Origin: an uncultured delta proteobacterium
GTDB lineage: Bacteria; Desulfobacterota; Desulfobacteria; Desulfobacterales; JAHEIW01
Direction of reading: 5' to 3'
DNA: 64,000 nt
Assembly: GCA_963706575.1 (NCBI GenBank)
Contig: CAVPNL010000003.1
Span: 1-64,000 of the forward strand
Part shown: positions 1 through 64,000 of the stretch, piece by piece
How the letters are laid out: each line of letters begins with the position of its first letter
Position numbering within the stretch: position 1 is the stretch's first letter
Made by a program: the position numbers and the translations under genes
Notes under the pieces: generated by a model
What the model was told of the DNA's origin: nothing
Databases searched by the model: none
The model's input: the letters and a program-made list of their open reading frames with translations, nothing else

Positions 1-405
1 AGTCAAATTTTGCGCTTCATCAATGATGAGCACCACACGCTCTCCGGCGGCAAACTGGTCTATTAAATAACCGCTGAAAATATCAATGAGCTCCGCTTTG
101 TCATTGGTTTTAGGATCAAGTTCAAACTCTTTACAGACCATCTTTAAAAATTCAGCTGGTTGGATATTGGTATTGTTTACAAGCCCAACCTGAATGTCTT
201 CTCCGATTTTATTCAAAAGAAAGTTCGTCAGTGTGGTTTTGCCAGAACCTATTTCACCGGTTACAACCACAAATCCTTTATTTTCAACAATCGCATATTC
301 CATATGCGTATAGGTATTTTCATGCACTCGGCTCATATAAAGGTAATCTGGATCCGGATGAAGATCAAAGGGCTTTTCTTTAAAACCATAAAATGATTCA
401 TACAT
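1..405 (-). CDS. ExeA-like AAA+ ATPase of EPS/PEP-CTERM-type loci (5' part; runs off the window edge)
   Basis: Not in the ORF track. Manual translation gives MYESFYGFKEKPFDLHPDPDYLY..., Walker A VTGEIGSGKTT and Walker B VLIIDEAQNL. Confidence 0.9.
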   Translation of the reverse strand, partial: MYESFYGFKEKPFDLHPDPDYLYMSRVHENTYTHMEYAIVENKGFVVVTGEIGSGKTTLTNFLLNKIGEDIQVGLVNNTNIQPAEFLKMVCKEFELDPKTNDKAELIDIFSGYLIDQFAAGERVVLIIDEAQNLT

Positions 406-411
406 GTTTAT

Positions 412-1263
412 CTAATTCACATCCTTTTTAGATTTGTTAATTAATGTACCAAAAATCGGTTTGCCCTTTAGCAATTCAATAGTTTTTTTAACATCTTCTT
501 CAGAAGTTTTTTCATCTTCTACAACGAGAAGAATACCATCAGCATAGCGTGCTAATACTAATGGATCGGCACAACTTAAAAGTGATGCACAATCAAAGAT
601 AATTATTCTATCATCTGCATAGCGGCTTTTAATGTCATTTACCAGCATAACCATTCTCGGAGATCCCAATAGTTCAGCAGAATTTGGCAGCGGACGTCCA
701 GCAGGTAGCAGTACAAGCTTTTCTATTCCAGGATTGATCAGAATGTCTGGAATTTCTGCTTGTCCTAACAAATAGTTTGAAAGCCCCACATTCATGTCTG
801 TGCCAAAAAAATCAGAAGCGAAATCTTTATGATGTCTATTATGCTTCCTCAAATCTGCATCGACTAAAAGAACGGTACGATCTAATTCCTGTGCAATGCT
901 CACGCCTAAGTTTATTGCGGTAAAAGTTTTACCTTCATATGGATTTGCACTTGTAATCAAAATACTGTTTCCATTTACCTCATTAAGATGGTTTAAAATT
1001 TGGGTGCGCAATGTCTTTATCTGATCGATTTTATCAATATCGTGAAAAAGCGAAATAACTTTGCCTTTTTTTAAAATATTTTCATCGATTTTTTGTATTT
1101 TTGTTTCTGAATAACATATGTCGATCTCAGGGCGACAAATCTGCGTTTTCTCAACATTTTCAGTTCTTGATACCTTTGATCTCTGGTTAACCATAGAGAA
1201 GTTGTTACCATCAATGTTTCTTGATTGCTTAGCTTTTTCGAGAGCTTTTTTCAATTTACTCAT
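412..1263 (-). CDS. CpsD/CapB-family (BY-kinase, Wzc C-terminal-like) ATPase/tyrosine kinase
   Basis: ITSANPYEGKT Walker A, LLVDADLR Walker A', IIIFD Walker B and PNSAELLGS. The MSKLKKALEKAK N-terminus is typical of XrtA-type EPS kinases. Confidence 0.9.
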   Translation of the reverse strand: MSKLKKALEKAKQSRNIDGNNFSMVNQRSKVSRTENVEKTQICRPEIDICYSETKIQKIDENILKKGKVISLFHDIDKIDQIKTLRTQILNHLNEVNGNSILITSANPYEGKTFTAINLGVSIAQELDRTVLLVDADLRKHNRHHKDFASDFFGTDMNVGLSNYLLGQAEIPDILINPGIEKLVLLPAGRPLPNSAELLGSPRMVMLVNDIKSRYADDRIIIFDCASLLSCADPLVLARYADGILLVVEDEKTSEEDVKKTIELLKGKPIFGTLINKSKKDVN

Positions 1264-1309
1264 AAGTTTTTACCTCTTTTCAGACTATTGCTGTTTTCTT
1301 CATAATTTT

Positions 1310-3064
1310 TTAAACAATCATTTTAATTCTATCTAAAATAATATTCCATATATAGCCCATTTCTGCATAATTATGATGAATGTAGTACAAAATAGAACTA
1401 ATAAAAAAAGCGATTATAACTATCAATCCAATTCTTTTTAATATTCTTAAATTCTTTTCTTCTTTTGTCTCAATAAAGGATATTGAAGATAGCACCGGCA
1501 GACCGGTTAAATCTTTAAGTTGATGTCGTGTTTTGATACTATTATCCATGCTCTCTTGAATTGCGATAAAACAGTAGCTAACGCCCAAGCCTACGATAAA
1601 AGTTAAAATCAAAACCAATAATCGATTAGGTTTGCTGGGTTTTAGAGGCAAATATGCAGGAGAGGTAATGGTAAATCTTCGGCCCTTTTGTTTACCTTCC
1701 ATTTCTTGAGACACTTTAGCGGCCATTAATTGATTTGAAATTTCTGAGTATTTTTCTTGAGAATTTTGATAATTCCTAGTCAATTGTTTAAATTTCGTTT
1801 CTGTGATGGGAATACTATCAATTCTATTTTGATATTTTTCAATTCCAGTAGAGATCTGTTTCAAATCTTCTTCGGCGGCTTGAATTTCCATGTTAACTGA
1901 ATCAATTTGTGCAGTTAGATTAATATATGCCGGGTTATCAGGCTTTTCTTTTGATATTTTGTTTCTTGTAGATGCTGATATAGATTTTTCTAATTCTGTG
2001 GAAACTACTTCGATTTCTCTTCTAACTCTCAGGACATCAGGATGTTGCGGTCCAAGTGAACTTTTTAATTCAGTTAATTGGTTTTGCAACTGATTAAGTC
2101 TTTTTATTTTTTCTGTTGATGCATCTGATACATCGATTTGGCTTTCTAAATCCTTTATTTCTTTTTTCAGTCTTTTGATATCAGGATGCTTTTCAGAGTA
2201 TATTGATTTTGTGCGTGCGAGTTGAAGGTGCAATTGTTTTAATCTTGTGCTTGGATTTATTGCAACATCCTCTCCATCAATAATTATCGGCGTTAATGGC
2301 TCGACATTTTCTAGACGCGCGTTTAAAAGTATTTTCTTTTCTTTTAGAAATCTCAATTGGATTTCCTTTTTATCAAATTCTCGTTCCAAGCTTGCAATAG
2401 CTTGAAGATTGTGGCTAAGATCTGTAGGCAGTTTTCCAGAATTCATTTTTTTGAAATCACTAATCTTATTTTCTTGAATCATGATTTCCTTTTTTAGACG
2501 TTCGAGTTCTTCATTTAAAAAGCTAGTAGTTACAGCACTTAGTTCTTCTCTTGATTTTATATCTTCTTCTAAATAAAGGTTTGCGAGTGTATTGGTTACT
2601 TTTTCTACAGTTTTAGGATCCTTTCCTTCATAGTGCAGACGAAAAGCTACTGTAATGAAACTAATTCTTCCTCCTTTACTATTTTTCTTTTCAGCATTAA
2701 TAGTTTCCAGTGTTATGTTTTTGCGCATCTCACTCAAAATCTCAATCGGATCAGAATCATCTTTTTTTTCCGCATAAAGATCAAATTTATCTATGATTTT
2801 TAATAGATTTGGTCTGCTTAATACCTGTTGACTAATTTTTTCTATCCTTTCTTCCGCATATTCATTTGTAGTGGGCTCTACAAATCCTTCAGGTATTTGC
2901 TGATCTTCAATCAGGATGGTGGCTTCTGAGCGATAGATAGGTGTAAGAAAAATGGCCACTAAAAATCCGAAAATCATTATGGTAAAAAAAGTGAAAAAAA
3001 ATGATTTTTTGCGCCTTCTAATAAAGCCCCTTATGTCTTTAAGATCTAATGATCCTTCCATCAA
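1310..3064 (-). CDS. Polysaccharide co-polymerase / chain-length determinant (GumC/Wzz, Wzc N-terminal-like)
   Basis: N-terminal TM helix followed by PIYRSEATIL, long coiled coils, two HPD motifs, and PLKPSKPNR before the C-terminal TM helices. Confidence 0.9.
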   Translation of the reverse strand: MMEGSLDLKDIRGFIRRRKKSFFFTFFTIMIFGFLVAIFLTPIYRSEATILIEDQQIPEGFVEPTTNEYAEERIEKISQQVLSRPNLLKIIDKFDLYAEKKDDSDPIEILSEMRKNITLETINAEKKNSKGGRISFITVAFRLHYEGKDPKTVEKVTNTLANLYLEEDIKSREELSAVTTSFLNEELERLKKEIMIQENKISDFKKMNSGKLPTDLSHNLQAIASLEREFDKKEIQLRFLKEKKILLNARLENVEPLTPIIIDGEDVAINPSTRLKQLHLQLARTKSIYSEKHPDIKRLKKEIKDLESQIDVSDASTEKIKRLNQLQNQLTELKSSLGPQHPDVLRVRREIEVVSTELEKSISASTRNKISKEKPDNPAYINLTAQIDSVNMEIQAAEEDLKQISTGIEKYQNRIDSIPITETKFKQLTRNYQNSQEKYSEISNQLMAAKVSQEMEGKQKGRRFTITSPAYLPLKPSKPNRLLVLILTFIVGLGVSYCFIAIQESMDNSIKTRHQLKDLTGLPVLSSISFIETKEEKNLRILKRIGLIVIIAFFISSILYYIHHNYAEMGYIWNIILDRIKMIV

Positions 3065-3096
3065 AATCTCCTTTTTAATAGCTTATAATTTCAATT

Positions 3097-4260
3097 TTAT
3101 TCCCATTTTTTAGGGAATTTTAGCCGAAATCCTAAAAAAACGCTGTTCCGTTGAGTTACCGGGTTGCCGGGTTTATCATGTTCTTTTTCATTCTGATACG
3201 TATATGCCAATTCAATACTGTGGTTTTCAGTTAACATGTAATAAAGAGTTGGTTGTAATTCGAAAAAGGTCGTCTTTTCATCTTCCGCATTACTTGATTC
3301 AGTCTCTGTTAGATAAGCGGCACCACGGAATCTCAATCCCATGCGTTCCAAAAATCGTTTGTCAGCTATTATCAAAAGGCGGTTGACCTCAACTATCTCA
3401 GCATCTGTATTGACCCTAATATCCCGCATGAGTTCAATTCTAGTTGAATAGGTTTCTCCCCATTTTCGCATTCCTAATAATCCTAAATAACCCCAATTTT
3501 GATCATCTTTGCCATTCACATCTTCTATTTCTGTGTAACGTGCTCCGACATTTAATTGAGTTGTAAAAGTTTCGCTAGTCCGACGTTCCCATTCAACAGT
3601 AAACCGATAATCCGTTGCGTCTTCTTCATCTGAATAAAGAAATGAATACTCAGGTACAAGTCCTAATGTATCTCTTTGATTGGCAAAACGTTTGGTATAA
3701 GCCGTGGAAAATGTGTAACGGTCGTAATCTGTTTCTTCGTCAGAAGAATAATTTCTCTTACGATAGTCAACTTCAAGGCCAATATCCGATAATTCAGTAA
3801 GCTGATAAAACACCCCACCGCCTGAATCATACGTTTTGACCCTATCTCTTTCAGTTGCCTGTCCGGTTTCTTCAAGCTGAGAGTCAACCGTTTCATCCCT
3901 GCGATATCTGAAATTGCCCGTAATAGCCCATCTTGAAAACGCTTGGTATCTCCCATTAAATCCATAAAGTTGATTCGTTCGGTCGAAATCGGTTTGATTA
4001 TAATATTTTATGATATCAAGCTGGCCAATAAGCGAAAACTGCAGCAATTCTGTACTATAATCCAGGGTTAATTTAGGAATTGCCTGACCACCAAAATCAT
4101 CTTCTTCATCGCTACTGGTAAAGTCTAAGTTATCATCATATACACCTCCCACCTCGAGTGAGGGGGTGATAGTAAGATCTTTGGCCATACATGTTAAGTG
4201 AGAAAATAGAAGCATTATAGTAAAAATTAGACCAAAGAAAATATCTATATGTTTTTTCAT
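3097..4260 (-). CDS. Outer-membrane beta-barrel protein of EPS export loci
   Basis: Signal peptide, early YDDN motif, amphipathic beta-strands and an aromatic C-terminus. Lies between wza and the co-polymerase. Confidence 0.75.
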   Translation of the reverse strand: MKKHIDIFFGLIFTIMLLFSHLTCMAKDLTITPSLEVGGVYDDNLDFTSSDEEDDFGGQAIPKLTLDYSTELLQFSLIGQLDIIKYYNQTDFDRTNQLYGFNGRYQAFSRWAITGNFRYRRDETVDSQLEETGQATERDRVKTYDSGGGVFYQLTELSDIGLEVDYRKRNYSSDEETDYDRYTFSTAYTKRFANQRDTLGLVPEYSFLYSDEEDATDYRFTVEWERRTSETFTTQLNVGARYTEIEDVNGKDDQNWGYLGLLGMRKWGETYSTRIELMRDIRVNTDAEIVEVNRLLIIADKRFLERMGLRFRGAAYLTETESSNAEDEKTTFFELQPTLYYMLTENHSIELAYTYQNEKEHDKPGNPVTQRNSVFLGFRLKFPKKWE

Positions 4261-4340
4261 TTTATTTTCATTCTTTTTGATTTTTTTCTATTTTTCAAAG
4301 GCTATTAGATTTACTGAGAAAATTAATAGCAGTTCATTGA

Positions 4341-4898
4341 TCAGGGAACAACAATTACATCTCCGGCTTTAAGAATAATGTTCTGCTCAAGATTATGACC
4401 TTTCTCAACATCTCCATAATCAAACGGTATTTTGATAATCGTATTATCCTTTTGCCTGAGTATTTTGATACTGCCCTTCGAGGCAAATGGATTTAACCCT
4501 TCTGCCTTAGCAAGTATCTGCATTACGGTGGTATCCATATTTATGGTAAATTCGCCCGGTTTGTTTACTTTGCCAATTACGAATGCCTTTAAACTGTTAA
4601 TCTCTAATATTATAACGGTTACCGTAGCTTCGGGCACAAACTCGGAAAGTTTCTGCGTTACAATTTTTTTCAAAGCTTCAACCGTCAGATTAGTAACTTT
4701 GATAGGTTCGATGAGAGGAAATGAGATAATACCATCAGGGGGTACCACCAGTTGCCTGCTTAAATCAGGATCTTTCCATACAGAAATCTCAAGAACATCT
4801 CCCGAGCCGATATGATATTTTTTTTCAGCCGCCAGGCCACTGGAGTTTGAAAATATTATAACTATACAAAGAAACAGACCGCAGGCAAAATTTTTCAT
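4341..4898 (-). CDS. wza: Polysaccharide export protein (Poly_export + SLBB; short Wza/OPX type)
   Basis: YHIGSGDVLEISVW, PDGIISFPLI, VIGKVNKPG and LKAGDVIVVP motifs. Confidence 0.92.
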   Translation of the reverse strand: MKNFACGLFLCIVIIFSNSSGLAAEKKYHIGSGDVLEISVWKDPDLSRQLVVPPDGIISFPLIEPIKVTNLTVEALKKIVTQKLSEFVPEATVTVIILEINSLKAFVIGKVNKPGEFTINMDTTVMQILAKAEGLNPFASKGSIKILRQKDNTIIKIPFDYGDVEKGHNLEQNIILKAGDVIVVP

Positions 4899-5308
4899 CT
4901 AAAGCTCCTTTGTTTAAATGTACAGGTAGTCTGTAATAAGTGTTGAGATCTTGAATCTTGGATAATCGAAAATCAAGATGAGGCTTTTGGTGCTAATCCT
5001 GATTGTTTGCAACAATAAAGTAAAATGACAATTACCAATAATTCAGACCCGGACATTGAGAAGAAAAATCGGTGTTTCTCATCGTTATGACGTACCGATT
5101 TCACTCACCTCGAATCGAAACTAAAAATCCAATTATCAAGTGAACATGAAGATACGATAATCTATCAAAAGGGTAATCCTGAATACGAAGCTTACCAAAT
5201 TGTTCACCACAGCCCCCCGAAATTGCGCAGGAATATTTGGCTGGCCTCCTTTTTTTTACTAAAATTTAAGACTTGCAATGAGAAACAAACTTCAACTAGG
5301 TTGTATAT

Positions 5309-5324
5309 TGCAAATTGCATGCCG
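5309..5324 (-). promoter_or_regulatory. Sigma-54 (-24/-12) promoter upstream of the wza operon
   Basis: Minus strand reads CGGCATGCAATTTGCA (GG-N10-GC), close to the TGGCAC-N5-TTGC consensus. Confidence 0.75.
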
Positions 5325-5475
5325 GGTAAGAATCTAACACTTTTTGATGACTTTGATGAAAAAAAACCAATCAGAAATGTAATAATTATAAATGTTTTCA
5401 TCTATTTATTTAATATATGAAAATTGGGTCTAAAATGGGATTTCATTGGATTTAAACTAATTAAATGTGAAAAAT

Positions 5476-5513
5476 GGTAAATAATTGCCCAATAATATGT
5501 AAATAATTTCACA
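5476..5513. promoter_or_regulatory. Tandem enhancer-like boxes for a sigma-54 activator
   Basis: GGTAAATAATTGCCCA (5476) and TGTAAATAATTTCACA (5498), starts 22 bp apart; TGT-N10-ACA type. Confidence 0.55.
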
Positions 5514-5532
5514 CCGGTATCAAATATTATAA

Positions 5533-7170
5533 TTAGCCCACAAATCCTCTAATACTGATTACAAAAAGTGCAAAAATAACGGTAGTTTTAAGTTTGCCTA
5601 AATCTGATCGTAGCTCCCCCTTCAACACTTCATAACAAAAAAACAGAGAAACGATTTTGGCAGCAATAAAACTCAGTTGCCAGCTTTGAATATTTTTATC
5701 TGGTAAATTCGGTACAATCAGAGCGACAAATATAATGAGAAAATCCGTTGGAGTTGTTTTAAAACCCATCCGACGTGAGAATTTGAGTGTTAAAAAAACA
5801 AAGCACATTAAAATGCCAAATGAAATTGTGTAAGCTTTCTTCAAGATGGTATCGGCCAAATAAACAACATCTGTTTCGCTTAAATATATCAAAAAGGGAA
5901 TCATCAAGAATATTGAAATTTCAATAATAGTGGATGTCCATTTCTTTTTGAATCGCCAGGTTATTAGGACTATCCCTAAATAGACCATAGCTGCAATTGA
6001 AAAATAGATATGAATATGTTCAGGCAGCAAACACGTAAACAACAGAAGAAAAATAAATCCTATTTCTACCGCCTTAAAGGCGATCCTAATTACTACGTTC
6101 TCTTCTTTAAGAGTCCGAAGACGACCTTTAATCATATTATCAATAATCGGAAATCGCTTGATTTTCCATCCACTTCTATCAGCGATAAAAATAGCCGCCA
6201 TGATTATTCCCGAATATAAAACATAAAAGAAAAGTAAAAACCAAGGCGATTTAAATCTAAATATGAACGCCATGCATACGAGAACGGCGTGCATTAGATA
6301 AATTGTCAAAACGGATTCAGAATGATGTAGACCTATCCGCATCAGTTGGTGATGAAGATGATTTTTATCTGCAACAAAGGGGGAACGACCTTTGATAACA
6401 CGCTGAACAATAACTGACAGCGTATCAAGTATAGGTATCCCCATTATTAATAAAGTGAGAATAATACTGATTTGACTGCTTTTTCTCGTTAAGGCTAAAG
6501 AAATGGTTATGGTGATAAAACCAAGCAACTGGCTGCCTGCATCTCCCATAAAAACAGTTGCCGGGTGAGTATTAAATCTTAGAAGTCCAAATATTGCACC
6601 TACCATTGCCACGGATATAACTTCTATTTCCTGAAACTGGTGAAGGTAAGAAAGATAGCCAATACACAAAAGTGTTAATAAAGTGATACCGCCTGCCAGC
6701 CCATCCAAACCATCGGAAAGATTAATTGCATTTGTTACAGCTACAATAATCATTATCGTAAATGGTATTGCAATCCAATCGGAAAGAACAAATCCGCTGG
6801 GAGCAAAGACACTAAGGGTATTAATCTTTAATCCGCCGTACATAACAACTATTAAAGCGGCTAATATCTGACCAATAAATTTTTTCTTGAATCCAATGCT
6901 TTTCAAGTCGTCTGCTAATCCAAAGATTACAACAATTCCAGACCCTATTATAATAGATTTGATAAAATCATTTAATGGTGTCCAAACAATTATGGGAATT
7001 AATGCCCCAATAGCCATAGCAACGCCACCAATTCTGGGAATCGGATCACAATGAATTTTTCGGTTATCTGGAATGTCTAATATTCTTGCTTTTCGGGCTA
7101 TACTAATACATACGGGCATTAGCAAAATTGTGATGATTGTGGAAATAAGGAAGGTTGAAAATAGAACCAT
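5533..7170 (-). CDS. wecA: Undecaprenyl-phosphate GlcNAc-1-phosphate transferase (MraY/WecA family) with a C-terminal membrane extension
   Basis: PRIGG, GLADD, NAINLSDGLDGLA, FMGDAGS and DKNHLHH motifs. Confidence 0.9.
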   Translation of the reverse strand: MVLFSTFLISTIITILLMPVCISIARKARILDIPDNRKIHCDPIPRIGGVAMAIGALIPIIVWTPLNDFIKSIIIGSGIVVIFGLADDLKSIGFKKKFIGQILAALIVVMYGGLKINTLSVFAPSGFVLSDWIAIPFTIMIIVAVTNAINLSDGLDGLAGGITLLTLLCIGYLSYLHQFQEIEVISVAMVGAIFGLLRFNTHPATVFMGDAGSQLLGFITITISLALTRKSSQISIILTLLIMGIPILDTLSVIVQRVIKGRSPFVADKNHLHHQLMRIGLHHSESVLTIYLMHAVLVCMAFIFRFKSPWFLLFFYVLYSGIIMAAIFIADRSGWKIKRFPIIDNMIKGRLRTLKEENVVIRIAFKAVEIGFIFLLLFTCLLPEHIHIYFSIAAMVYLGIVLITWRFKKKWTSTIIEISIFLMIPFLIYLSETDVVYLADTILKKAYTISFGILMCFVFLTLKFSRRMGFKTTPTDFLIIFVALIVPNLPDKNIQSWQLSFIAAKIVSLFFCYEVLKGELRSDLGKLKTTVIFALFVISIRGFVG

Positions 7171-7323
7171 TACTAAGTTTCCTTAAATAACTATTAATAC
7201 TTTAGTATATGTGATTTGTAGGTTTTAGATTTTAGTAATAAACAGGTGGGTTCGATGATAATTTTATGTTGGTTTTGGCTTATAAATTAGATATTGTTAT
7301 TAGACAGATATAAATATTTGACT

Positions 7324-8607
7324 TTATTGTATATTTTCATATTTAGCAGTTTTTAATTTCGATTTTTTTAAATTTTCGAATGCATTAATGTGTTTGTCTG
7401 CACAAATATCCCAGGTGAATTTTTGTTTTACATAATCTCTGCAATTCTTGCTCATATCCTTCAATTCATCCCTCTTATAATAAAAATGATTAAGAAGTGT
7501 TGATAGTTTTACGTAGTCGCCAGGCATAAAAAGCCTTCCGACTTTATCAGAAATCATATCCTGTGTACCCCCTAAAGCGCTTGCAATTACTGGAACTCCC
7601 ATTGCCATAGCTTCTAGAATGACATTTCCCTGTGGTTCAAACAAAGAAGGCAAAACAAGCAAATCAGCAGCAGAGAGAAAGTTTCTAAACTTATTAGAAC
7701 GGTTGCTAATAAATCCTTTAAATGCAATCGGCAATCCTTTGGATTCTTTAATCAAGTTTTGCGCATAGGGATTAATTTCATTTCGATGCTCAAAAGAGGA
7801 TCCTAATGAGCCTATAATAATCGCAGAAAGATTTCCTAAATTAGATCCCAAATGTCGAATTGCATTGATCAGTATATCTACTCCTTTTATTGGTAAAACC
7901 CTTCCTACAAACAAGACAATAAAATCATTTTCATCATAACCCAAATATTTTCTGGCAATTTTTCTTTCAATAGGTTTCCATTTTTTTAAGATCAATGCCA
8001 TTGGGGATAATCTTTATGTTTGCATTATTAAATTGTTCTTTCAAATAATGACCCAATCCAATAGTTAACGAGCTATTTTGAATCGCATTCTTTTCATGTA
8101 TACCAATGGCGGTTAAAATATTTATCTTCATTTGTTTTAAATAATTAAAAAAAGTTCGCTTATGATAGATTTGATACCAAGTGGGCGTATGTGATGTATA
8201 AACATATTGATATTGGAACTTTCTATTTAAAATTATAGCCGGAAAAGATTCATGTATATGCAGTATATCAAATTCTGCCAGATCAACCTGTGAAGCAATT
8301 TTTTCTATAAAATGATATTCGTTTATCCATATTTGGTATAGTCTTTTGTAATTTGTAAATATATTTCCAGCATAACTTAAACTTGTATTTTTTTGAAATC
8401 TTGAGTGAGATCTAGCAACAGATTCAACTTCAATCAACTTTACTTTTGGGGGTAACATTTCTCTTTTTTTGGTGTTAAAACATCGGCCACAGTCACATCA
8501 TGATTTAAATCACAAAATCTTTTACAAAGTTGATAAATATCATTTGAAACCGGCCCCATTTCACATGTTCCTATTGTTCCGCTGCCTGCTATTTCAAGAA
8601 TGTTCAT
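7324..8607 (-). CDS. Glycosyltransferase family 4 (reconstructed across two frameshifts)
   Basis: ATG at 8607 (MNILEIAGSG...). The frame breaks at T7 runs near 8464-8470 and 7981-7987. IPNGID, FVGRVLPIKG and EPQGNVILEAMAMG motifs. Confidence 0.85.
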
Positions 8608-8728
8608 AAGAAAAGATGGCGATTTGTTTGTACGGTAGCTTGGAAACTTATTAGGCCAAGCCGTAGTGTAGGTCCCTAAAGATTAGCGAAGACAAATATT
8701 CTTAGTACCAAGAGAACAATATATTTAT

Positions 8729-9502
8729 TCAGTTTTTCGCTTTAAAATTAGACGTTTTTCTGAAAAATTGAGGAAGCTTTCTAATATTTTTTAAAAAAAT
8801 TGCGGTCGCCGCCCCTTTCAAGTCGTTAATTTTCCATGCTTTATAATCTTGAGTTGTTTTAATAATTAAATTTTTTAATTTTCTGTTACTCACTCCACCG
8901 GTTCTCATTTTTACAAGTACTTCGGGAATATAGTATGTTGTCAGGCCATTTTTCACTAAAAATCTGAGCATTAATTCGTAATCAGCAGCTATAGTAAAAT
9001 CAATATTGAAAAATCCATATTCATAAAAATATTTTTTTTTTACAAAGAAAGTAGGATGTGGTGGCATCCATCCAAAATAGAATCTTCGAGTATTATAATA
9101 ACCAGATTTCCAGTAACGGATAATTTTTCCGACATTAATTTTATCAACATAAACCAAATCACCATAGCAAGAATCAATATCTTCTTTATCAAACAATTGC
9201 AGTATTTTGCTAATAATAGTATTTTTGGCGTAAAAATCGTCTGCATTTAAAAATCCAACAATATCGCCCTTTGCCAGAGAAACTCCTTCATTCATACCAT
9301 CATAGATTCCTTTATCTTTTTGTGAAATTACTCTATGCATAAAAGATCTATATTGATCTATCACATCCAAAGTCCCGTCGGTTGAACCTCCATCTACAAT
9401 TATATGTTCCACATCATTGTCTTGATCTATCACACTTTCAATGCAGTTTCCGATCAAATTTTTACAATTTAATACGGGTGTTATAATTGATATCGAGGGC
9501 AT
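8729..9502 (-). CDS. Glycosyltransferase family 2 (WcaE-like)
   Basis: ISIITP, VDGGSTDGT, FLNADD, PPHPT and AADYE motifs. Confidence 0.92.
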   Translation of the reverse strand: MPSISIITPVLNCKNLIGNCIESVIDQDNDVEHIIVDGGSTDGTLDVIDQYRSFMHRVISQKDKGIYDGMNEGVSLAKGDIVGFLNADDFYAKNTIISKILQLFDKEDIDSCYGDLVYVDKINVGKIIRYWKSGYYNTRRFYFGWMPPHPTFFVKKKYFYEYGFFNIDFTIAADYELMLRFLVKNGLTTYYIPEVLVKMRTGGVSNRKLKNLIIKTTQDYKAWKINDLKGAATAIFLKNIRKLPQFFRKTSNFKAKN

Positions 9503-9608
9503 AAATCATGCAAAATTAGTGTGATGAGATTCTTTGCAGAAAAAAATTATTGAACGAATAATTTTTCAATAATTTTAATCTTACTCTCAAAAAAGGATCC
9601 TTACCTTT

Positions 9609-10379
9609 TTAAAAGGACGAGTAATTTATAAGACGGATTTTAAGATCATTCAGAGTTTTCTTAAAATTTATTCTCAAGAAAGGTTGGGTTTCAAGATTTC
9701 TCCACATATCCTTATAACCTGGGTGAATTCCTAATTCAGTTAAGCCGACTCTTAGCTTGCCTAAAAATATTTTGAGCCATTCCCTTTTATTGTGCTTATC
9801 AAGCATAAAAAAATAATCTGTTGTTTTAAATGGTTTAAAAAAATATCCAAAGATCATATTTTCATATTTTTTAACCGTATTGTTTTGAATAAAAATGTTT
9901 TGAGGTCTTCTAACAATATTTATTTTATGATTACTGAGCGTATGCTTTATTGCGAATAGTATTTGGGGAAATTTATGCAGGTGGCCGTGACTATCAATAT
10001 GTGAGATTCTTATGCCGTTATCTAACAAATTCTCTAGTTGAAGGCTAAGTTCTTTTTGAATATCCCTTTTTTTTAACCGAAATAGCAATGCGTCAATTCT
10101 CTGCTTATTACTTACTTTAAATTTACCCTGTTTATTGATCAGGGAATTATTCATTCTTACATATAAAGGATCATGATTATCCACTATATTAAAGTGCAAC
10201 CCAAACGAAAAATATTTTTGATTTTGTTTTGCAAAATCGATAGCATTTTTTGTTGCCTTTTTTCCGGTCATTATTGTTGCACTTGTTAATATGCCCTTTC
10301 GAAAAAGTTCAACCGTTGCATTAAATGAATCTATATCATGCCCAAAATCATCGGCATTTATAATCAATAATTTGGTCAT
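9609..10379 (-). CDS. ChbG/YdjC-family carbohydrate deacetylase
   Basis: LIINADDFG, GLHFN, HIDSHGHLH and ELGIHPG motifs. Confidence 0.9.
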   Translation of the reverse strand: MTKLLIINADDFGHDIDSFNATVELFRKGILTSATIMTGKKATKNAIDFAKQNQKYFSFGLHFNIVDNHDPLYVRMNNSLINKQGKFKVSNKQRIDALLFRLKKRDIQKELSLQLENLLDNGIRISHIDSHGHLHKFPQILFAIKHTLSNHKINIVRRPQNIFIQNNTVKKYENMIFGYFFKPFKTTDYFFMLDKHNKREWLKIFLGKLRVGLTELGIHPGYKDMWRNLETQPFLRINFKKTLNDLKIRLINYSSF

Positions 10380-10387
10380 TAACTTAT

Positions 10388-11234
10388 TTAAACTGTAATT
10401 TTGCCTTTGTTACATAGTCTTTTTTTTGTTTCTTTAACTTTTAAATCAATCATGTACTCATAAATCATTCTTAAAATACAAAATGTTATACCGGCTCCAC
10501 CATCAAGAAATCCTCTTTTTACGAATAATAAGCTTAAAAACATTAATATAGGTCGGCCAGGGAGTTTATACATAACTTGTTTAATTGCTTTACGGCGATT
10601 AAGCGGATCATCACTAAACAAATCTTTAAATTTCAAAGGATAATTTCCGGCATTGGCAAGGGCATCTGCTTCCATAGAAGAGTAGCGATTATGTTTTTCA
10701 AACCAAGCATGGAATCCTTTATTGAATGGGTAGTGATATAAATGATTTTTTAAATAGCCTATTTTTTCAGATGTAATACAATGTTCATTTATTGAACCTT
10801 CGACAGCAGCATGACCCTTTTTTACCAAACGACCGTACCATGTCGGATATCCGCTGCTATGACGCAACCATTTATTCATGAAAAAATATTTTATACGTAA
10901 TCGATATAGAGAAATATCTAAACTATCTCTAATAATCGCCATGCTAATTTCATGAACCAACTCCGGTGGAACAATTTCATCTGCATCGACCATCAATATC
11001 CACGGATGCTTATATTCAATTTCACTTAATCCGTAATTTCTCTGATTGGCATAATTGTCAAATTTTCTTTGGAAGAATCTATGTTCCATACTTTTGTGCA
11101 ATTGTCTTTGTATTATCGATACTAAAACTATCCAATACAACAACATCATCGCACCAATTTAAAGACTCCAAACAGTTGGCTAAATTTATTTCTTCATTCA
11201 ATGTTAAAATAAGCACAGATGTATTTGCTTTCAT
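10388..11234 (-). CDS. Glycosyltransferase family 2 (WaaE/KdtX-like; one frameshift near 11085)
   Basis: The true N-terminus MKANTSVLILTLNEE...DSFSIDNT is in another frame and joins ...QRNYG, WILMVDADE and KHNRYS. Confidence 0.85.
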
Positions 11235-11259
11235 ATTTCCACTTACAGTTTTCAAACAA

Positions 11260-12321
11260 TCATATACCCAATATTTTTAAGAACTTTAAAATTACTTTTT
11301 CTGGACTGTGATTAGATTCTAAATAGGCTTTTCCATTGACACCCAAACGATTCCGAAGTTTCTCATTATTTGCTAAAATTGCAATTTTTTTGTGTAAAAT
11401 GTCCAGATTGTAAACGACGATGCCCAATTGATGCCTGGCAATGATACCATCAGGATCAATATCCAGGGAAAGTACCGGTTTCTTAAAATACCAGCTTTCC
11501 AGAAAAATATTCGGGAAACCTTCAAGTCTGGAAGTGCTCACCAAAAATAAGGATTTATAATAATATTTACCGATTTTATCCCTGGGACAAGAAGGAATAT
11601 AGATTAGATTTGCGGGGCCCATTTTTTCATCAATTCCGCCCGTCCCGTCCCCTTTAGAATAGATCATGACAAATAATAATTGGGGGTGCTGGATTGCGAT
11701 ATCCCTAAATATGTGCGGTCTCTTTCTGGAGGAATTCGAGCCAACCCATAAAATAAATGAATTTTTAAACGGATTTTTACGGTCTTCTAAAGGCAGATGA
11801 GAATAAATATTGGGCAAATGAAAAACTTTAACTTTTGTTAATTTTTTGAATGCTTCTTGCTGATGAATCGTCTGTGCGAAGATTCCGCTTACAAGTTTAA
11901 GTCCTACTTTGTATAATACCTGGGCGAGGAAAGGTTCATTTTTTATCAATTTTGTATCAACATCTTTATCGATTGCAGCATAAAAGAAAAATTGCTTTTT
12001 ACTCAGATTACTTATAATTGATAGAAGAAATATAAGATGGCGCGGATGTTTTAAAATAATCACATCCGGTTTAATTTTTAGAATAAGCCTTACAAGGGTA
12101 AACCAGTCAAAAATAATATGGAAATTTGATCCCCCTAAATACTTAAATGGACAGGAAAAACATTGAATTTTTTTTCTGATAAATGAATTTTTTCCAATAT
12201 TCCGAAAATTCGAAATAATAGAAACTTTCTGACCTTGACGAGATAGTTGCCCTACAAAGTTTAAAAGCTGAGTCTCCGCCCCTCCAGCGACATCATCTTT
12301 TGAGTTAACAATTGAACCCAA
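11260..12321 (-). CDS. Glycosyltransferase family 4
   Basis: GGAETQ, ILWVG and EGFPNIFLESW motifs. The frame stays open further upstream (IKHICFINPS), so the start is uncertain. Confidence 0.88.
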   Translation of the reverse strand: MGSIVNSKDDVAGGAETQLLNFVGQLSRQGQKVSIISNFRNIGKNSFIRKKIQCFSCPFKYLGGSNFHIIFDWFTLVRLILKIKPDVIILKHPRHLIFLLSIISNLSKKQFFFYAAIDKDVDTKLIKNEPFLAQVLYKVGLKLVSGIFAQTIHQQEAFKKLTKVKVFHLPNIYSHLPLEDRKNPFKNSFILWVGSNSSRKRPHIFRDIAIQHPQLLFVMIYSKGDGTGGIDEKMGPANLIYIPSCPRDKIGKYYYKSLFLVSTSRLEGFPNIFLESWYFKKPVLSLDIDPDGIIARHQLGIVVYNLDILHKKIAILANNEKLRNRLGVNGKAYLESNHSPEKVILKFLKILGI

Positions 12322-12399
12322 AGAAGGATTAATAAAACAAATATGTTTGATTTTTCGTGAAATACTAAATTCTTTAATAAACGTTTTTTTAGATTAATT

Positions 12400-13446
12400 T
12401 TATTCCAAAATAGTATTGATGACTTTTGATATTGAAAGCTTTGAATATAAGACTGGAACTCCAATGCAATAGAATTCTCTAACATTATTTAGATTCTTAA
12501 TTAATATCGCTTCATATTGATCCCACAAATCGCTAAAAGGGCTTTGTGGCATTAAATATCCATATGAGTAAATGAATTTGCAAAATTGAATCCATTCAAG
12601 TTCCATATTAAACCGCATTTTTTTTACAGCTTCATTAATATCAATCAGAGTAATATTGTGTTTTTCTGGATCAAAACTCTCATTCGGCTCGATAAAGCAT
12701 AACTTTTTGATGTAACCGGAAGATTTAGTTCTGTTTCCAATAACAGTTTTGGGATTAATTTTTTTAAAGATCTTTATATATCCGCCAGTGAGTTGATATA
12801 TTATCTTTCGAAAATAAAGATCTAATTTTTGTTTATTCGAAAGCGATTTCTCAATTAATGGCACTCGATTATAATAAAAGATATTTAAAGGAGTTAAATA
12901 ACTAAAAGCTCTACTGTTATGAATAATAATATAATTATCACCTAAATATTTATAGCCGAGTTCTATAAGTGAAAGACTGATTGTTGTTTTGCCACCCCCA
13001 CTTGTACCAGGTAGCAAAATGACATTTCCCTTTTTTTCTAAACCGGCGGCATGAATTGTTGAATAGTTTTGCTGAAGCAATTTGTATTGAATGAAAAATT
13101 CAATAAAATTAAGCGGTTTTCTGACAGATCCAGCGATATTTGTTTGAATTTTAATTTTTGGATTGCTTTCTAAATCAAATATTTCAATTTTCCATTTTGA
13201 AAATTTTTTACTGTCAGCAAAAATTAATAAATTCCTTTTTATATGATAATTGTCGTCAAGTATCTTGCATCCATTTCGGCTTGATTTAAATGGTCCAATT
13301 TCTATCTTAAAGTCAACCTCGCTAATTTCAGGTTCAACTTCAAAATTTTCGAATGTAATATCTGTTGCATCTACCAGCTTTTTCAAAAAATTATTATTAT
13401 TTTGAATACTGAAACTAATAAGATTATGTATTTGATAGTATTTCAT
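12400..13446 (-). CDS. HPr-kinase-related P-loop protein (paralog 1)
   Basis: IHAAG...LPGTSGGGKTT...YLGDN, the HprK C-terminal-like arrangement. Confidence 0.65.
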   Translation of the reverse strand: MKYYQIHNLISFSIQNNNNFLKKLVDATDITFENFEVEPEISEVDFKIEIGPFKSSRNGCKILDDNYHIKRNLLIFADSKKFSKWKIEIFDLESNPKIKIQTNIAGSVRKPLNFIEFFIQYKLLQQNYSTIHAAGLEKKGNVILLPGTSGGGKTTISLSLIELGYKYLGDNYIIIHNSRAFSYLTPLNIFYYNRVPLIEKSLSNKQKLDLYFRKIIYQLTGGYIKIFKKINPKTVIGNRTKSSGYIKKLCFIEPNESFDPEKHNITLIDINEAVKKMRFNMELEWIQFCKFIYSYGYLMPQSPFSDLWDQYEAILIKNLNNVREFYCIGVPVLYSKLSISKVINTILE

Positions 13447-13461
13447 ATTGATGATATTTGT

Positions 13462-14541
13462 TCACTTTTGTATTACACTTAAAACATCATTATAAATTTT
13501 ACTATCATATTTAAAAGGGATGTATACTTCCAGGTATTCATTTTCATCCAAACTTTGTGATAAAGTTCTTTCATAATCAGACCAATATGTGGCTATTTTA
13601 CTAAAAGGAAACTTAAATGCATATGCAGCAAAATATTCATACATAACCCCTGAAGACATATTCATAATACCCGGCACAGAAATATTTTCGAGCTGTTGGC
13701 TTAATCTCATTTTTGTAATAAGATCATTTTTTGTAATACTGTTGTGACCTATAATATTTTTTCTGTGTTTCACTATCGATAAAATATTCCATAATTTTGA
13801 TACATCATTTATATAATACTTATTAAAATTCTCCTTTGGATTGTAAAAAATGTAATTAAATTTGCTGAAAAGAGAAAATTCTTCTGTTTTCATTTTGTTT
13901 AGTCTGTAATCGAATAGTTTATGATATATCGGATATGCGAAAACCTGCTTGTCTCTTCCGAGTAGTAATCTGTCCTCACCAATAAATCGACAGCCAGCCT
14001 TTCTTACCAAATCCATAGCTAAAGTGGTCTTAAATGCACCACCTCTTCCGGTCATAATAATTGCGCCATTTTCATTTGCGACACCAGCAGCATGGAGGGA
14101 AATAATATTTTTTTGTAACAGTTTGAAATCAATTAACGGCCTAAGAATTAGGTTTTGAGCCATTAAAAGAGGAAATAATTTGTGTGTCATTTTTTTAGTA
14201 TCGACACTAAAATTAATTATCGTTGGATAATGTTCAAGCCCTATAATTTCGCAATGAATTTTAACTTTATCAATTATCTCTGAACAAAAAATATAATTGT
14301 TTTTTATAAATATTTTATTATTGATTACATCACACCCAGTTTTATCGGGTGTGAATTTATTTATATTCAATATAATATCTGGATCTTTGATATTTTTATT
14401 TTCAAAATAAGATAATGGTTGGTTAATGTCTTTTAAAAATTCAAAAAAATACGGGCTAATAATCTGAAAACAAATTAAATTATGAACATCAAATTTTAAA
14501 CTTATCTGGTTGTTATTATAATGGGATTTGACCATTTTCAT
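13462..14541 (-). CDS. HPr-kinase-related P-loop protein (paralog 2)
   Basis: LHAAG...MTGRGGAFKTT...FIGED. The N-terminal HNLI motif is shared with paralog 1. Confidence 0.6.
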   Translation of the reverse strand: MKMVKSHYNNNQISLKFDVHNLICFQIISPYFFEFLKDINQPLSYFENKNIKDPDIILNINKFTPDKTGCDVINNKIFIKNNYIFCSEIIDKVKIHCEIIGLEHYPTIINFSVDTKKMTHKLFPLLMAQNLILRPLIDFKLLQKNIISLHAAGVANENGAIIMTGRGGAFKTTLAMDLVRKAGCRFIGEDRLLLGRDKQVFAYPIYHKLFDYRLNKMKTEEFSLFSKFNYIFYNPKENFNKYYINDVSKLWNILSIVKHRKNIIGHNSITKNDLITKMRLSQQLENISVPGIMNMSSGVMYEYFAAYAFKFPFSKIATYWSDYERTLSQSLDENEYLEVYIPFKYDSKIYNDVLSVIQK

Positions 14542-14552
14542 TTATCTATTTA

Positions 14553-15683
14553 TTAGGATATACAATCATTTATAATTTTAAGCGTTTTATTCAACATTTT
14601 TTCTTCAGTAAAATAATTTTCAAATTTAATTTTGGCTGAATTACCTAGTGTTTTTCTTAATTTTGGGTTCTTGGCCAAAGTCAATATTGCTTGAGCTAAT
14701 GCATCAGAATTTTTTTCTGGCACCACAAGTGCATTCACATTTGGTTCTATTGTTTCTAAATTATCTCCAACGGGAGTACAAATAATTGGCAGGTTTGCTC
14801 GCATTGCTTCCAAAAGGCCTATAGAATGAGCTTCTGCAAGAGAAGGCAAAATAAAGCCATCCAATCCCATTAACCATGTAGAAATATTGTTTCGGAATCC
14901 CAAAAAATGGAGTCGATTTTTTATGCCTAACAAGGCACATTGCTGTTTTAAAGAATCTTCAAGCGGGCCTGTCCCAAAAATCACAAATTGGATATCTTGG
15001 AAGTCGTTTAACACTTTGGGTACTGCTTCGATCAAATATTTTAATCCTTTTATTGGATGCAATCTTGAGGTTGTACCAAATATTAAATCTCGGTTTGAAA
15101 ATCCAACTCTATTAGAGTAAATCGATTTGTCGTGTTGAATTGACAAATTGTTTCGAATACCGTTGTGAATGGTATCAATTTTTTTTTGATTTACTCCTCG
15201 TTTAATCAATTCATTCCGGTATATATTTGAAACGGTAATAATTTGATTAGCTATATATTTTAAAAAAAAAATGCTATATTCATTTACTAAAAAACTTATA
15301 TATCGGCGCCAATAAGTGGGCGGAAGATATGGAGAATGATAGGTCGCTAGAATTGGAATTTTAACACCGAAAAGTCTACTAATTCCACCTATAATAAAAC
15401 CATTAAAATCGTGAACCATTAGAACATTGATTCGTTTTTCTTTGAGTAAACGTAATAATCTATTTAGCCATCGAAAATCAGCTCTATTTTTTATTAGTAT
15501 TTCAGTTGGTTGTATTTGTTTCCATAATTTTTGATGTACATTCCAGTTTGGCGCCCTAATGACAACCTGGAATATTTTTATATTTTCAAAATTATTCAAC
15601 TTATAAATCGATCCAAGGTAATGCGACACACCACCTCCAGGCAAAGACCAAGCAACACTTAGTATTTTAATATTTTTTCCCAT
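14553..15683 (-). CDS. Glycosyltransferase family 4
   Basis: IHNGI, SRLHPIKG and EAHSIGLLEAM motifs. Confidence 0.92.
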   Translation of the reverse strand: MGKNIKILSVAWSLPGGGVSHYLGSIYKLNNFENIKIFQVVIRAPNWNVHQKLWKQIQPTEILIKNRADFRWLNRLLRLLKEKRINVLMVHDFNGFIIGGISRLFGVKIPILATYHSPYLPPTYWRRYISFLVNEYSIFFLKYIANQIITVSNIYRNELIKRGVNQKKIDTIHNGIRNNLSIQHDKSIYSNRVGFSNRDLIFGTTSRLHPIKGLKYLIEAVPKVLNDFQDIQFVIFGTGPLEDSLKQQCALLGIKNRLHFLGFRNNISTWLMGLDGFILPSLAEAHSIGLLEAMRANLPIICTPVGDNLETIEPNVNALVVPEKNSDALAQAILTLAKNPKLRKTLGNSAKIKFENYFTEEKMLNKTLKIINDCIS

Positions 15684-16851
15684 ATGGTTTTATTAACTTT
15701 TTATACTGATATAGATATTCATTCGAAATTTTTATCCAATCATATTGTCTTGACATTTCAATAGAGTTCTCTCCTAAATAAACCCTTTTACGATCATTAT
15801 TTAAAACTTCAACTATTTTCTCTGATAAGGCACTCGGGCTCATTGGGGGTACTAAAAAGCCGTTTTTCTGATTGACAATTGCATCTTCATTACCAGGAAC
15901 ATTAGTTGCCACGATTGGCAATCCACATACCATAGCTTCGATAATTACCAGCGCAAACCCTTCAATCAAAGATGGGGATACGAAAACATCAGCTGATTTA
16001 TATGCTGACAGCAACGTATCATTAGGAATTTTATTCAAATCAATTATCGAAGCGTCATTTTTATTAAATGCTTGTTGCTCCAATATAATAACATCCGACT
16101 CTATGGACAATTCTTGTATTAATGGTTTCAGGGCACTTAATCTCTTTCCAATTAATAAAAATTTAACTTTTTCATACTTTTCTAAAATAGAAGGGATAGC
16201 TTTAATCAAATATTCATAACCTTTTTTTAAATCATAACGGCCTACTGCAAGCACGATTTTGATATCTTGTGATAATCCTAAAATTTCCCGGATATTTTGA
16301 TAAGGTTCATTAAATCTCTTAAAATCGACACCATTGGGAATATCAGCAATTCTCTCCTTTGGGATCCCAATTTTCAAATATTCCTTATTTGTCGAGGAGC
16401 CTATAGCGGTAACCAAATCTGCATTTTTAAGAGCATATTCTATTCTTTTGTTCCATTTTGGATCAAGCCTGAAACCATATCCAATTTCTTGGTATTTTTG
16501 AATATCTCTTCCGTGAGTTGTTATCACTATAGGTATTTTTAAAAGCTTTTTTATTTTTGTTGCATAGTATCCAATTTTAGCAACATGCACATGGATTAAA
16601 TCAAAGTTATATTTCCTTTTTAATAGAAATAGAGCTATCGCAAATGTATACCCTTGCGCAATTTCTTTTGGTGTTCTTGGATAATATTGGATATTATAGT
16701 TGGATTGAAAAGTGGTATTATCATTTTTTAAATGCGTAAAAACGTAAACATCTTCCCCGCTCATAGTTAGATGTTTGGAAAGATTGTGAACAACTAATTC
16801 TGCTCCTCCAATTGTGGGAAGAAAGGAATGGCTAACCATGCAAATTTTCAT
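15667..16851 (-). CDS. Glycosyltransferase family 4
   Basis: IGGAE, IPNGVD, AVGRYDLKKG and EGFALVIIEAM motifs. Confidence 0.92.
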   Translation of the reverse strand: MKICMVSHSFLPTIGGAELVVHNLSKHLTMSGEDVYVFTHLKNDNTTFQSNYNIQYYPRTPKEIAQGYTFAIALFLLKRKYNFDLIHVHVAKIGYYATKIKKLLKIPIVITTHGRDIQKYQEIGYGFRLDPKWNKRIEYALKNADLVTAIGSSTNKEYLKIGIPKERIADIPNGVDFKRFNEPYQNIREILGLSQDIKIVLAVGRYDLKKGYEYLIKAIPSILEKYEKVKFLLIGKRLSALKPLIQELSIESDVIILEQQAFNKNDASIIDLNKIPNDTLLSAYKSADVFVSPSLIEGFALVIIEAMVCGLPIVATNVPGNEDAIVNQKNGFLVPPMSPSALSEKIVEVLNNDRKRVYLGENSIEMSRQYDWIKISNEYLYQYKKLIKPYGKKY

Positions 16852-16882
16852 AGCAAAGCATTTCTTAAGAATACAACAATAG

Positions 16883-18138
16883 TTATTTCTCTATTACATT
16901 TGTAATATTGTGTTCTACAAAACCCAGTTTTAATATAAGTCCAGAAAATAAAAATAGAAAAAGGTAAGGACTATAAATATTTACGAAAAACATTGCTACC
17001 ATAAAGGAAGTTAAACCGGATAAATAAACATGATAGAAAGAAGTGTTTTCACTATTTTCAATTGATCTGAAATTAAAAACAGTTTTAGCTAAACGATAAA
17101 ATATTAGAATAAGAGAAAAAACCTGACGATACCGGTTGTGGTTAAGTATAATAAATATTCGTTATGAGAATTAAATCCGACCGACTGATATATTGTGTTC
17201 CATCCGGTACCAAATATAGGATTGCGCATAAATACTTCGATACATTTAGACCAGATTTCAATCCTTCCCGAGCTATACTCTGAACTGAAAATGCTTGAAC
17301 TTTCGGCTTTTTCAAAGATATTATATCTTAATCCTTCTTTCGTAATTTCGGGTAATATATTAATTGATATAATAATAAATACGACTAGGACAGAAAATAA
17401 TGTTATATTTTTTAATAAAATTTTATTTGTAATCTGTTTGGATTCTAAAATAAAATATACAACAATGCCAATTAAAAACGACAAAATTCCACCCCTTGAA
17501 CCGGTTAGGAATAAACAGTATAATCCTAAAAGTGTTATGCTAATCGTAATAATTTTGGGAAATAATTTCTTAAATTGAACAATATAATGAAAACAAAAAG
17601 GTAAAAATAAAACAATAAATGAAGCATATTGATTGGCCTCACTAAGAGCACCAGAGCTTCTGCCGTGTTTTAAAAATTGGATTCCACTGACTTCTAAAAT
17701 ATTAAAAGTTCCAAGAATTGTAATCAAATTTAATATGACAAAAAGACCAAGCAGTGAAAATAAAAGCGCTTTAATCACGACAATATCATGTATGAAATTG
17801 TAAATAATCAACAAAAGTATGAAGGCATCCATATAACTCTTAAACAAAATCATCTCTGCTGCTAAATTATAATCAGATATTATTTTATAATAGTAAGTAA
17901 ATAATAACGAAAAAAAGCAATATACTATAAATAAGATAATTGGGAGGTTAAGTTTATTCTTTCCGATTATCGGCTTTTTCGTAATTAAATTGAAGAAAAC
18001 CAGCCATACAAGCATAAAATAAATTGAAAGATTTTTTAGGCTTAATCCGGGTATATCGGTTATCTTCACTTCTAAGCTTGCCTCTAAAATTAGAGATATA
18101 AGGAAAAAACCGAATAAAGAAATGGAAATATAGTTCAT
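16883..18138 (-). CDS. O-antigen ligase / Wzy polymerase family (frameshift near 17110)
   Basis: Multi-TM protein with LTGSRGG, SGRIEIW, NPIFGTG and SHNEYL. The hydrophobic C-terminus continues in a shifted frame to TAA at 16883. Confidence 0.85.
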
Positions 18139-18347
18139 TTATTTTGCTCCTAAAATAGCTAAATGATACTGTAAATTATATGGGATTAGATAATTAATTG
18201 AAAAAATATATATTTCTACGACTAAGAGTTAAAAACGACTCATTCAATAGATTTTGAATATTTAGGAGAGTGTTATCTGATAGAGGCGAGTACTTTATAA
18301 GGAAGTAAATAATTCATAATACTATTAGTTTAATATTTTTTAAAATC

Positions 18348-19810
18348 TTATTTTTGAGGTTCTTCTACTTTTTTCGCACTTCTTAAAAATGGAGGATCCA
18401 ATCTTTTATGAAGTTCATTATCAAATTCCCTTGTAAGGCTAAAAATCCATTCTTCGAGATTACTGTATCCATTATTGTCATCATCTAAATTGTGATTTTG
18501 AGGCAAAGCTATTTTGCGATTAGCAACCTTGAGGATTGGCCATCCCCCAACATCGTTTTGGCTATCGATCCAGTTTCCAGTTGTGTCCTTGAAATCTTTC
18601 AAAATTCGGGTATCGACAGAATCACGATTATGTGGCCTGGCACCAACATTGTCGAGCAAGTATGCCTTTATGTTTTTACTGCTCATAATTTTTATTTTGG
18701 ATATCGGAACGGGTGAGTTGGAGCTAAAAAGTGACTTTTCGGATAGTCCTGTTAAGTTTCTTACAGATGCCATTGGATCATCGGGATTGTAATTTTTGCA
18801 GTAGTTATCATCAACAAAAAAACTGCTAAATCGGTGGATTGAATCTTTTTCGATTTCAATCGCCCAGTCCGCATATTTATGAGAGTTTTTTCCCGGGATC
18901 GCATAATTGCCAATAAGACTTCCCAAAATTGGGGCTTTTCCTGAATCCGACGGATGAATATTTTCAGCATATGCGTTGTAGATACCATTGTTAATCACAT
19001 GCACCGATGATCCGGGAGCTTATTAAAGGGTTTCTTCCCTGATTATGAACCAGAAGATTCCTAAGTATCGAAATATTCTGGCCTCTAACAAGCATTCCCA
19101 TCCCATGTCGGCCATTGCTATGCAAACTATAATTTAATGCTTCAGATATAAGTGTATTGCTTACCGTAGCGTTATATACCCTGTTACTATAAACATTGTC
19201 ATAAATCTGTATATTTTCATCAATTGACCAACTTACCGAACAATGATCGATGACAATATTATAAGTATCTCCATTGGGACCATCGTTGATGGCTATTCCA
19301 TCGCGGTTATCAGGCTTCACGCCGTCTTTGTCACCGGGACGAATTCTAAGATGCTGAATAATAACATCATGCGTCATTACGCTGAGTGTGCATCCCTTCA
19401 ATGTAATACCGGGTGAAGGTGCTGTTTGCCCGTAAATTGCAGTGTACGGGTGATCAACTCCAAGATAATCATTTATGGGAATCATCCCAGAAACTTCAAA
19501 TATCACTATCTTACCACGGTCGCCATCCGTCTTAATTTTCGGATTTGAAATTTATTAATGCCTTTAATGACCCTGTTTTAACTTTGGTTCCATTCCTTGT
19601 ACTATCTTGAGGTCCGATAATTTCGCCGGAAATAGTTGTGACGATACAAATTATCGGCTTATTCGGAGCTCCGTATGCTGCTCGGGTATCAGTACCAAAT
19701 CCTTGGGCATCTGGAAAAACGGGTAAAGCAAATGAAAATCCATGTGTACTAACGAGTAAAATTATTTCAAAAATCAATATATGTAGGAAGCGTTTTGCAG
19801 CAAATCTCAT
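18348..19810 (-). CDS. Secreted pectate-lyase (PL1)-family beta-helix protein (two frameshifts)
   Basis: Signal peptide followed by ALPVFPDAQGFG, VIFEVSG, IYGQTAPSPGI, IDHCSVSWSIDE, RNP, VGARP and DDDNNGYSNLEEW, spread over three ORFs. Confidence 0.85.
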
Positions 19811-19865
19811 ATGAAAATTTCCTTTTACCAAACCTTAAAACCCGAATTTACATCTGTATAATCTT

Positions 19866-19881
19866 AGCAATTTATATACCA
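19866..19881 (-). promoter_or_regulatory. Internal sigma-54 promoter in front of the lyase gene
   Basis: Minus strand reads TGGTATATAAATTGCT (GG-N10-GC), about 55 bp upstream of ATG 19810. Confidence 0.65.
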
Positions 19882-20050
19882 CATATATAAAATTCATTTT
19901 TACTTAATTTTTCGATAGCTTATGCGATTATCTGAAATAAGGCAGTCGAAATAAGCGTATACTTAATTGTACACAGTGTCCAAATCTTTAACCATTCGCA
20001 CCGATATATTACATAAAAACATGCATGCGCTTATATTTTTAGCCACTTTT

Positions 20051-20761
20051 TTAGTCGTCAAGATGATAAAAGATCAGTCCAAGATACTCTTTAACCGCCG
20101 CTGAAGTATGGATGAATGTTTTAGGCAAAAAGTCACTCATGTTGTAACATACATTATTTTTTGATCGTTCTGCAGCAGGGTATGGAATGACTTGAATCCC
20201 AACTTTGTCAAATGCCATTATTGCTCTTTTTAAATGATATTGAGATGTTACTAATATCGGGGTATTGAATCCGTATTTTTTTATAATCTTAGAAACTTGT
20301 TTTGCATTTTCGATTGTATTCCTGCTTTCAGCTTCAACGATAATTCGACTTTGCGAAACGCCAAGTTCAATTAGATATTTTTCATTGCTTTTTTGCGCGT
20401 AACAATTTTTGGGGCGCTTTCTTTCTCCGGAAATTATTACGGGTATATCAAGACTTCGTTGTAGTTTTGCAACTGCAAGCAATCTAGTGCGGCCTTCTAG
20501 AGTTTATCCTCCAGTCAAAAAAATAATTACATCTCCGCTTAAAGTCGTCTTTGGATTTAAATCCATTTCAAGCCCCATATATAAAAAGCTCGAAAAAAAT
20601 GTTGTTGAGAAAATCCATACAATTAAAGCTAACGCACAATTCATTAATCCAGCTCTAATATTTCGTTTAAAAAAATACCAACAACTGATAATGAATAAGG
20701 TTGATACAAAAATTCCTGGAGGCAATAAAAAAGATAAAATAATTTTTTTAAGTATTAACAC
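20051..20761 (-). pseudogene. YdcF/DUF218 (ElyC/SanA-like) protein interrupted by an in-frame TAA
   Basis: FLLPPG N-terminus; ESRNTIENA and LVTSQYHLKRA motifs. Both ORFs are in one frame, separated by TAA at 20504-20506. Confidence 0.65.
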
Positions 20762-20797
20762 TAATTGTTGTTTATTTTGAAATTTATTCCAGTGAAT

Positions 20798-21665
20798 TTA
20801 CTTTATTGCAACAATTCGTATGGGTAGAAAATTTTTATTTATAGGCAATTGAAAAATTGTTTTGCGTTTTCGATATCTGAAGATTGATAGAATAAGTTCA
20901 AGTAACAGAGACGAGATAAATTGAGATCTTAAAATAATTTCCTTTTATTCTTAAAAGGTATTGAATTTTTGAAAAGCCAATCTTTTTGAAAAGTTTATAC
21001 AGTTCAAAATTTGTATATTCTTTTAAATGAAGACCTTTCGGTGAATTATCAAAATATTTTGATATGTCTGACGGGCCCTTAAAGCGATGAGGAGTAATAC
21101 AAATATATTTACCACGTTTTCTAAGACAACGGTATATGCCGCACAGCTGAGTAATCGCATCTTCAGGATGCAGATGCTCGATAAGTTGGTAACTATAAGA
21201 AACGCTAATTGTATTTTCAGGAATATTTACACTGGATCCATCAGTAAGCAAAAGTCTAAAATTATGAGGAATCGATTTATTCTTGGTTATGACATCCGAT
21301 ACGTCAATTGCAAAGACTTTATTAACATATTTTGAGACTTCAAATGATAAAGAACAGTCACCAGGCCCAATTTCTAAAAAATTTGTATCCCTGTCTAAAA
21401 ATGAATTTAGCAGCTTTATTTGATCTTTTATATGTGCCTTTTTAAGTTTAATCTGATCTTTTCTCACAAGTTGTGAGTGGTAAGGAATTTTATTATATAA
21501 TTCATTGTATATATCTTTATATAGAACTTTTCTTTCATTTTTGTCTGCATTTTTAAGCTTATCTGCGAGATTTCTTTCAATCAAATAATGCTTTTTAATA
21601 AGCTCAAAATTTTCATCTTCAAGTTTATCTAAAAAATTTTTTATCATTCGAATTTTTTTATACAA
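20798..21665 (-). CDS. Class I SAM-dependent methyltransferase (C-terminal frameshift near 20900)
   Basis: FLEIGPGD, AIDVS and LIEHL motifs. Confidence 0.85.
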
Positions 21666-21687
21666 TTAGCGAAAAATTGATACCGAT

Positions 21688-22905
21688 TTAAATCGCATCA
21701 TATATGTTCATGATCTTGTCTACTTTGCCTTTTTCTGAGAATTTTGTTTCTACTGTTGAGTATCCATTGTTAATAAATTTCTGTTTAACTTTAAAATTAT
21801 TTCGTATCAGAATAATTTTTTTAGTTAAATCCTGTAAATTGTCTGGATCATAAAGAAATCCATTTTCCCCATCATTTATTATATCAAGTACCCCTCCCTT
21901 TTTAGTTGCAATTACCGGTATCCCATTCATCATCGCTTCAATAATAACACGCCCAAAGGGTTCAGGTTCCAGTGATGTGTGCATGAAAAGATCATAGGTT
22001 TTGGAATAAATATTTTTATTATTTTGGTATCCCATAAAATTTATTTTCTTAGATAAATCATAATTTTTAACATCATTTTTCATTTTTAAAAAATAATCTT
22101 TGCTACCGCTATAATAACTTCCAAAAATATCAATACAGAAGTCATCAAAATATTTGCATAGCAATTCTGCCAAAGGTATTAGGATGTGGGCCCCTTTCCA
22201 GTGTATCAACCGACCAATCCAAAGAATATTGAATCTTTTATCTTTTTTATCTTTAGAAGCAACAATCTTTTTTGAATTAATCCAATTATGAATAATTTCT
22301 ATTTTTTCATTCGATATCTTACCTTCATCTATCAAATTCTGTTTTATCGCACTAGAAATAGCAATGAATTTATTTACTTTTTTTCCGAAGTATTTAGTCA
22401 TAAATGGCAATTTGTATTCAAAATTTCTCTGATGAACGACACATGCTTTCCCTGTAAATATGGCGGCTATTATCCCCTCAGATACAAATCCAAGTCCATT
22501 ATTACAATGAATAATATCGATTTTATGTTTTTTTATAATACTTATAATATTTCTTATTTTTTTTACTTTTCTGATAAACGTTATGTTTTTTATAAATTTT
22601 TGGTAAAGTAATATCTGTTTTAAACGAAAATTACATTTTCTTAGAAAAAATATAATAAAGTTTTCTTGCGCTTTTGTTTCCGACATAACGCCGCTTCTCT
22701 GAGTCAGGATAATCTTACAATCATTTTTTTTGTACTCATTAATAATGTCAAAATTATGATATAAAAGAATGTAAATACGATATAATTTTTTATCTATTCC
22801 CTCTACAATATTTTGCAAACTTATCAGAGATCCGCCAACTCCCTTATTTCCAACTGGTTTACCAGTTTCTAAAAATAAGATATGCTTTTTTTTATTTTTT
22901 TTCAT
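21688..22905 (-). CDS. Glycosyltransferase family 4
   Basis: IGRLIHWKG and EPFGRVIIEAM motifs. Confidence 0.92.
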   Translation of the reverse strand: MKKNKKKHILFLETGKPVGNKGVGGSLISLQNIVEGIDKKLYRIYILLYHNFDIINEYKKNDCKIILTQRSGVMSETKAQENFIIFFLRKCNFRLKQILLYQKFIKNITFIRKVKKIRNIISIIKKHKIDIIHCNNGLGFVSEGIIAAIFTGKACVVHQRNFEYKLPFMTKYFGKKVNKFIAISSAIKQNLIDEGKISNEKIEIIHNWINSKKIVASKDKKDKRFNILWIGRLIHWKGAHILIPLAELLCKYFDDFCIDIFGSYYSGSKDYFLKMKNDVKNYDLSKKINFMGYQNNKNIYSKTYDLFMHTSLEPEPFGRVIIEAMMNGIPVIATKKGGVLDIINDGENGFLYDPDNLQDLTKKIILIRNNFKVKQKFINNGYSTVETKFSEKGKVDKIMNIYDAI

Positions 22906-22935
22906 CCCACAATCAAAATTTGGAAATTATCTTTT

Positions 22936-23871
22936 TCAGGCCCTTTTGGTTGAAGTACCTTTTGAAATCTTAATTTTTTCGTAAACTTTAACAGTTCCAA
23001 TAAATGCATATACAATTAAATATTGAATTTTTTGTTTTCCCCCGCGAAATTTTTCCGACGGTGGTAACCCTATAATAAATCTTCTTATTAATCCTATAAT
23101 TGCCCCGATAAGTCTTTTTAAATCCTTAACTAAATCTTTAAACAAGTATTTTTCTGTTTGGTTTAAATCCCAAATTCCTCCTACGACTCGCTTTGTTTTT
23201 CTAAAAATTTGTTTGAAAGAATTACGCGCAGGATGCAATACACAAGTATCTTCGGAATAGATTTGTGTGTATCCAGCAGATTTTACTCTTCTGCCCCATT
23301 CGACATCACCGCCTGATTTCAATTTTTGATTAAAGAGTCCGATATTTTCAATAACCGTTTTAAAAGTAAAAAGATTTGCAGTTACACCAAAATCATATCT
23401 TTCAATTCTTGTTTTTTGTGGAAAAGCATTGATTTTTTCATAAACTTCAACCGTAGTTAATTTGTCTTTATTTTTAAAAAAAAGTTTGATTTTCCCTGAA
23501 AGAAGGCCGCAATTTGTAATAGTTAGCATTTTTGAAACACCCTTTTCAATCCAATCTGGAAAAGGGATACAGTCAGAATCAGTAAAAGCGATGATCTCAC
23601 CTTTTGAAAAGGAGATTCCCTTGTTCCTTGCAGCATATGAACCCGGTTGCATTTGATGAGTTAAAACGGTGTTTCTATATTGATTAACTAATTTATCAAT
23701 TTTTTTATCTGAATCATTATCTACAACTATGATTTCATAACTATTTTTTGGATAGCTTTGTTTTTCAAGTGCATCGAGACAAAATTTTAAGTTCCTTAAA
23801 TCATTATATACTGGAACAATAACGGATACAAAAGGATCGGTTTTTAAATTTTTACTTTTTTTTTCCATCAA
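22936..23871 (-). CDS. Glycosyltransferase family 2
   Basis: SVIVPVYN, GSYAARN, AFTDSDC and SGGDVE motifs. Confidence 0.92.
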   Translation of the reverse strand: MMEKKSKNLKTDPFVSVIVPVYNDLRNLKFCLDALEKQSYPKNSYEIIVVDNDSDKKIDKLVNQYRNTVLTHQMQPGSYAARNKGISFSKGEIIAFTDSDCIPFPDWIEKGVSKMLTITNCGLLSGKIKLFFKNKDKLTTVEVYEKINAFPQKTRIERYDFGVTANLFTFKTVIENIGLFNQKLKSGGDVEWGRRVKSAGYTQIYSEDTCVLHPARNSFKQIFRKTKRVVGGIWDLNQTEKYLFKDLVKDLKRLIGAIIGLIRRFIIGLPPSEKFRGGKQKIQYLIVYAFIGTVKVYEKIKISKGTSTKRA

Positions 23872-23892
23872 TAAATTTACTTTTAACGGAAC

Positions 23893-24879
23893 TTATATTT
23901 TTACTTTTTCATGACTTTTAGAACTTTTATATATTATTTTTGCTGTATCTACGGGGTTTAACACGCTTTTTATTAAATACTTTAGTAATTTTAAGTATTT
24001 AATTTTGATTTCATTTTTTTTGAGTTCATTAATATGAAATTTCAATAAATTTTTATTCCAATTTTCAAATAAATCATTAATAATGAATTCATGGTAATTT
24101 TCTATTTTTTTTCCGAGCTTTAGGTTAAATTCGCTCTGCTCTAAAAATACAGGGCCATATTTTTTTAATATGTAAAGCTTTATTGCACGACGCGTATTAA
24201 ATCTTTTAGTTCGAGTTGTTTCTGACTCATTGTGCCGTCTCGTATAGGTTAGGACCTGATGTACAAATCCAAAGTCAGATTCTTGTAACAAATCAAAGCA
24301 AATTTCCTTATCCGCATGAATATTTTTTTCATTATAAAAATTAGTGCGCTTTCTAATAAGATCTGCCCGCAATAAAATTGATGTCGGGGATCCAAAAACA
24401 TAAACCCCTTCGAGCAGATTCTTTCTACAAATTTCACTGCCTTTGAAAAAGTTTCTGCTATATGGCAGACCATCTAAATTTACTTTAGTCTCATCCAATC
24501 GATAAGCTCCGATGATACCCACGGAAGGATGGTTTTCAGCTATTTCTACCATCCGCGTAAGGCATTCTGGGAAAATAAAATCATCAGCATGCAATACCTT
24601 ACAATATTTGCTCTCGGGCGAAATTTGGCGCATTGCATGATTCCAGTTCTGCATTAAATCTAAAATTTTTTTATTGTTAAGTATTCGGATTCTGTCATTT
24701 TTAGCTTCATAATCTTTAGCAATTTGAAGGGATGCATCCGTGCTGCAATTATTTATTATAATATATTCCCAGTTCTCATAAGTCTGGTTAATCACACTTT
24801 CAATACATTCGGAAATATATTTTTCAGTATTATATACTGGCGTTACAATACTTACCAATGGTTGCTTTTGCTTATTCAT
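23893..24879 (-). CDS. Glycosyltransferase family 2
   Basis: SIVTPVYN, NNCSTD and LHADD motifs. Confidence 0.92.
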   Translation of the reverse strand: MNKQKQPLVSIVTPVYNTEKYISECIESVINQTYENWEYIIINNCSTDASLQIAKDYEAKNDRIRILNNKKILDLMQNWNHAMRQISPESKYCKVLHADDFIFPECLTRMVEIAENHPSVGIIGAYRLDETKVNLDGLPYSRNFFKGSEICRKNLLEGVYVFGSPTSILLRADLIRKRTNFYNEKNIHADKEICFDLLQESDFGFVHQVLTYTRRHNESETTRTKRFNTRRAIKLYILKKYGPVFLEQSEFNLKLGKKIENYHEFIINDLFENWNKNLLKFHINELKKNEIKIKYLKLLKYLIKSVLNPVDTAKIIYKSSKSHEKVKI

Positions 24880-25991
24880 TCTTGATTATAAAAATCCAAA
24901 GGGTTTAAATATTCAACTAATGTTTGTTGATGATGATTAATCCATTTCAGTCCATTCATAAAGTGACATGCTTTATCCAGGCGATCTATGGATCCAGCCT
25001 GGAAATATCCTCTCCAGCTTTGTATTAAATTTATAATGCTAAAATATTTCCAAACTTTCGGTATCAATATGAGTTCATCCTTTAGAACTGGCATGTGACT
25101 CTGATAAGCATCAAAAAATATTTTCATTTTTTTAAAATCAAAACCAATCTTATTCGCGCAAAACGCATGCCACGAGCGTATAATATCTACTAATCGCCAA
25201 TCTAATCGAGCCATTTCAAAATCTAATACAAAGACCAAATTATAATTTATGTAGAGCAAATTATATGGTGTGTAGTCACCATGTATTAATATGCTGGGTA
25301 TATTTGTATTTTTTATTGAATAATCCAATCCTAATAATTGGTCTTTGTAGCAATCTGCATAATTTAACAGTAATTTAAGTTTATTCTCGATTACAGATCC
25401 GTCAGAAATATCAGATTCCTTAATGCAATAATTCAACTTTTCAATAAACCATTCGGTGGTTCTCCATCTATCACCACTTATTGCTTTGAATCCATCAGGA
25501 TTATAACCGAGGGGTTCAAAATTAAGAAAAAGCTTATGAAGGTATCCTAATGTTCTTCCAGCTGTTTTGATATATTTGTTTTTCTGTCGCTGCAATAAGA
25601 TAAAATTATTATAATGATATCCTCTATCAATAAAATCAAATAATGCAAATTTTTGTTTTTCGATTGTTACTATAGTTTTATCACTCTTTGTTGTTTTTAA
25701 AAGTGGCGCGGGAAATTTCGCCTTGTTTAGATATTTTAGAATTGAATGTTCTTGGGTTATCGTTGAATTCCCAAGTGTTGGCTTATATTTTTTTAGAAGT
25801 TTTCTGCCTTTAGATGTCTCTATAAGTAGATTGACTCCACGGTAACCCCCAACGGATCTTTGGTTATTATTAATTAAATTTAGATCGTATTCACTTATAA
25901 TTTTTTGTAAAATTGAAGATTTTATAAAATTATTTCTCCAAAAAGATCTGATACGGCTGTAAAATACTCTAGGATAAAAAAATAAATGCAT
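24876..25991 (-). CDS. APH / type II homoserine-kinase-family phosphotransferase
   Basis: LLKKY, EH, IHGDYTPYN and VLDFE motifs (Brenner motif). Confidence 0.82.
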   Translation of the reverse strand: MHLFFYPRVFYSRIRSFWRNNFIKSSILQKIISEYDLNLINNNQRSVGGYRGVNLLIETSKGRKLLKKYKPTLGNSTITQEHSILKYLNKAKFPAPLLKTTKSDKTIVTIEKQKFALFDFIDRGYHYNNFILLQRQKNKYIKTAGRTLGYLHKLFLNFEPLGYNPDGFKAISGDRWRTTEWFIEKLNYCIKESDISDGSVIENKLKLLLNYADCYKDQLLGLDYSIKNTNIPSILIHGDYTPYNLLYINYNLVFVLDFEMARLDWRLVDIIRSWHAFCANKIGFDFKKMKIFFDAYQSHMPVLKDELILIPKVWKYFSIINLIQSWRGYFQAGSIDRLDKACHFMNGLKWINHHQQTLVEYLNPLDFYNQE

Positions 25992-26120
25992 GGAAAAGAT
26001 TTTTATATTAAAAAATTGTTTATATCGATTAAATAAATTCTATATTTAATCCAATACCCGTTAATTATTTTTATTGATCTATTCAATGCCAGTTTATCAT
26101 AGCCATTTTTCACATTAAAT

Positions 26121-26799
26121 TTACCTCGACTTATTTCTCATTTTTACTATACGTGCAGGGTTCCCAACTGCAATTGCAGAGTTTGGTATACTCTCCGTGA
26201 CCACAGAACCAGCTCCAATCACAGAACTTTCACCAATTGTAACTCCATCTAATACGATTACCCCTACACCTATCCAAGCATCGTCCTTTATGACGATATC
26301 ACCTTTTGTCTGCAATGCTTGTTCCTTAATTTTTCGATCCGCCGAGAATCCATGATTATAAGGATAAAAGGCGCAATAAGGTGCAATTTGCACACCCGAT
26401 CCGATTTTGATCGATCCCATATACGCAGAAAATTGACACCGCGGCTGAATGTGAGTGTCGCTTCCAATAATTAAACTTCCACCGTCGCCAGTTTCAATGA
26501 TGGTGTCGAGGTGGATTTTAGAACCTTTTCCGACTTTAACAGGTCCACCTTTACTCGCCTGATAAATAACCACTCGGTCCCCTATGAATACATGAGCATC
26601 AAAGTCAAGATTTTTGTGGTGGATAGCACGCACTAGGCGAAATGTATCCCTTCGGTTGCAAATAAGCGAGATAACCGCAAGCCTTATATGGTGGGGCAGC
26701 CCAGGAGGCAATGTGGTTTGCAATTCTGCCCATTGGATTCAAGCCGCCAAATCCCAGCCAAAATTTTGCCCATTTTCTTTGAACTTTTTTTAGAAACAT
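26121..26799 (-). CDS. Hexapeptide-repeat (LbH) O-acyltransferase (frameshift near 26630)
   Basis: IVIKDDAWIG...GVTIG...IGAGSVVT...AVGNPA. The N-terminus MFLKKVQRKW is in another frame. Confidence 0.85.
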
Positions 26800-26865
26800 T
26801 TATTGCTGATTTTAGTTGAAAAATTCCAATTTAAAAATCCATTTTTATAATCAAAAAAATAAACT

Positions 26866-28293
26866 CTATGTTAAAAAATCTAATGCTACCATGTGTTCAT
26901 ATGACTCTTTTTTCCGAATCAGCTCATGTCTTCCATTTTCAACCAGAACGGCAGTGGCTCTTGGAAAAGAAAAGTTTGACTGTGAAGGAATCCAATAAGC
27001 GCCGGCATCCATTATTGCGATCACATCACCATTTTCGAGTAGCGGAAGTCTCTTAACCGGACAGACAACATCTTGCGGTCTGCAGGTGGGGCCAAATAGG
27101 CTATAATTGAATTCCCGGGAATCGTTCATATTGGATGCGTGGAATATTTCGTGATATTCGACAGGAATAGCCCTAGCAATAGATCGACCACCATCAAGAA
27201 TGACCGTTGTCAAATCATTTTCTGAAGGTTTAATTTGCAGGACGCTCAGCAACAGCATTTGAGCGCTGCAGGTAATTGCTCGACCCGGTTCCAAGATTAT
27301 CTTTGGCAGTTTATCGCTTTTATGTGTGACATAATTATTAAATAATTCAGTAATCGCCCTGCTATATTCCATAATTGATGGGCATGTCGGCTCTTCTATT
27401 AATTGAGCTGGCAAATTCTTCTTAAAGAGTTGGTAATCGAGTTTGGAATAGCTTCTAATGGTTGGTACCCAAAACCCGCCACCAAGATCGAAAAATCTTA
27501 TGGAAATGTCCAATTCCTTTTTCAACCTTTGCGAAAATTCGATAACTTCTTTGATGGCCTGTAAGTATTTTTCAATATTTTTGATGCCGGTTCCAATATG
27601 AATGTGAAGGCCACATGGATCAATATTCTGATTTCCCTTAAGTTTTTTAAAGGCTTCAAAAGCCGCTCCGTTATTTATTTGAAAACCGAATTTGGTCTTC
27701 CACCCAACTGAAGTGATTAGGCGAACGCCCACTTTTTGTCTTCGATCGTGTTTTTTAGTTAATCTCTTAACAGCTTCAATTTCAGATGGTCCATCTAAAT
27801 TGATCAACTTTATGTTCTTGGAAATTGCTAAACTTAAAGATTCTTCTGTTTTGGCAGGCCCGTTGAAAATAATTTTCTCTGGTGGGACATTGAGTTTCAA
27901 AGCGAGCCATAGTTCAAATGGAGAAACGACCTCTGCGCTGGCACCGAATTCATGCAATGATTTTAAGACACCCGGAAGAGGATTTGTTTTATAGGAATAT
28001 GCAATTTCAACAGCCGAATAATTTTCTTGAAAACATTTATAAAAATGAAAATAATTTTTTCTGAGCCTGTTTTTATCGATTACGAAAAGAGGTGTTCCAT
28101 ATTGGTTAGCAAGACAAACACTGTCGATACCTTGAATCACCAGGTGGTTGTCCGAATTAGATGCCAGTTCCCAAAGATCGGGGGAAAGTTTGTTATGATT
28201 TATTGCTATATTTTTCAACTCCCATTTATCAAATATACCAAGTATGTGTGAAAAAATAAATCCGACTGCACGATGTATTCTTTTGACTATCAA
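26866..28293 (-). CDS. Fold-III PLP decarboxylase (LysA/ornithine decarboxylase family), substrate uncertain
   Basis: YGTPL, YSYKTN (PLP lysine), FNGPAK, HIHIG, DLGGG, LEPGR, GPTCRPQD and DAGAY motifs. Confidence 0.88.
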   Translation of the reverse strand: MIVKRIHRAVGFIFSHILGIFDKWELKNIAINHNKLSPDLWELASNSDNHLVIQGIDSVCLANQYGTPLFVIDKNRLRKNYFHFYKCFQENYSAVEIAYSYKTNPLPGVLKSLHEFGASAEVVSPFELWLALKLNVPPEKIIFNGPAKTEESLSLAISKNIKLINLDGPSEIEAVKRLTKKHDRRQKVGVRLITSVGWKTKFGFQINNGAAFEAFKKLKGNQNIDPCGLHIHIGTGIKNIEKYLQAIKEVIEFSQRLKKELDISIRFFDLGGGFWVPTIRSYSKLDYQLFKKNLPAQLIEEPTCPSIMEYSRAITELFNNYVTHKSDKLPKIILEPGRAITCSAQMLLLSVLQIKPSENDLTTVILDGGRSIARAIPVEYHEIFHASNMNDSREFNYSLFGPTCRPQDVVCPVKRLPLLENGDVIAIMDAGAYWIPSQSNFSFPRATAVLVENGRHELIRKKESYEHMVALDFLT

Positions 28294-28338
28294 TTTTTCA
28301 GCTTTCTATTTTAACCTATTAGCAAGGTCAGTTGTTTT

Positions 28339-30517
28339 TCAAGATTCTAGGTCATTAAATTCTAGCACAATATCATCTTTTTTATCCGTCCGAATACAAG
28401 CCACTCGCCCTTTATTGTGATAGGCTCCAAACATTTTCAGTTGTGTATTATTTGAAAACAGCACATGGTCTTTTCCAAACTTCGTTTCAACCAAAAAAGC
28501 CATCCCACTGCCCCCAATGACTTCAAGCCTTTCAAACTTGACCTCATCGAGATCCTGGCGCTCTGCAGCGGGCAACAGCAAAGTTGCAAATACTGTAGCT
28601 GATGTGTTTTTTTGTTTATAGACTACAGTGGTTGATGCGGTCTTATGATGATGATCCAAAGAATGCCATCCCTGAATTGGGTTTTCACTACCATTCAAAA
28701 GCTCGACAAGCACTTTTGTGGGGTCGATCGGAATTAAAAGCAGGTTTGGTGAATTTGAATGATGTCCGATTAAAACTTTTGCATTTTTTTGAACACGGAC
28801 ATCTAAATCAGGAAAGATGTGGTACAGCAACTGGTAATCATGGTTTTTAGTGGCCTGGATTTCATCAACCAAGATCCAATAATGCGGTTTGACAAACAAT
28901 ATCTTTCGGGTGTGCCGGACATCACTGATAATGATAGGATCCTTGGGTCTATTCAAACTAAACCGTCCGTATCCATCGTTATAGTTCGAAGAGACGTAAT
29001 CGAATTCTGGTCTGCTAACCCAGGTAGCATATCTTCCCCTGGTGGGTTTCGGATTCATATTTATCCGGTTCCATCGTCGAATTTGACTCAGGCCATCGAC
29101 TAATATTGTATTATGCCCCTGGGAGCCGACAAAGTAATTCCGATAAGGGTCTTCCCTATCGTAGGTGTAAGACCCTGAATCCACAATAAAAGGTTGACCC
29201 AACGCGTATAGCTCTATACTGAGTTTATCTTCGTGACCATGGTATCCGCCATAGGGTCCGGCGTCGAAAATTAAGTAACTGGCATCTTTCGTCCAATTAC
29301 TTCTCATTACATATAAACCAGCATCATTAAAACCTAAAGAAGTCTTACGAGGCGCAGATCCTTTTTTCCCGCCAGTTCCAATATAAATCATGTCATCTCT
29401 ATCGAATAGTTTTCCCGCATGAGCCAAACGACTGCATGGCCAGCGTATAAAACCATCATTTATTTCAGGAAAAGTACCGTCGGGGCGCACCAAATATGCA
29501 AGCATTGAATACATTTTCTCTAAAAACATGCTTAAATTTTCATTCGGTAGAGATAAATTGTTCGTTTTAAGCAGTTTATGCATGGTTTCGAATTCATCGA
29601 CTGCTAACCATTGATAACCAGTAGACATTTCAATATGAGAGCCATCCTGATTAATCTGTCTTTTAATCTCGTTTTCAAATCGGGTTAGGGCAATTTTCAA
29701 CCAGCGTTTAGCATCTTTGAATTCCGGAAAACATATGCTCGTGTGCGCCAGGCCGTTGCTTTCGCGCAGAAGGTGGTTACGAGTCGTTTTGAAATAGGAT
29801 AAAAATCTTGCATGGTCATAGATCGAACGCAGCATAAGAATTTTGGCTTCATCGGTAAATACAGGTGAATTATAGAATAAACCGAAGCTGGGAATCCAGC
29901 TGACACGCAGTCTAAGAGCCACTTCCATTAATCGCCAGGTCGAGCTTTTTTCTTCTCTTCTTTTGGGCGGCTTATTTTTTGTGATCCAATCTACAAGTTG
30001 GTGAACGAATGCTTTCGCATATCGTTCATCACCTGATTTTAGATAAGCGATTCCCAAAATGGGCCACCACTGATGCCGGTTGAGTCTGAGAATCCATTCT
30101 CGGCTATTAATCGGATTATAGCACCAATCTATCGAACCATCTGAATTTATAAAGGGTTGCGTTCCTTCAGGCGAAATATGATATTCTAAAATAGAATTCG
30201 CTATGCTCGAATAATTTATTATCTGTCAGTTCATTTATATTGACGCGCAAATCTGTTATTGTTCGAGGAGGGAGAAGCCAACCCACTTTTACTCTATTCG
30301 CATAATGATCTAACAGGTTAAATTTTGCTGCTTGTAGATTGTTTTGCTCGAGCGAATCACGTACTATTTTAAGGTCAAACAAAGAAAGAAATTGTTGTTC
30401 TGGCAATTTTAGAACTGAATTCATCCGAGGCCCGGCCCACACAATCAGATTTCGAATCAAGTATTTTAGAAATCTAATTCTTCCAGAATTGATAAGATTT
30501 GTGTTGGGCCGCTTCAA
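28339..30517 (-). CDS. Heparinase II/III (PL12-like) family protein (frameshift near 30200)
   Basis: LNRHQW, WRLME, NHL, DGSHIEMSTGY, HGHEDKLS, DSGSYTY and HNTILVDG motifs. Confidence 0.88.
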
Positions 30518-30585
30518 TACTCGTGCTTTGATATAGTCGACTAAAAATTGAATTAAACCATTGAATAAGTTTTGCTTGCTTTGTA

Positions 30586-32454
30586 CTATCCAATTAAAGT
30601 GGGAACAGATTTTGTCTGCCTATCTTTAATTAGTCGAATGTCATCATTTTCATAATAAAACAGCGTCGCGATATTACATAAAACCTTAATATATTTAGAT
30701 CGCTCTATTGGATCAGTCGAAGTTGACATAAGTTTTTCATATATCGATCTATCAGCAAAATTCCATATAATCGAATTATGATGATCCAAACATACCTCTT
30801 GAATTTCATTCCGCTTTGACTCGAACCAACTGTAATGTTCGGGAAAAGATGGTTTATGATCAGTTTTTAGGGGACGTAATCGTTTGAGCAATTTTAATAT
30901 AGAAAAGCGTTTATTCGCATTTGCATACGCACGAATTATATTTAAATAATGTTGCTGTCGAGGCCATGAATATTTATCAAAGTCTAAGCCATGCAATTCC
31001 GGTGACAGAAATAATATCAGACTATAATGTAATGATTCGGCATAACGTTCAATTAACGGGGTCGCAAAGGCAGCCTCAACGAACGCCTTAGTACAAAAAG
31101 GTGAAAAAACATCGCGGCTCATCATCAAACCTCTCACATTATTGCCGATTCGGCGAGCATCACCTTGATACATGCCAAATGCGTCCGGTATGTCGGATAG
31201 CTTAAACCCTTCATCAATACACTTTCTGACATAACTTTGCATATAGTCTTGCACCAATTTAACGACATCAGCGGCAACAAGACCACCAAAGTTTCTGTTT
31301 CTTTTTTTCTTTATCATTTTTACAATAGTTGAATAATCGACTTCGCCCGGAAACGAATACGGATATCCATAAAAACATCGGGCAATCTCGCCACCCGCGC
31401 CCCATAAAATCATTTGCTTGCGATCAAATTTTGATTGCAGGCTGTTTACGATACCTCTTATTAAAAAAAGGCTTCGCATACCGTCAGTTTGGCGTATTGA
31501 ACTTTTTAATGCGATATCCCAGTTGCTTAATATGGCAAGATCGGCAACGTTTGTGACCTTATGGGTTAAGTTCAATTTTTCAGCAATATCGCTGGCAACC
31601 TGGACATCAAGACTCAATTGATTTCCGATGGTAAAGTATTCGACCTGCAAGCCATTTTTTATAAGAAGTGCTGCAATCAAACGCGAGTCACGCCCGCCTG
31701 TTAAGGTACATTTAATATCTTGGAAGTTTCGGTAAAGATTACGGCACGGCTGAGACATTTTATCGGCTAAAGATTTAATTTGAGGAGTTCGTATTGAAAA
31801 AGACTTTTGACGGACTAATTTTGGCAGTGGGTAGTAACTTTTGCGTTTCGGCTCAGCTTCGCCTTTTTGCCATTTCCAGTATTGACCTGCGGGAATCACC
31901 CGGATTCCTTCCCTCAAGGTACGATCTGCGCCCACCCATCCGGCACTTAAAAAGAGACCAGCTCCTAGTGCATCCATCGAACGAAAATCAGTGAGTTTTT
32001 CAATTAAAAATACACTGTTGCTAATTAGCCAATGGTCCGCTTGATTAGAATAAAATACTTGCTCATAACCTAGAATATCTGTTTGCAACTCAAGTTTTGC
32101 AGGGTCATCTGTCGTACGAACAAGGACATATTGTCCTTCAAGAACATTTGATAATTCTTCCCATCGTGGTATTAGATCTTCAGCATAATGCCCGCGATAT
32201 CCTCCATTAGGATTTATGGGCAAGCCGCTAAAAAAAACAGCTTGATTGTCGGTTTGTGCGACATATTGCCGCGGTGCGGCCACCTTATTGGAGATCGACA
32301 TTGAAGCAGAAAAAATAGTGCCACATGTACTCATACGATGCCAGCATGTTTTTGGATCTAACTGGGAATAGATGTCTTTCATTTGGCGCAATTCGGCCAA
32401 AATCAACCCATGGCGATCTTTAGGTAAATTCCATCCAACTACAAATAGATTCAT
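30586..32454 (-). CDS. Asparagine-synthase-related ATP-dependent amide ligase (no N-terminal Cys)
   Basis: LEGQY, TDILG, TLTGGRDSR (PP-loop), GAGGE and SPF motifs. The N-terminus is MNLFVVGW. Confidence 0.75.
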   Translation of the reverse strand: MNLFVVGWNLPKDRHGLILAELRQMKDIYSQLDPKTCWHRMSTCGTIFSASMSISNKVAAPRQYVAQTDNQAVFFSGLPINPNGGYRGHYAEDLIPRWEELSNVLEGQYVLVRTTDDPAKLELQTDILGYEQVFYSNQADHWLISNSVFLIEKLTDFRSMDALGAGLFLSAGWVGADRTLREGIRVIPAGQYWKWQKGEAEPKRKSYYPLPKLVRQKSFSIRTPQIKSLADKMSQPCRNLYRNFQDIKCTLTGGRDSRLIAALLIKNGLQVEYFTIGNQLSLDVQVASDIAEKLNLTHKVTNVADLAILSNWDIALKSSIRQTDGMRSLFLIRGIVNSLQSKFDRKQMILWGAGGEIARCFYGYPYSFPGEVDYSTIVKMIKKKRNRNFGGLVAADVVKLVQDYMQSYVRKCIDEGFKLSDIPDAFGMYQGDARRIGNNVRGLMMSRDVFSPFCTKAFVEAAFATPLIERYAESLHYSLILFLSPELHGLDFDKYSWPRQQHYLNIIRAYANANKRFSILKLLKRLRPLKTDHKPSFPEHYSWFESKRNEIQEVCLDHHNSIIWNFADRSIYEKLMSTSTDPIERSKYIKVLCNIATLFYYENDDIRLIKDRQTKSVPTLIG

Positions 32455-32629
32455 TAATTTTTATGCCTGACGAATAAATTCGAGTTTTGATTGGGTGTCG
32501 GGAAGAATAACGCTGCGATGGTTAACATCGATAAGTTTTTTTATGATTTGTTTCGACAATTATTCTGAAATGTAAATATTTGAATTAAAAGATCTCTTTA
32601 CTCATGCAGGTTTGAAAAACAGCGTCCGA

Positions 32630-33997
32630 TTATTGGAAAATATCTAAGGTATTCCATTTTCCGGTTGGGCTGTAATGAGTTTGCCATTTTAGCAATGGCC
32701 TTAAAGCCCCCCCCATTTTTCCCGCGTAATCGCCACGTGCTGAATCACCATCCAAACTGTCGATGACTTGAAAAGAAACAACCTCAGGTTCATAAAAATA
32801 CCAGTAGTTTTGAGCTGTTGTTTTCATCGATGCAGTAACAAAAAGCATACCTTCTGATAATAAATTTCCAGGAATCCAGGCCTTGCTTTTATAACGGCCC
32901 TCCAAGCGCTTTTTCCCTCTCCATTCTGCATCCAAATCAACGGCCGAAAATACCCTTATACCTTCTTCATTGTGGAAATTAAAAAATGGCAGCATAAAAC
33001 AGTCAGGTTTTAGGACTTCATATTCCATTTCAATACCCACTGATCTGCGGATATCTACCGTATCAGCTATTTTGCCATTATCATCTAAAATCCTAACGGC
33101 ACGCAACCGCACCGCATCGTTGCCAGGTGAATTATCCTGTTCGTGCCATTCCCTTACAGCCATCGTGCCAGTCCCTGATTTCAGATAATCACGGACGACC
33201 TTGTCCGATGGGCCATCTGAAACAATTTGACCATTTTCCAAAAGAATAGTACGTTCACAGAGTCGGGATATCGCTGACATGTTGTGGGATACGAATAGAA
33301 CTGTGCGCCCCTGCTGACCCACAGTCTGCATTTTGTTGAGGCATTTTTTTTGAAATTCTGCGTCGCCAACGGCAAGTACCTCGTCTATGAGCAGAATTTC
33401 GGGTTCCAAATGGGCTGCGACGGCAAAAGCCAACCGAACCTTCATTCCATTAGAATATCTTTTCACCGGCGTATCGATAAATTTTTCAACACCAGAAAAA
33501 TCGACGATTTCATCAAATTTATAATCAATTTCCTTTTTCCGCATTCCCAATACGGTCCCGTTAAGATAAACATTTTCTCTGCCGGTTAATTCTGGATGAA
33601 AACCGGTACCGACCTCAATGAGGCTGGAGAGCCTCCCCCTAATTTCAATGTATCCTGTATTCGGAACAGTGATTTTTGAAAGAATTTTTAACAGGGTTGA
33701 CTTTCCTGCTCCATTCCTGCCAATTATTCCAAGGACCTCTCCTTTCTGCACTGAAAAAGAAATTCCTCTAAGAGCCCAAATGACGTCATTTGAATTCTTG
33801 AAAGAATTATTATAATTGCCGGATTCAAAATCGTCGAATTGGTAAAGGGAACGATATTTACGATAGTTTTTTACAGGTCTTTTAATAAAATCTAAAATAG
33901 CTCCGCCCACGCTATCATGAATGTCATCTTTCAGCCCAATACGGTATCGCTTAGTCAGCTTTTCTACTGTGATAACCATATTTTCATCAAGTCGCAT
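32630..33997 (-). CDS. wzt: Polysaccharide ABC transporter ATPase with C-terminal Wzt_C domain
   Basis: GRNGAGKST, GFHPELTGRENV, YSNGMKVRLAF and DEVLAVGD motifs, plus a C-terminal extension. Confidence 0.93.
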   Translation of the reverse strand: MRLDENMVITVEKLTKRYRIGLKDDIHDSVGGAILDFIKRPVKNYRKYRSLYQFDDFESGNYNNSFKNSNDVIWALRGISFSVQKGEVLGIIGRNGAGKSTLLKILSKITVPNTGYIEIRGRLSSLIEVGTGFHPELTGRENVYLNGTVLGMRKKEIDYKFDEIVDFSGVEKFIDTPVKRYSNGMKVRLAFAVAAHLEPEILLIDEVLAVGDAEFQKKCLNKMQTVGQQGRTVLFVSHNMSAISRLCERTILLENGQIVSDGPSDKVVRDYLKSGTGTMAVREWHEQDNSPGNDAVRLRAVRILDDNGKIADTVDIRRSVGIEMEYEVLKPDCFMLPFFNFHNEEGIRVFSAVDLDAEWRGKKRLEGRYKSKAWIPGNLLSEGMLFVTASMKTTAQNYWYFYEPEVVSFQVIDSLDGDSARGDYAGKMGGALRPLLKWQTHYSPTGKWNTLDIFQ

Positions 33998-34026
33998 TTT
34001 GCACTAATTTATCCAAATGGATTGTA

Positions 34027-34857
34027 TTATATTACATCTACAAAGACCCGTTCCATTTTCTTAAAATAGAACGCTCCGCCTATTAATATTATCAATGCGG
34101 TTAATATTCCCGGCCAGATAAAATGCCACGGCATTGGGTATCCCAATAAACATGCTCTAAAACCTTCTATCACACCCACGATCGGATTTAGAGAATAGTA
34201 GAAGCGAAAGGTTTCAGGTATGGATGATGCGGAATATACAATTGGTGCCGAATAAATTAACATCCGGATCAAAAAAGGCATCGCTAACTTAATATCTCGA
34301 AATCTTATGGCAAGCGCTGATAACCACATCCCAATACCGGCTGGAATTGAAATCATCAGAATGAGAAAAAGTGGAAAATAAAGTAGGTTGAAAGTTGGAT
34401 AAACGCGAAAATATATACCGACAAATAGAATAAGGAGAAGTGAGATACCGAAATCAACCAGTTTGCTTAAAACGGGAGTGATAGGAAATATTAGACGAGG
34501 AAAATAAATTTTCCCAAGCATATGTTGTCCTTGAATTAAGCTTTGACTAGAATTAGTCATAGCTTGCGATATGTAGGTCCATGGAATTATTGCCACAGTT
34601 GAAAATAGAACATAAGGAATTCCATCCGTAGATACATTGGCTACTTTCCCAAAAATAACAGTAAAAATAACAATTTGAACTAACGGCTGTAAAATGGCCC
34701 AAGAAAAACCGAGTATTGTCTGAGCATAAAGCACTTTTATATCTCGCCATACTAGAAAAAAGAATAAATCCCGGTAGTTCCAAAACTCACTTAAATTAAC
34801 CAATTGCCAGCCGCTGATTGGCTCGATAACTGTAATCGTGCTATCTTTTAATTCCAT
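34027..34857 (-). CDS. wzm: Polysaccharide ABC transporter permease
   Basis: RDIKVLYAQTILGFSWAILQP, KIYFPR and LNPIVGVIEGFR motifs. Confidence 0.93.
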   Translation of the reverse strand: MELKDSTITVIEPISGWQLVNLSEFWNYRDLFFFLVWRDIKVLYAQTILGFSWAILQPLVQIVIFTVIFGKVANVSTDGIPYVLFSTVAIIPWTYISQAMTNSSQSLIQGQHMLGKIYFPRLIFPITPVLSKLVDFGISLLLILFVGIYFRVYPTFNLLYFPLFLILMISIPAGIGMWLSALAIRFRDIKLAMPFLIRMLIYSAPIVYSASSIPETFRFYYSLNPIVGVIEGFRACLLGYPMPWHFIWPGILTALIILIGGAFYFKKMERVFVDVI

Positions 34858-34996
34858 TTTAGCATTATAAATTTTAAATGTATGAGTGTTTAAATAATAT
34901 AGTAGATTTTGATATTTATTAGATAATAATTTTAATATTTGTATATGCCAACTTTGTTATGCATCTATTGCCAAATAAAACAATAATCGCTTGTTA

Positions 34997-35021
34997 ACTT
35001 TACTTTACTTTACTTTACTTT
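34997..35021. repeat. (ACTTT)5 microsatellite
   Basis: Five perfect pentamer copies, abutting the kinase stop codon. Confidence 0.9.
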
Positions 35022-36024
35022 AGTAATTTTGCTCGTTTGAAAAGTTTTCATAATTTTTGAATACGTCTATTGACTTAATTATTACATTTAGAGTTTTTTC
35101 ATTCAATTCCCTTTCTAACAACAGGGCAATTCGTTCAATATAATATATCCAACGGTAGCGTTTAAATAGTGGTAAAAAGGTTTCAGCAATTTTATGATTT
35201 TTTAATGCAATCCGCGTTTGTAATGCCAGGGCGGCATCCTTAATTTTCGGTATAAAACTAAAGGACATTCTATTATAATAAAGCTCTGTAAGAAAATAAT
35301 TGTAAAAATCATGTAACGCACTTCTTTTGCCGGCATCCGCCCAATCAATGACTCTTACTCCATTTGTCGTTTTTAAAATATTAACCAACGAAAAATCTCC
35401 ATGCGTAAAAACCAATGGAATTTTCGATTTTTCCGAATTAAGCTTATTTAGTAAAGATAGAATAAATTCCTCAATTTTAGTTTCAGTTATTTTTTTTTTA
35501 TGAAAAATTAAATTTCTACGCGTATCAATAATTTTTACTAAATCAGATAAATACTCCTTAATTTCGATATAGACGGGTTCAGTCACCAAAATTATGTTTT
35601 GCAAGCACCAAACAATCTCTTCGTGATAGAGTTCTTGGAATAAAGGTTGTTCCGAATCCGGGTAAAAAAAACAGGGGCTGCCAATTATATAGTCTTCCTC
35701 ATACCATCGTTCCTGAATATTCCAATTTCTGAGTTTAGGAGTAAAATCAAATTTGTTGGCTTTTTTAACGGCTTCAATTTCTTTTTTAACACTCTTATCG
35801 TCAACTTCTTGAGAAATAGTTTTGATAACGACTTTTTTATCGAAATCAAAAATTCTCAGCCCTCTGTGAACAATTAAACATACATTGCTGTTGAATGGAA
35901 GCTCTAAAATACTTGACGACTTAGGCAAATAAATTTGATACTGGATCAATTTTTTGAGTGTTGCTATAACATTTGCTGCAGAAATATTTCTATGCAGCTC
36001 GAGTGACTTCTTATACAAAAACAA
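35020..36024 (-). CDS. APH-family phosphotransferase domain (probably the C-terminal part of a fusion starting at 37125)
   Basis: VIKT, THGDFSLVN and VIDW motifs. It has only a TTG start, overlapping the upstream ORF. Confidence 0.75.
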   Translation of the reverse strand: MFLYKKSLELHRNISAANVIATLKKLIQYQIYLPKSSSILELPFNSNVCLIVHRGLRIFDFDKKVVIKTISQEVDDKSVKKEIEAVKKANKFDFTPKLRNWNIQERWYEEDYIIGSPCFFYPDSEQPLFQELYHEEIVWCLQNIILVTEPVYIEIKEYLSDLVKIIDTRRNLIFHKKKITETKIEEFILSLLNKLNSEKSKIPLVFTHGDFSLVNILKTTNGVRVIDWADAGKRSALHDFYNYFLTELYYNRMSFSFIPKIKDAALALQTRIALKNHKIAETFLPLFKRYRWIYYIERIALLLERELNEKTLNVIIKSIDVFKNYENFSNEQNY

Positions 36025-37125
36025 ATAACGGGCAAGAACAAAAAGGATTCTGATTTAAGCGAAAGTAGGCCCTGTTAATTTTCACAAATTTATGATTTGA
36101 TTGGATATTTTCAATTGAATTAAACAATTTTAATTTATCAATTTTTTTGATATTGGTTTTTTTATCTGTATTCCATTTGCTGACAAAATTCTTAATTTCT
36201 TTTTCAGTGTAAAAATGTTTGATAAATTTTGAATTATAAAATTTATTAAGATAATTTTCGGGGAAGTCGATTTGTTGCTTAAATCTGGCATATAACGGCA
36301 CTATATAATTTATCCGAACCAACGTTTTCATGTATTAGTTTGAAGTTATCGATATTTAAAAATTTTTTGAATGCCTCACTTGGCACACCTGTTAAGATCC
36401 TCCAACCGTATCAACAACACATCCGCTATTTTATCGTTAATTATTTGGTAGCCACTTGATTTTGGGAAATCACGGTCGTAGACATCAACTCCAAAAACAG
36501 CCTTAAGCTCCTGATCGAAAAATTCAAGCGGCGTATCATGGCGAAGTTTCGCAAAAAAAAGTTCTACAAGTACATGAACATCATCCAACTTCACAGTTAT
36601 CGGAGAAATGCCATAATAATCTGATTCTATTACAAATGTGTCGTTGTTTTGAATGGGTCGCAATTGAAGATTTTCAAAAAAAGTTGAAACGTTACGGGCA
36701 ATTGGATCCCGGGTTAAGGTGATAATATTCCATTTCTTGTTACTCAACCCTCTGTCTATCTGATTGCGGAGGAATTGGTTGAGCCAGGGGCGCCTCAAAT
36801 AAGGTTCTCGTTGAGTTCGGAAATATTTTTGGCGTTGCTTTTCAGTCTCTGCAATTCGCGCTTCGGTTAATAAATGGGAATGGTAAAGCGGCATGTCTAG
36901 ATTAAGGACTTCCAGGCTCTTTTTTACGGATTTCGAGCCTACCTTCCCCATTTGATAAATGATCAGCGGTGACCCCGAAGATTGCTTTAGTTCTCTGCCC
37001 TTCTCATACATGTAATAAAATTTTGCAAAGCGGTAATTTTTGCGGGCCAGTCCTAAAGGTATTTGCAAACTTCTTTTTATAAGTTTGTTAAAAAACTTCA
37101 GCACGCTAATCATTAAATCTATCAT
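36011..37125 (-). CDS. Sulfotransferase-like capsular polysaccharide synthesis protein (NKWYS-type; frameshifted)
   Basis: YQMGKVGS, TLTRDPIARNVS and IRLEDL motifs. The family-typical tail LYARFKQQI.FP..YL...YNSK...HFY is in ORF 36011..36331. Confidence 0.75.
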
Positions 37126-37185
37126 TCATTTTTATGATGATACAGCATCTGTGTGAATACAGAATAATTTTTACCAAAATTTCAT

Positions 37186-39778
37186 TTAGGGCAATACATC
37201 TAACGCATCGATGGCAACAAGGTTTCCCTTTGATTCGGAATTTTTTCTTCCGCTGACCTCTATCATAACAGTATGCGGCGATGGAGATAACCCATCAATT
37301 CGATATAGGGGTAACATTGTCAATCTATCCCGACTGTACTGATCCACGTCAGCGATGAATTCACCATCAATAAAAATCTTGCTGATTCCCAGATCCGGTG
37401 CTTTTGGCCCGATCAAAACAATACTCCTTCCGATAAAACTAAGACTGGCCTTGTCTGAGATCGTATCCGATATACTTACAGTTGAGGCGCTATAATCATC
37501 ACTTTTAACAATTTTCCAGTTACCCTGGTATTGAAAAATCTCTCTATTGTTTTCATATCTGAAAGGCCTATTATTTAGCATTTTCCAATTATTTCCATTG
37601 GTATTCGAAATAAACAAGCTTTCTTCAGACGCAATCAAAATGATTTTATCTTTTTTATAATTATTTGAAAATTCAATCCATCGTATTTCTTGCTGATGAA
37701 TTATTGAGTCCGGTGCGATCTTCTTGAAACTATTGCCTGCATCCATGCTTCGAAACACGCCTTTACCCCTAATGCTGATGATTATGGTGCGATCTTTTGC
37801 AAAATTTGGAGAAATCGCCAAGCCCATTATATAGCCATTTCCACCAGAGCCGCATACATCTAATTCTGTCCAATATTCGCCACCATTCGTGCTTTTATAT
37901 AATCCTTCAGAGCTCCCTGCAAATAGTGTTTTGTCGATTTTAAATCCAGGGGATATATCGATAAACGTATCATTTATTCTAGTCGCTGAATATTTTGGAT
38001 AATCTTGCCATTTTAAAATATAATTCAGACCATAGTTGCTGGGGATCCAGATGTCACCACCATCAATGGTCTTGTAAATGCCCTTTCCGCGGATGCTGCA
38101 AAACAATGTTTTATCGGACTGATAATTAGGTGAAATGGCTAAGGAAGTAATGGTGCGATTTTCTTTTCCTTTCCAAAGTGATCTGAACTTTTTGCCTCTA
38201 TCATTGGACACATAAAGTCCATCTGACCTTGTACCGAAGAATAAAATTCCATCGTTAGAGTAACTGGGAGATAGCTTGATTACAGTGGGATATGGTCTTG
38301 ACCGATAAGAGTCGCTAGATAGTTTTGTCCGGATGAAGTTCCCAAATCTTTTTAGCATTTTGGATTCATGTGTTTTTTTTTGGATATAATGATCTATACT
38401 TTCCTTCCAGCTTTTGGTTACAATTTGATTCAGGTTCCAATTTTTACCTTGATCTGTCGACGCAATAATACAATTTTTATAAGCAGCGAACGTCGTATTG
38501 TCGGAGGCAAAATCAGGTGAAAAAGTAATATCAGTCAATCGGGTTTTCCTTAATCCTTTATTCCTTGTATTCCATGTATTGCCTTGATCTTCTGAAAAAT
38601 ATATACCGCCTCCATATGTAATAACTCCGATAGATATTTTATTTTTGCGGTTGGAGTTTATGGAAATCCCTTTTATCGCTTTCAGCGGGAAGGTTTCCAG
38701 CTGAATCCAGCTCTTACCATTATTGGAACTTTTAAATAAACCGTCAAAGCCTCCTAAAAATAGGGATTTATCTTTGCTAAAATTATTTGATAGTCTTATA
38801 TCTCTAAAGTGTGGGGATTTATAGTAGCTCGAATCAGCTTGACTATCTGAAGAAAGTCCATTTTCAATTTTATGCCAATCTGTCCCGCCATTTTTAGTAT
38901 AGAAAACAGCTTCGTACCAGGTAGATGCGAAAACTGTATTATTTTGTTTCGGGTCATTGGAAATCGCCAGACTTCTAATATTGGCGTCGATCGGGAGTCC
39001 ACTGATTTGTTGATACAAATTGGTTGCCCCCGTCGGTGGATTTAAAAACTCCATTTTTCTCAGTTCCGATGTACACTGTTCCATTAATGGAATAGTTGGG
39101 AGAAAAAGCGATAGAATTTATCGCACCCCATTTTAAATCGTGTTGGAGAAGGCGCCAGGTATCACCCAAATCTTTTGAAACATATAGATAGCCAGTGGAA
39201 CTGCCTGCCATGATCAAATGGCTTTCGTTGTTGTGATATACAGCAATTGCCGAAATCAAAATTTCCCCCAGAACTTTTCTCCAATTCTTCCCATTATTTG
39301 AAGTTCTGTATACCCCCCCCTTGCTGCTTGCAGCCAATACAAATTCATCGCCTTCGGAATGAAAGATTGACAATAGATTAATATTTAGATTTTCAAAACC
39401 ACGGTTAGCTTTATTCCATGAAACGCCACCATCTTCTGAGCGGTAAACACCGTCGCCATCCGAAGATATATAAAGTGTCTTGTTTTTTTCATATAAAGGC
39501 GAGATGGCAATTGATGAAAACGGATATCTATTGTCCAATCCGTTAACCAATTTTTCCCAACTATGACCTCCATCGGTAGATTTTTTTAAAAGGTCGAGCA
39601 TGGAAATGAAAATCGTTTGGTCTTTTGAAAAAACAGGTGATATTTCAACTACTTCGATAACGTCATGGGGAGAATGTGCTTCGCTATTTTCAGAATTGAA
39701 CAAGAATGTTCCGAATAACAGGATGGACAAGATAATTGGGAAGTAATGACTTTTTAACTTATTTATTAAATTTTCCAT
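37186..39778 (-). CDS. Secreted BNR/Asp-box beta-propeller protein (YCF48/VPS10/GH74-like) with C-terminal beta-sandwich (frameshift near 39045)
   Basis: Signal peptide ending AEA, and many S-x-D-G-G-x-x-W repeats alternating with ISPxF/Y motifs. Confidence 0.85.
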
Positions 39779-39894
39779 TTATAGCGGTCGGCATATCAAC
39801 CTATCGGTATCACCAGCAATAGATTATCGGACAGATTTTGTCTCCGGCAAGCGATTGATATTTCGTGATTCACAATCCAATCGATAAATAAACG

Positions 39895-41182
39895 TTATTC
39901 ACAGAAAAACGCATTATTTTGTGCCTCGCGCAGTTTGTCGCAAAGACGAGCTGCCGGCAACTCCACGTCCGTATATTTAATGGCTTGATCTTTGTTTATT
40001 TTGTGCTTGAGAATGCACCCTTGAGACAACCCTATTGGCAGGAGATTTTCCTTATAGCTTACCTCTGCGTTTTCTAAGAGCCCATAGACACAAAACCCTC
40101 CCAGACAGTCAATCTTGTCACCGGCTTGAAGGGTCTTTTTTGCAACAGCGATGACATCACAAACAGGGCCGGCAGCGGGGGAGATTACCGCATCTTGAAA
40201 AAGCACCGCACGGGCAACAGATAAGGGCACTTCAAGATGGCAAATGTGATACGGTGTGTAGAATACATATAAAGGTCCATCCCCCATTTTATAATAATTC
40301 AAATACTGTCTTTGAATCGGGTGCTCATTAAAGCCTAAGACAAAAACACCCCCGGGGGGATTTGAGCAAAGTATATAATCGACCAAGCCAGTATCAATCA
40401 TTTGGTCAATTGGAAATAAATTGGCAGCCTCGCTTACATGATTGCAGCGGGGACCATACATGCCACGCTTACCTACTCTAAAGCCTGTGGCATTTGCGAC
40501 GACAGCCATCTCCATCGATATTTTTGTGCCATCAGCAAAAGAAGTCACCATAGAAGGCTTTTGCATATATTTTTCGGCATATGATTTCTGGGTTTCCGGA
40601 GTCCGATAGAAATCCTGAAGTCCTTTCATATTCCCCGCTAAAACTGGCTTGCATCCGATGCCTTTAACATATCGATACAGATTCATAATTACACCGGGTT
40701 GATCCCCGTCAGAGTTGGTAATAATCACCCCAGCACGGTCGGCATACGTTTTTAGAATCGGTCCGACGGTTGCGTCGAGTTCGGCATTCATCAAAACCAC
40801 ATGTTTTTTATTTTCAATCGCTTTTAATACGATATGAGCGCCAAATTCAATCGTACCAGTCACTTCAACAATGGCATCGATCCCCTGTGCTTCGCAAAGC
40901 AATAATGCGTTATCCGTAATCGTATATTGACTTTGGCCAATCGCTTCCTCAAGCTGTTCAACAGTTTCGACAGTTACCACGTTGTCAATATTTGCACTGC
41001 CCAAATGCCCTTTTGGCCTCTGATATGTTACGGTTAGATATCGCAACTAATCTCATCCCCTTGGTAAAATTGATGATTTGAAGTGCAATTCCGCGGCCCA
41101 TGTAACCGGCACCAACCAGCGCTACGCGGATGGGTTTTTTTTCGTTATGTAATTCTTCCAAGGCCTTATCTATGATAATCAC
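39895..41182 (-). CDS. NAD(P)-dependent oxidoreductase with C-terminal SAF domain (homoserine-dehydrogenase-like; frameshift near 41000)
   Basis: VGAGYMG, NAELDATVGP, GDQPG, SFADGTK and AVAKKTL.AG motifs. Confidence 0.88.
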
Positions 41183-41213
41183 CGGGTTACCCTCAATTCG
41201 CTCTGATCAGAAT

Positions 41214-41747
41214 TTAAGATTTGAAATCCGGCCACTTTTTATCTTTCTCGGAGATAATTGGATTTGCAATTCTTGGCCATTTGATATTAATTAAAGGATC
41301 GTTCCAACGAATTCCGCATTCGGATCCGGGGGAATAGAACTGGGAGACTTGGTAGAATACTTCCGTATTATCCGCAAGAGTGAGATAGCCATGTGCGAAA
41401 TTCTCCGGGACGTAAAGCATCTTGCGGTTCTCCGAGCTGAGCTCAAAACTCAACCATTGTAAATATGTTGAAGATTCTTGACGCAAATCTACAATGACAT
41501 CATATATTTTCCCTCTGGTACAACGAATAATTTTAGCCTCTGCGTAAGGCGCAATTTGGTAGTGTATCCCTCTCAGGGTGCCTTTGGTGGCGTTAAATGA
41601 AAGATTACACTGGACGAAATTCTGGTTTAGACCGTGGTCTTGAAATTCTTTTTGACACCAGGCTCGCGAAAAGAACCCCCGGTCATCTATAATTTTCTCA
41701 AGTTCAATTATAAAAGAACCTTTTAGGCGGGTTTCTTTAAAAATCAT
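41214..41747 (-). CDS. rfbC: NDP-4-dehydro-6-deoxyglucose 3,5-epimerase
   Basis: DDRGFFSR, GTLRGIHYQ, FAHGY, RWNDP and ISEKD motifs. Confidence 0.93.
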   Translation of the reverse strand: MIFKETRLKGSFIIELEKIIDDRGFFSRAWCQKEFQDHGLNQNFVQCNLSFNATKGTLRGIHYQIAPYAEAKIIRCTRGKIYDVIVDLRQESSTYLQWLSFELSSENRKMLYVPENFAHGYLTLADNTEVFYQVSQFYSPGSECGIRWNDPLINIKWPRIANPIISEKDKKWPDFKS

Positions 41748-41764
41748 GGCAATGTTTCTTTATC

Positions 41765-42847
41765 TCAAGTCGGCTTTTCATTTTGCGCTTCAAAACGTGC
41801 TATCTGTCCAAAAGTTATTTCACGCATGTCTTTACCTTCGGCATACGCTTTAAACCATCTCACAATCCATTCCAGTGTCGTTTCAAGCTTTAGTTTTGGT
41901 TCCCAATTAAGAAGCGTTCTGGCTTTTGAGCAGTCCAGCTTTAGAAGTGTGTCTTCATGCACAATTTGATTCTGTTCATTTATCCATCGAGCATTTTGAC
42001 CCCATTTATCAATTAAATAGTCTGCTATCCACCAGACGGGCTTGGCATCTTCTTCCCGGGGGCCGAAATTCCAGGCTCCCTCAAATTTTTCCCCGTATTC
42101 CCACAGGTGCTCAGCTAATGATAGATAACCGCTAAGCGGCACAAGAACATGCTGCCAGGGGCGAATCGCGTTTGGATACCGAATTGTTGTCGGTCGGTTC
42201 TCCAACAGTCCCCTGACGATATCAGGAACCAGTCTATCTGCCGCCCAATCGCCACCTCCAATTACGTTGCCTGCCCTGGTAGATGCCACAGATACAGGCT
42301 GCTCCCGGTCTTTGATTCCTGAAAAGTATGATTCTCGATAGGCAGATGTAACCAATTCAGCACACCCCTTGCTACTAGAATATGGATCCCGACCTCCGAG
42401 CGTATCCTGCTCTCTGTAACCCCATAACCACTCTTTGTTTTCATAGCATTTATCGCTGGTAATAACTAACAAAACCCTGACACATTTGGCCAATCTGACA
42501 GCTTCAAGAATATTTACCGTGCCCATCACATTTGTGGAATAAGTCTCAATGGGATTTTTGTAAGACATACGGACGATCGGTTGAGCCGCCATATGGATAA
42601 TAATCTCCGGATTATATTTTGCCACTGTTGAACTAAAATGATCTAAATCGCGAATATCCCCCTCGATTGATCTCATATTCTCTGCAACACGGGCAATTTC
42701 AAATAAACTGGGCTCAGTTGGCGGAGGCAAGGAATATCCAATTGCGTTGGCACCTTTGCTTTGCAGCCATAGTGACAGCCAACTGCCCTTAAAGCCTGTA
42801 TGCCCAGTAATGAGTACAGTTTTTTGCTTCCAGAAATTGGCTTCCAT
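41765..42847 (-). CDS. rfbG: CDP-glucose 4,6-dehydratase
   Basis: TGHTGFKGSW, TSDKCY, DPYSSSK and RAGNVIGGGD motifs. The likely ATG overlaps the rfbF stop (TAATG). Confidence 0.95.
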   Translation of the reverse strand: MEANFWKQKTVLITGHTGFKGSWLSLWLQSKGANAIGYSLPPPTEPSLFEIARVAENMRSIEGDIRDLDHFSSTVAKYNPEIIIHMAAQPIVRMSYKNPIETYSTNVMGTVNILEAVRLAKCVRVLLVITSDKCYENKEWLWGYREQDTLGGRDPYSSSKGCAELVTSAYRESYFSGIKDREQPVSVASTRAGNVIGGGDWAADRLVPDIVRGLLENRPTTIRYPNAIRPWQHVLVPLSGYLSLAEHLWEYGEKFEGAWNFGPREEDAKPVWWIADYLIDKWGQNARWINEQNQIVHEDTLLKLDCSKARTLLNWEPKLKLETTLEWIVRWFKAYAEGKDMREITFGQIARFEAQNEKPT

Positions 42848-43620
42848 TACCATATTTTCCATGGAGGGTTATCACTCTGCCATAATTGTTCCAGCACATT
42901 CTTGTCTCTTAGCGTGTCCATGTTCTGCCAGTATCCGTCATGGCGATAGGCGGCAAGCAGATTATTGCGCGCCAGCTGTACCAATGGTTCCTGCTCCCAT
43001 ACGGTTGAATCATCACTGATATAGTTAATGGCTTCAGGTTCTACTACAAAAAAACCACCATTTATCCAGGCGCTGCCCCCCTTAGGCTTTTCTCTGAATC
43101 TGGAGATCAGAATTTGGTCATCTTCTAAATTAAAAACGCCAAACCTTCCAGGCGGCTGCACTGCCGTTAAGGTGACCATCGCCTTTTGGTTCTTGTGAAA
43201 CGCCACCAGTTTTTTGATGTCCAAATCCGTTACACCGTCCCCGTAGGTCAGGCAAAAGGTGTCATTGCCGATATAGTCTTTAATTCGTTTAATGCGTCCG
43301 CCGGTCATGGTTTTTTCTCCGGTGTCGACAAGCGTCACGCGCCAGGGTTCTGTCTCGTTTTGGTGAATCTGCATATCGTTGTGGCGCAAATCAAACGTAA
43401 TATTGGACATATGAAGTGAATAGGTTGCAAAATACTCTTTGATCACGTAACCCTTATAACCCAGACAGATGATAAAATCATCAATACCGGCAGCAGAATA
43501 GATCTTCATAATGTGCCATAGAATCGGTTTGTCGCCAATCGCCACCATGGGTTTGGGTTTGATGCCGGTTTCCTCCGAGATGCGCGTTCCGAACCCTCCG
43601 GCTAAAATAACTGCTTTCAT
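42847..43620 (-). CDS. rfbF: Glucose-1-phosphate cytidylyltransferase
   Basis: LAGGFGTRISEET, PKPM, TYGDG and WQNMDTLRDK motifs. Confidence 0.96.
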   Translation of the reverse strand: MKAVILAGGFGTRISEETGIKPKPMVAIGDKPILWHIMKIYSAAGIDDFIICLGYKGYVIKEYFATYSLHMSNITFDLRHNDMQIHQNETEPWRVTLVDTGEKTMTGGRIKRIKDYIGNDTFCLTYGDGVTDLDIKKLVAFHKNQKAMVTLTAVQPPGRFGVFNLEDDQILISRFREKPKGGSAWINGGFFVVEPEAINYISDDSTVWEQEPLVQLARNNLLAAYRHDGYWQNMDTLRDKNVLEQLWQSDNPPWKIW

Positions 43621-43649
43621 ATTAAATCTTCTCCTTAGAAAACGATGCT

Positions 43650-44417
43650 TTATAATCCATTTTCTTGTTGATTAACGTGCTTTTCGATAGCAGATTTCCA
43701 AACCAAATAGCCTTGACCGTTTAAATGCAGACCATCAAATTCAGTATATTCTTCCCTGAGTTGATGACTATTATCACTCATTACAGTTATCAGATCTATA
43801 TATGTAAAGTCATGTTCAGAACTCAATCTTCTTAAATGGCTGTTGAGTTCTATTACGTCTTCGTTTAAAATATTACCTTTGTACAATTTATAGTTTAACG
43901 GTAGAACACTATGGACATAGATCTCTGTTTTCGGCGTCTTTGAATGTATGTATTCAATCATTTTTTCATAGTTGGAAATAATTTCAAATACAGTTTTTTT
44001 GTAACCTAAATCATTTATTCCCACCATAATAAATATTTTAGCAGGCATGGAAGAAACAATTTCTTCTAGTCTATCCAGTACTCCATCTACTGTATCTGCC
44101 CTTAAACCTCGATTTTTTATGTTCAAATTTTGAAATAATTCACTCCAATTGCAATGATCAATTAAACTGTCGCCTAAAAAAATAATTTCATTTTGCGTGT
44201 TTGGTAATAATTCATATAGACTCTTTTTCTGATAATAGTAAGGCTTATGTACTTTATTTTTCTTTATAGGTGCTGCAAACATCGAAATGATTCTTTTTTT
44301 TATGAAGGGAATACCACCTTTTTTGACTACGACATAACCGGCGAAGGTGATAAAAAGCAGGTTGAGAGCAATGGAGAGAACGAGGATTTTTTTATGCCAA
44401 TGGAATTCGCTTTTCAT
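43650..44417 (-). CDS. Membrane-anchored SGNH/GDSL esterase
   Basis: N-terminal TM helix; FLGDSL, NRG, GINDL and DGLH motifs. Confidence 0.9.
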   Translation of the reverse strand: MKSEFHWHKKILVLSIALNLLFITFAGYVVVKKGGIPFIKKRIISMFAAPIKKNKVHKPYYYQKKSLYELLPNTQNEIIFLGDSLIDHCNWSELFQNLNIKNRGLRADTVDGVLDRLEEIVSSMPAKIFIMVGINDLGYKKTVFEIISNYEKMIEYIHSKTPKTEIYVHSVLPLNYKLYKGNILNEDVIELNSHLRRLSSEHDFTYIDLITVMSDNSHQLREEYTEFDGLHLNGQGYLVWKSAIEKHVNQQENGL

Positions 44418-45117
44418 TTTAGAGGGCCGAAATTAATTTGGTTGATATTAAAAGATTTTCAGAAAGAGCTTTAAAATAAATGCTTTACAGCAATATAGAA
44501 TATAGCTCCGCTTTCTCAGTTACAGGTAGCCTCCTGTCCTGACAAATCCAGCTTTTCCGAATTAGCGTTTTCCTGGACTGAAACCACTTGAATCTTCATG
44601 ATCAAACAACAGTTCAGGGCATTTCTATGGCAAAATCAAAACTGCAAAGCAGTGTCCCGAACCAGTATAAGCGCATCGGCAATGGTCAGATTATCTGTCC
44701 TATCCTTGCTTTCTTATTTATTGTTACGAATCAGAAAATACGGGGTTACATGCAGGAGGCTGTTTGTGATTCCCTTATAAAGGACTTGGTAACCCATGGG
44801 ATGTCAAATCACCGGTAGATAAATTCAACGAGCTGCCAGTTCAAGGTTGTGTTTTGACGCAACCGAGTCAAAATAAAGATAGTGGCGAAGAGACTGTCAT
44901 TCATGCAGGAGTGTTTCATTAATCAGTCGAAAAATCAATTTTTGAACGAAAATCCCAATCCCCCCGGATTGTTTAGTTGCGATCACGCTTTGACGAACTA
45001 TTAGTGGCCTTGTTTTGGCAGGGCCTCCTTTTTTTTGGATCATGCTTGCTGGCAGAATACCATCAGTCCTTGGCTTCAGGAAGATGATTCTCTGCCGCAG
45101 TATTCAAGCTGGTTAGA

Positions 45118-45133
45118 AGCAATTATGGTGCCA
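45118..45133 (-). promoter_or_regulatory. Sigma-54 promoter at the head of the polysaccharide locus
   Basis: Minus strand reads TGGCACCATAATTGCT, matching TGGCAC-N5-TTGC. Confidence 0.85.
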
Positions 45134-45330
45134 TAAATGAAACGCTTTTGGACAGGTAAACCTCCTATATTTAATCTTCGGAAAGCTAATCGATCAGGCT
45201 TGCAAATACCGGCTGGGGTCAAAAAAACACAGCAATTAATCTGGTTTGGTACTCTCGGGAATCGGGATCGGCATCGGATGAATTGCTGCTGTTAGCAATA
45301 AAAAATGGGAATTAAAAGGAAACAAAATTG

Positions 45331-45368
45331 GGTAAAATTTTTCACATTAATGTGTAATTCATTTCCTA
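45331..45368. promoter_or_regulatory. Tandem enhancer-like boxes for a sigma-54 activator
   Basis: GGTAAAATTTTTCACA (45331) and TGTAATTCATTTCCTA (45353), starts 22 bp apart as at 5476/5498. Confidence 0.55.
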
Positions 45369-45517
45369 TTTTTTAAGTCTTTCGATAAGTATTTATATCT
45401 GATTCCAAAAGGTTGAGGATTGACAAAACGGATTCAAAAATATCAAGCAGGGAGGATGAAGAAAGTCATCCGAACGCGATTCAGCGTATAAAACCTGCAT
45501 TAAATCTGGATTTTGGA

Positions 45518-45546
45518 TTGACATTTTTCAGGTATTAAAATAAAGT
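45518..45546 (+). promoter_or_regulatory. Sigma-70 promoter of the tRNA
   Basis: TTGACA-N17-TAAAGT, ending 9 bp before the tRNA. Confidence 0.75.
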
Positions 45547-45555
45547 TGGTTTAGT

Positions 45556-45632
45556 CGGGACGTGGCTCAGTCTGGTAGAGCACAGCGTTCGGGACGCTGG
45601 GGTCGGTGGTTCAAATCCACTCGTCCCGACCA
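45556..45632 (+). tRNA. tRNA-Pro (anticodon CGG)
   Basis: Cloverleaf with acceptor stem CGGGACG/CGTCCCG, anticodon arm CAGCG-TTCGGGA-CGCTG, T-loop GGTTCAAATCC and encoded CCA. Confidence 0.97.
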
Positions 45633-45681
45633 TTTACATTATTGTCCTCCTCTCTTGGTCTTTCTCTTCTGTTATAAGCCC

Positions 45682-46854
45682 TTAATCCGATTTTAACAGA
45701 CTGCCAACATATTTGGCGATTGCCGGTGCCGCGGTAAGCCCAGGGCTGTCAATTCCCAGCAGATGAATCACCCTGTTGGTGTTGCGGTCCGGCTTGATGT
45801 AAAAATCATGGTATCCGTCGAGCCGGGCCTGGATGCCGCCCTGGTGATATTCCAGGTCCGCTGCGGTCAGGTCCGGGAAAAAAGCCATATTTTCCAGAAA
45901 TGCTTCAGGAGGTGACACGGGTGTACTATTGTAGTCTTCAAAATGGGCAACCGGTATCAGTTTGGGGCCGACGGTGACGGTATCGCCGATGCTGATTTCG
46001 CCGTCAATCATATCAAAGGTTGGCGTCAGGTGAACACCGACGGTAAGATGCCGTCCGGTAGGCGAATCGACAACGATCGGCGTCGGGTAAACGTTCATTT
46101 CTCGCAGAAATAATTGCGGGCGACGGTTGCGGTAAAACTTATACGAATCCCCGCGAATCAACGCCGGTTTGATGGGGATCTGCGGATCAATCATGCGGGC
46201 GATATCGACGGCATGGACACCGGCAGCATTGATGACGGTATTTGCCCGGATACGATCCTGGTGGCCGTCCCGGTAACGGATATGGATAATGACTTCTTCG
46301 TCCGATAACTCAAGGTCAACAACTTCTGTTTCAGACATAAAAATGGCGCCCCGGTTGCTGGCGGAGGCATAGACCTGGCGCAGAAGTGCGGTGGGATCAA
46401 CGATGCCGGATGTGGGAATCAGCAAAGCGGAATGCGCACAGACGTTGGGTTCCAGCTTTCTGACTTCGTCGGCACTGATTTTGCGAACCCCCGGCACACC
46501 GTTCGCTTCGGCCTGTAGATGATATTTTTCGAGAATGTGGCTTTCAGCTTCATCATTGGCGACCATCAATTTTCCGGTTTGCTTGCACGGCAGCTGATAT
46601 TTTTGAGCAAATTCGCTCCACAAACGGTTGCCCTCGATGCACAATCGGCCTTTGAGGGGACGAATATCCTGCTCATAGTAGATACCGGCATGCAGGACGC
46701 CTGAATTGCGCGAGGATTGATTCTCACCTTTTGTAATTCCGGGGTTTTTTTCGAATACATAGATATCTTCCTGGTCTTTGGCCAGTTCAAGTGCCACGCA
46801 GCAACCAATAATGCCGCCTCCGATAATCGCTATATTTATTTTCTCGCTCATCAA
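45682..46854 (-). CDS. FAD-dependent oxidoreductase (LhgO/DAO family)
   Basis: IIGGGIIG, QSSRNSGVLHAG and GIDSPGLTAAPAIA motifs. Confidence 0.9.
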   Translation of the reverse strand: MMSEKINIAIIGGGIIGCCVALELAKDQEDIYVFEKNPGITKGENQSSRNSGVLHAGIYYEQDIRPLKGRLCIEGNRLWSEFAQKYQLPCKQTGKLMVANDEAESHILEKYHLQAEANGVPGVRKISADEVRKLEPNVCAHSALLIPTSGIVDPTALLRQVYASASNRGAIFMSETEVVDLELSDEEVIIHIRYRDGHQDRIRANTVINAAGVHAVDIARMIDPQIPIKPALIRGDSYKFYRNRRPQLFLREMNVYPTPIVVDSPTGRHLTVGVHLTPTFDMIDGEISIGDTVTVGPKLIPVAHFEDYNSTPVSPPEAFLENMAFFPDLTAADLEYHQGGIQARLDGYHDFYIKPDRNTNRVIHLLGIDSPGLTAAPAIAKYVGSLLKSD

Positions 46855-46936
46855 ACAACCAGTTGTTGAGAATCAACATTAAGAGATATCAGATTTGAAC
46901 CCGTTGGCTCAAATTACGCCAGCAGCAACTGCTCAA

Positions 46937-47851
46937 TCAGGATTTACAGTTGTCTTCCAAGTTTATCTTGTAGAATTCGACTGCGTTTTGAGCTCAGCAG
47001 TTTTGTCAGCCGCTCCGCAGCAAGGTTTAAGCGGGCAATCCGCTGAAGTTCTCGATCCCAGGCATACGGCAAATTCGGAAAATCACTGCCGAAAATCAGG
47101 CGATCGGCGCGCATCTTTGCCAGGTCGGGAACGTTTTCGAAAGGTAAATAATCCGCCAGCGTCATGGTGGTGTCCAGCCAGAGGTTATCATGGCTTTCCA
47201 GCAACCGACGATAGGCATCGAATTCATCAGCACCCAGATGCGGAACGCAGACCCGCAAATCAGGATAGGTCTTGATCACCTGCTTCCAATTTATCAGCGC
47301 TGCAAAGGACATAGGGATCGCAGGGATACGCCGGGCTTTTGGGTTCCCGGCCCACATGCATAATCAATGGCTTGTCAGATTCCTGGCAAAGCTTGTAAAT
47401 TTCATGCATGGCCGGACCGAGCATATCAAAACATTGAACGTGACAGTGCAGTTTGACTCCCGACAAACCCATATCAAATGCTTCAGCTAAGATTTGACGC
47501 GCCTTTTCTTCACCGGGAAACACTGTCGCCATTGCCGGTCAGCTGCGGAAAGCGTCGGCAAAGTTTTGCCATGTAAGCATTGAGCTCGCGAGCGACACCC
47601 GGTCTGTGGGCATAGTGCAATCCCACGATCCGGCTTACACCTCGCGACAGCAAGAATTCGATTGCTTCCGACGATCCTAAGCGATAGCGAATCGGCCAGC
47701 CGAACTTTTCAAACCATTGCCAGATGGACGCAAACAGATTGTCCGGAAACAGATGCACATGCGCATCGATGACTGCCGGCAGGGTCTTCGGGACATGGTC
47801 ATCTTCGCGGTCATCAAGTGCCGGAAGCGGCGTTTGTAAGAGTGCAGACAT
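46937..47851 (-). CDS. Amidohydrolase family 2 protein (split into three ORFs by frameshifts)
   Basis: IDAHVH, GVKLH, PHLG and FGSDFP motifs across 47510..47851, 47260..47532 and 46944..47357. Confidence 0.85.
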
Positions 47852-48046
47852 GGATGATATCCATTCAACAGATCTATTTAGATGTCAGTCGAAATCTTTT
47901 TTAGTTTATCTTGATTCCCGGCGCAAGAACCATCTATATTTGATCATACTAGTCCAAAATGATAATGCCAAGATAGTGTAATTTAAATTAACCCTGTGCT
48001 TTATGCAAGAAACTTTGGAGTGGTGGGGTATGGGAGTAAGGTTTTT

Positions 48047-49105
48047 ATGATCACCCGACATCAAATTTACTTTCAAGATTCCAGAAATATGGAAGCCCTT
48101 GACTCCGGCAGCACGGATCTGGTCGTCACCTCTCCGCCCTACCCCATGATTGAAATGTGGGATGCCGTGTTCGCCGATCAGAATGCTGAAATCGGCAAGG
48201 CCTTAAGCAAAGGCGACGGTCCAGAGGCCTTTGAAGGGATGCACAGGCAACTGGATGCAGTCTGGCAGGAGGTCTGGCGGGTATTAAAGCAAGGCGGTAT
48301 CGCCTGCATCAATGTTGGAGATGCGACCCGTACCATTAACAGCCGTTTTCGGCTGTATCCGAATCATTCCAGGATTCTGAATCAGTTTCTGAAGCTGGGA
48401 TTTGAGGCCCTGCCCGCGATCATATGGCGCAAGCAGACCAACGCCCCCAATAAATTCATGGGATCCGGCATGCTGCCGCCCGGCGCCTATGTCACCCTGG
48501 AGCATGAATATATCCTGATTTTGCGCAAAGGTCCCAAACGCGAATTTAAACAGGATTCTGAAAAGCAAAATCGGCGGCAAAGTGCTTTTTTCTGGGAAGA
48601 ACGCAATGCCTGGTTTTCCGATGTATGGCTGGATGTAAAAGGCACCTCCCAGCATCTGGGCGACCGTGCGGCCCGCTTGCGCAGCGCGGCCTTCCCTTTT
48701 GAAGTCCCGTATCGCTTGATCAATATGTTTTCCGTAAAAGGCGGTACAGTGGTGGATCCGTTTTTAGGGATTGGAACAACCATGTGGGCGGCCATGACAG
48801 CCGGTAGAAACTGCGTGGGGTATGAAATTGAGGAAGGATTGCGCCATCAGATTTATGGGATTGCAGATTCAATTATCGGCTATGCCAATCAACGCATTGA
48901 CCGTCGGATTCAGGACCATGTCGATTATGTAAAACGAAATCAGCGCCCTCAGGGGAAATTTAAATACACCAATCAACATCACCGCTTTCCGGTAAATACC
49001 CGCCAGGAAATGGACATGATTATCCATTCATTATCCGCCATCAACAACATCGCAAGTAATCGTTTTGAAGTAATTTACTCAAACGAAACGGCCCCATCGT
49101 TTTAG
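48047..49105 (+). CDS. Site-specific DNA methyltransferase (N4-C/N6-A, beta arrangement), apparently orphan
   Basis: VTSPPY catalytic motif precedes the VDPFLGIGTT SAM-binding motif. ATG 48047 is preferred as the start. Confidence 0.9.
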   Translation: MITRHQIYFQDSRNMEALDSGSTDLVVTSPPYPMIEMWDAVFADQNAEIGKALSKGDGPEAFEGMHRQLDAVWQEVWRVLKQGGIACINVGDATRTINSRFRLYPNHSRILNQFLKLGFEALPAIIWRKQTNAPNKFMGSGMLPPGAYVTLEHEYILILRKGPKREFKQDSEKQNRRQSAFFWEERNAWFSDVWLDVKGTSQHLGDRAARLRSAAFPFEVPYRLINMFSVKGGTVVDPFLGIGTTMWAAMTAGRNCVGYEIEEGLRHQIYGIADSIIGYANQRIDRRIQDHVDYVKRNQRPQGKFKYTNQHHRFPVNTRQEMDMIIHSLSAINNIASNRFEVIYSNETAPSF

Positions 49106-49993
49106 GCGGCGCCTCGCACGTACAATGCCGCTGCGTCCTTTCAAATTAAATGCCGCCAAAGCTAACGGCAGTACTTTCTCAATTGCCGGCGTCAGGTAGC
49201 ACAGCCGAATCAATTCCATATACAATTGATGGATACTGGCACGCTGGATTCGGATTTGTGCCCCGAACTGTTCGAAACTCCAGCGCCGGGCGAGCCTGAA
49301 GGCCGCCGCTTCCCCGTCCCGCATGGTCACCCGCGCATCAAACGGTCCAACCGGTTCATAGGGTTTGGTTTTACGATTGGACAAAGATTTAACCGCCGCC
49401 TGCGCCAGGGCTGACCGCCAGCTACCGGAATCAAAGCTTTCAGAGCCCCGGGACTTGTCAATGGCAAAGCATTGGATGTTTTCAACAACAGCAACTGCCT
49501 GTTTACAGGCCACCGAACAGCCGGAAAAAAAGATTGGACGGATTTTCCACGGTGCCAGAGAGGCGGCAAACAACTCAATTTCAGCCAGCAATCGTTGGTT
49601 GACTTCAAGCCGGGCAACTCGCGAGGTTAAGGTATGGGCCAAAAATCCGTCTGATCCCGAGGCGGCATGCATTCCCAAAAACATTACCGCCCGGGCGCCC
49701 GCTGGATTTCCGATTCCGGGAATGGGGCCCCGGCGATATCCGGATATCAGGGTTGCCCGGGAATCGATCAACTCCGGAAACATATTGTAGCCGGTGCGGT
49801 GAAAATCCTTGATGGTAATTCTCTTTACCCCGGCATCAAAAAGGGCGCTGACGACCCTATTTACGTCCCGGCTCATTTCAAGGCAGGCCTGACACCATTC
49901 GTCGGTCAAAAAGGCAGAGGCTGTATAACTCCAGCAGCCCGAGCTGCCTTCAAGATCTGCGATGATCAATATATGGCTATAAGGGTCTGGCAT
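49079..49993 (-). CDS. Peptidase M55 (DppA-like D-aminopeptidase)
   Basis: IADLEG, KDFH, LGMHA and LAHT motifs. Confidence 0.85.
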   Translation of the reverse strand: MPDPYSHILIIADLEGSSGCWSYTASAFLTDEWCQACLEMSRDVNRVVSALFDAGVKRITIKDFHRTGYNMFPELIDSRATLISGYRRGPIPGIGNPAGARAVMFLGMHAASGSDGFLAHTLTSRVARLEVNQRLLAEIELFAASLAPWKIRPIFFSGCSVACKQAVAVVENIQCFAIDKSRGSESFDSGSWRSALAQAAVKSLSNRKTKPYEPVGPFDARVTMRDGEAAAFRLARRWSFEQFGAQIRIQRASIHQLYMELIRLCYLTPAIEKVLPLALAAFNLKGRSGIVRARRRLKRWGRFV

Positions 49994-50046
49994 TTTATTC
50001 TAAACGGTTACTGCATTCTATCGATTCAGCGCTGGCGGCGACAGGC

Positions 50047-51283
50047 TCATGCTCGAGTTGACAGGGACTGGATGCGTTGCAAAACAGGCGGATGAGAATA
50101 ATTTAAGAAACACGTAAAGCGGGTGGGGTGTCAGGTTCGTTAGATTGTCAACCGAAAGCTTCTTTAACGCCGCCACCATCGCGCCGGGATCCCTTGTGGT
50201 ATCGGCTGCAAATTGATCGGCAGCGTTTTCGTTTTTGCGCGACAAAATCTGCAATAATATTCCCACAAAAAAATCAATCGGGGCATATAACATGGCAAAA
50301 AAGAGCATCCCGGCATAGACGGACTGCTGCGGCATGTAAAAGGCATCAAAAAGACCCTGATAGGCAATGAAATGCGACAGTAAAAACAGCATTAAACCGG
50401 TTTGCAGAATCCCCAGAATAAGCGCCTGGCGAATGTGCTTTTTCTTGTAATGCCCCATCTCATGTGCCAATACCGAGACCAGTTCTTTCACCGTATGCTG
50501 CTGTATCAGGGTATCAAACAACACAATCCGTTTGTGTTTGCCGAAACCGGTAAAAAAGGCATTTGATTTTGTTGATCGCCGTGAACCGTCCATCTGATAG
50601 ACATTTTCAAGGGGGAAATTGATGGTCTTTGCATAGCTTAAGATGGCCGCTTTGAGCTCTCCTTCCTCCAGGGGTATGAACTTGTTAAACAGCGGCATAA
50701 TCCACGTAGGGGCGATAAACTGAACCACCAGCATATAAAGCGTCACGCCGATCCAGCAGTACCACCATGCATGCGGGCCGGCGTATTGAAAAAATGCCAG
50801 AATGACCGCCAGCAACGGTGTTCCCAGCAACAGCGCCAATATCAAACCTTTCAACAAATCCTTCACATAGGTCTGCCAGGTTGTTTTATTGAAACCAAAA
50901 CGTTCTTCAATGACAAAAGTAGCATACACGCTAAACGGCAACGACAAAACAGTTTTTAACAGCATCAGGACACCGATATAAATCAGGCCGCTTAGAACCG
51001 GTCCCAGCTCAAAAGCACGCACCCATCTGTCCAGTAAAGGAAACCCTCCCGCAAACCAGAAGACAAGAATCAGGCAGAGGTTAAACGCGGAGGTGATCCA
51101 GCCGAATCTCGTATTGACCTTCAGGTACTGCTGGGATTTGCGATACCGCTGCGGTTCGTAAACCCCCTCAAACTCACGCGGCAATTCGCTTCTGAGGTGT
51201 TTGAGGTTGAGCCCGTCGGCCGCGAGGTTCAAAACGAAATCAACACCGATGGTGCAGAGAATGATAATGGCAATGAAGTTCAT
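50047..51283 (-). CDS. Peptidase M48 (Ste24-like membrane metalloprotease; C-terminal frameshift)
   Basis: SNAFFTG and LAHEMGH motifs. The corrected frame ends YSHPPVLQRI...TGA at 50047. Confidence 0.92.
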
Positions 51284-51295
51284 CGGCAGTCCTTA

Positions 51296-51381
51296 GAAGT
51301 GGTTTCAAAACCTCATCTGAGGCCCAATGGCTGTGGTGCCCCGCCAAGCGGGATTCGCATCTGAGGCTTTGAAACCACTTC
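51296..51381. mobile_element. 86-bp MITE/REP-like element with 20-bp terminal inverted repeats
   Basis: GAAGTGGTTTCAAAACCTCA ... TGAGGCTTTGAAACCACTTC (19/20 match), with an internal CCCGC-CAA-GCGGG hairpin. Confidence 0.6.
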
Positions 51382-51428
51382 AAGAGCAGGATTGAACAGG
51401 TCTTAAATGCTGCAGCCGGTTAACGATT

Positions 51429-52049
51429 TCATGGTCTAGGGTTAACATTATTTTGCCGCACAAAATTCGCCAGCGCGTTGAATCTTTGGGCGCCAACCAG
51501 CGTTTGTCCATTCATTAAAAAAGTCGGTACGGCTTTCACCCCGGATTCATATGCGCGGACCCAATCGGTGTCAACAGCTTCCTTAAAAATTCGCGCTGCC
51601 ATTATGTCGTGAGCCTCACCGGCATCGAGGCCAACCGAGCTGGCGATATCGGCTAAAATATTGACATCCGCAATATTAAGTCCGTCTGCGAAATATGCCC
51701 TGAAAACGGCATCATGAAATGCATCGCCTTTTTCCATCTGTTCCGCCCATTTAGCCAACTCCTGGGCCAACCGGCTGTTAAAAGTCATTTCACGATCCCC
51801 AAACGGCAATCCCAGCTCCCGGGCGACCTGTTTTAAATGATCCATCATTTGCGGGATGTCCATATTGCGTCCTGCAAACAGGTCTTCCAGGGTGCGGCCT
51901 TGCAGCGGTGTTTCCGGATGCAACGGAAAAGCGATCCACTGAATGCCGATCTCGAATTCTCTTTTTAATCGTTCAACACGCCCGGTGATGAAATAGCACC
52001 AGGGTCAGATGTAATCTGAGAAAATTTCCAGCACCGGAATTTTTAACAT
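51429..52049 (-). CDS. DsbA/FrnE-family thioredoxin-fold protein, probable selenoprotein (UxxC)
   Basis: ATG 52049 reads MLKIPVLEIFSDYI-TGA-PWCYF..., in frame with ORF 51429..51923 (PLHPETP, GVKAVPTF, VGAQ). 206 aa in total. Confidence 0.85.
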
Positions 52050-52185
52050 TTCGCACCTAATCCTTGTGTAGTGGTTGTTAAAAAAACGTTTCGAATATTC
52101 AAACGTTTTTTTCTAAAACCGTACACCCGTTTATGCCGCGTTTCCTTAATTGCGTAGTATTGAACAATATTTCGAAAAGCGGTAC

Positions 52186-52258
52186 AAAAATGGGTGGTCC
52201 CAAAGAACCACCCAGCAGAAGGAGGAGATTGAAGGAGGTTCACAAACAACCACCTCGA
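52186..52258 (-). ncRNA. Candidate small RNA with two CCUCCUU (anti-SD) motifs
   Basis: Upstream TTGACA-N16-TATGTT, a 5' hairpin GAGGT/ACCTC, a CU-rich linker, then terminator GGGTGGT/ACCACCC followed by ATTTTT. Confidence 0.6.
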
Positions 52259-52321
52259 TTTTAACATAAGGTTGCGTTTAGATCTGTCAATATTTCTAAA
52301 TAATTTTCGAGTGTATTTCCC

Positions 52322-52357
52322 TTCAAAAGAAAGTGGCCCATGAGGAATGGGCCGCTT
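52322..52357 (-). terminator. Intrinsic terminator downstream of the PilZ gene
   Basis: GGCCCAT-TCCTC-ATGGGCC followed by ACTTTCTTTT on the minus strand. Confidence 0.7.
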
Positions 52358-52477
52358 GGATAGAGGAACGTGTTAAGCGTTAAGTTGGAAAATCAACCAA
52401 TTAACAACTTCACAGCTATGACTGCGTGCCTGGGCCATAATACCACTGTGCATCATTTCAAGGCGTAATTGAGGCCG

Positions 52478-53098
52478 CTATCCGCTGTCCGATGCCTTGC
52501 CGACATTTCGCTGAAACTTAACCCCGAAACCGCTGTAGTTAGACCATGCGACTCTGGCATAACGCTTGATCACATTGCCTTTTTTGCGGTTGGGAATTGC
52601 CAACTGGAGCTGCTGTCCGACATCTAGTCCGTCATTTTCATTGGTTTGCAGAAATACGCCGCCCAGGCTGATATTTTTTATTTCCCCGGGGAAAATTTTG
52701 CGTTGAACCGCATATTTCACATATAACGAGCAGGCCTTACGTTGATGTCTGCGGGATTCTATTCCCCTTTTTATCGGTCGGTCCGATGGATCGGTATCTA
52801 AGAATCGAACGCCGTAACCATAGTAAAATGAAGATTTCTTCAAAGGTTTACGCCATTTTATGATGGCATGATAGCGTTCATAAATATCGGGGTCTGGTGT
52901 ATACGGGGAATTGGGAATTCCGATATAGATATCGGTGCCGGGAGCTAAAAAGTGGTCGGTTTCAAAATAAAGCCCGAAGTCGCTGTAGTTAAACATTCGG
53001 GCACCCTGCAGGATGCCAAATTTAGCATCCTCGAGAACAATCGGCGCCTGGTAATCAAAGCGGGTATTGTCTCTTTTTTCCGGATTTGAATTCATCAA
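52478..53098 (-). CDS. Tandem PilZ-domain protein
   Basis: Two RxxxR...NxSxxG sets: EKRDNTR/NYSDFG and SRRHQR/NISLGG. Confidence 0.88.
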   Translation of the reverse strand: MMNSNPEKRDNTRFDYQAPIVLEDAKFGILQGARMFNYSDFGLYFETDHFLAPGTDIYIGIPNSPYTPDPDIYERYHAIIKWRKPLKKSSFYYGYGVRFLDTDPSDRPIKRGIESRRHQRKACSLYVKYAVQRKIFPGEIKNISLGGVFLQTNENDGLDVGQQLQLAIPNRKKGNVIKRYARVAWSNYSGFGVKFQRNVGKASDSG

Positions 53099-53104
53099 AC
53101 CACC

Positions 53105-53129
53105 TCAAGGTGTTTATTTAACACCTTGA
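53105..53129. promoter_or_regulatory. Perfect 10-bp inverted repeat overlapping the PilZ ribosome-binding site
   Basis: TCAAGGTGTT-TATTT-AACACCTTGA. Confidence 0.55.
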
Positions 53130-53157
53130 AATGGTAAAAATCAAGATTTTCTATCAA

Positions 53158-53316
53158 TTAATTTATCGCTTCCTTAATATTATACTTTTCAAGCAGGTCC
53201 TGGATGGCTTCTTCGAGAAGATCGTTTTGTCGTTTTTCCAGTTGAGCGGCCAGGATTCTGATTTCCTTGATTAAATCAGCATCCAGGGTGGTGTTATACA
53301 TTTTTCTTTTAGCCAT
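53158..53316 (-). CDS. Ribbon-helix-helix DNA-binding protein, 52 aa
   Basis: Too short for the ORF track. MAKRKMYNTTLDADLIKEIRILAAQLEKRQNDLLEEAIQDLLEKYNIKEAIN shows a beta-strand plus two helices with the LLEEAIxDLLxKY pattern. Confidence 0.85.
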   Translation of the reverse strand: MAKRKMYNTTLDADLIKEIRILAAQLEKRQNDLLEEAIQDLLEKYNIKEAIN

Positions 53317-53399
53317 ATTCAATATTTTAACTCATCTGTTAACGGTTAACTGTGGCCTTCTGATTGGCTGTCCAATTTGCCTGCTGGCCTGGCCGAAAA

Positions 53400-53720
53400 T
53401 CAATGGTCGCAGAGATAGGCAACCGCAGCAGAACCTATCCGAAAATCATATACCCAGACAACATGCGTGGCCCCCAAATTAGCAGCTCTTTCTAACACCT
53501 CAGCCTGATGTTCCGAGGGTCGATAATTGTCTAAATACCTTCCCGGATCTGCTGTCTCCGATAAGGTGGCCACATAGGCACAATCCTGCACCATAGGCTC
53601 TTCCGCAATTTTCACCGCCGGAATGGTTTTGGTACAACCGAGAAAAAATACGATGCTGATCAGCCACATCAGTTTTTTTATAATGGCTGCCGAGGCTTTA
53701 AGGTATTCGAATGAAATCAA
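53400..53720 (-). CDS. Small lipoprotein
   Basis: Hydrophobic stretch and FFLGC lipobox; AANLGATHVV motif and a second Cys pair. The start may lie downstream of 53720. Confidence 0.7.
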   Translation of the reverse strand: MISFEYLKASAAIIKKLMWLISIVFFLGCTKTIPAVKIAEEPMVQDCAYVATLSETADPGRYLDNYRPSEHQAEVLERAANLGATHVVWVYDFRIGSAAVAYLCDH

Positions 53721-54181
53721 TCTGGTTTTGATCCTTTTATGCGGTTGGTATTTGTCAATTATTGTAATATAAATAACAGCTTATGTCAAAATTTCAGTGA
53801 GGTCTAGAACTCAATATTTTAAATATTATATGTAATACTAAATAGTTAAATAGATCCGAATAAAAAAATGCTTATCGCGCAAATTCCGCTAAGGCCCTTT
53901 AAAAATGGCTTTAAAAATAAGTTTTCCGTCTGTCGTCACATGCGCGTACGATCGAATATTAAAAAACAAGATATCGGATCCAGCCGCATGGCTGCAGATA
54001 TGGATGATGGACTAGTGGCCGGTTTGGATAGAAGTGGTATTGAAAACGCTTCTAAGAAAATGAAGCGCCCTGCAGTCCGCTTGAGGCCATTCGGATACTC
54101 CTTTGGGAAGGCAAAAAAACCAAGGTGTCTAAACAAGCGCCATAATGTTATAATTCTACTTAAAGTTTATATTATAACTAT

Positions 54182-56335
54182 CTATATTCTCTTTATAAAT
54201 TCACCAATAGCTTTGTGAACTTTTTGGGCGCCTTCACCCAACAAAATCCCATGGCGGTCAAAATTAAACAGCAGGTACTCTTTATCGGCTGATCCGATTA
54301 ATTCAAAAATTTTGCGAGATCCTTTGGGATCAACTACCGGATCACCACGGGATTGGATAACCAGCACCGGTACGTTTAAATCAGCTAATCGAGGCTCCAA
54401 ATCATCCATGAGCCGATCGACTTCCACCACTCCTGAAATTGGATTTCGCGAATAGTTAATATGGGGATTTTCCGGTTTGTTTTCCACGAATTCCTTTTTG
54501 GCCCCCACCTGCCGGGCTCTTTCCATGAGACGATTCCACATGTCCACCGCTGGCGCAAAGCGCGATGAAAAATCTTTAAGTCGCATGGGAGCCGAAACGG
54601 CAAAAACACCTGACACCGCTTTTACCCGAACAGCAAGATCCAGCGCCAGGCCGGCTCCGGTTGAAAAGCCGCCGGCCACCACATGTTTGCAAATACTGCT
54701 GATGATGGCGTATCCCTGATCGACGGAAGCCCTCCAATCCAGATACGAACGCGTTGCCAGATCTTCCGGCGAGGTTCCATGACCCTTTAATCGAGGGACA
54801 TAGACCCAGAAACCCAGCCGGTTTAAATATTGGGCCAGCTGTCTGACTTCTAAAGGTGCTGCCATGTAACCATGGGAAAGAACGATCCCTACATCCTTGG
54901 ACCTTCCTTTGAGCAGAAACGGCATGCCCACCGAAAATGGTTTTGTCTCCCCTTCCAGTTTAAAGTCCTCATAGTCCTTTTTGAATTCGATAAGCGCTTG
55001 GTCCTGCAAATATTTGGCAACTTTTCTTTTAATCCAGAAACCGGGTTGAACGGCCAGCCGGTTTACCGTGCGTTGCAGATCTGTCAACGGCTCAACAGCA
55101 TTTGCCATTACCTCGATCGGATTATCAATCCGTGTTCGATGAAAATCATAGGGTGAAGAAAATTTCGAGGGATCTTTGACCAGCGCATGGTCTTTTTGGA
55201 CGATGATTCCCTTATCGCGGGCCACAGCCATAAAATCTTTGACCTTGTGATAACGGTCATCGGTCAGCAGATGCACCTGATCTTCCTGTAAACTGCGGTG
55301 CAGACAAATTTCGCTTTTCTGCGGAATATGGGTGGCGGCTAAAAAAACCCGTCTTCTTAAGTCTGATTCATCGATTTTTTTTGAGCGCATCTTACGCAGC
55401 ACCGACGCAAAAAGATGATCGTGGTTCACCGTGGTCAGGCTATAAATAGCGGCCATATAGCGTTCCATGAGTTTTAAGGCTTCGATCCGCAATCGGGGCC
55501 GTGAGGGTATCGGGTCATCAAAATGGATTCTTCGTTTGGCTGAAATATCCAGATCAATGGGGGAGCATTGCAGACAGTCAAAAATCTGGATGGGCTCACC
55601 AAAGCGGATATCTATATCCACCCCTGAAAGCAGCATGGATCCTTCAGTCATGAGTTCTTCAAGGATGCGCTCAGGTAAATCCTCAACCAGCCGAACGGCC
55701 AGGTTACTCAGGATATTTTCGCGTACACGAATCGGATAGTAGGTCAGATTTACCGGAACAATATGGGTTTGACCATTAATCACCGGTTCAAGGTCTTGGA
55801 TTTGAAACAGCTCCGATAGATACCTGGCTTCATCTGAATTTTCGGCCGTCAATCTCCGTAGGCGCTGGCGGTAAAATTCGGTCCTCAGGGCCAGGGTAGC
55901 CGCTCCGGTGTGGGGTGGGTGTTTACCGCCGGCCGCTGAAATCATAAAGCGCCCTTTTTCGATTATTTTTTTATTTTTGACCATGCGGCCTTCAGGGAAA
56001 ATGATCCAGTTGGCCTCGCCCGTGAGCAAGGTTTTAACGATCAATCGATCCCGGTCCGGATTTTTCGTTGAAACCGCACCCACCTTTTCCAGGTATGAAC
56101 CGAAAGCGCCTTTGAACAGCTCGAAGGAAGCCAGCGACCAGACGGGAATTTTGGTTAATCGAAAAATCTGATAAGGCATCAGGAAAGTTTCAAGACGGGT
56201 AAAATGATTAATAACAAAAATATTGGACCCTGCGGGGATATTATTCTCACCATGATAGAATATTTTGGCCTTGGATAGGTTGGCAATCGTTTTAATGGCC
56301 AATCCGGTGGTGCGATATGCAAAACGGCTAAGCAT
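54182..56335 (-). CDS. PlsC-like acyltransferase fused to an alpha/beta-hydrolase (carboxylesterase)
   Basis: NHFTRLE and IFPEG motifs, then SHGY, GHGT, GFSTG, DPVV and RHG. Confidence 0.88.
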   Translation of the reverse strand: MLSRFAYRTTGLAIKTIANLSKAKIFYHGENNIPAGSNIFVINHFTRLETFLMPYQIFRLTKIPVWSLASFELFKGAFGSYLEKVGAVSTKNPDRDRLIVKTLLTGEANWIIFPEGRMVKNKKIIEKGRFMISAAGGKHPPHTGAATLALRTEFYRQRLRRLTAENSDEARYLSELFQIQDLEPVINGQTHIVPVNLTYYPIRVRENILSNLAVRLVEDLPERILEELMTEGSMLLSGVDIDIRFGEPIQIFDCLQCSPIDLDISAKRRIHFDDPIPSRPRLRIEALKLMERYMAAIYSLTTVNHDHLFASVLRKMRSKKIDESDLRRRVFLAATHIPQKSEICLHRSLQEDQVHLLTDDRYHKVKDFMAVARDKGIIVQKDHALVKDPSKFSSPYDFHRTRIDNPIEVMANAVEPLTDLQRTVNRLAVQPGFWIKRKVAKYLQDQALIEFKKDYEDFKLEGETKPFSVGMPFLLKGRSKDVGIVLSHGYMAAPLEVRQLAQYLNRLGFWVYVPRLKGHGTSPEDLATRSYLDWRASVDQGYAIISSICKHVVAGGFSTGAGLALDLAVRVKAVSGVFAVSAPMRLKDFSSRFAPAVDMWNRLMERARQVGAKKEFVENKPENPHINYSRNPISGVVEVDRLMDDLEPRLADLNVPVLVIQSRGDPVVDPKGSRKIFELIGSADKEYLLFNFDRHGILLGEGAQKVHKAIGEFIKRI

Positions 56336-56602
56336 ACAGGTATCCTTAAATGGTTCCCGAAAAACAGACGCTAAAATGGATGCGGCTTCTTAGGGCAATA
56401 TGAGAGAAATGGGTCTGCGTCGCTCTCCCCGCGACCCATAACATCCGGAAAGCCCTCCTCTATATAAAATAATAGGAAATAAATAGCCTAAAATCAATAA
56501 TTTGAGTATATCGCTTTATGGAATGTGGACCTTTAACCCCTTTTAGCGTATTCGGAAAATGCGACCGGACATGATGCCGTTATGCGGGGTGCCCCGCCGG
56601 AG

Positions 56603-56631
56603 TTGACAGAATCCCGAAATGGCCCTAATTT
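56603..56631 (+). promoter_or_regulatory. Possible sigma-70 promoter for mtaB
   Basis: TTGACA-N17-TAATTT. Confidence 0.5.
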
Positions 56632-56699
56632 AACATACTTATTGAGTAGCGATTCCGGTTCGAGATCAAAAAGAAAAATACCGTTTCATCAGGAATAAA

Positions 56700-58010
56700 A
56701 TGCCGACCTTTAAAATCAACACCCTGGGCTGCAAGGTGAATCAATCCGAATCCGAGGCCATTGCCCGGCAATTGGAATCTGGCGATTGGTTGCCGGTCGG
56801 CCACAGCGGCGCATCCGAGATAACCATTATCAACACCTGCACGGTAACCCAAAAAGCCTCGATGCAATCGCGACAGACCGTGCGCCAGGCCATCCGCGCC
56901 AATCCAAACTCCCGGATTGTGGTGACCGGCTGCTATGCCCAGACAGAACCTAAGGCCTTCGAGAAAATCAATGGCGTTCATTATATCATCGGCAATGCCG
57001 ACAAACATCGCATCGGCGAAATCCTGACAGATGGTAAAAATTCAGCGGATGGTCATTCGATCACGATCAATAACGATATTCGGCTGTCAGATCCGTTGAA
57101 ACCGTCACCTATAGCTATCTCCGGCCGCCGTACCCGTCCTTTTTTGAAAATTCAGGACGGCTGCGATGCCTTCTGTACCTATTGTATCGTGCCGTATGCC
57201 AGAGGACCCAGCCGCAGCTTGCCGGTCACCAATGTGCTCGAAAGCATAAAGGCATTATCCGTCGCCGGATATCATGAAATAGTGCTCAGCGGCATCCATC
57301 TGGGTCACTACGGTGCTGATCTGATTCCCACAACCCGTCTCCGTGATTTGCTGGATCGCATTGACCGTTTAGAGCTGATTCAGCGGGTGCGACTCAGCTC
57401 CATTGAGCCTCTCGAGTTGACCGACGACCTTATTCAATGTGTTGCCGATTCGCCCCGCTTTTGCCGCCACTTCCATATCCCGTTGCAAAGCGGTGATGAC
57501 CCCATCTTAAAAAAAATGAAGCGGCCGTATACGGTTGATATTTTCAGGCAACGGGTTGCAAAAGTCCGCAATCAAATTCCGGATGCCGCTATCGGTGTTG
57601 ACACCCTGATCGGATTCCCCGGTGAAACCGATGCGGCTTTTTGGAACACCTATGAACTCATTCGTGAATTGCCGATTACTTACTTGCATGTTTTTCCTTT
57701 TTCAGCACGGCCTGGAACGCCTGCTGCCCGCTACCCCGACAAAATCACACCGGGTGTGATTAAAGAAAGATGCGAAAAAATGCGTTGTCTGGGACAGATC
57801 AAACGCCTTGAATTTTATCGAAACTTTATCGGTAAAGAGGTTGAGATTCTGGTGGAATCATCCCGGCATGCTGCAACGGGCATGCTAAAAGGGTTTTCTT
57901 CAAATTACATACCCGTTCTGATAGACGCTGATGACGATCAGATAAATAAGCTTGTGACCGTTAAATTAACAGATCAAATTGACGCTGCCTTAATGGGAAC
58001 CATCGTATGA
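56700..58010 (+). CDS. mtaB: tRNA t6A37 methylthiotransferase (radical SAM)
   Basis: TLGCKVNQ, INTCTVT, TGCYAQ, KIQDGCDAFCTYC, RLSSIEP and C-terminal TRAM domain. Confidence 0.95.
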   Translation: MPTFKINTLGCKVNQSESEAIARQLESGDWLPVGHSGASEITIINTCTVTQKASMQSRQTVRQAIRANPNSRIVVTGCYAQTEPKAFEKINGVHYIIGNADKHRIGEILTDGKNSADGHSITINNDIRLSDPLKPSPIAISGRRTRPFLKIQDGCDAFCTYCIVPYARGPSRSLPVTNVLESIKALSVAGYHEIVLSGIHLGHYGADLIPTTRLRDLLDRIDRLELIQRVRLSSIEPLELTDDLIQCVADSPRFCRHFHIPLQSGDDPILKKMKRPYTVDIFRQRVAKVRNQIPDAAIGVDTLIGFPGETDAAFWNTYELIRELPITYLHVFPFSARPGTPAARYPDKITPGVIKERCEKMRCLGQIKRLEFYRNFIGKEVEILVESSRHAATGMLKGFSSNYIPVLIDADDDQINKLVTVKLTDQIDAALMGTIV

Positions 58011-58019
58011 AAGGAAGAA

Positions 58020-58544
58020 GTGATGAGCGAAAAAATTGATTACAAAGAAGATCTTGAACGACCCGTCGCCGTATTTGAAACCAGCCTGGGCAATTTTGAA
58101 GCCGAACTTTACGCCAAAGAGTGTCCGCAAACGGTCTGGAATTTCATCAACCTGGCAGAAGGCCGGCAGCAGACCGTCCGTGAAGGAAACTTTTATGACG
58201 GCCTGACCTTTCACCGTATCATTGAGGGCTTTGTTATTCAAGGCGGCTGCCCCCAGGGAACCGGAACCGGCGGCCCAGGATATCAGTTCGAAGATGAATT
58301 TGATGCCGCATTGCGGCATGACAGCGAAGGCATCCTTTCAATGGCCAATGCCGGACGCGGCACCAATGGCAGCCAGTTTTTTATTACCCTGGCACCCACC
58401 CCCCACTTAGACGACCGGCATTCGGTTTTCGGAAAAGTAGTCAAAGGTCTGGATGTGGTAAATAAAATCGGATCTGTGCAAACAGGGCCCGGCGATGCGC
58501 CCTTGGAGCCGATAACCATGACCCAGGTTCGTATTCAAAGGTAA
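58020..58544 (+). CDS. Cyclophilin-type peptidyl-prolyl isomerase
   Basis: [26 protein letters not shown] and HSVFG motifs. Confidence 0.96.
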
Positions 58545-58569
58545 AAGTAGTACCTTTGAAATTTGAAAA

Positions 58570-59433
58570 TTGCATGGAATCTCAATCGGTATGAATGTTG
58601 TTAAAACCGATCAGTTTGACAGCGTACAGATGATCCAGCTGGGATACGGTCCCATTGGCCCGCCATTGATGTCGGTTTTTATGTATGTGGTTGATGGCCT
58701 GGTGATCGACACCGGCCAGCACCACATGCAAAAGTGTGTTATCGAGCAGCTAAAAGATAAAAAGTTCAACCGCATTTTTTTAACGCATCATCACGAAGAT
58801 CACAGCGGCAATGCAGCTGCCATCCAAAAAACATATCACATCAATGTATGTGGACATTCACTTACTGCTAAAAAACTGAGAAACGGCTTCAATATCTTAC
58901 CTTACCAACATTATATATGGGGCAAAGCATCACCGGTTGAAGTTAGCGCTTTGGATTCACCGATTACAACGGATCGATTTACTTTCATACCAATTCACAC
59001 ACCCGGACACAGCAAAGACCATACAGTTTATTTTGAAGAGAACAACGGATGGCTATTTTCCGGTGATCTCTATCTGTCAGAACGCATAAAATATTTCCGA
59101 GCAGATGAACAATTATTGGATCAAATCAATTCCTTGAGAAAAGTGCTTGAACTTAATTTTGACGTCCTGTTTTGTGCCCACAACCCGTGTTTTAAAAATG
59201 GAAAAACTAAGCTGAAAAACAAACTGCAGTTTTTGGAAGATCTTTACGGTCGGGTTCGTTCGTTCCTGCAGGAAGGTTTGACGGAAAAAGCGATTATCAG
59301 AAAGCTGGATTCCCACAAAAATAGATTGGCAAAATGGTTAACCCTGGGAAACGTCAGTTTCGCCAATATGATAAAATCCGCTATCGATTCTGCTACTCGA
59401 TCCGATGGTACCTCCCACCATCGAATGCAATAA
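58570..59433 (+). CDS. MBL-fold metallo-hydrolase
   Basis: IDTG, THHHEDH, TPGHSKDH and FSGD motifs. The start may be ATG 58591. Confidence 0.9.
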   Translation: MHGISIGMNVVKTDQFDSVQMIQLGYGPIGPPLMSVFMYVVDGLVIDTGQHHMQKCVIEQLKDKKFNRIFLTHHHEDHSGNAAAIQKTYHINVCGHSLTAKKLRNGFNILPYQHYIWGKASPVEVSALDSPITTDRFTFIPIHTPGHSKDHTVYFEENNGWLFSGDLYLSERIKYFRADEQLLDQINSLRKVLELNFDVLFCAHNPCFKNGKTKLKNKLQFLEDLYGRVRSFLQEGLTEKAIIRKLDSHKNRLAKWLTLGNVSFANMIKSAIDSATRSDGTSHHRMQ

Positions 59434-60289
59434 CATCTTGCGTCAAAAGTTTTTCTAAATGTTTTTGCATATGGGCTTGTTCACTAAACGCATATAACTC
59501 TTTTGGCTCTCGTTTGCGCCCATATAAGATCCAAGCGTCTACAATCTCCTCCATGGTCCGAGGATGCTTCAGGAGTTCCAAAAGTTTATCTTCCCGCATT
59601 TGAATAACCCCCAAATAATCATCGAAAAAAGTTAGCGATTCCCCTTCAAACACACCGGTCTCATGACAGGTCAGCCATACCTTTGCCGGAATCTTTTTGA
59701 GTATCATAATCGAATCGATGGTTTGCTCAATACTTGAATAGCGATCCCCGTACCAGGGCCCGAAAGGAGTGAGGTCATAATCGCCCAAGAATAATACTTG
59801 CGGTTCTTTGAAGAAAAAGGCAAGATGTCCCGGGCTGTGTCCGGGTGTGCGGATTACCTCCACGGTTACATTTCCAAGATCGATTTTTTCACCGTCGTGA
59901 AGCAACCTTGCTGGTATCCGGGGTCGGTAATGAAATTTTTCTTTCAATTCATTACGCCAAAACGCTCGATCTTTTTCGTTTTTGACGCCATACCAGTCCA
60001 GAAATACTTCTATATCCGAAAGCGGTGGGGAGTCTTGCTTACTCATCCATAGGGGCAGATCCTCTAGCAAGTCGAGGTGCATGAAGTGGTCTTCATGCCA
60101 ATGAGAAAGCCATGTCATTTGAAAACCATTATCCCGCTTTATTTCCTGCAATCGTTCGCGGTCCGAGCCCGGATCAATCAACACGCCCGCCTCTTCAATA
60201 TAGATGGAGTGGCAATAGGGATATCGACCTTGCTTCTTTCCGGGAATAACGCTTAGCGGTCCAAATTTACGTTTCTCCAGATCCATCAT
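59393..60289 (-). CDS. MBL-fold metallo-hydrolase
   Basis: IDPG, SHWHEDH, TPGHSPGH and FLGD motifs. Confidence 0.9.
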   Translation of the reverse strand: MMDLEKRKFGPLSVIPGKKQGRYPYCHSIYIEEAGVLIDPGSDRERLQEIKRDNGFQMTWLSHWHEDHFMHLDLLEDLPLWMSKQDSPPLSDIEVFLDWYGVKNEKDRAFWRNELKEKFHYRPRIPARLLHDGEKIDLGNVTVEVIRTPGHSPGHLAFFFKEPQVLFLGDYDLTPFGPWYGDRYSSIEQTIDSIMILKKIPAKVWLTCHETGVFEGESLTFFDDYLGVIQMREDKLLELLKHPRTMEEIVDAWILYGRKREPKELYAFSEQAHMQKHLEKLLTQDVIAFDGGRYHRIE

Positions 60290-60331
60290 TTTAATTGCTT
60301 CCCTGTGCTACCCTGGTTAAAAAGAGTTTTG

Positions 60332-60838
60332 CTACAGTTCCTGCTGTTTGTATTTCCGGGCCAAATCGGTATAAAAGGCGGCCCCTTCTTTGATTTGATC
60401 CATCCACTGCATCGATACACGGCCCTTTATGCGCGCCGGCGTTCCCGTGCACAATGATTGTTGCGGGATTTTCATTCCTTCAGGGACGACTGAACCTGCA
60501 CCAATAATCGAAAAGTCGCCAATCACAGCATCATTGAGAATAACAGCGTTGTTGCCCACCAACACAAAATTGCCCACCCGATAGCCGTGAACAACAGCGC
60601 CGTGGCCGACGATGACGTTATTACCTATAATAACGTCTCCGTTACCGTGTACCACGCAATTATCTTCTATACTGGTATTATTGCCGATGGCAATATTGCC
60701 GCAATCGCCCCGGATAACCGCCCCCGGCCAGATACTCGATCCCGGCCCGATTTCAACATCACCGACGATGTAAGCGGTTTCACTGACGAACACGGATGGA
60801 TCAATTTTAGGAGATACTCCATCAAATTCACGAATCAT
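60332..60838 (-). CDS. Gamma-carbonic-anhydrase family protein (PaaY/CaiE/YrdA-like)
   Basis: IVGDVEIG, IRGD, VVH and VGHGAVVHG hexapeptide repeats. Confidence 0.92.
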   Translation of the reverse strand: MIREFDGVSPKIDPSVFVSETAYIVGDVEIGPGSSIWPGAVIRGDCGNIAIGNNTSIEDNCVVHGNGDVIIGNNVIVGHGAVVHGYRVGNFVLVGNNAVILNDAVIGDFSIIGAGSVVPEGMKIPQQSLCTGTPARIKGRVSMQWMDQIKEGAAFYTDLARKYKQQEL

Positions 60839-60883
60839 TTGTTCCTCGCCTATTGATACAACATATACCGGCTTTTTTTGTGG

Positions 60884-61123
60884 TTAAGCACTCACTTTTA
60901 TTATCAGCGAAGTCGCTGTGGCGGTGGCGATAAGGTTGCCTTGCGTGTCCTCCAGTTTACCCTCCAAAAAGGCCACGGATTTTGTCTTTTGAATTACCTT
61001 GCCGGTTCCGTTGATCCTACCTTTTGCCGGACGAAGAAAATTCACCTTTAGCTCCAGGGTCGGAATCGTTTCCGTGGCGTCGATGACGGTGGCCAATGCG
61101 GGACTCATGGTTGAATCCAGCAT
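60884..61123 (-). pseudogene. PaaI-family thioesterase, N-terminally truncated
   Basis: MLDSTM...TLELKVNFLRP...ATAT. An in-frame TAG lies 10 codons upstream and the HGG-containing N-terminus is absent. Confidence 0.65.
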
Positions 61124-61212
61124 GAAACCCTTAATATCGTCTAATCGGCGCTATCGCGCCGCCTGCCGACCCAACTAAATTAAAGCACAATCTTTGAAGA
61201 AGCCTGGTACCT

Positions 61213-62271
61213 TTATTCGGTGAACCGCGGACGGTAGGGAGCGAACACCGGAATTTGCATCACTCCTGGAGGAGCGGCGCAAACCGCCGGAATACTGTTA
61301 ATCACCGACCCGGCCACGGCGTACTGTTCGGCTTTGGTCTTAAATCCGGTATTTTCCGGCTCGACCAGATTCATAGAAATATCGATGCCGGGCAAACCGC
61401 GAATTTTAACCTCCCAATGGTTATAGTTTTTATCCTCGAGCCAGGTATCTTCCATTATCCAGCTAATCGATAAAGTAACAAAACGTTTACCATCGACAAT
61501 ACCGTGCCAGCGCCAATTCGTCACTGCAACAGTGCCCTTTTTGATCACGCCGGCGGCGACTTGAAGATCCTCGGACGCGGGCTGCACGATGTGGTCGGAT
61601 TCAACCTGATCCAGCTGAAATCCAAGTCGATGCACCAGCTGAGCCACAACTTCGGCATACATTCCCGTCATAAGTTCTGCCGGGGCCCAGGATGCGTCGT
61701 TGAGATCCAATTTAGCGGGATCCGCACCAAAACCCAAAACATGGAAGACATAATTGGCATCCGGTACGGTGCTGCAATCAAAGATTTCACCCAGATAAAT
61801 ATTGTCGATTCGGGTACAAATGCCGGTAGCCACGGTGGTGATTTTTTCAGTTAGAAACCCAGGGTTCAGGCCGGTACCGAATAATGTCGTTCCACCTTTG
61901 GCACATGCCGTCTGAAAATCTTCCAGGTACTCCGGGCCCCAGTGTTGCGGAAAACTATGGCCGTTGATGCTGATCACATTTTTGCCCGACGCCAGTAGGC
62001 GGCAAATATCTTTATTGTGATAGCTGTAAGGCGGTTGAATGCGCGGGGCATGGATGACAACATCCGCCTCCGTAGCCATAATTTCATCAACGCTGCGGGT
62101 AGCGATAACGCCCGTAGGATCACGACGCGCAATGTCACCCGCATCCCGTCCGGCTTTTGATTCGCTGTAAACTAAAAGACCCACCAAATCCAGATCAGGA
62201 TGATCGAGGGTCGCCCGCAAACAACTTTTCCCCATGGATCCGGTTGCCCACTGAATAACTTTATAAGCCAT
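61213..62271 (-). CDS. DapB-like NAD(P)H-dependent amine dehydrogenase family protein
   Basis: VIQWATGSMG, LLASGKNVIS, GTGLNPG and VCAAPPG motifs. Confidence 0.85.
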   Translation of the reverse strand: MAYKVIQWATGSMGKSCLRATLDHPDLDLVGLLVYSESKAGRDAGDIARRDPTGVIATRSVDEIMATEADVVIHAPRIQPPYSYHNKDICRLLASGKNVISINGHSFPQHWGPEYLEDFQTACAKGGTTLFGTGLNPGFLTEKITTVATGICTRIDNIYLGEIFDCSTVPDANYVFHVLGFGADPAKLDLNDASWAPAELMTGMYAEVVAQLVHRLGFQLDQVESDHIVQPASEDLQVAAGVIKKGTVAVTNWRWHGIVDGKRFVTLSISWIMEDTWLEDKNYNHWEVKIRGLPGIDISMNLVEPENTGFKTKAEQYAVAGSVINSIPAVCAAPPGVMQIPVFAPYRPRFTE

Positions 62272-62284
62272 GATACACTCCTAA

Positions 62285-63046
62285 TTAAGCCGTCAAACCA
62301 CCGTCGACCATATAAACACCACCGGTGCAATACCGGCTTTCATCGCCTGCAAGAAAGAGCATCAGTGTGGCAACTTCCTCGGGTGTTCCGTATCGTTTTA
62401 GCGCGGTTCCGGACGTGATAACCTTTTTCCCTTTTTCCGGATTTCGGAGATAATAGCTGCTTTCAAGGAATCGAACCATTGGTGTTTCGATAGGCCCGGG
62501 ATTGACAGTGTTAACACGGATGCCCATGGCGCCGCATTCTATGGCGGCCGAGCGCATGATGCCGATTACGGCATGTTTACTGGCAACGTAAGCCGACATT
62601 CCTATGCCGCCTCTTAAACCGGCCACCGATGAGGTGATGATGATGCTGCCGCCGCGTTCCTGCATTTGCGGTATGACAAATTTTATTCCAAGCCAGACAC
62701 CGCGTACATTGACGGCCATCACTTTATCAAAGTTATCAACCGACAGCTCGCTAATCGGCATAACATCACCGGTGATGCCGGCATTATTGACGAATATATC
62801 GATTCCGCCAAAGCGGTCGACGGCCGTATCGATATACCGCTGTACCTGCTCCGGGCGGGTTACATCGGCGACGGTATAATCGACAGCATCGCTGCCGATA
62901 GCCTCTACTGCTTGCCGGAGAATCTCTTCATCGAGGTCCACCAGCAAGACCTTAGCGCCTTCGAGCGCGAAAATCTTTCCGGCTGCAAGGCCGATTCCGC
63001 CGCTGCCGCCTGTAATGACGGCCACCTTGTCTTTAAGTCTTGTCAT
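62285..63046 (-). CDS. Short-chain dehydrogenase/reductase
   Basis: TGGSGGIG, NNAGI and YVASK motifs. Confidence 0.95.
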   Translation of the reverse strand: MTRLKDKVAVITGGSGGIGLAAGKIFALEGAKVLLVDLDEEILRQAVEAIGSDAVDYTVADVTRPEQVQRYIDTAVDRFGGIDIFVNNAGITGDVMPISELSVDNFDKVMAVNVRGVWLGIKFVIPQMQERGGSIIITSSVAGLRGGIGMSAYVASKHAVIGIMRSAAIECGAMGIRVNTVNPGPIETPMVRFLESSYYLRNPEKGKKVITSGTALKRYGTPEEVATLMLFLAGDESRYCTGGVYMVDGGLTA

Positions 63047-63204
63047 TGTTTCGCCTGGTTCCTGGATGCGGGCATAGGTATTGGTGGTAGTTTTAAACCA
63101 ATCACCCCGGATAACCGCTCCCGGTTAGATCCTCGATCCCGGACCGATCTCAACATTTGTTGATAGAGAACAGCGCCTGCGAGTTAATATTTTATTAGAC
63201 TGGA

Positions 63205-64000
63205 TCACGATACCATGCGGTCCTTGCCTTTCCAGAATTTGGTGCGCATTGCTTTTTTATCCAGTTTGCCTAAATTCGTCAGCGGAATCTCATCCCAGAA
63301 CTCCACGGTTTTCGGGGCCATCATGCTTCCCTTGCGTTCTTTGACAAACCGGATCAACTCCTCCTGAGTTGTGTTTTGGCCTTCGTGCAAAACCACCAGG
63401 GCTTTTACCTCCTCTCCCCACTTCTCATGGGGCACCCCGATGACGGCCGCACCTTTGACCGCCGGGTGCTCAAACAAGACATCTTCGATTTCGCGCGGAA
63501 AGATGTTAAATCCGCCGCTGACGATCATGTCCTTCTTGCGATCTACGATGTAGAGGAAACCCTCTTCATCCTGCCTGGCAATGTCGCCGCTGTGCAGCCA
63601 GCCGTCTTTGATGGTTTCAGCCGTGGCCTCAGGATTCTTGAAATATCCGGACATAATATTGGCACAGCGTACCACGACTTCACCGGGTTCTCCGCGTTTG
63701 ACCTCCACTCCGTTTTCATCCACAAGTTTGATTTCGGCATGAAAGGTGGGCCGACCCGCGGAACTGAGAACTTCTTTTTCGCGTTGCGGATCTGCGACGA
63801 TATGCTCTTCTCTGGAAAGCGCGCTGAACATCATGGGTGCTTCGGTCTGCCCGAAGAGCTGGGTAAAAATAGGGCCAAACGTATTCAAGGCCTGTTTGAG
63901 ACGTTCCGGTGCAATCGCCGATGCGCCGTAAATAATGTTGCGCAAGCTGCTGAGGTCATATTCTTTCAGGTCAGGGTAGTCCAGCAGAACATAAATCATG
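63205..64000 (-). CDS. Long-chain acyl-CoA synthetase (3' part; starts beyond the window)
   Basis: FGQTE, GWLHSGD, DRKKDMIVSGG and GKLDK motifs. Confidence 0.93.
   Translation of the reverse strand, partial: MIYVLLDYPDLKEYDLSSLRNIIYGASAIAPERLKQALNTFGPIFTQLFGQTEAPMMFSALSREEHIVADPQREKEVLSSAGRPTFHAEIKLVDENGVEVKRGEPGEVVVRCANIMSGYFKNPEATAETIKDGWLHSGDIARQDEEGFLYIVDRKKDMIVSGGFNIFPREIEDVLFEHPAVKGAAVIGVPHEKWGEEVKALVVLHEGQNTTQEELIRFVKERKGSMMAPKTVEFWDEIPLTNLGKLDKKAMRTKFWKGKDRMVS

Follow-up and report, generated by a model that had tools for sequence, protein, structure and literature searches.

The window, positions 1–64,000 of contig C3 and the whole 64,000-nucleotide stretch that was analysed, belongs to a 5.67-Mb genome that is 91.8% complete. 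A polysaccharide cluster of about 40 kb and low GC content (0.29–0.43) occupies its minus strand from position 44417 to the left end of the window and adjoins a tRNA-Pro gene at 45556. This tRNA-Pro(CGG) gene (45556–45632, plus strand) stands at the edge of the low-GC cluster and might mark an integration site. The first gene of the cluster encodes a GDSL-like acylhydrolase (43650–44417, minus strand), and its annotated start lacks a Shine-Dalgarno (SD) sequence (−2.6 kcal/mol). The export genes lie at 4898–412 in the order wza–(outer-membrane protein)–wzc–tyrosine kinase and match families associated with XrtA/PEP-CTERM. Among them, only the chain-length determinant passes the cut-off of its own model, and the kinase passes the general EPS kinase model. 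The wza-type polysaccharide export protein (4341–4898, minus strand) is most similar to TIGR03027, below its cut-off, and no close wza relatives were found among the 24 same-family genomes searched. Two further minus-strand genes of the window, one pectate-lyase-like (18348–19506) and one glycosylhydrolase-like (37186–39778), are each made up of two overlapping open reading frames (ORFs), possibly as a result of a frameshift or an assembly error.

The export operon is preceded by a predicted 5′ leader of 400 nt (4899–5298, minus strand), the start of which is placed at 5298 from the −12 position of a sigma-54-type −24/−12 motif (5309–5324). This motif is the best-conserved part of the region. 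A probable activator (enhancer) box with TTTACA lies about 180 nt upstream of the promoter (5475–5513) and is found at an equal distance in four of 19 orthologues with the pattern used; one enhancer-box search pattern was stricter than the box itself and missed the box of the genome's own promoter. Short matches to the activator-like box (window 5469–5513) occur on several unrelated contigs in DNA runs. Contigs from four DNA runs include a close relative that spans the export leader. Within the leader, block 1 (5236–5257) reads A8-GGAGG-CCAGCCAAA and resembles an SD sequence that has no start codon after it; its pairing with the tail of the genome's own 16S rRNA amounts to −12.1 kcal/mol. Block 2 (5213–5225), a run of six G residues, follows 31 nt after block 1 and pairs at −9.5 kcal/mol. 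Both surpass the true wza SD (4905–4911, −8.1 kcal/mol). A small hairpin at 4921–4935 contains block 3, a 9-mer at 4921–4929 shared with the second leader described below, and the GGAGCT that follows it is the wza SD. A further strong match to the 16S tail at about 5104–5115 (minus strand, −11.8 kcal/mol) is not kept in orthologues.

The second leader precedes the first gene of the cluster and is built of similar parts. A probable activator box (45331–45360) is located 225 nt upstream of a sigma-54-type −24/−12 motif (45118–45133), from which the start of transcription is predicted at 45107. Directly after it comes a strong RNA hairpin (45051–45096, z −4.0), known from this one leader; it could be a 5′ stabiliser or an attenuator. 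Copies of block 1 (45014–45036, −11.8 kcal/mol) and block 2 (44960–44971, −12.1 kcal/mol) follow, 63 nt apart, with an additional tail-complementary word between them (44981–44991). The block 3 9-mer (44521–44529) is part of a predicted nascent-RNA hairpin (44516–44542, z −1.96), a candidate pause hairpin immediately upstream of the ops-like site, and overlaps an opsX-like element, TGTAA-N8-GCGGAGCTATA (44501–44524), which is the only copy in the genome; 84 nt separate it from the gene that opens the 40-kb cluster. The earlier note, which described three blocks shared by the two leaders, had the coordinates of all of them exactly right, and their common order on the minus (mRNA) strand and their location downstream of sigma-54-type sites also hold. 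The opsX-like element was absent from that note.

The combination of a TTTACA-type box with a sigma-54 motif is found at only three sites in the genome, all of which carry blocks 1 and 2. The third is on contig C2 and was not part of the earlier note. It belongs to a second polysaccharide cluster (C2:19728–20735), in which a wza paralogue (C2:20178, 72% identical) is preceded by a sigma-54 motif like those of the window and by both blocks. The chain-length gene of this second cluster is split into two overlapping ORFs (C2:22119–23006 and 22969–23871). The upstream parts of these promoters resemble the PEP-CTERM box of Haft et al. 2006 (PMC1569441), where a TTTACA box is likewise found upstream of −24/−12 in polysaccharide loci of the XrtA/PEP-CTERM type. 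Unlike the spacer of 32–92 nt given in that paper, the spacer here is about 150–200 nt, and the account in PMC1569441 describes nothing downstream of the promoter. Membership in that regulon was rejected: the box is too far upstream (about 180–225 nt), and no PrsR above the cut-off was found in the genome (best TIGR02915 score 428 vs 502.6).

The three blocks do not stand equally. The 15-nt exact match of block 1 between the two leaders is attained in 0.1% of 1000 shuffled leader pairs, the score of the best local alignment of the leaders (34) exceeds those of 2000 out of 2000 shuffles, and AAAAAGGAGG followed within 20–60 nt by CGGGGGG occurs genome-wide only in the two window leaders. A matrix trained on 15 metagenomic wza leaders alone, and then run on the 5.67-Mb genome, returns the locus-head leader (35.9 bits), the C2 leader (35.7 bits) and the export leader (32.9 bits) as its top three sites; the next distinct site scores 24.1 bits. 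That fourth-best site (C2:9337–9389) is located within a coding sequence of the second cluster, at its 3′ end, and the next gene follows at a distance of about 140 nt; the site could be due to chance or be an internal stabiliser. For block 3 the outcome is the opposite: a 9-mer match of this kind is common to 77.6% of shuffled leader pairs, the exact 9-mer occurs ten times in the genome, and it is found exactly in none of 22 orthologous wza leaders and with one mismatch in one of the 22. The hairpin at 4921 is ordinary (z −0.76). Block 3 in the export leader is a chance match, and only in the locus-head leader does it overlap the opsX-like site. Of the three shared ordered blocks that had been proposed, the first survives both the shuffles and the comparison with orthologues, the second is confirmed by its conservation in orthologues, and the third drops out.

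The orthologous wza leaders, the collection of which the earlier note had recommended, come from a metagenome search with the Wza protein that yielded 80 loci, 37 of which (at least 56% identity) were examined. Twenty-five of these (L093–L116 and L129) gave 22 leaders after the removal of a duplicate (L096), a locus with unrelated upstream DNA (L104) and a truncated one (L113). Both blocks are present in 16 of the 22 leaders (15 by the two-block pattern and L099 by eye), block 1 alone in four and block 2 alone in two; these leaders are kin, perhaps of eight lineages, so the counts overstate the conservation. The remaining 12 loci (L117–L128, one with just 36 nt upstream) lack the two blocks. 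Six of them could be placed in the tree, and all six fall outside the clade, supported at 95/96, that contains all carriers. The identity of the export leader to its orthologues is 0.95 in the promoter, 0.70 and 0.58 in block 1, 0.54 in block 2 and 0.68 in the true SD; elsewhere it is 0–0.42, and block 3 (0.23–0.33) is within that range. Blocks 1 and 2 have the consensus A-run-GGRG-N-CC followed by a G-run. The core AA-GG-R-G is invariant, and its lone variable position is either A or G. The GGAG and GGGG forms alternate in at least three wza subclades and are interleaved in the tree (GGG replaces GGA in L094, L098, L101, L102, L107, L108, L110 and L112). Two loci with identical Wza proteins, L094 and L095, have clearly different leaders, with GGGG and GGAG block 1, respectively, which suggests leader exchange. 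In the locus-head leader, the blocks are known from one copy, without orthologues.

Nothing convincing was found outside this wza clade. A sequence-only model of the two blocks, R1, gives weak matches, with best E-values of 9e-4 (149 other genomes of the order) and 0.002 (24 genomes of the family); it misses the locus-head copy due to the longer spacer there. The strict two-block pattern occurs in four of 400 other genomes of the phylum, not above the reversed control. A match on a viral contig was discarded as a terminator-like hairpin, and the matches of a loose block pattern in 201 genomes were discarded as ordinary SD sites. Blocks 1 and 2 are a real conserved element, limited to one uncultured wza clade.

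The blocks remain recognisable where the surrounding leader has diverged past alignment and the Wza proteins are just 66–75% identical. This persistence is difficult to reconcile with the idea that the blocks have no function and are left over from a duplicated promoter region or from the ribosome-binding site of a lost small gene. Block 1 does look like an ordinary ribosome-binding region of the genome minus the start codon, each block has been lost in some leaders, and the locus-head copy could stem from a duplication; such an explanation of the blocks is nevertheless very unlikely. Their spacing varies by single bases between 26 and 37 nt (63 nt in the locus-head leader), and they are located 69–201 nt from the promoter and 133–542 nt from the start codon. 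The freely varying distances to promoter and start codon argue against a promoter or initiation element. They also weigh, together with the varying spacing, against blocks 1 and 2 being bound as DNA, downstream of the sigma-54 promoter, by a regulator that acts as a downstream activator, a repressor or a roadblock: there is no helical phasing and no dyad symmetry, and the orientation is constant. The presence of the blocks at three of the three box-plus-sigma-54 promoters of the genome, and the possibility of reading them as a loose purine-rich direct repeat, speak for such DNA sites, which we nonetheless regard as quite improbable.

No shared RNA fold was found for the blocks. The earlier note had suggested a search of Rfam and a covariance test. 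The former returns one tRNA at gathering score and otherwise, by E-value, chance-level matches, and in the latter the alignment of blocks 1 and 2 has zero consensus pairs, so neither led to a family or a supported structure. The folds of the whole leaders are unremarkable (z −0.77 and −0.89), and local folds around the blocks have z values mostly near 0 and are no better than shuffles in nearly all leaders. A candidate 6-bp hairpin was rejected because it was no better than column shuffles (129–364 of 500). In one subclade (L103, L106, L111 and L129), pairing is possible between block 1 and a tract of pyrimidines that follows block 2, with an inner stem of 5 bp retained. The suggestion that this is an undescribed cis-regulatory leader remains apt for blocks 1 and 2, which are conserved and not in Rfam, and block 3 is no part of it.

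Block 1 had been described as a strong SD without a start codon, and the orthologues bear this out: ATG, GTG or TTG occurs 3–12 nt after block 1 in none of 19 leaders vs 35% of background windows. A start codon does follow block 2 in eight of 21 leaders, at differing, non-conserved places, and a leader peptide was ruled out as there is no conserved start codon. In the L103, L106, L111 and L129 subclade only, a CTG stands at SD distance (by eye), with a 16-codon frame in three of the four.

The proposal that block 1 is a CsrA-type GGA site did not withstand the comparison. CsrA/RsmA sites have an invariant GGA, usually in a hairpin loop. The window copies do contain GGA, and an extra GGAGG in a hairpin is found in several orthologous leaders, but in several lineages the GGA of block 1 has become GGG, there is no hairpin around block 1 of the kind a CsrA-type site would have, and a csrA search, with a control that matched in three of 14 genomes, found none in this 92%-complete genome. 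This reading is largely refuted and we consider it extremely improbable. The extra motif is hairpin-like, lies upstream of block 1 with GGAGG in or beside the loop, and represents a third site complementary to the 16S tail; it is present in L097, L103, L105, L106, L107, L108, L109, L111, L112, L116 and L129 and absent from the window leader.

What the blocks do match is ribosomal RNA. The core AA-GG-R-G is complementary to the end of the genome's own 16S rRNA, and the variable purine faces a U. Sites that pair with the 16S tail at −8 kcal/mol or better number 73 in the 22 leaders vs 43 in shuffles, a test that is partly circular, since G-rich words in general will pair with that tail. Where the G-run is lacking, in four leaders, AAAGTGATC takes its place at an equal distance (36 nt in L107), and this word also pairs with the tail (−12.1 kcal/mol in L107 and −9.4 kcal/mol in L112). 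The pairing is not maximised: the GGGG variants of block 1 reach just −7.2 to −8.6 kcal/mol, and the base that faces the next C of the tail is G in a minority of leaders. The predicted unpaired fraction of the blocks (about 0.36 and 0.34) does not exceed the leader average (0.40–0.49), and the genome has many orphan AAAAGGAG words, 64 of them outside long ORFs. A-to-G changes are also the most frequent substitutions in general. Pairing to 16S rRNA leaves two features unexplained, the conserved CC..CCAAA that follows block 1 and the invariant AA.

These flanks would be accounted for if the blocks, as single-stranded RNA, were bound by a trans-acting partner that controls the three leaders jointly, either an sRNA whose seeds are rich in C/U, in line with the sRNA landing pad of the earlier note, or an RNA-binding protein. 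Conserved sequence without structure and the free position within the leader agree with such a site, and the A/G swap fits pairing to the U of any RNA. On the other side, neither Hfq nor CsrA was found in the 92%-complete genome and there is no candidate partner, and the replacement of the G-run by another 16S-complementary word in the L107 group is explained more easily via the 16S tail. We therefore see an sRNA or protein site as somewhat unlikely. Complementarity to 16S rRNA, the lack of a start codon, the replacement word AAAGTGATC and the presence of RNase J, which the genome encodes (587 bits vs a cut-off of 400), are together the basis for reading the blocks as an mRNA-stabilising tandem pair of orphan SD sites. 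This is the reading we favour, tentatively and at a little under an even chance: blocks 1 and 2 may be tandem orphan SD sites, STAB-SD-like and limited to one wza clade. In such a mechanism, 30S subunits would bind blocks 1 and 2 close to where the long leaders, probably driven by sigma-54, begin. Given the size of the 30S footprint, the usual block spacing would allow two subunits, and these may sit side by side on the blocks. The docked 30S would then shield the polysaccharide mRNA from 5′-to-3′ decay by RNase J. The sequences themselves show that the blocks are conserved, confined to three promoter-leader units that look like one regulon, complementary to the 16S tail, without a start codon after block 1 and without a common fold, in a genome with RNase J; from these we infer the start of transcription, the binding of 30S, the two adjacent subunits and the stabilising effect.

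STAB-SD resembles an SD sequence but initiates no translation; it is bound by 30S and stops RNase J1, as described in PMC4113751 for Bacillus thuringiensis cry3A after Agaisse and Lereclus 1996 and Mathy et al. 2007. The present blocks share several of the properties described there: they are SD-like, lie in a long 5′ leader at least 100 nt before the start codon, can pair with the 16S 3′ end within a 5′ UTR (as delimited by the predicted start site), and appear, from the lack of a start codon, to initiate no translation at block 1; the cell also has RNase J. According to PMC3997798, delta-proteobacteria often have RNases E/G, J and Y. Unlike the cry3A element as described, there are two tandem sites here, in Gram-negative Desulfobacterales and behind sigma-54-type polysaccharide promoters, the pairing is weaker and partly wobble, and the sites are known from sequence.

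The opsX-like site of the locus-head leader is of a different kind and far more widespread. The word GCGGAGCTATA is found beside block 3 in this leader and also upstream of two distant wza genes. Among 30 loci that contain it, the intergenic ones often share TGTAA eight bases upstream. In a collection of species genomes, exact TGTAA-N8-GCGGAGCTATA occurs in at least 120 stretches, and among the matches listed 111 sites were kept and nine, judged coding or unrelated, were left out. One position that the query left open is A in 98% of these 111 sites. The 80 named records among the matches listed include 41 with Desulfobacterales-level names and eight Acidobacteriota; Desulfosarcina and Desulfatibacillum are among the cultured genera with the exact site. 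The named records that have this motif in common with the window's genome suggest that the latter belongs to Desulfobacterales. Of 63 ORFs downstream of exact sites among the matches listed, 61 were scanned; 29 of the 61 belong to families of polysaccharide synthesis or export and eight are NusG-domain proteins. In Acidobacteriota loci L181, L182, L190, L194, L206, L218, L245 and L280, the site lies directly before, or overlaps, the start of a NusG-paralogue gene. One stretch of 3.2 kb in another genome (G168:C1:7762056–7765268) contains four ops-like sites, three of which are about 155 nt apart.

The genome encodes a stand-alone NusG paralogue of the UpxY family (C4:182880–183407), with a UpxY score of 135.5 (cut-off 100) and a score of 103.9 with the RfaH model, under the cut-off of 144.5. 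Its neighbour gene is one that we take to be IHF/HU-like. A looser ops-like pattern is found in 71 of 151 genomes of the order (six with the reversed control), and UpxY is above the cut-off in 120 of the 151. An ops-like site is present in 66 of the 120 genomes with UpxY vs five of the 31 without (Fisher p 1e-4, a value inflated by kinship and incomplete genomes). One 94%-complete genome (G063) has two ops-like sites and no UpxY match. Upstream stems that score at least 7 accompany 29 of the 111 sites among the matches listed vs 8.8 (maximum 20) in shuffles and 16.6 (maximum 23) in swaps; there is no excess at the lowest threshold, and most of these sites have no such stem. A DNA fold program gives no stable fold for the ops-like 12-mer alone.

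Saba et al. 2024 (PMC11685472) describe opsX as a site of roughly 40 bp in which the non-template strand has GCG-AGC hairpin stems and which is preceded by a pause hairpin. Positions 44501–44524 hold a 12-nt element with a GCG-N-AGC core and a conserved upstream segment, in the leader of a polysaccharide operon and in a genome with an associated NusG paralogue; as in class 1 of the UpxY/opsX systems of Bacteroides fragilis (PMC11685472), the sites lie in polysaccharide-operon leaders and the protein is of the UpxY family. An upstream RNA hairpin is predicted at a minority of the sites. Unlike the operon-specific variants described for B. fragilis, one near-invariant sequence is found across Desulfobacterales, Acidobacteriota and others, and the factor is here a single stand-alone gene. 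In that respect the system resembles RfaH and ops (PMC7593976, PMC7819879), in which a stand-alone NusG paralogue also acts in trans on a 12-nt leader element; the acylhydrolase gene without an SD fits the ribosome-loading role described for RfaH (PMC7593976). In contrast to RfaH and ops as described there, the protein scores as UpxY, and the site is extended upstream by TGTAA-N3-A and comes with a predicted RNA hairpin. From these likenesses we judge it quite probable that RNA polymerase pauses at 44501–44524, as at an opsX site, and there takes up the stand-alone NusG paralogue of the UpxY family for the 40-kb cluster.

An antitermination signal was one of the roles proposed for the shared blocks in the earlier note. 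A candidate for it does exist, but it is confined to the locus-head leader and is a different element from the blocks that the two leaders share. Could blocks 1 and 2 themselves serve an antitermination complex (UpxY, Nus factors), by pausing transcription or as its loading point, in leaders without an ops-like site? The operons are long, both Rho and UpxY are encoded in the genome, and the ops-like element is found in none of 24 wza leaders with up to two mismatches. However, the order has a clear and different candidate site for UpxY, there are no strong terminators in the leaders, and UpxY is order-wide, whereas the blocks are clade-limited. Among 74 ops-like loci with enough upstream DNA, a sigma-54 motif is present in three and the block pattern in none, which also indicates that the ops-like site and blocks 1 and 2 are independent. 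Such a loading role for the blocks is in our view very doubtful. A broader scheme would combine the two elements and treat the leaders as loading platforms, with tandem 30S subunits on blocks 1 and 2 protecting hundreds of untranslated nucleotides against RNase J and Rho, and, in the 40-kb cluster, with the opsX-like pause loading UpxY, which would pass a ribosome on to the SD-less first gene; as a whole, this is on balance unlikely.

Long polysaccharide operons require messages that are stable and transcription that is processive. Should blocks 1 and 2 be 30S docks, protection of the STAB-SD type, described in Gram-positives, would have a tandem counterpart in a Gram-negative lineage that encodes RNase J. 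As the blocks are confined to a single uncultured wza clade, this finding carries limited weight. No description of blocks 1 and 2 or of the ops-like site in this group was found in the open-access literature, the opsX figures and supplements of Saba et al. aside. The ops-like site matters more widely. Reviews state that it is not known how most specialised NusG paralogues are recruited; here, a short sequence may predict the target operons of a factor that is encoded in most of the genomes of the order. If the assignment is true, a recognition site for a NusG paralogue present in most Desulfobacterales would be at hand.
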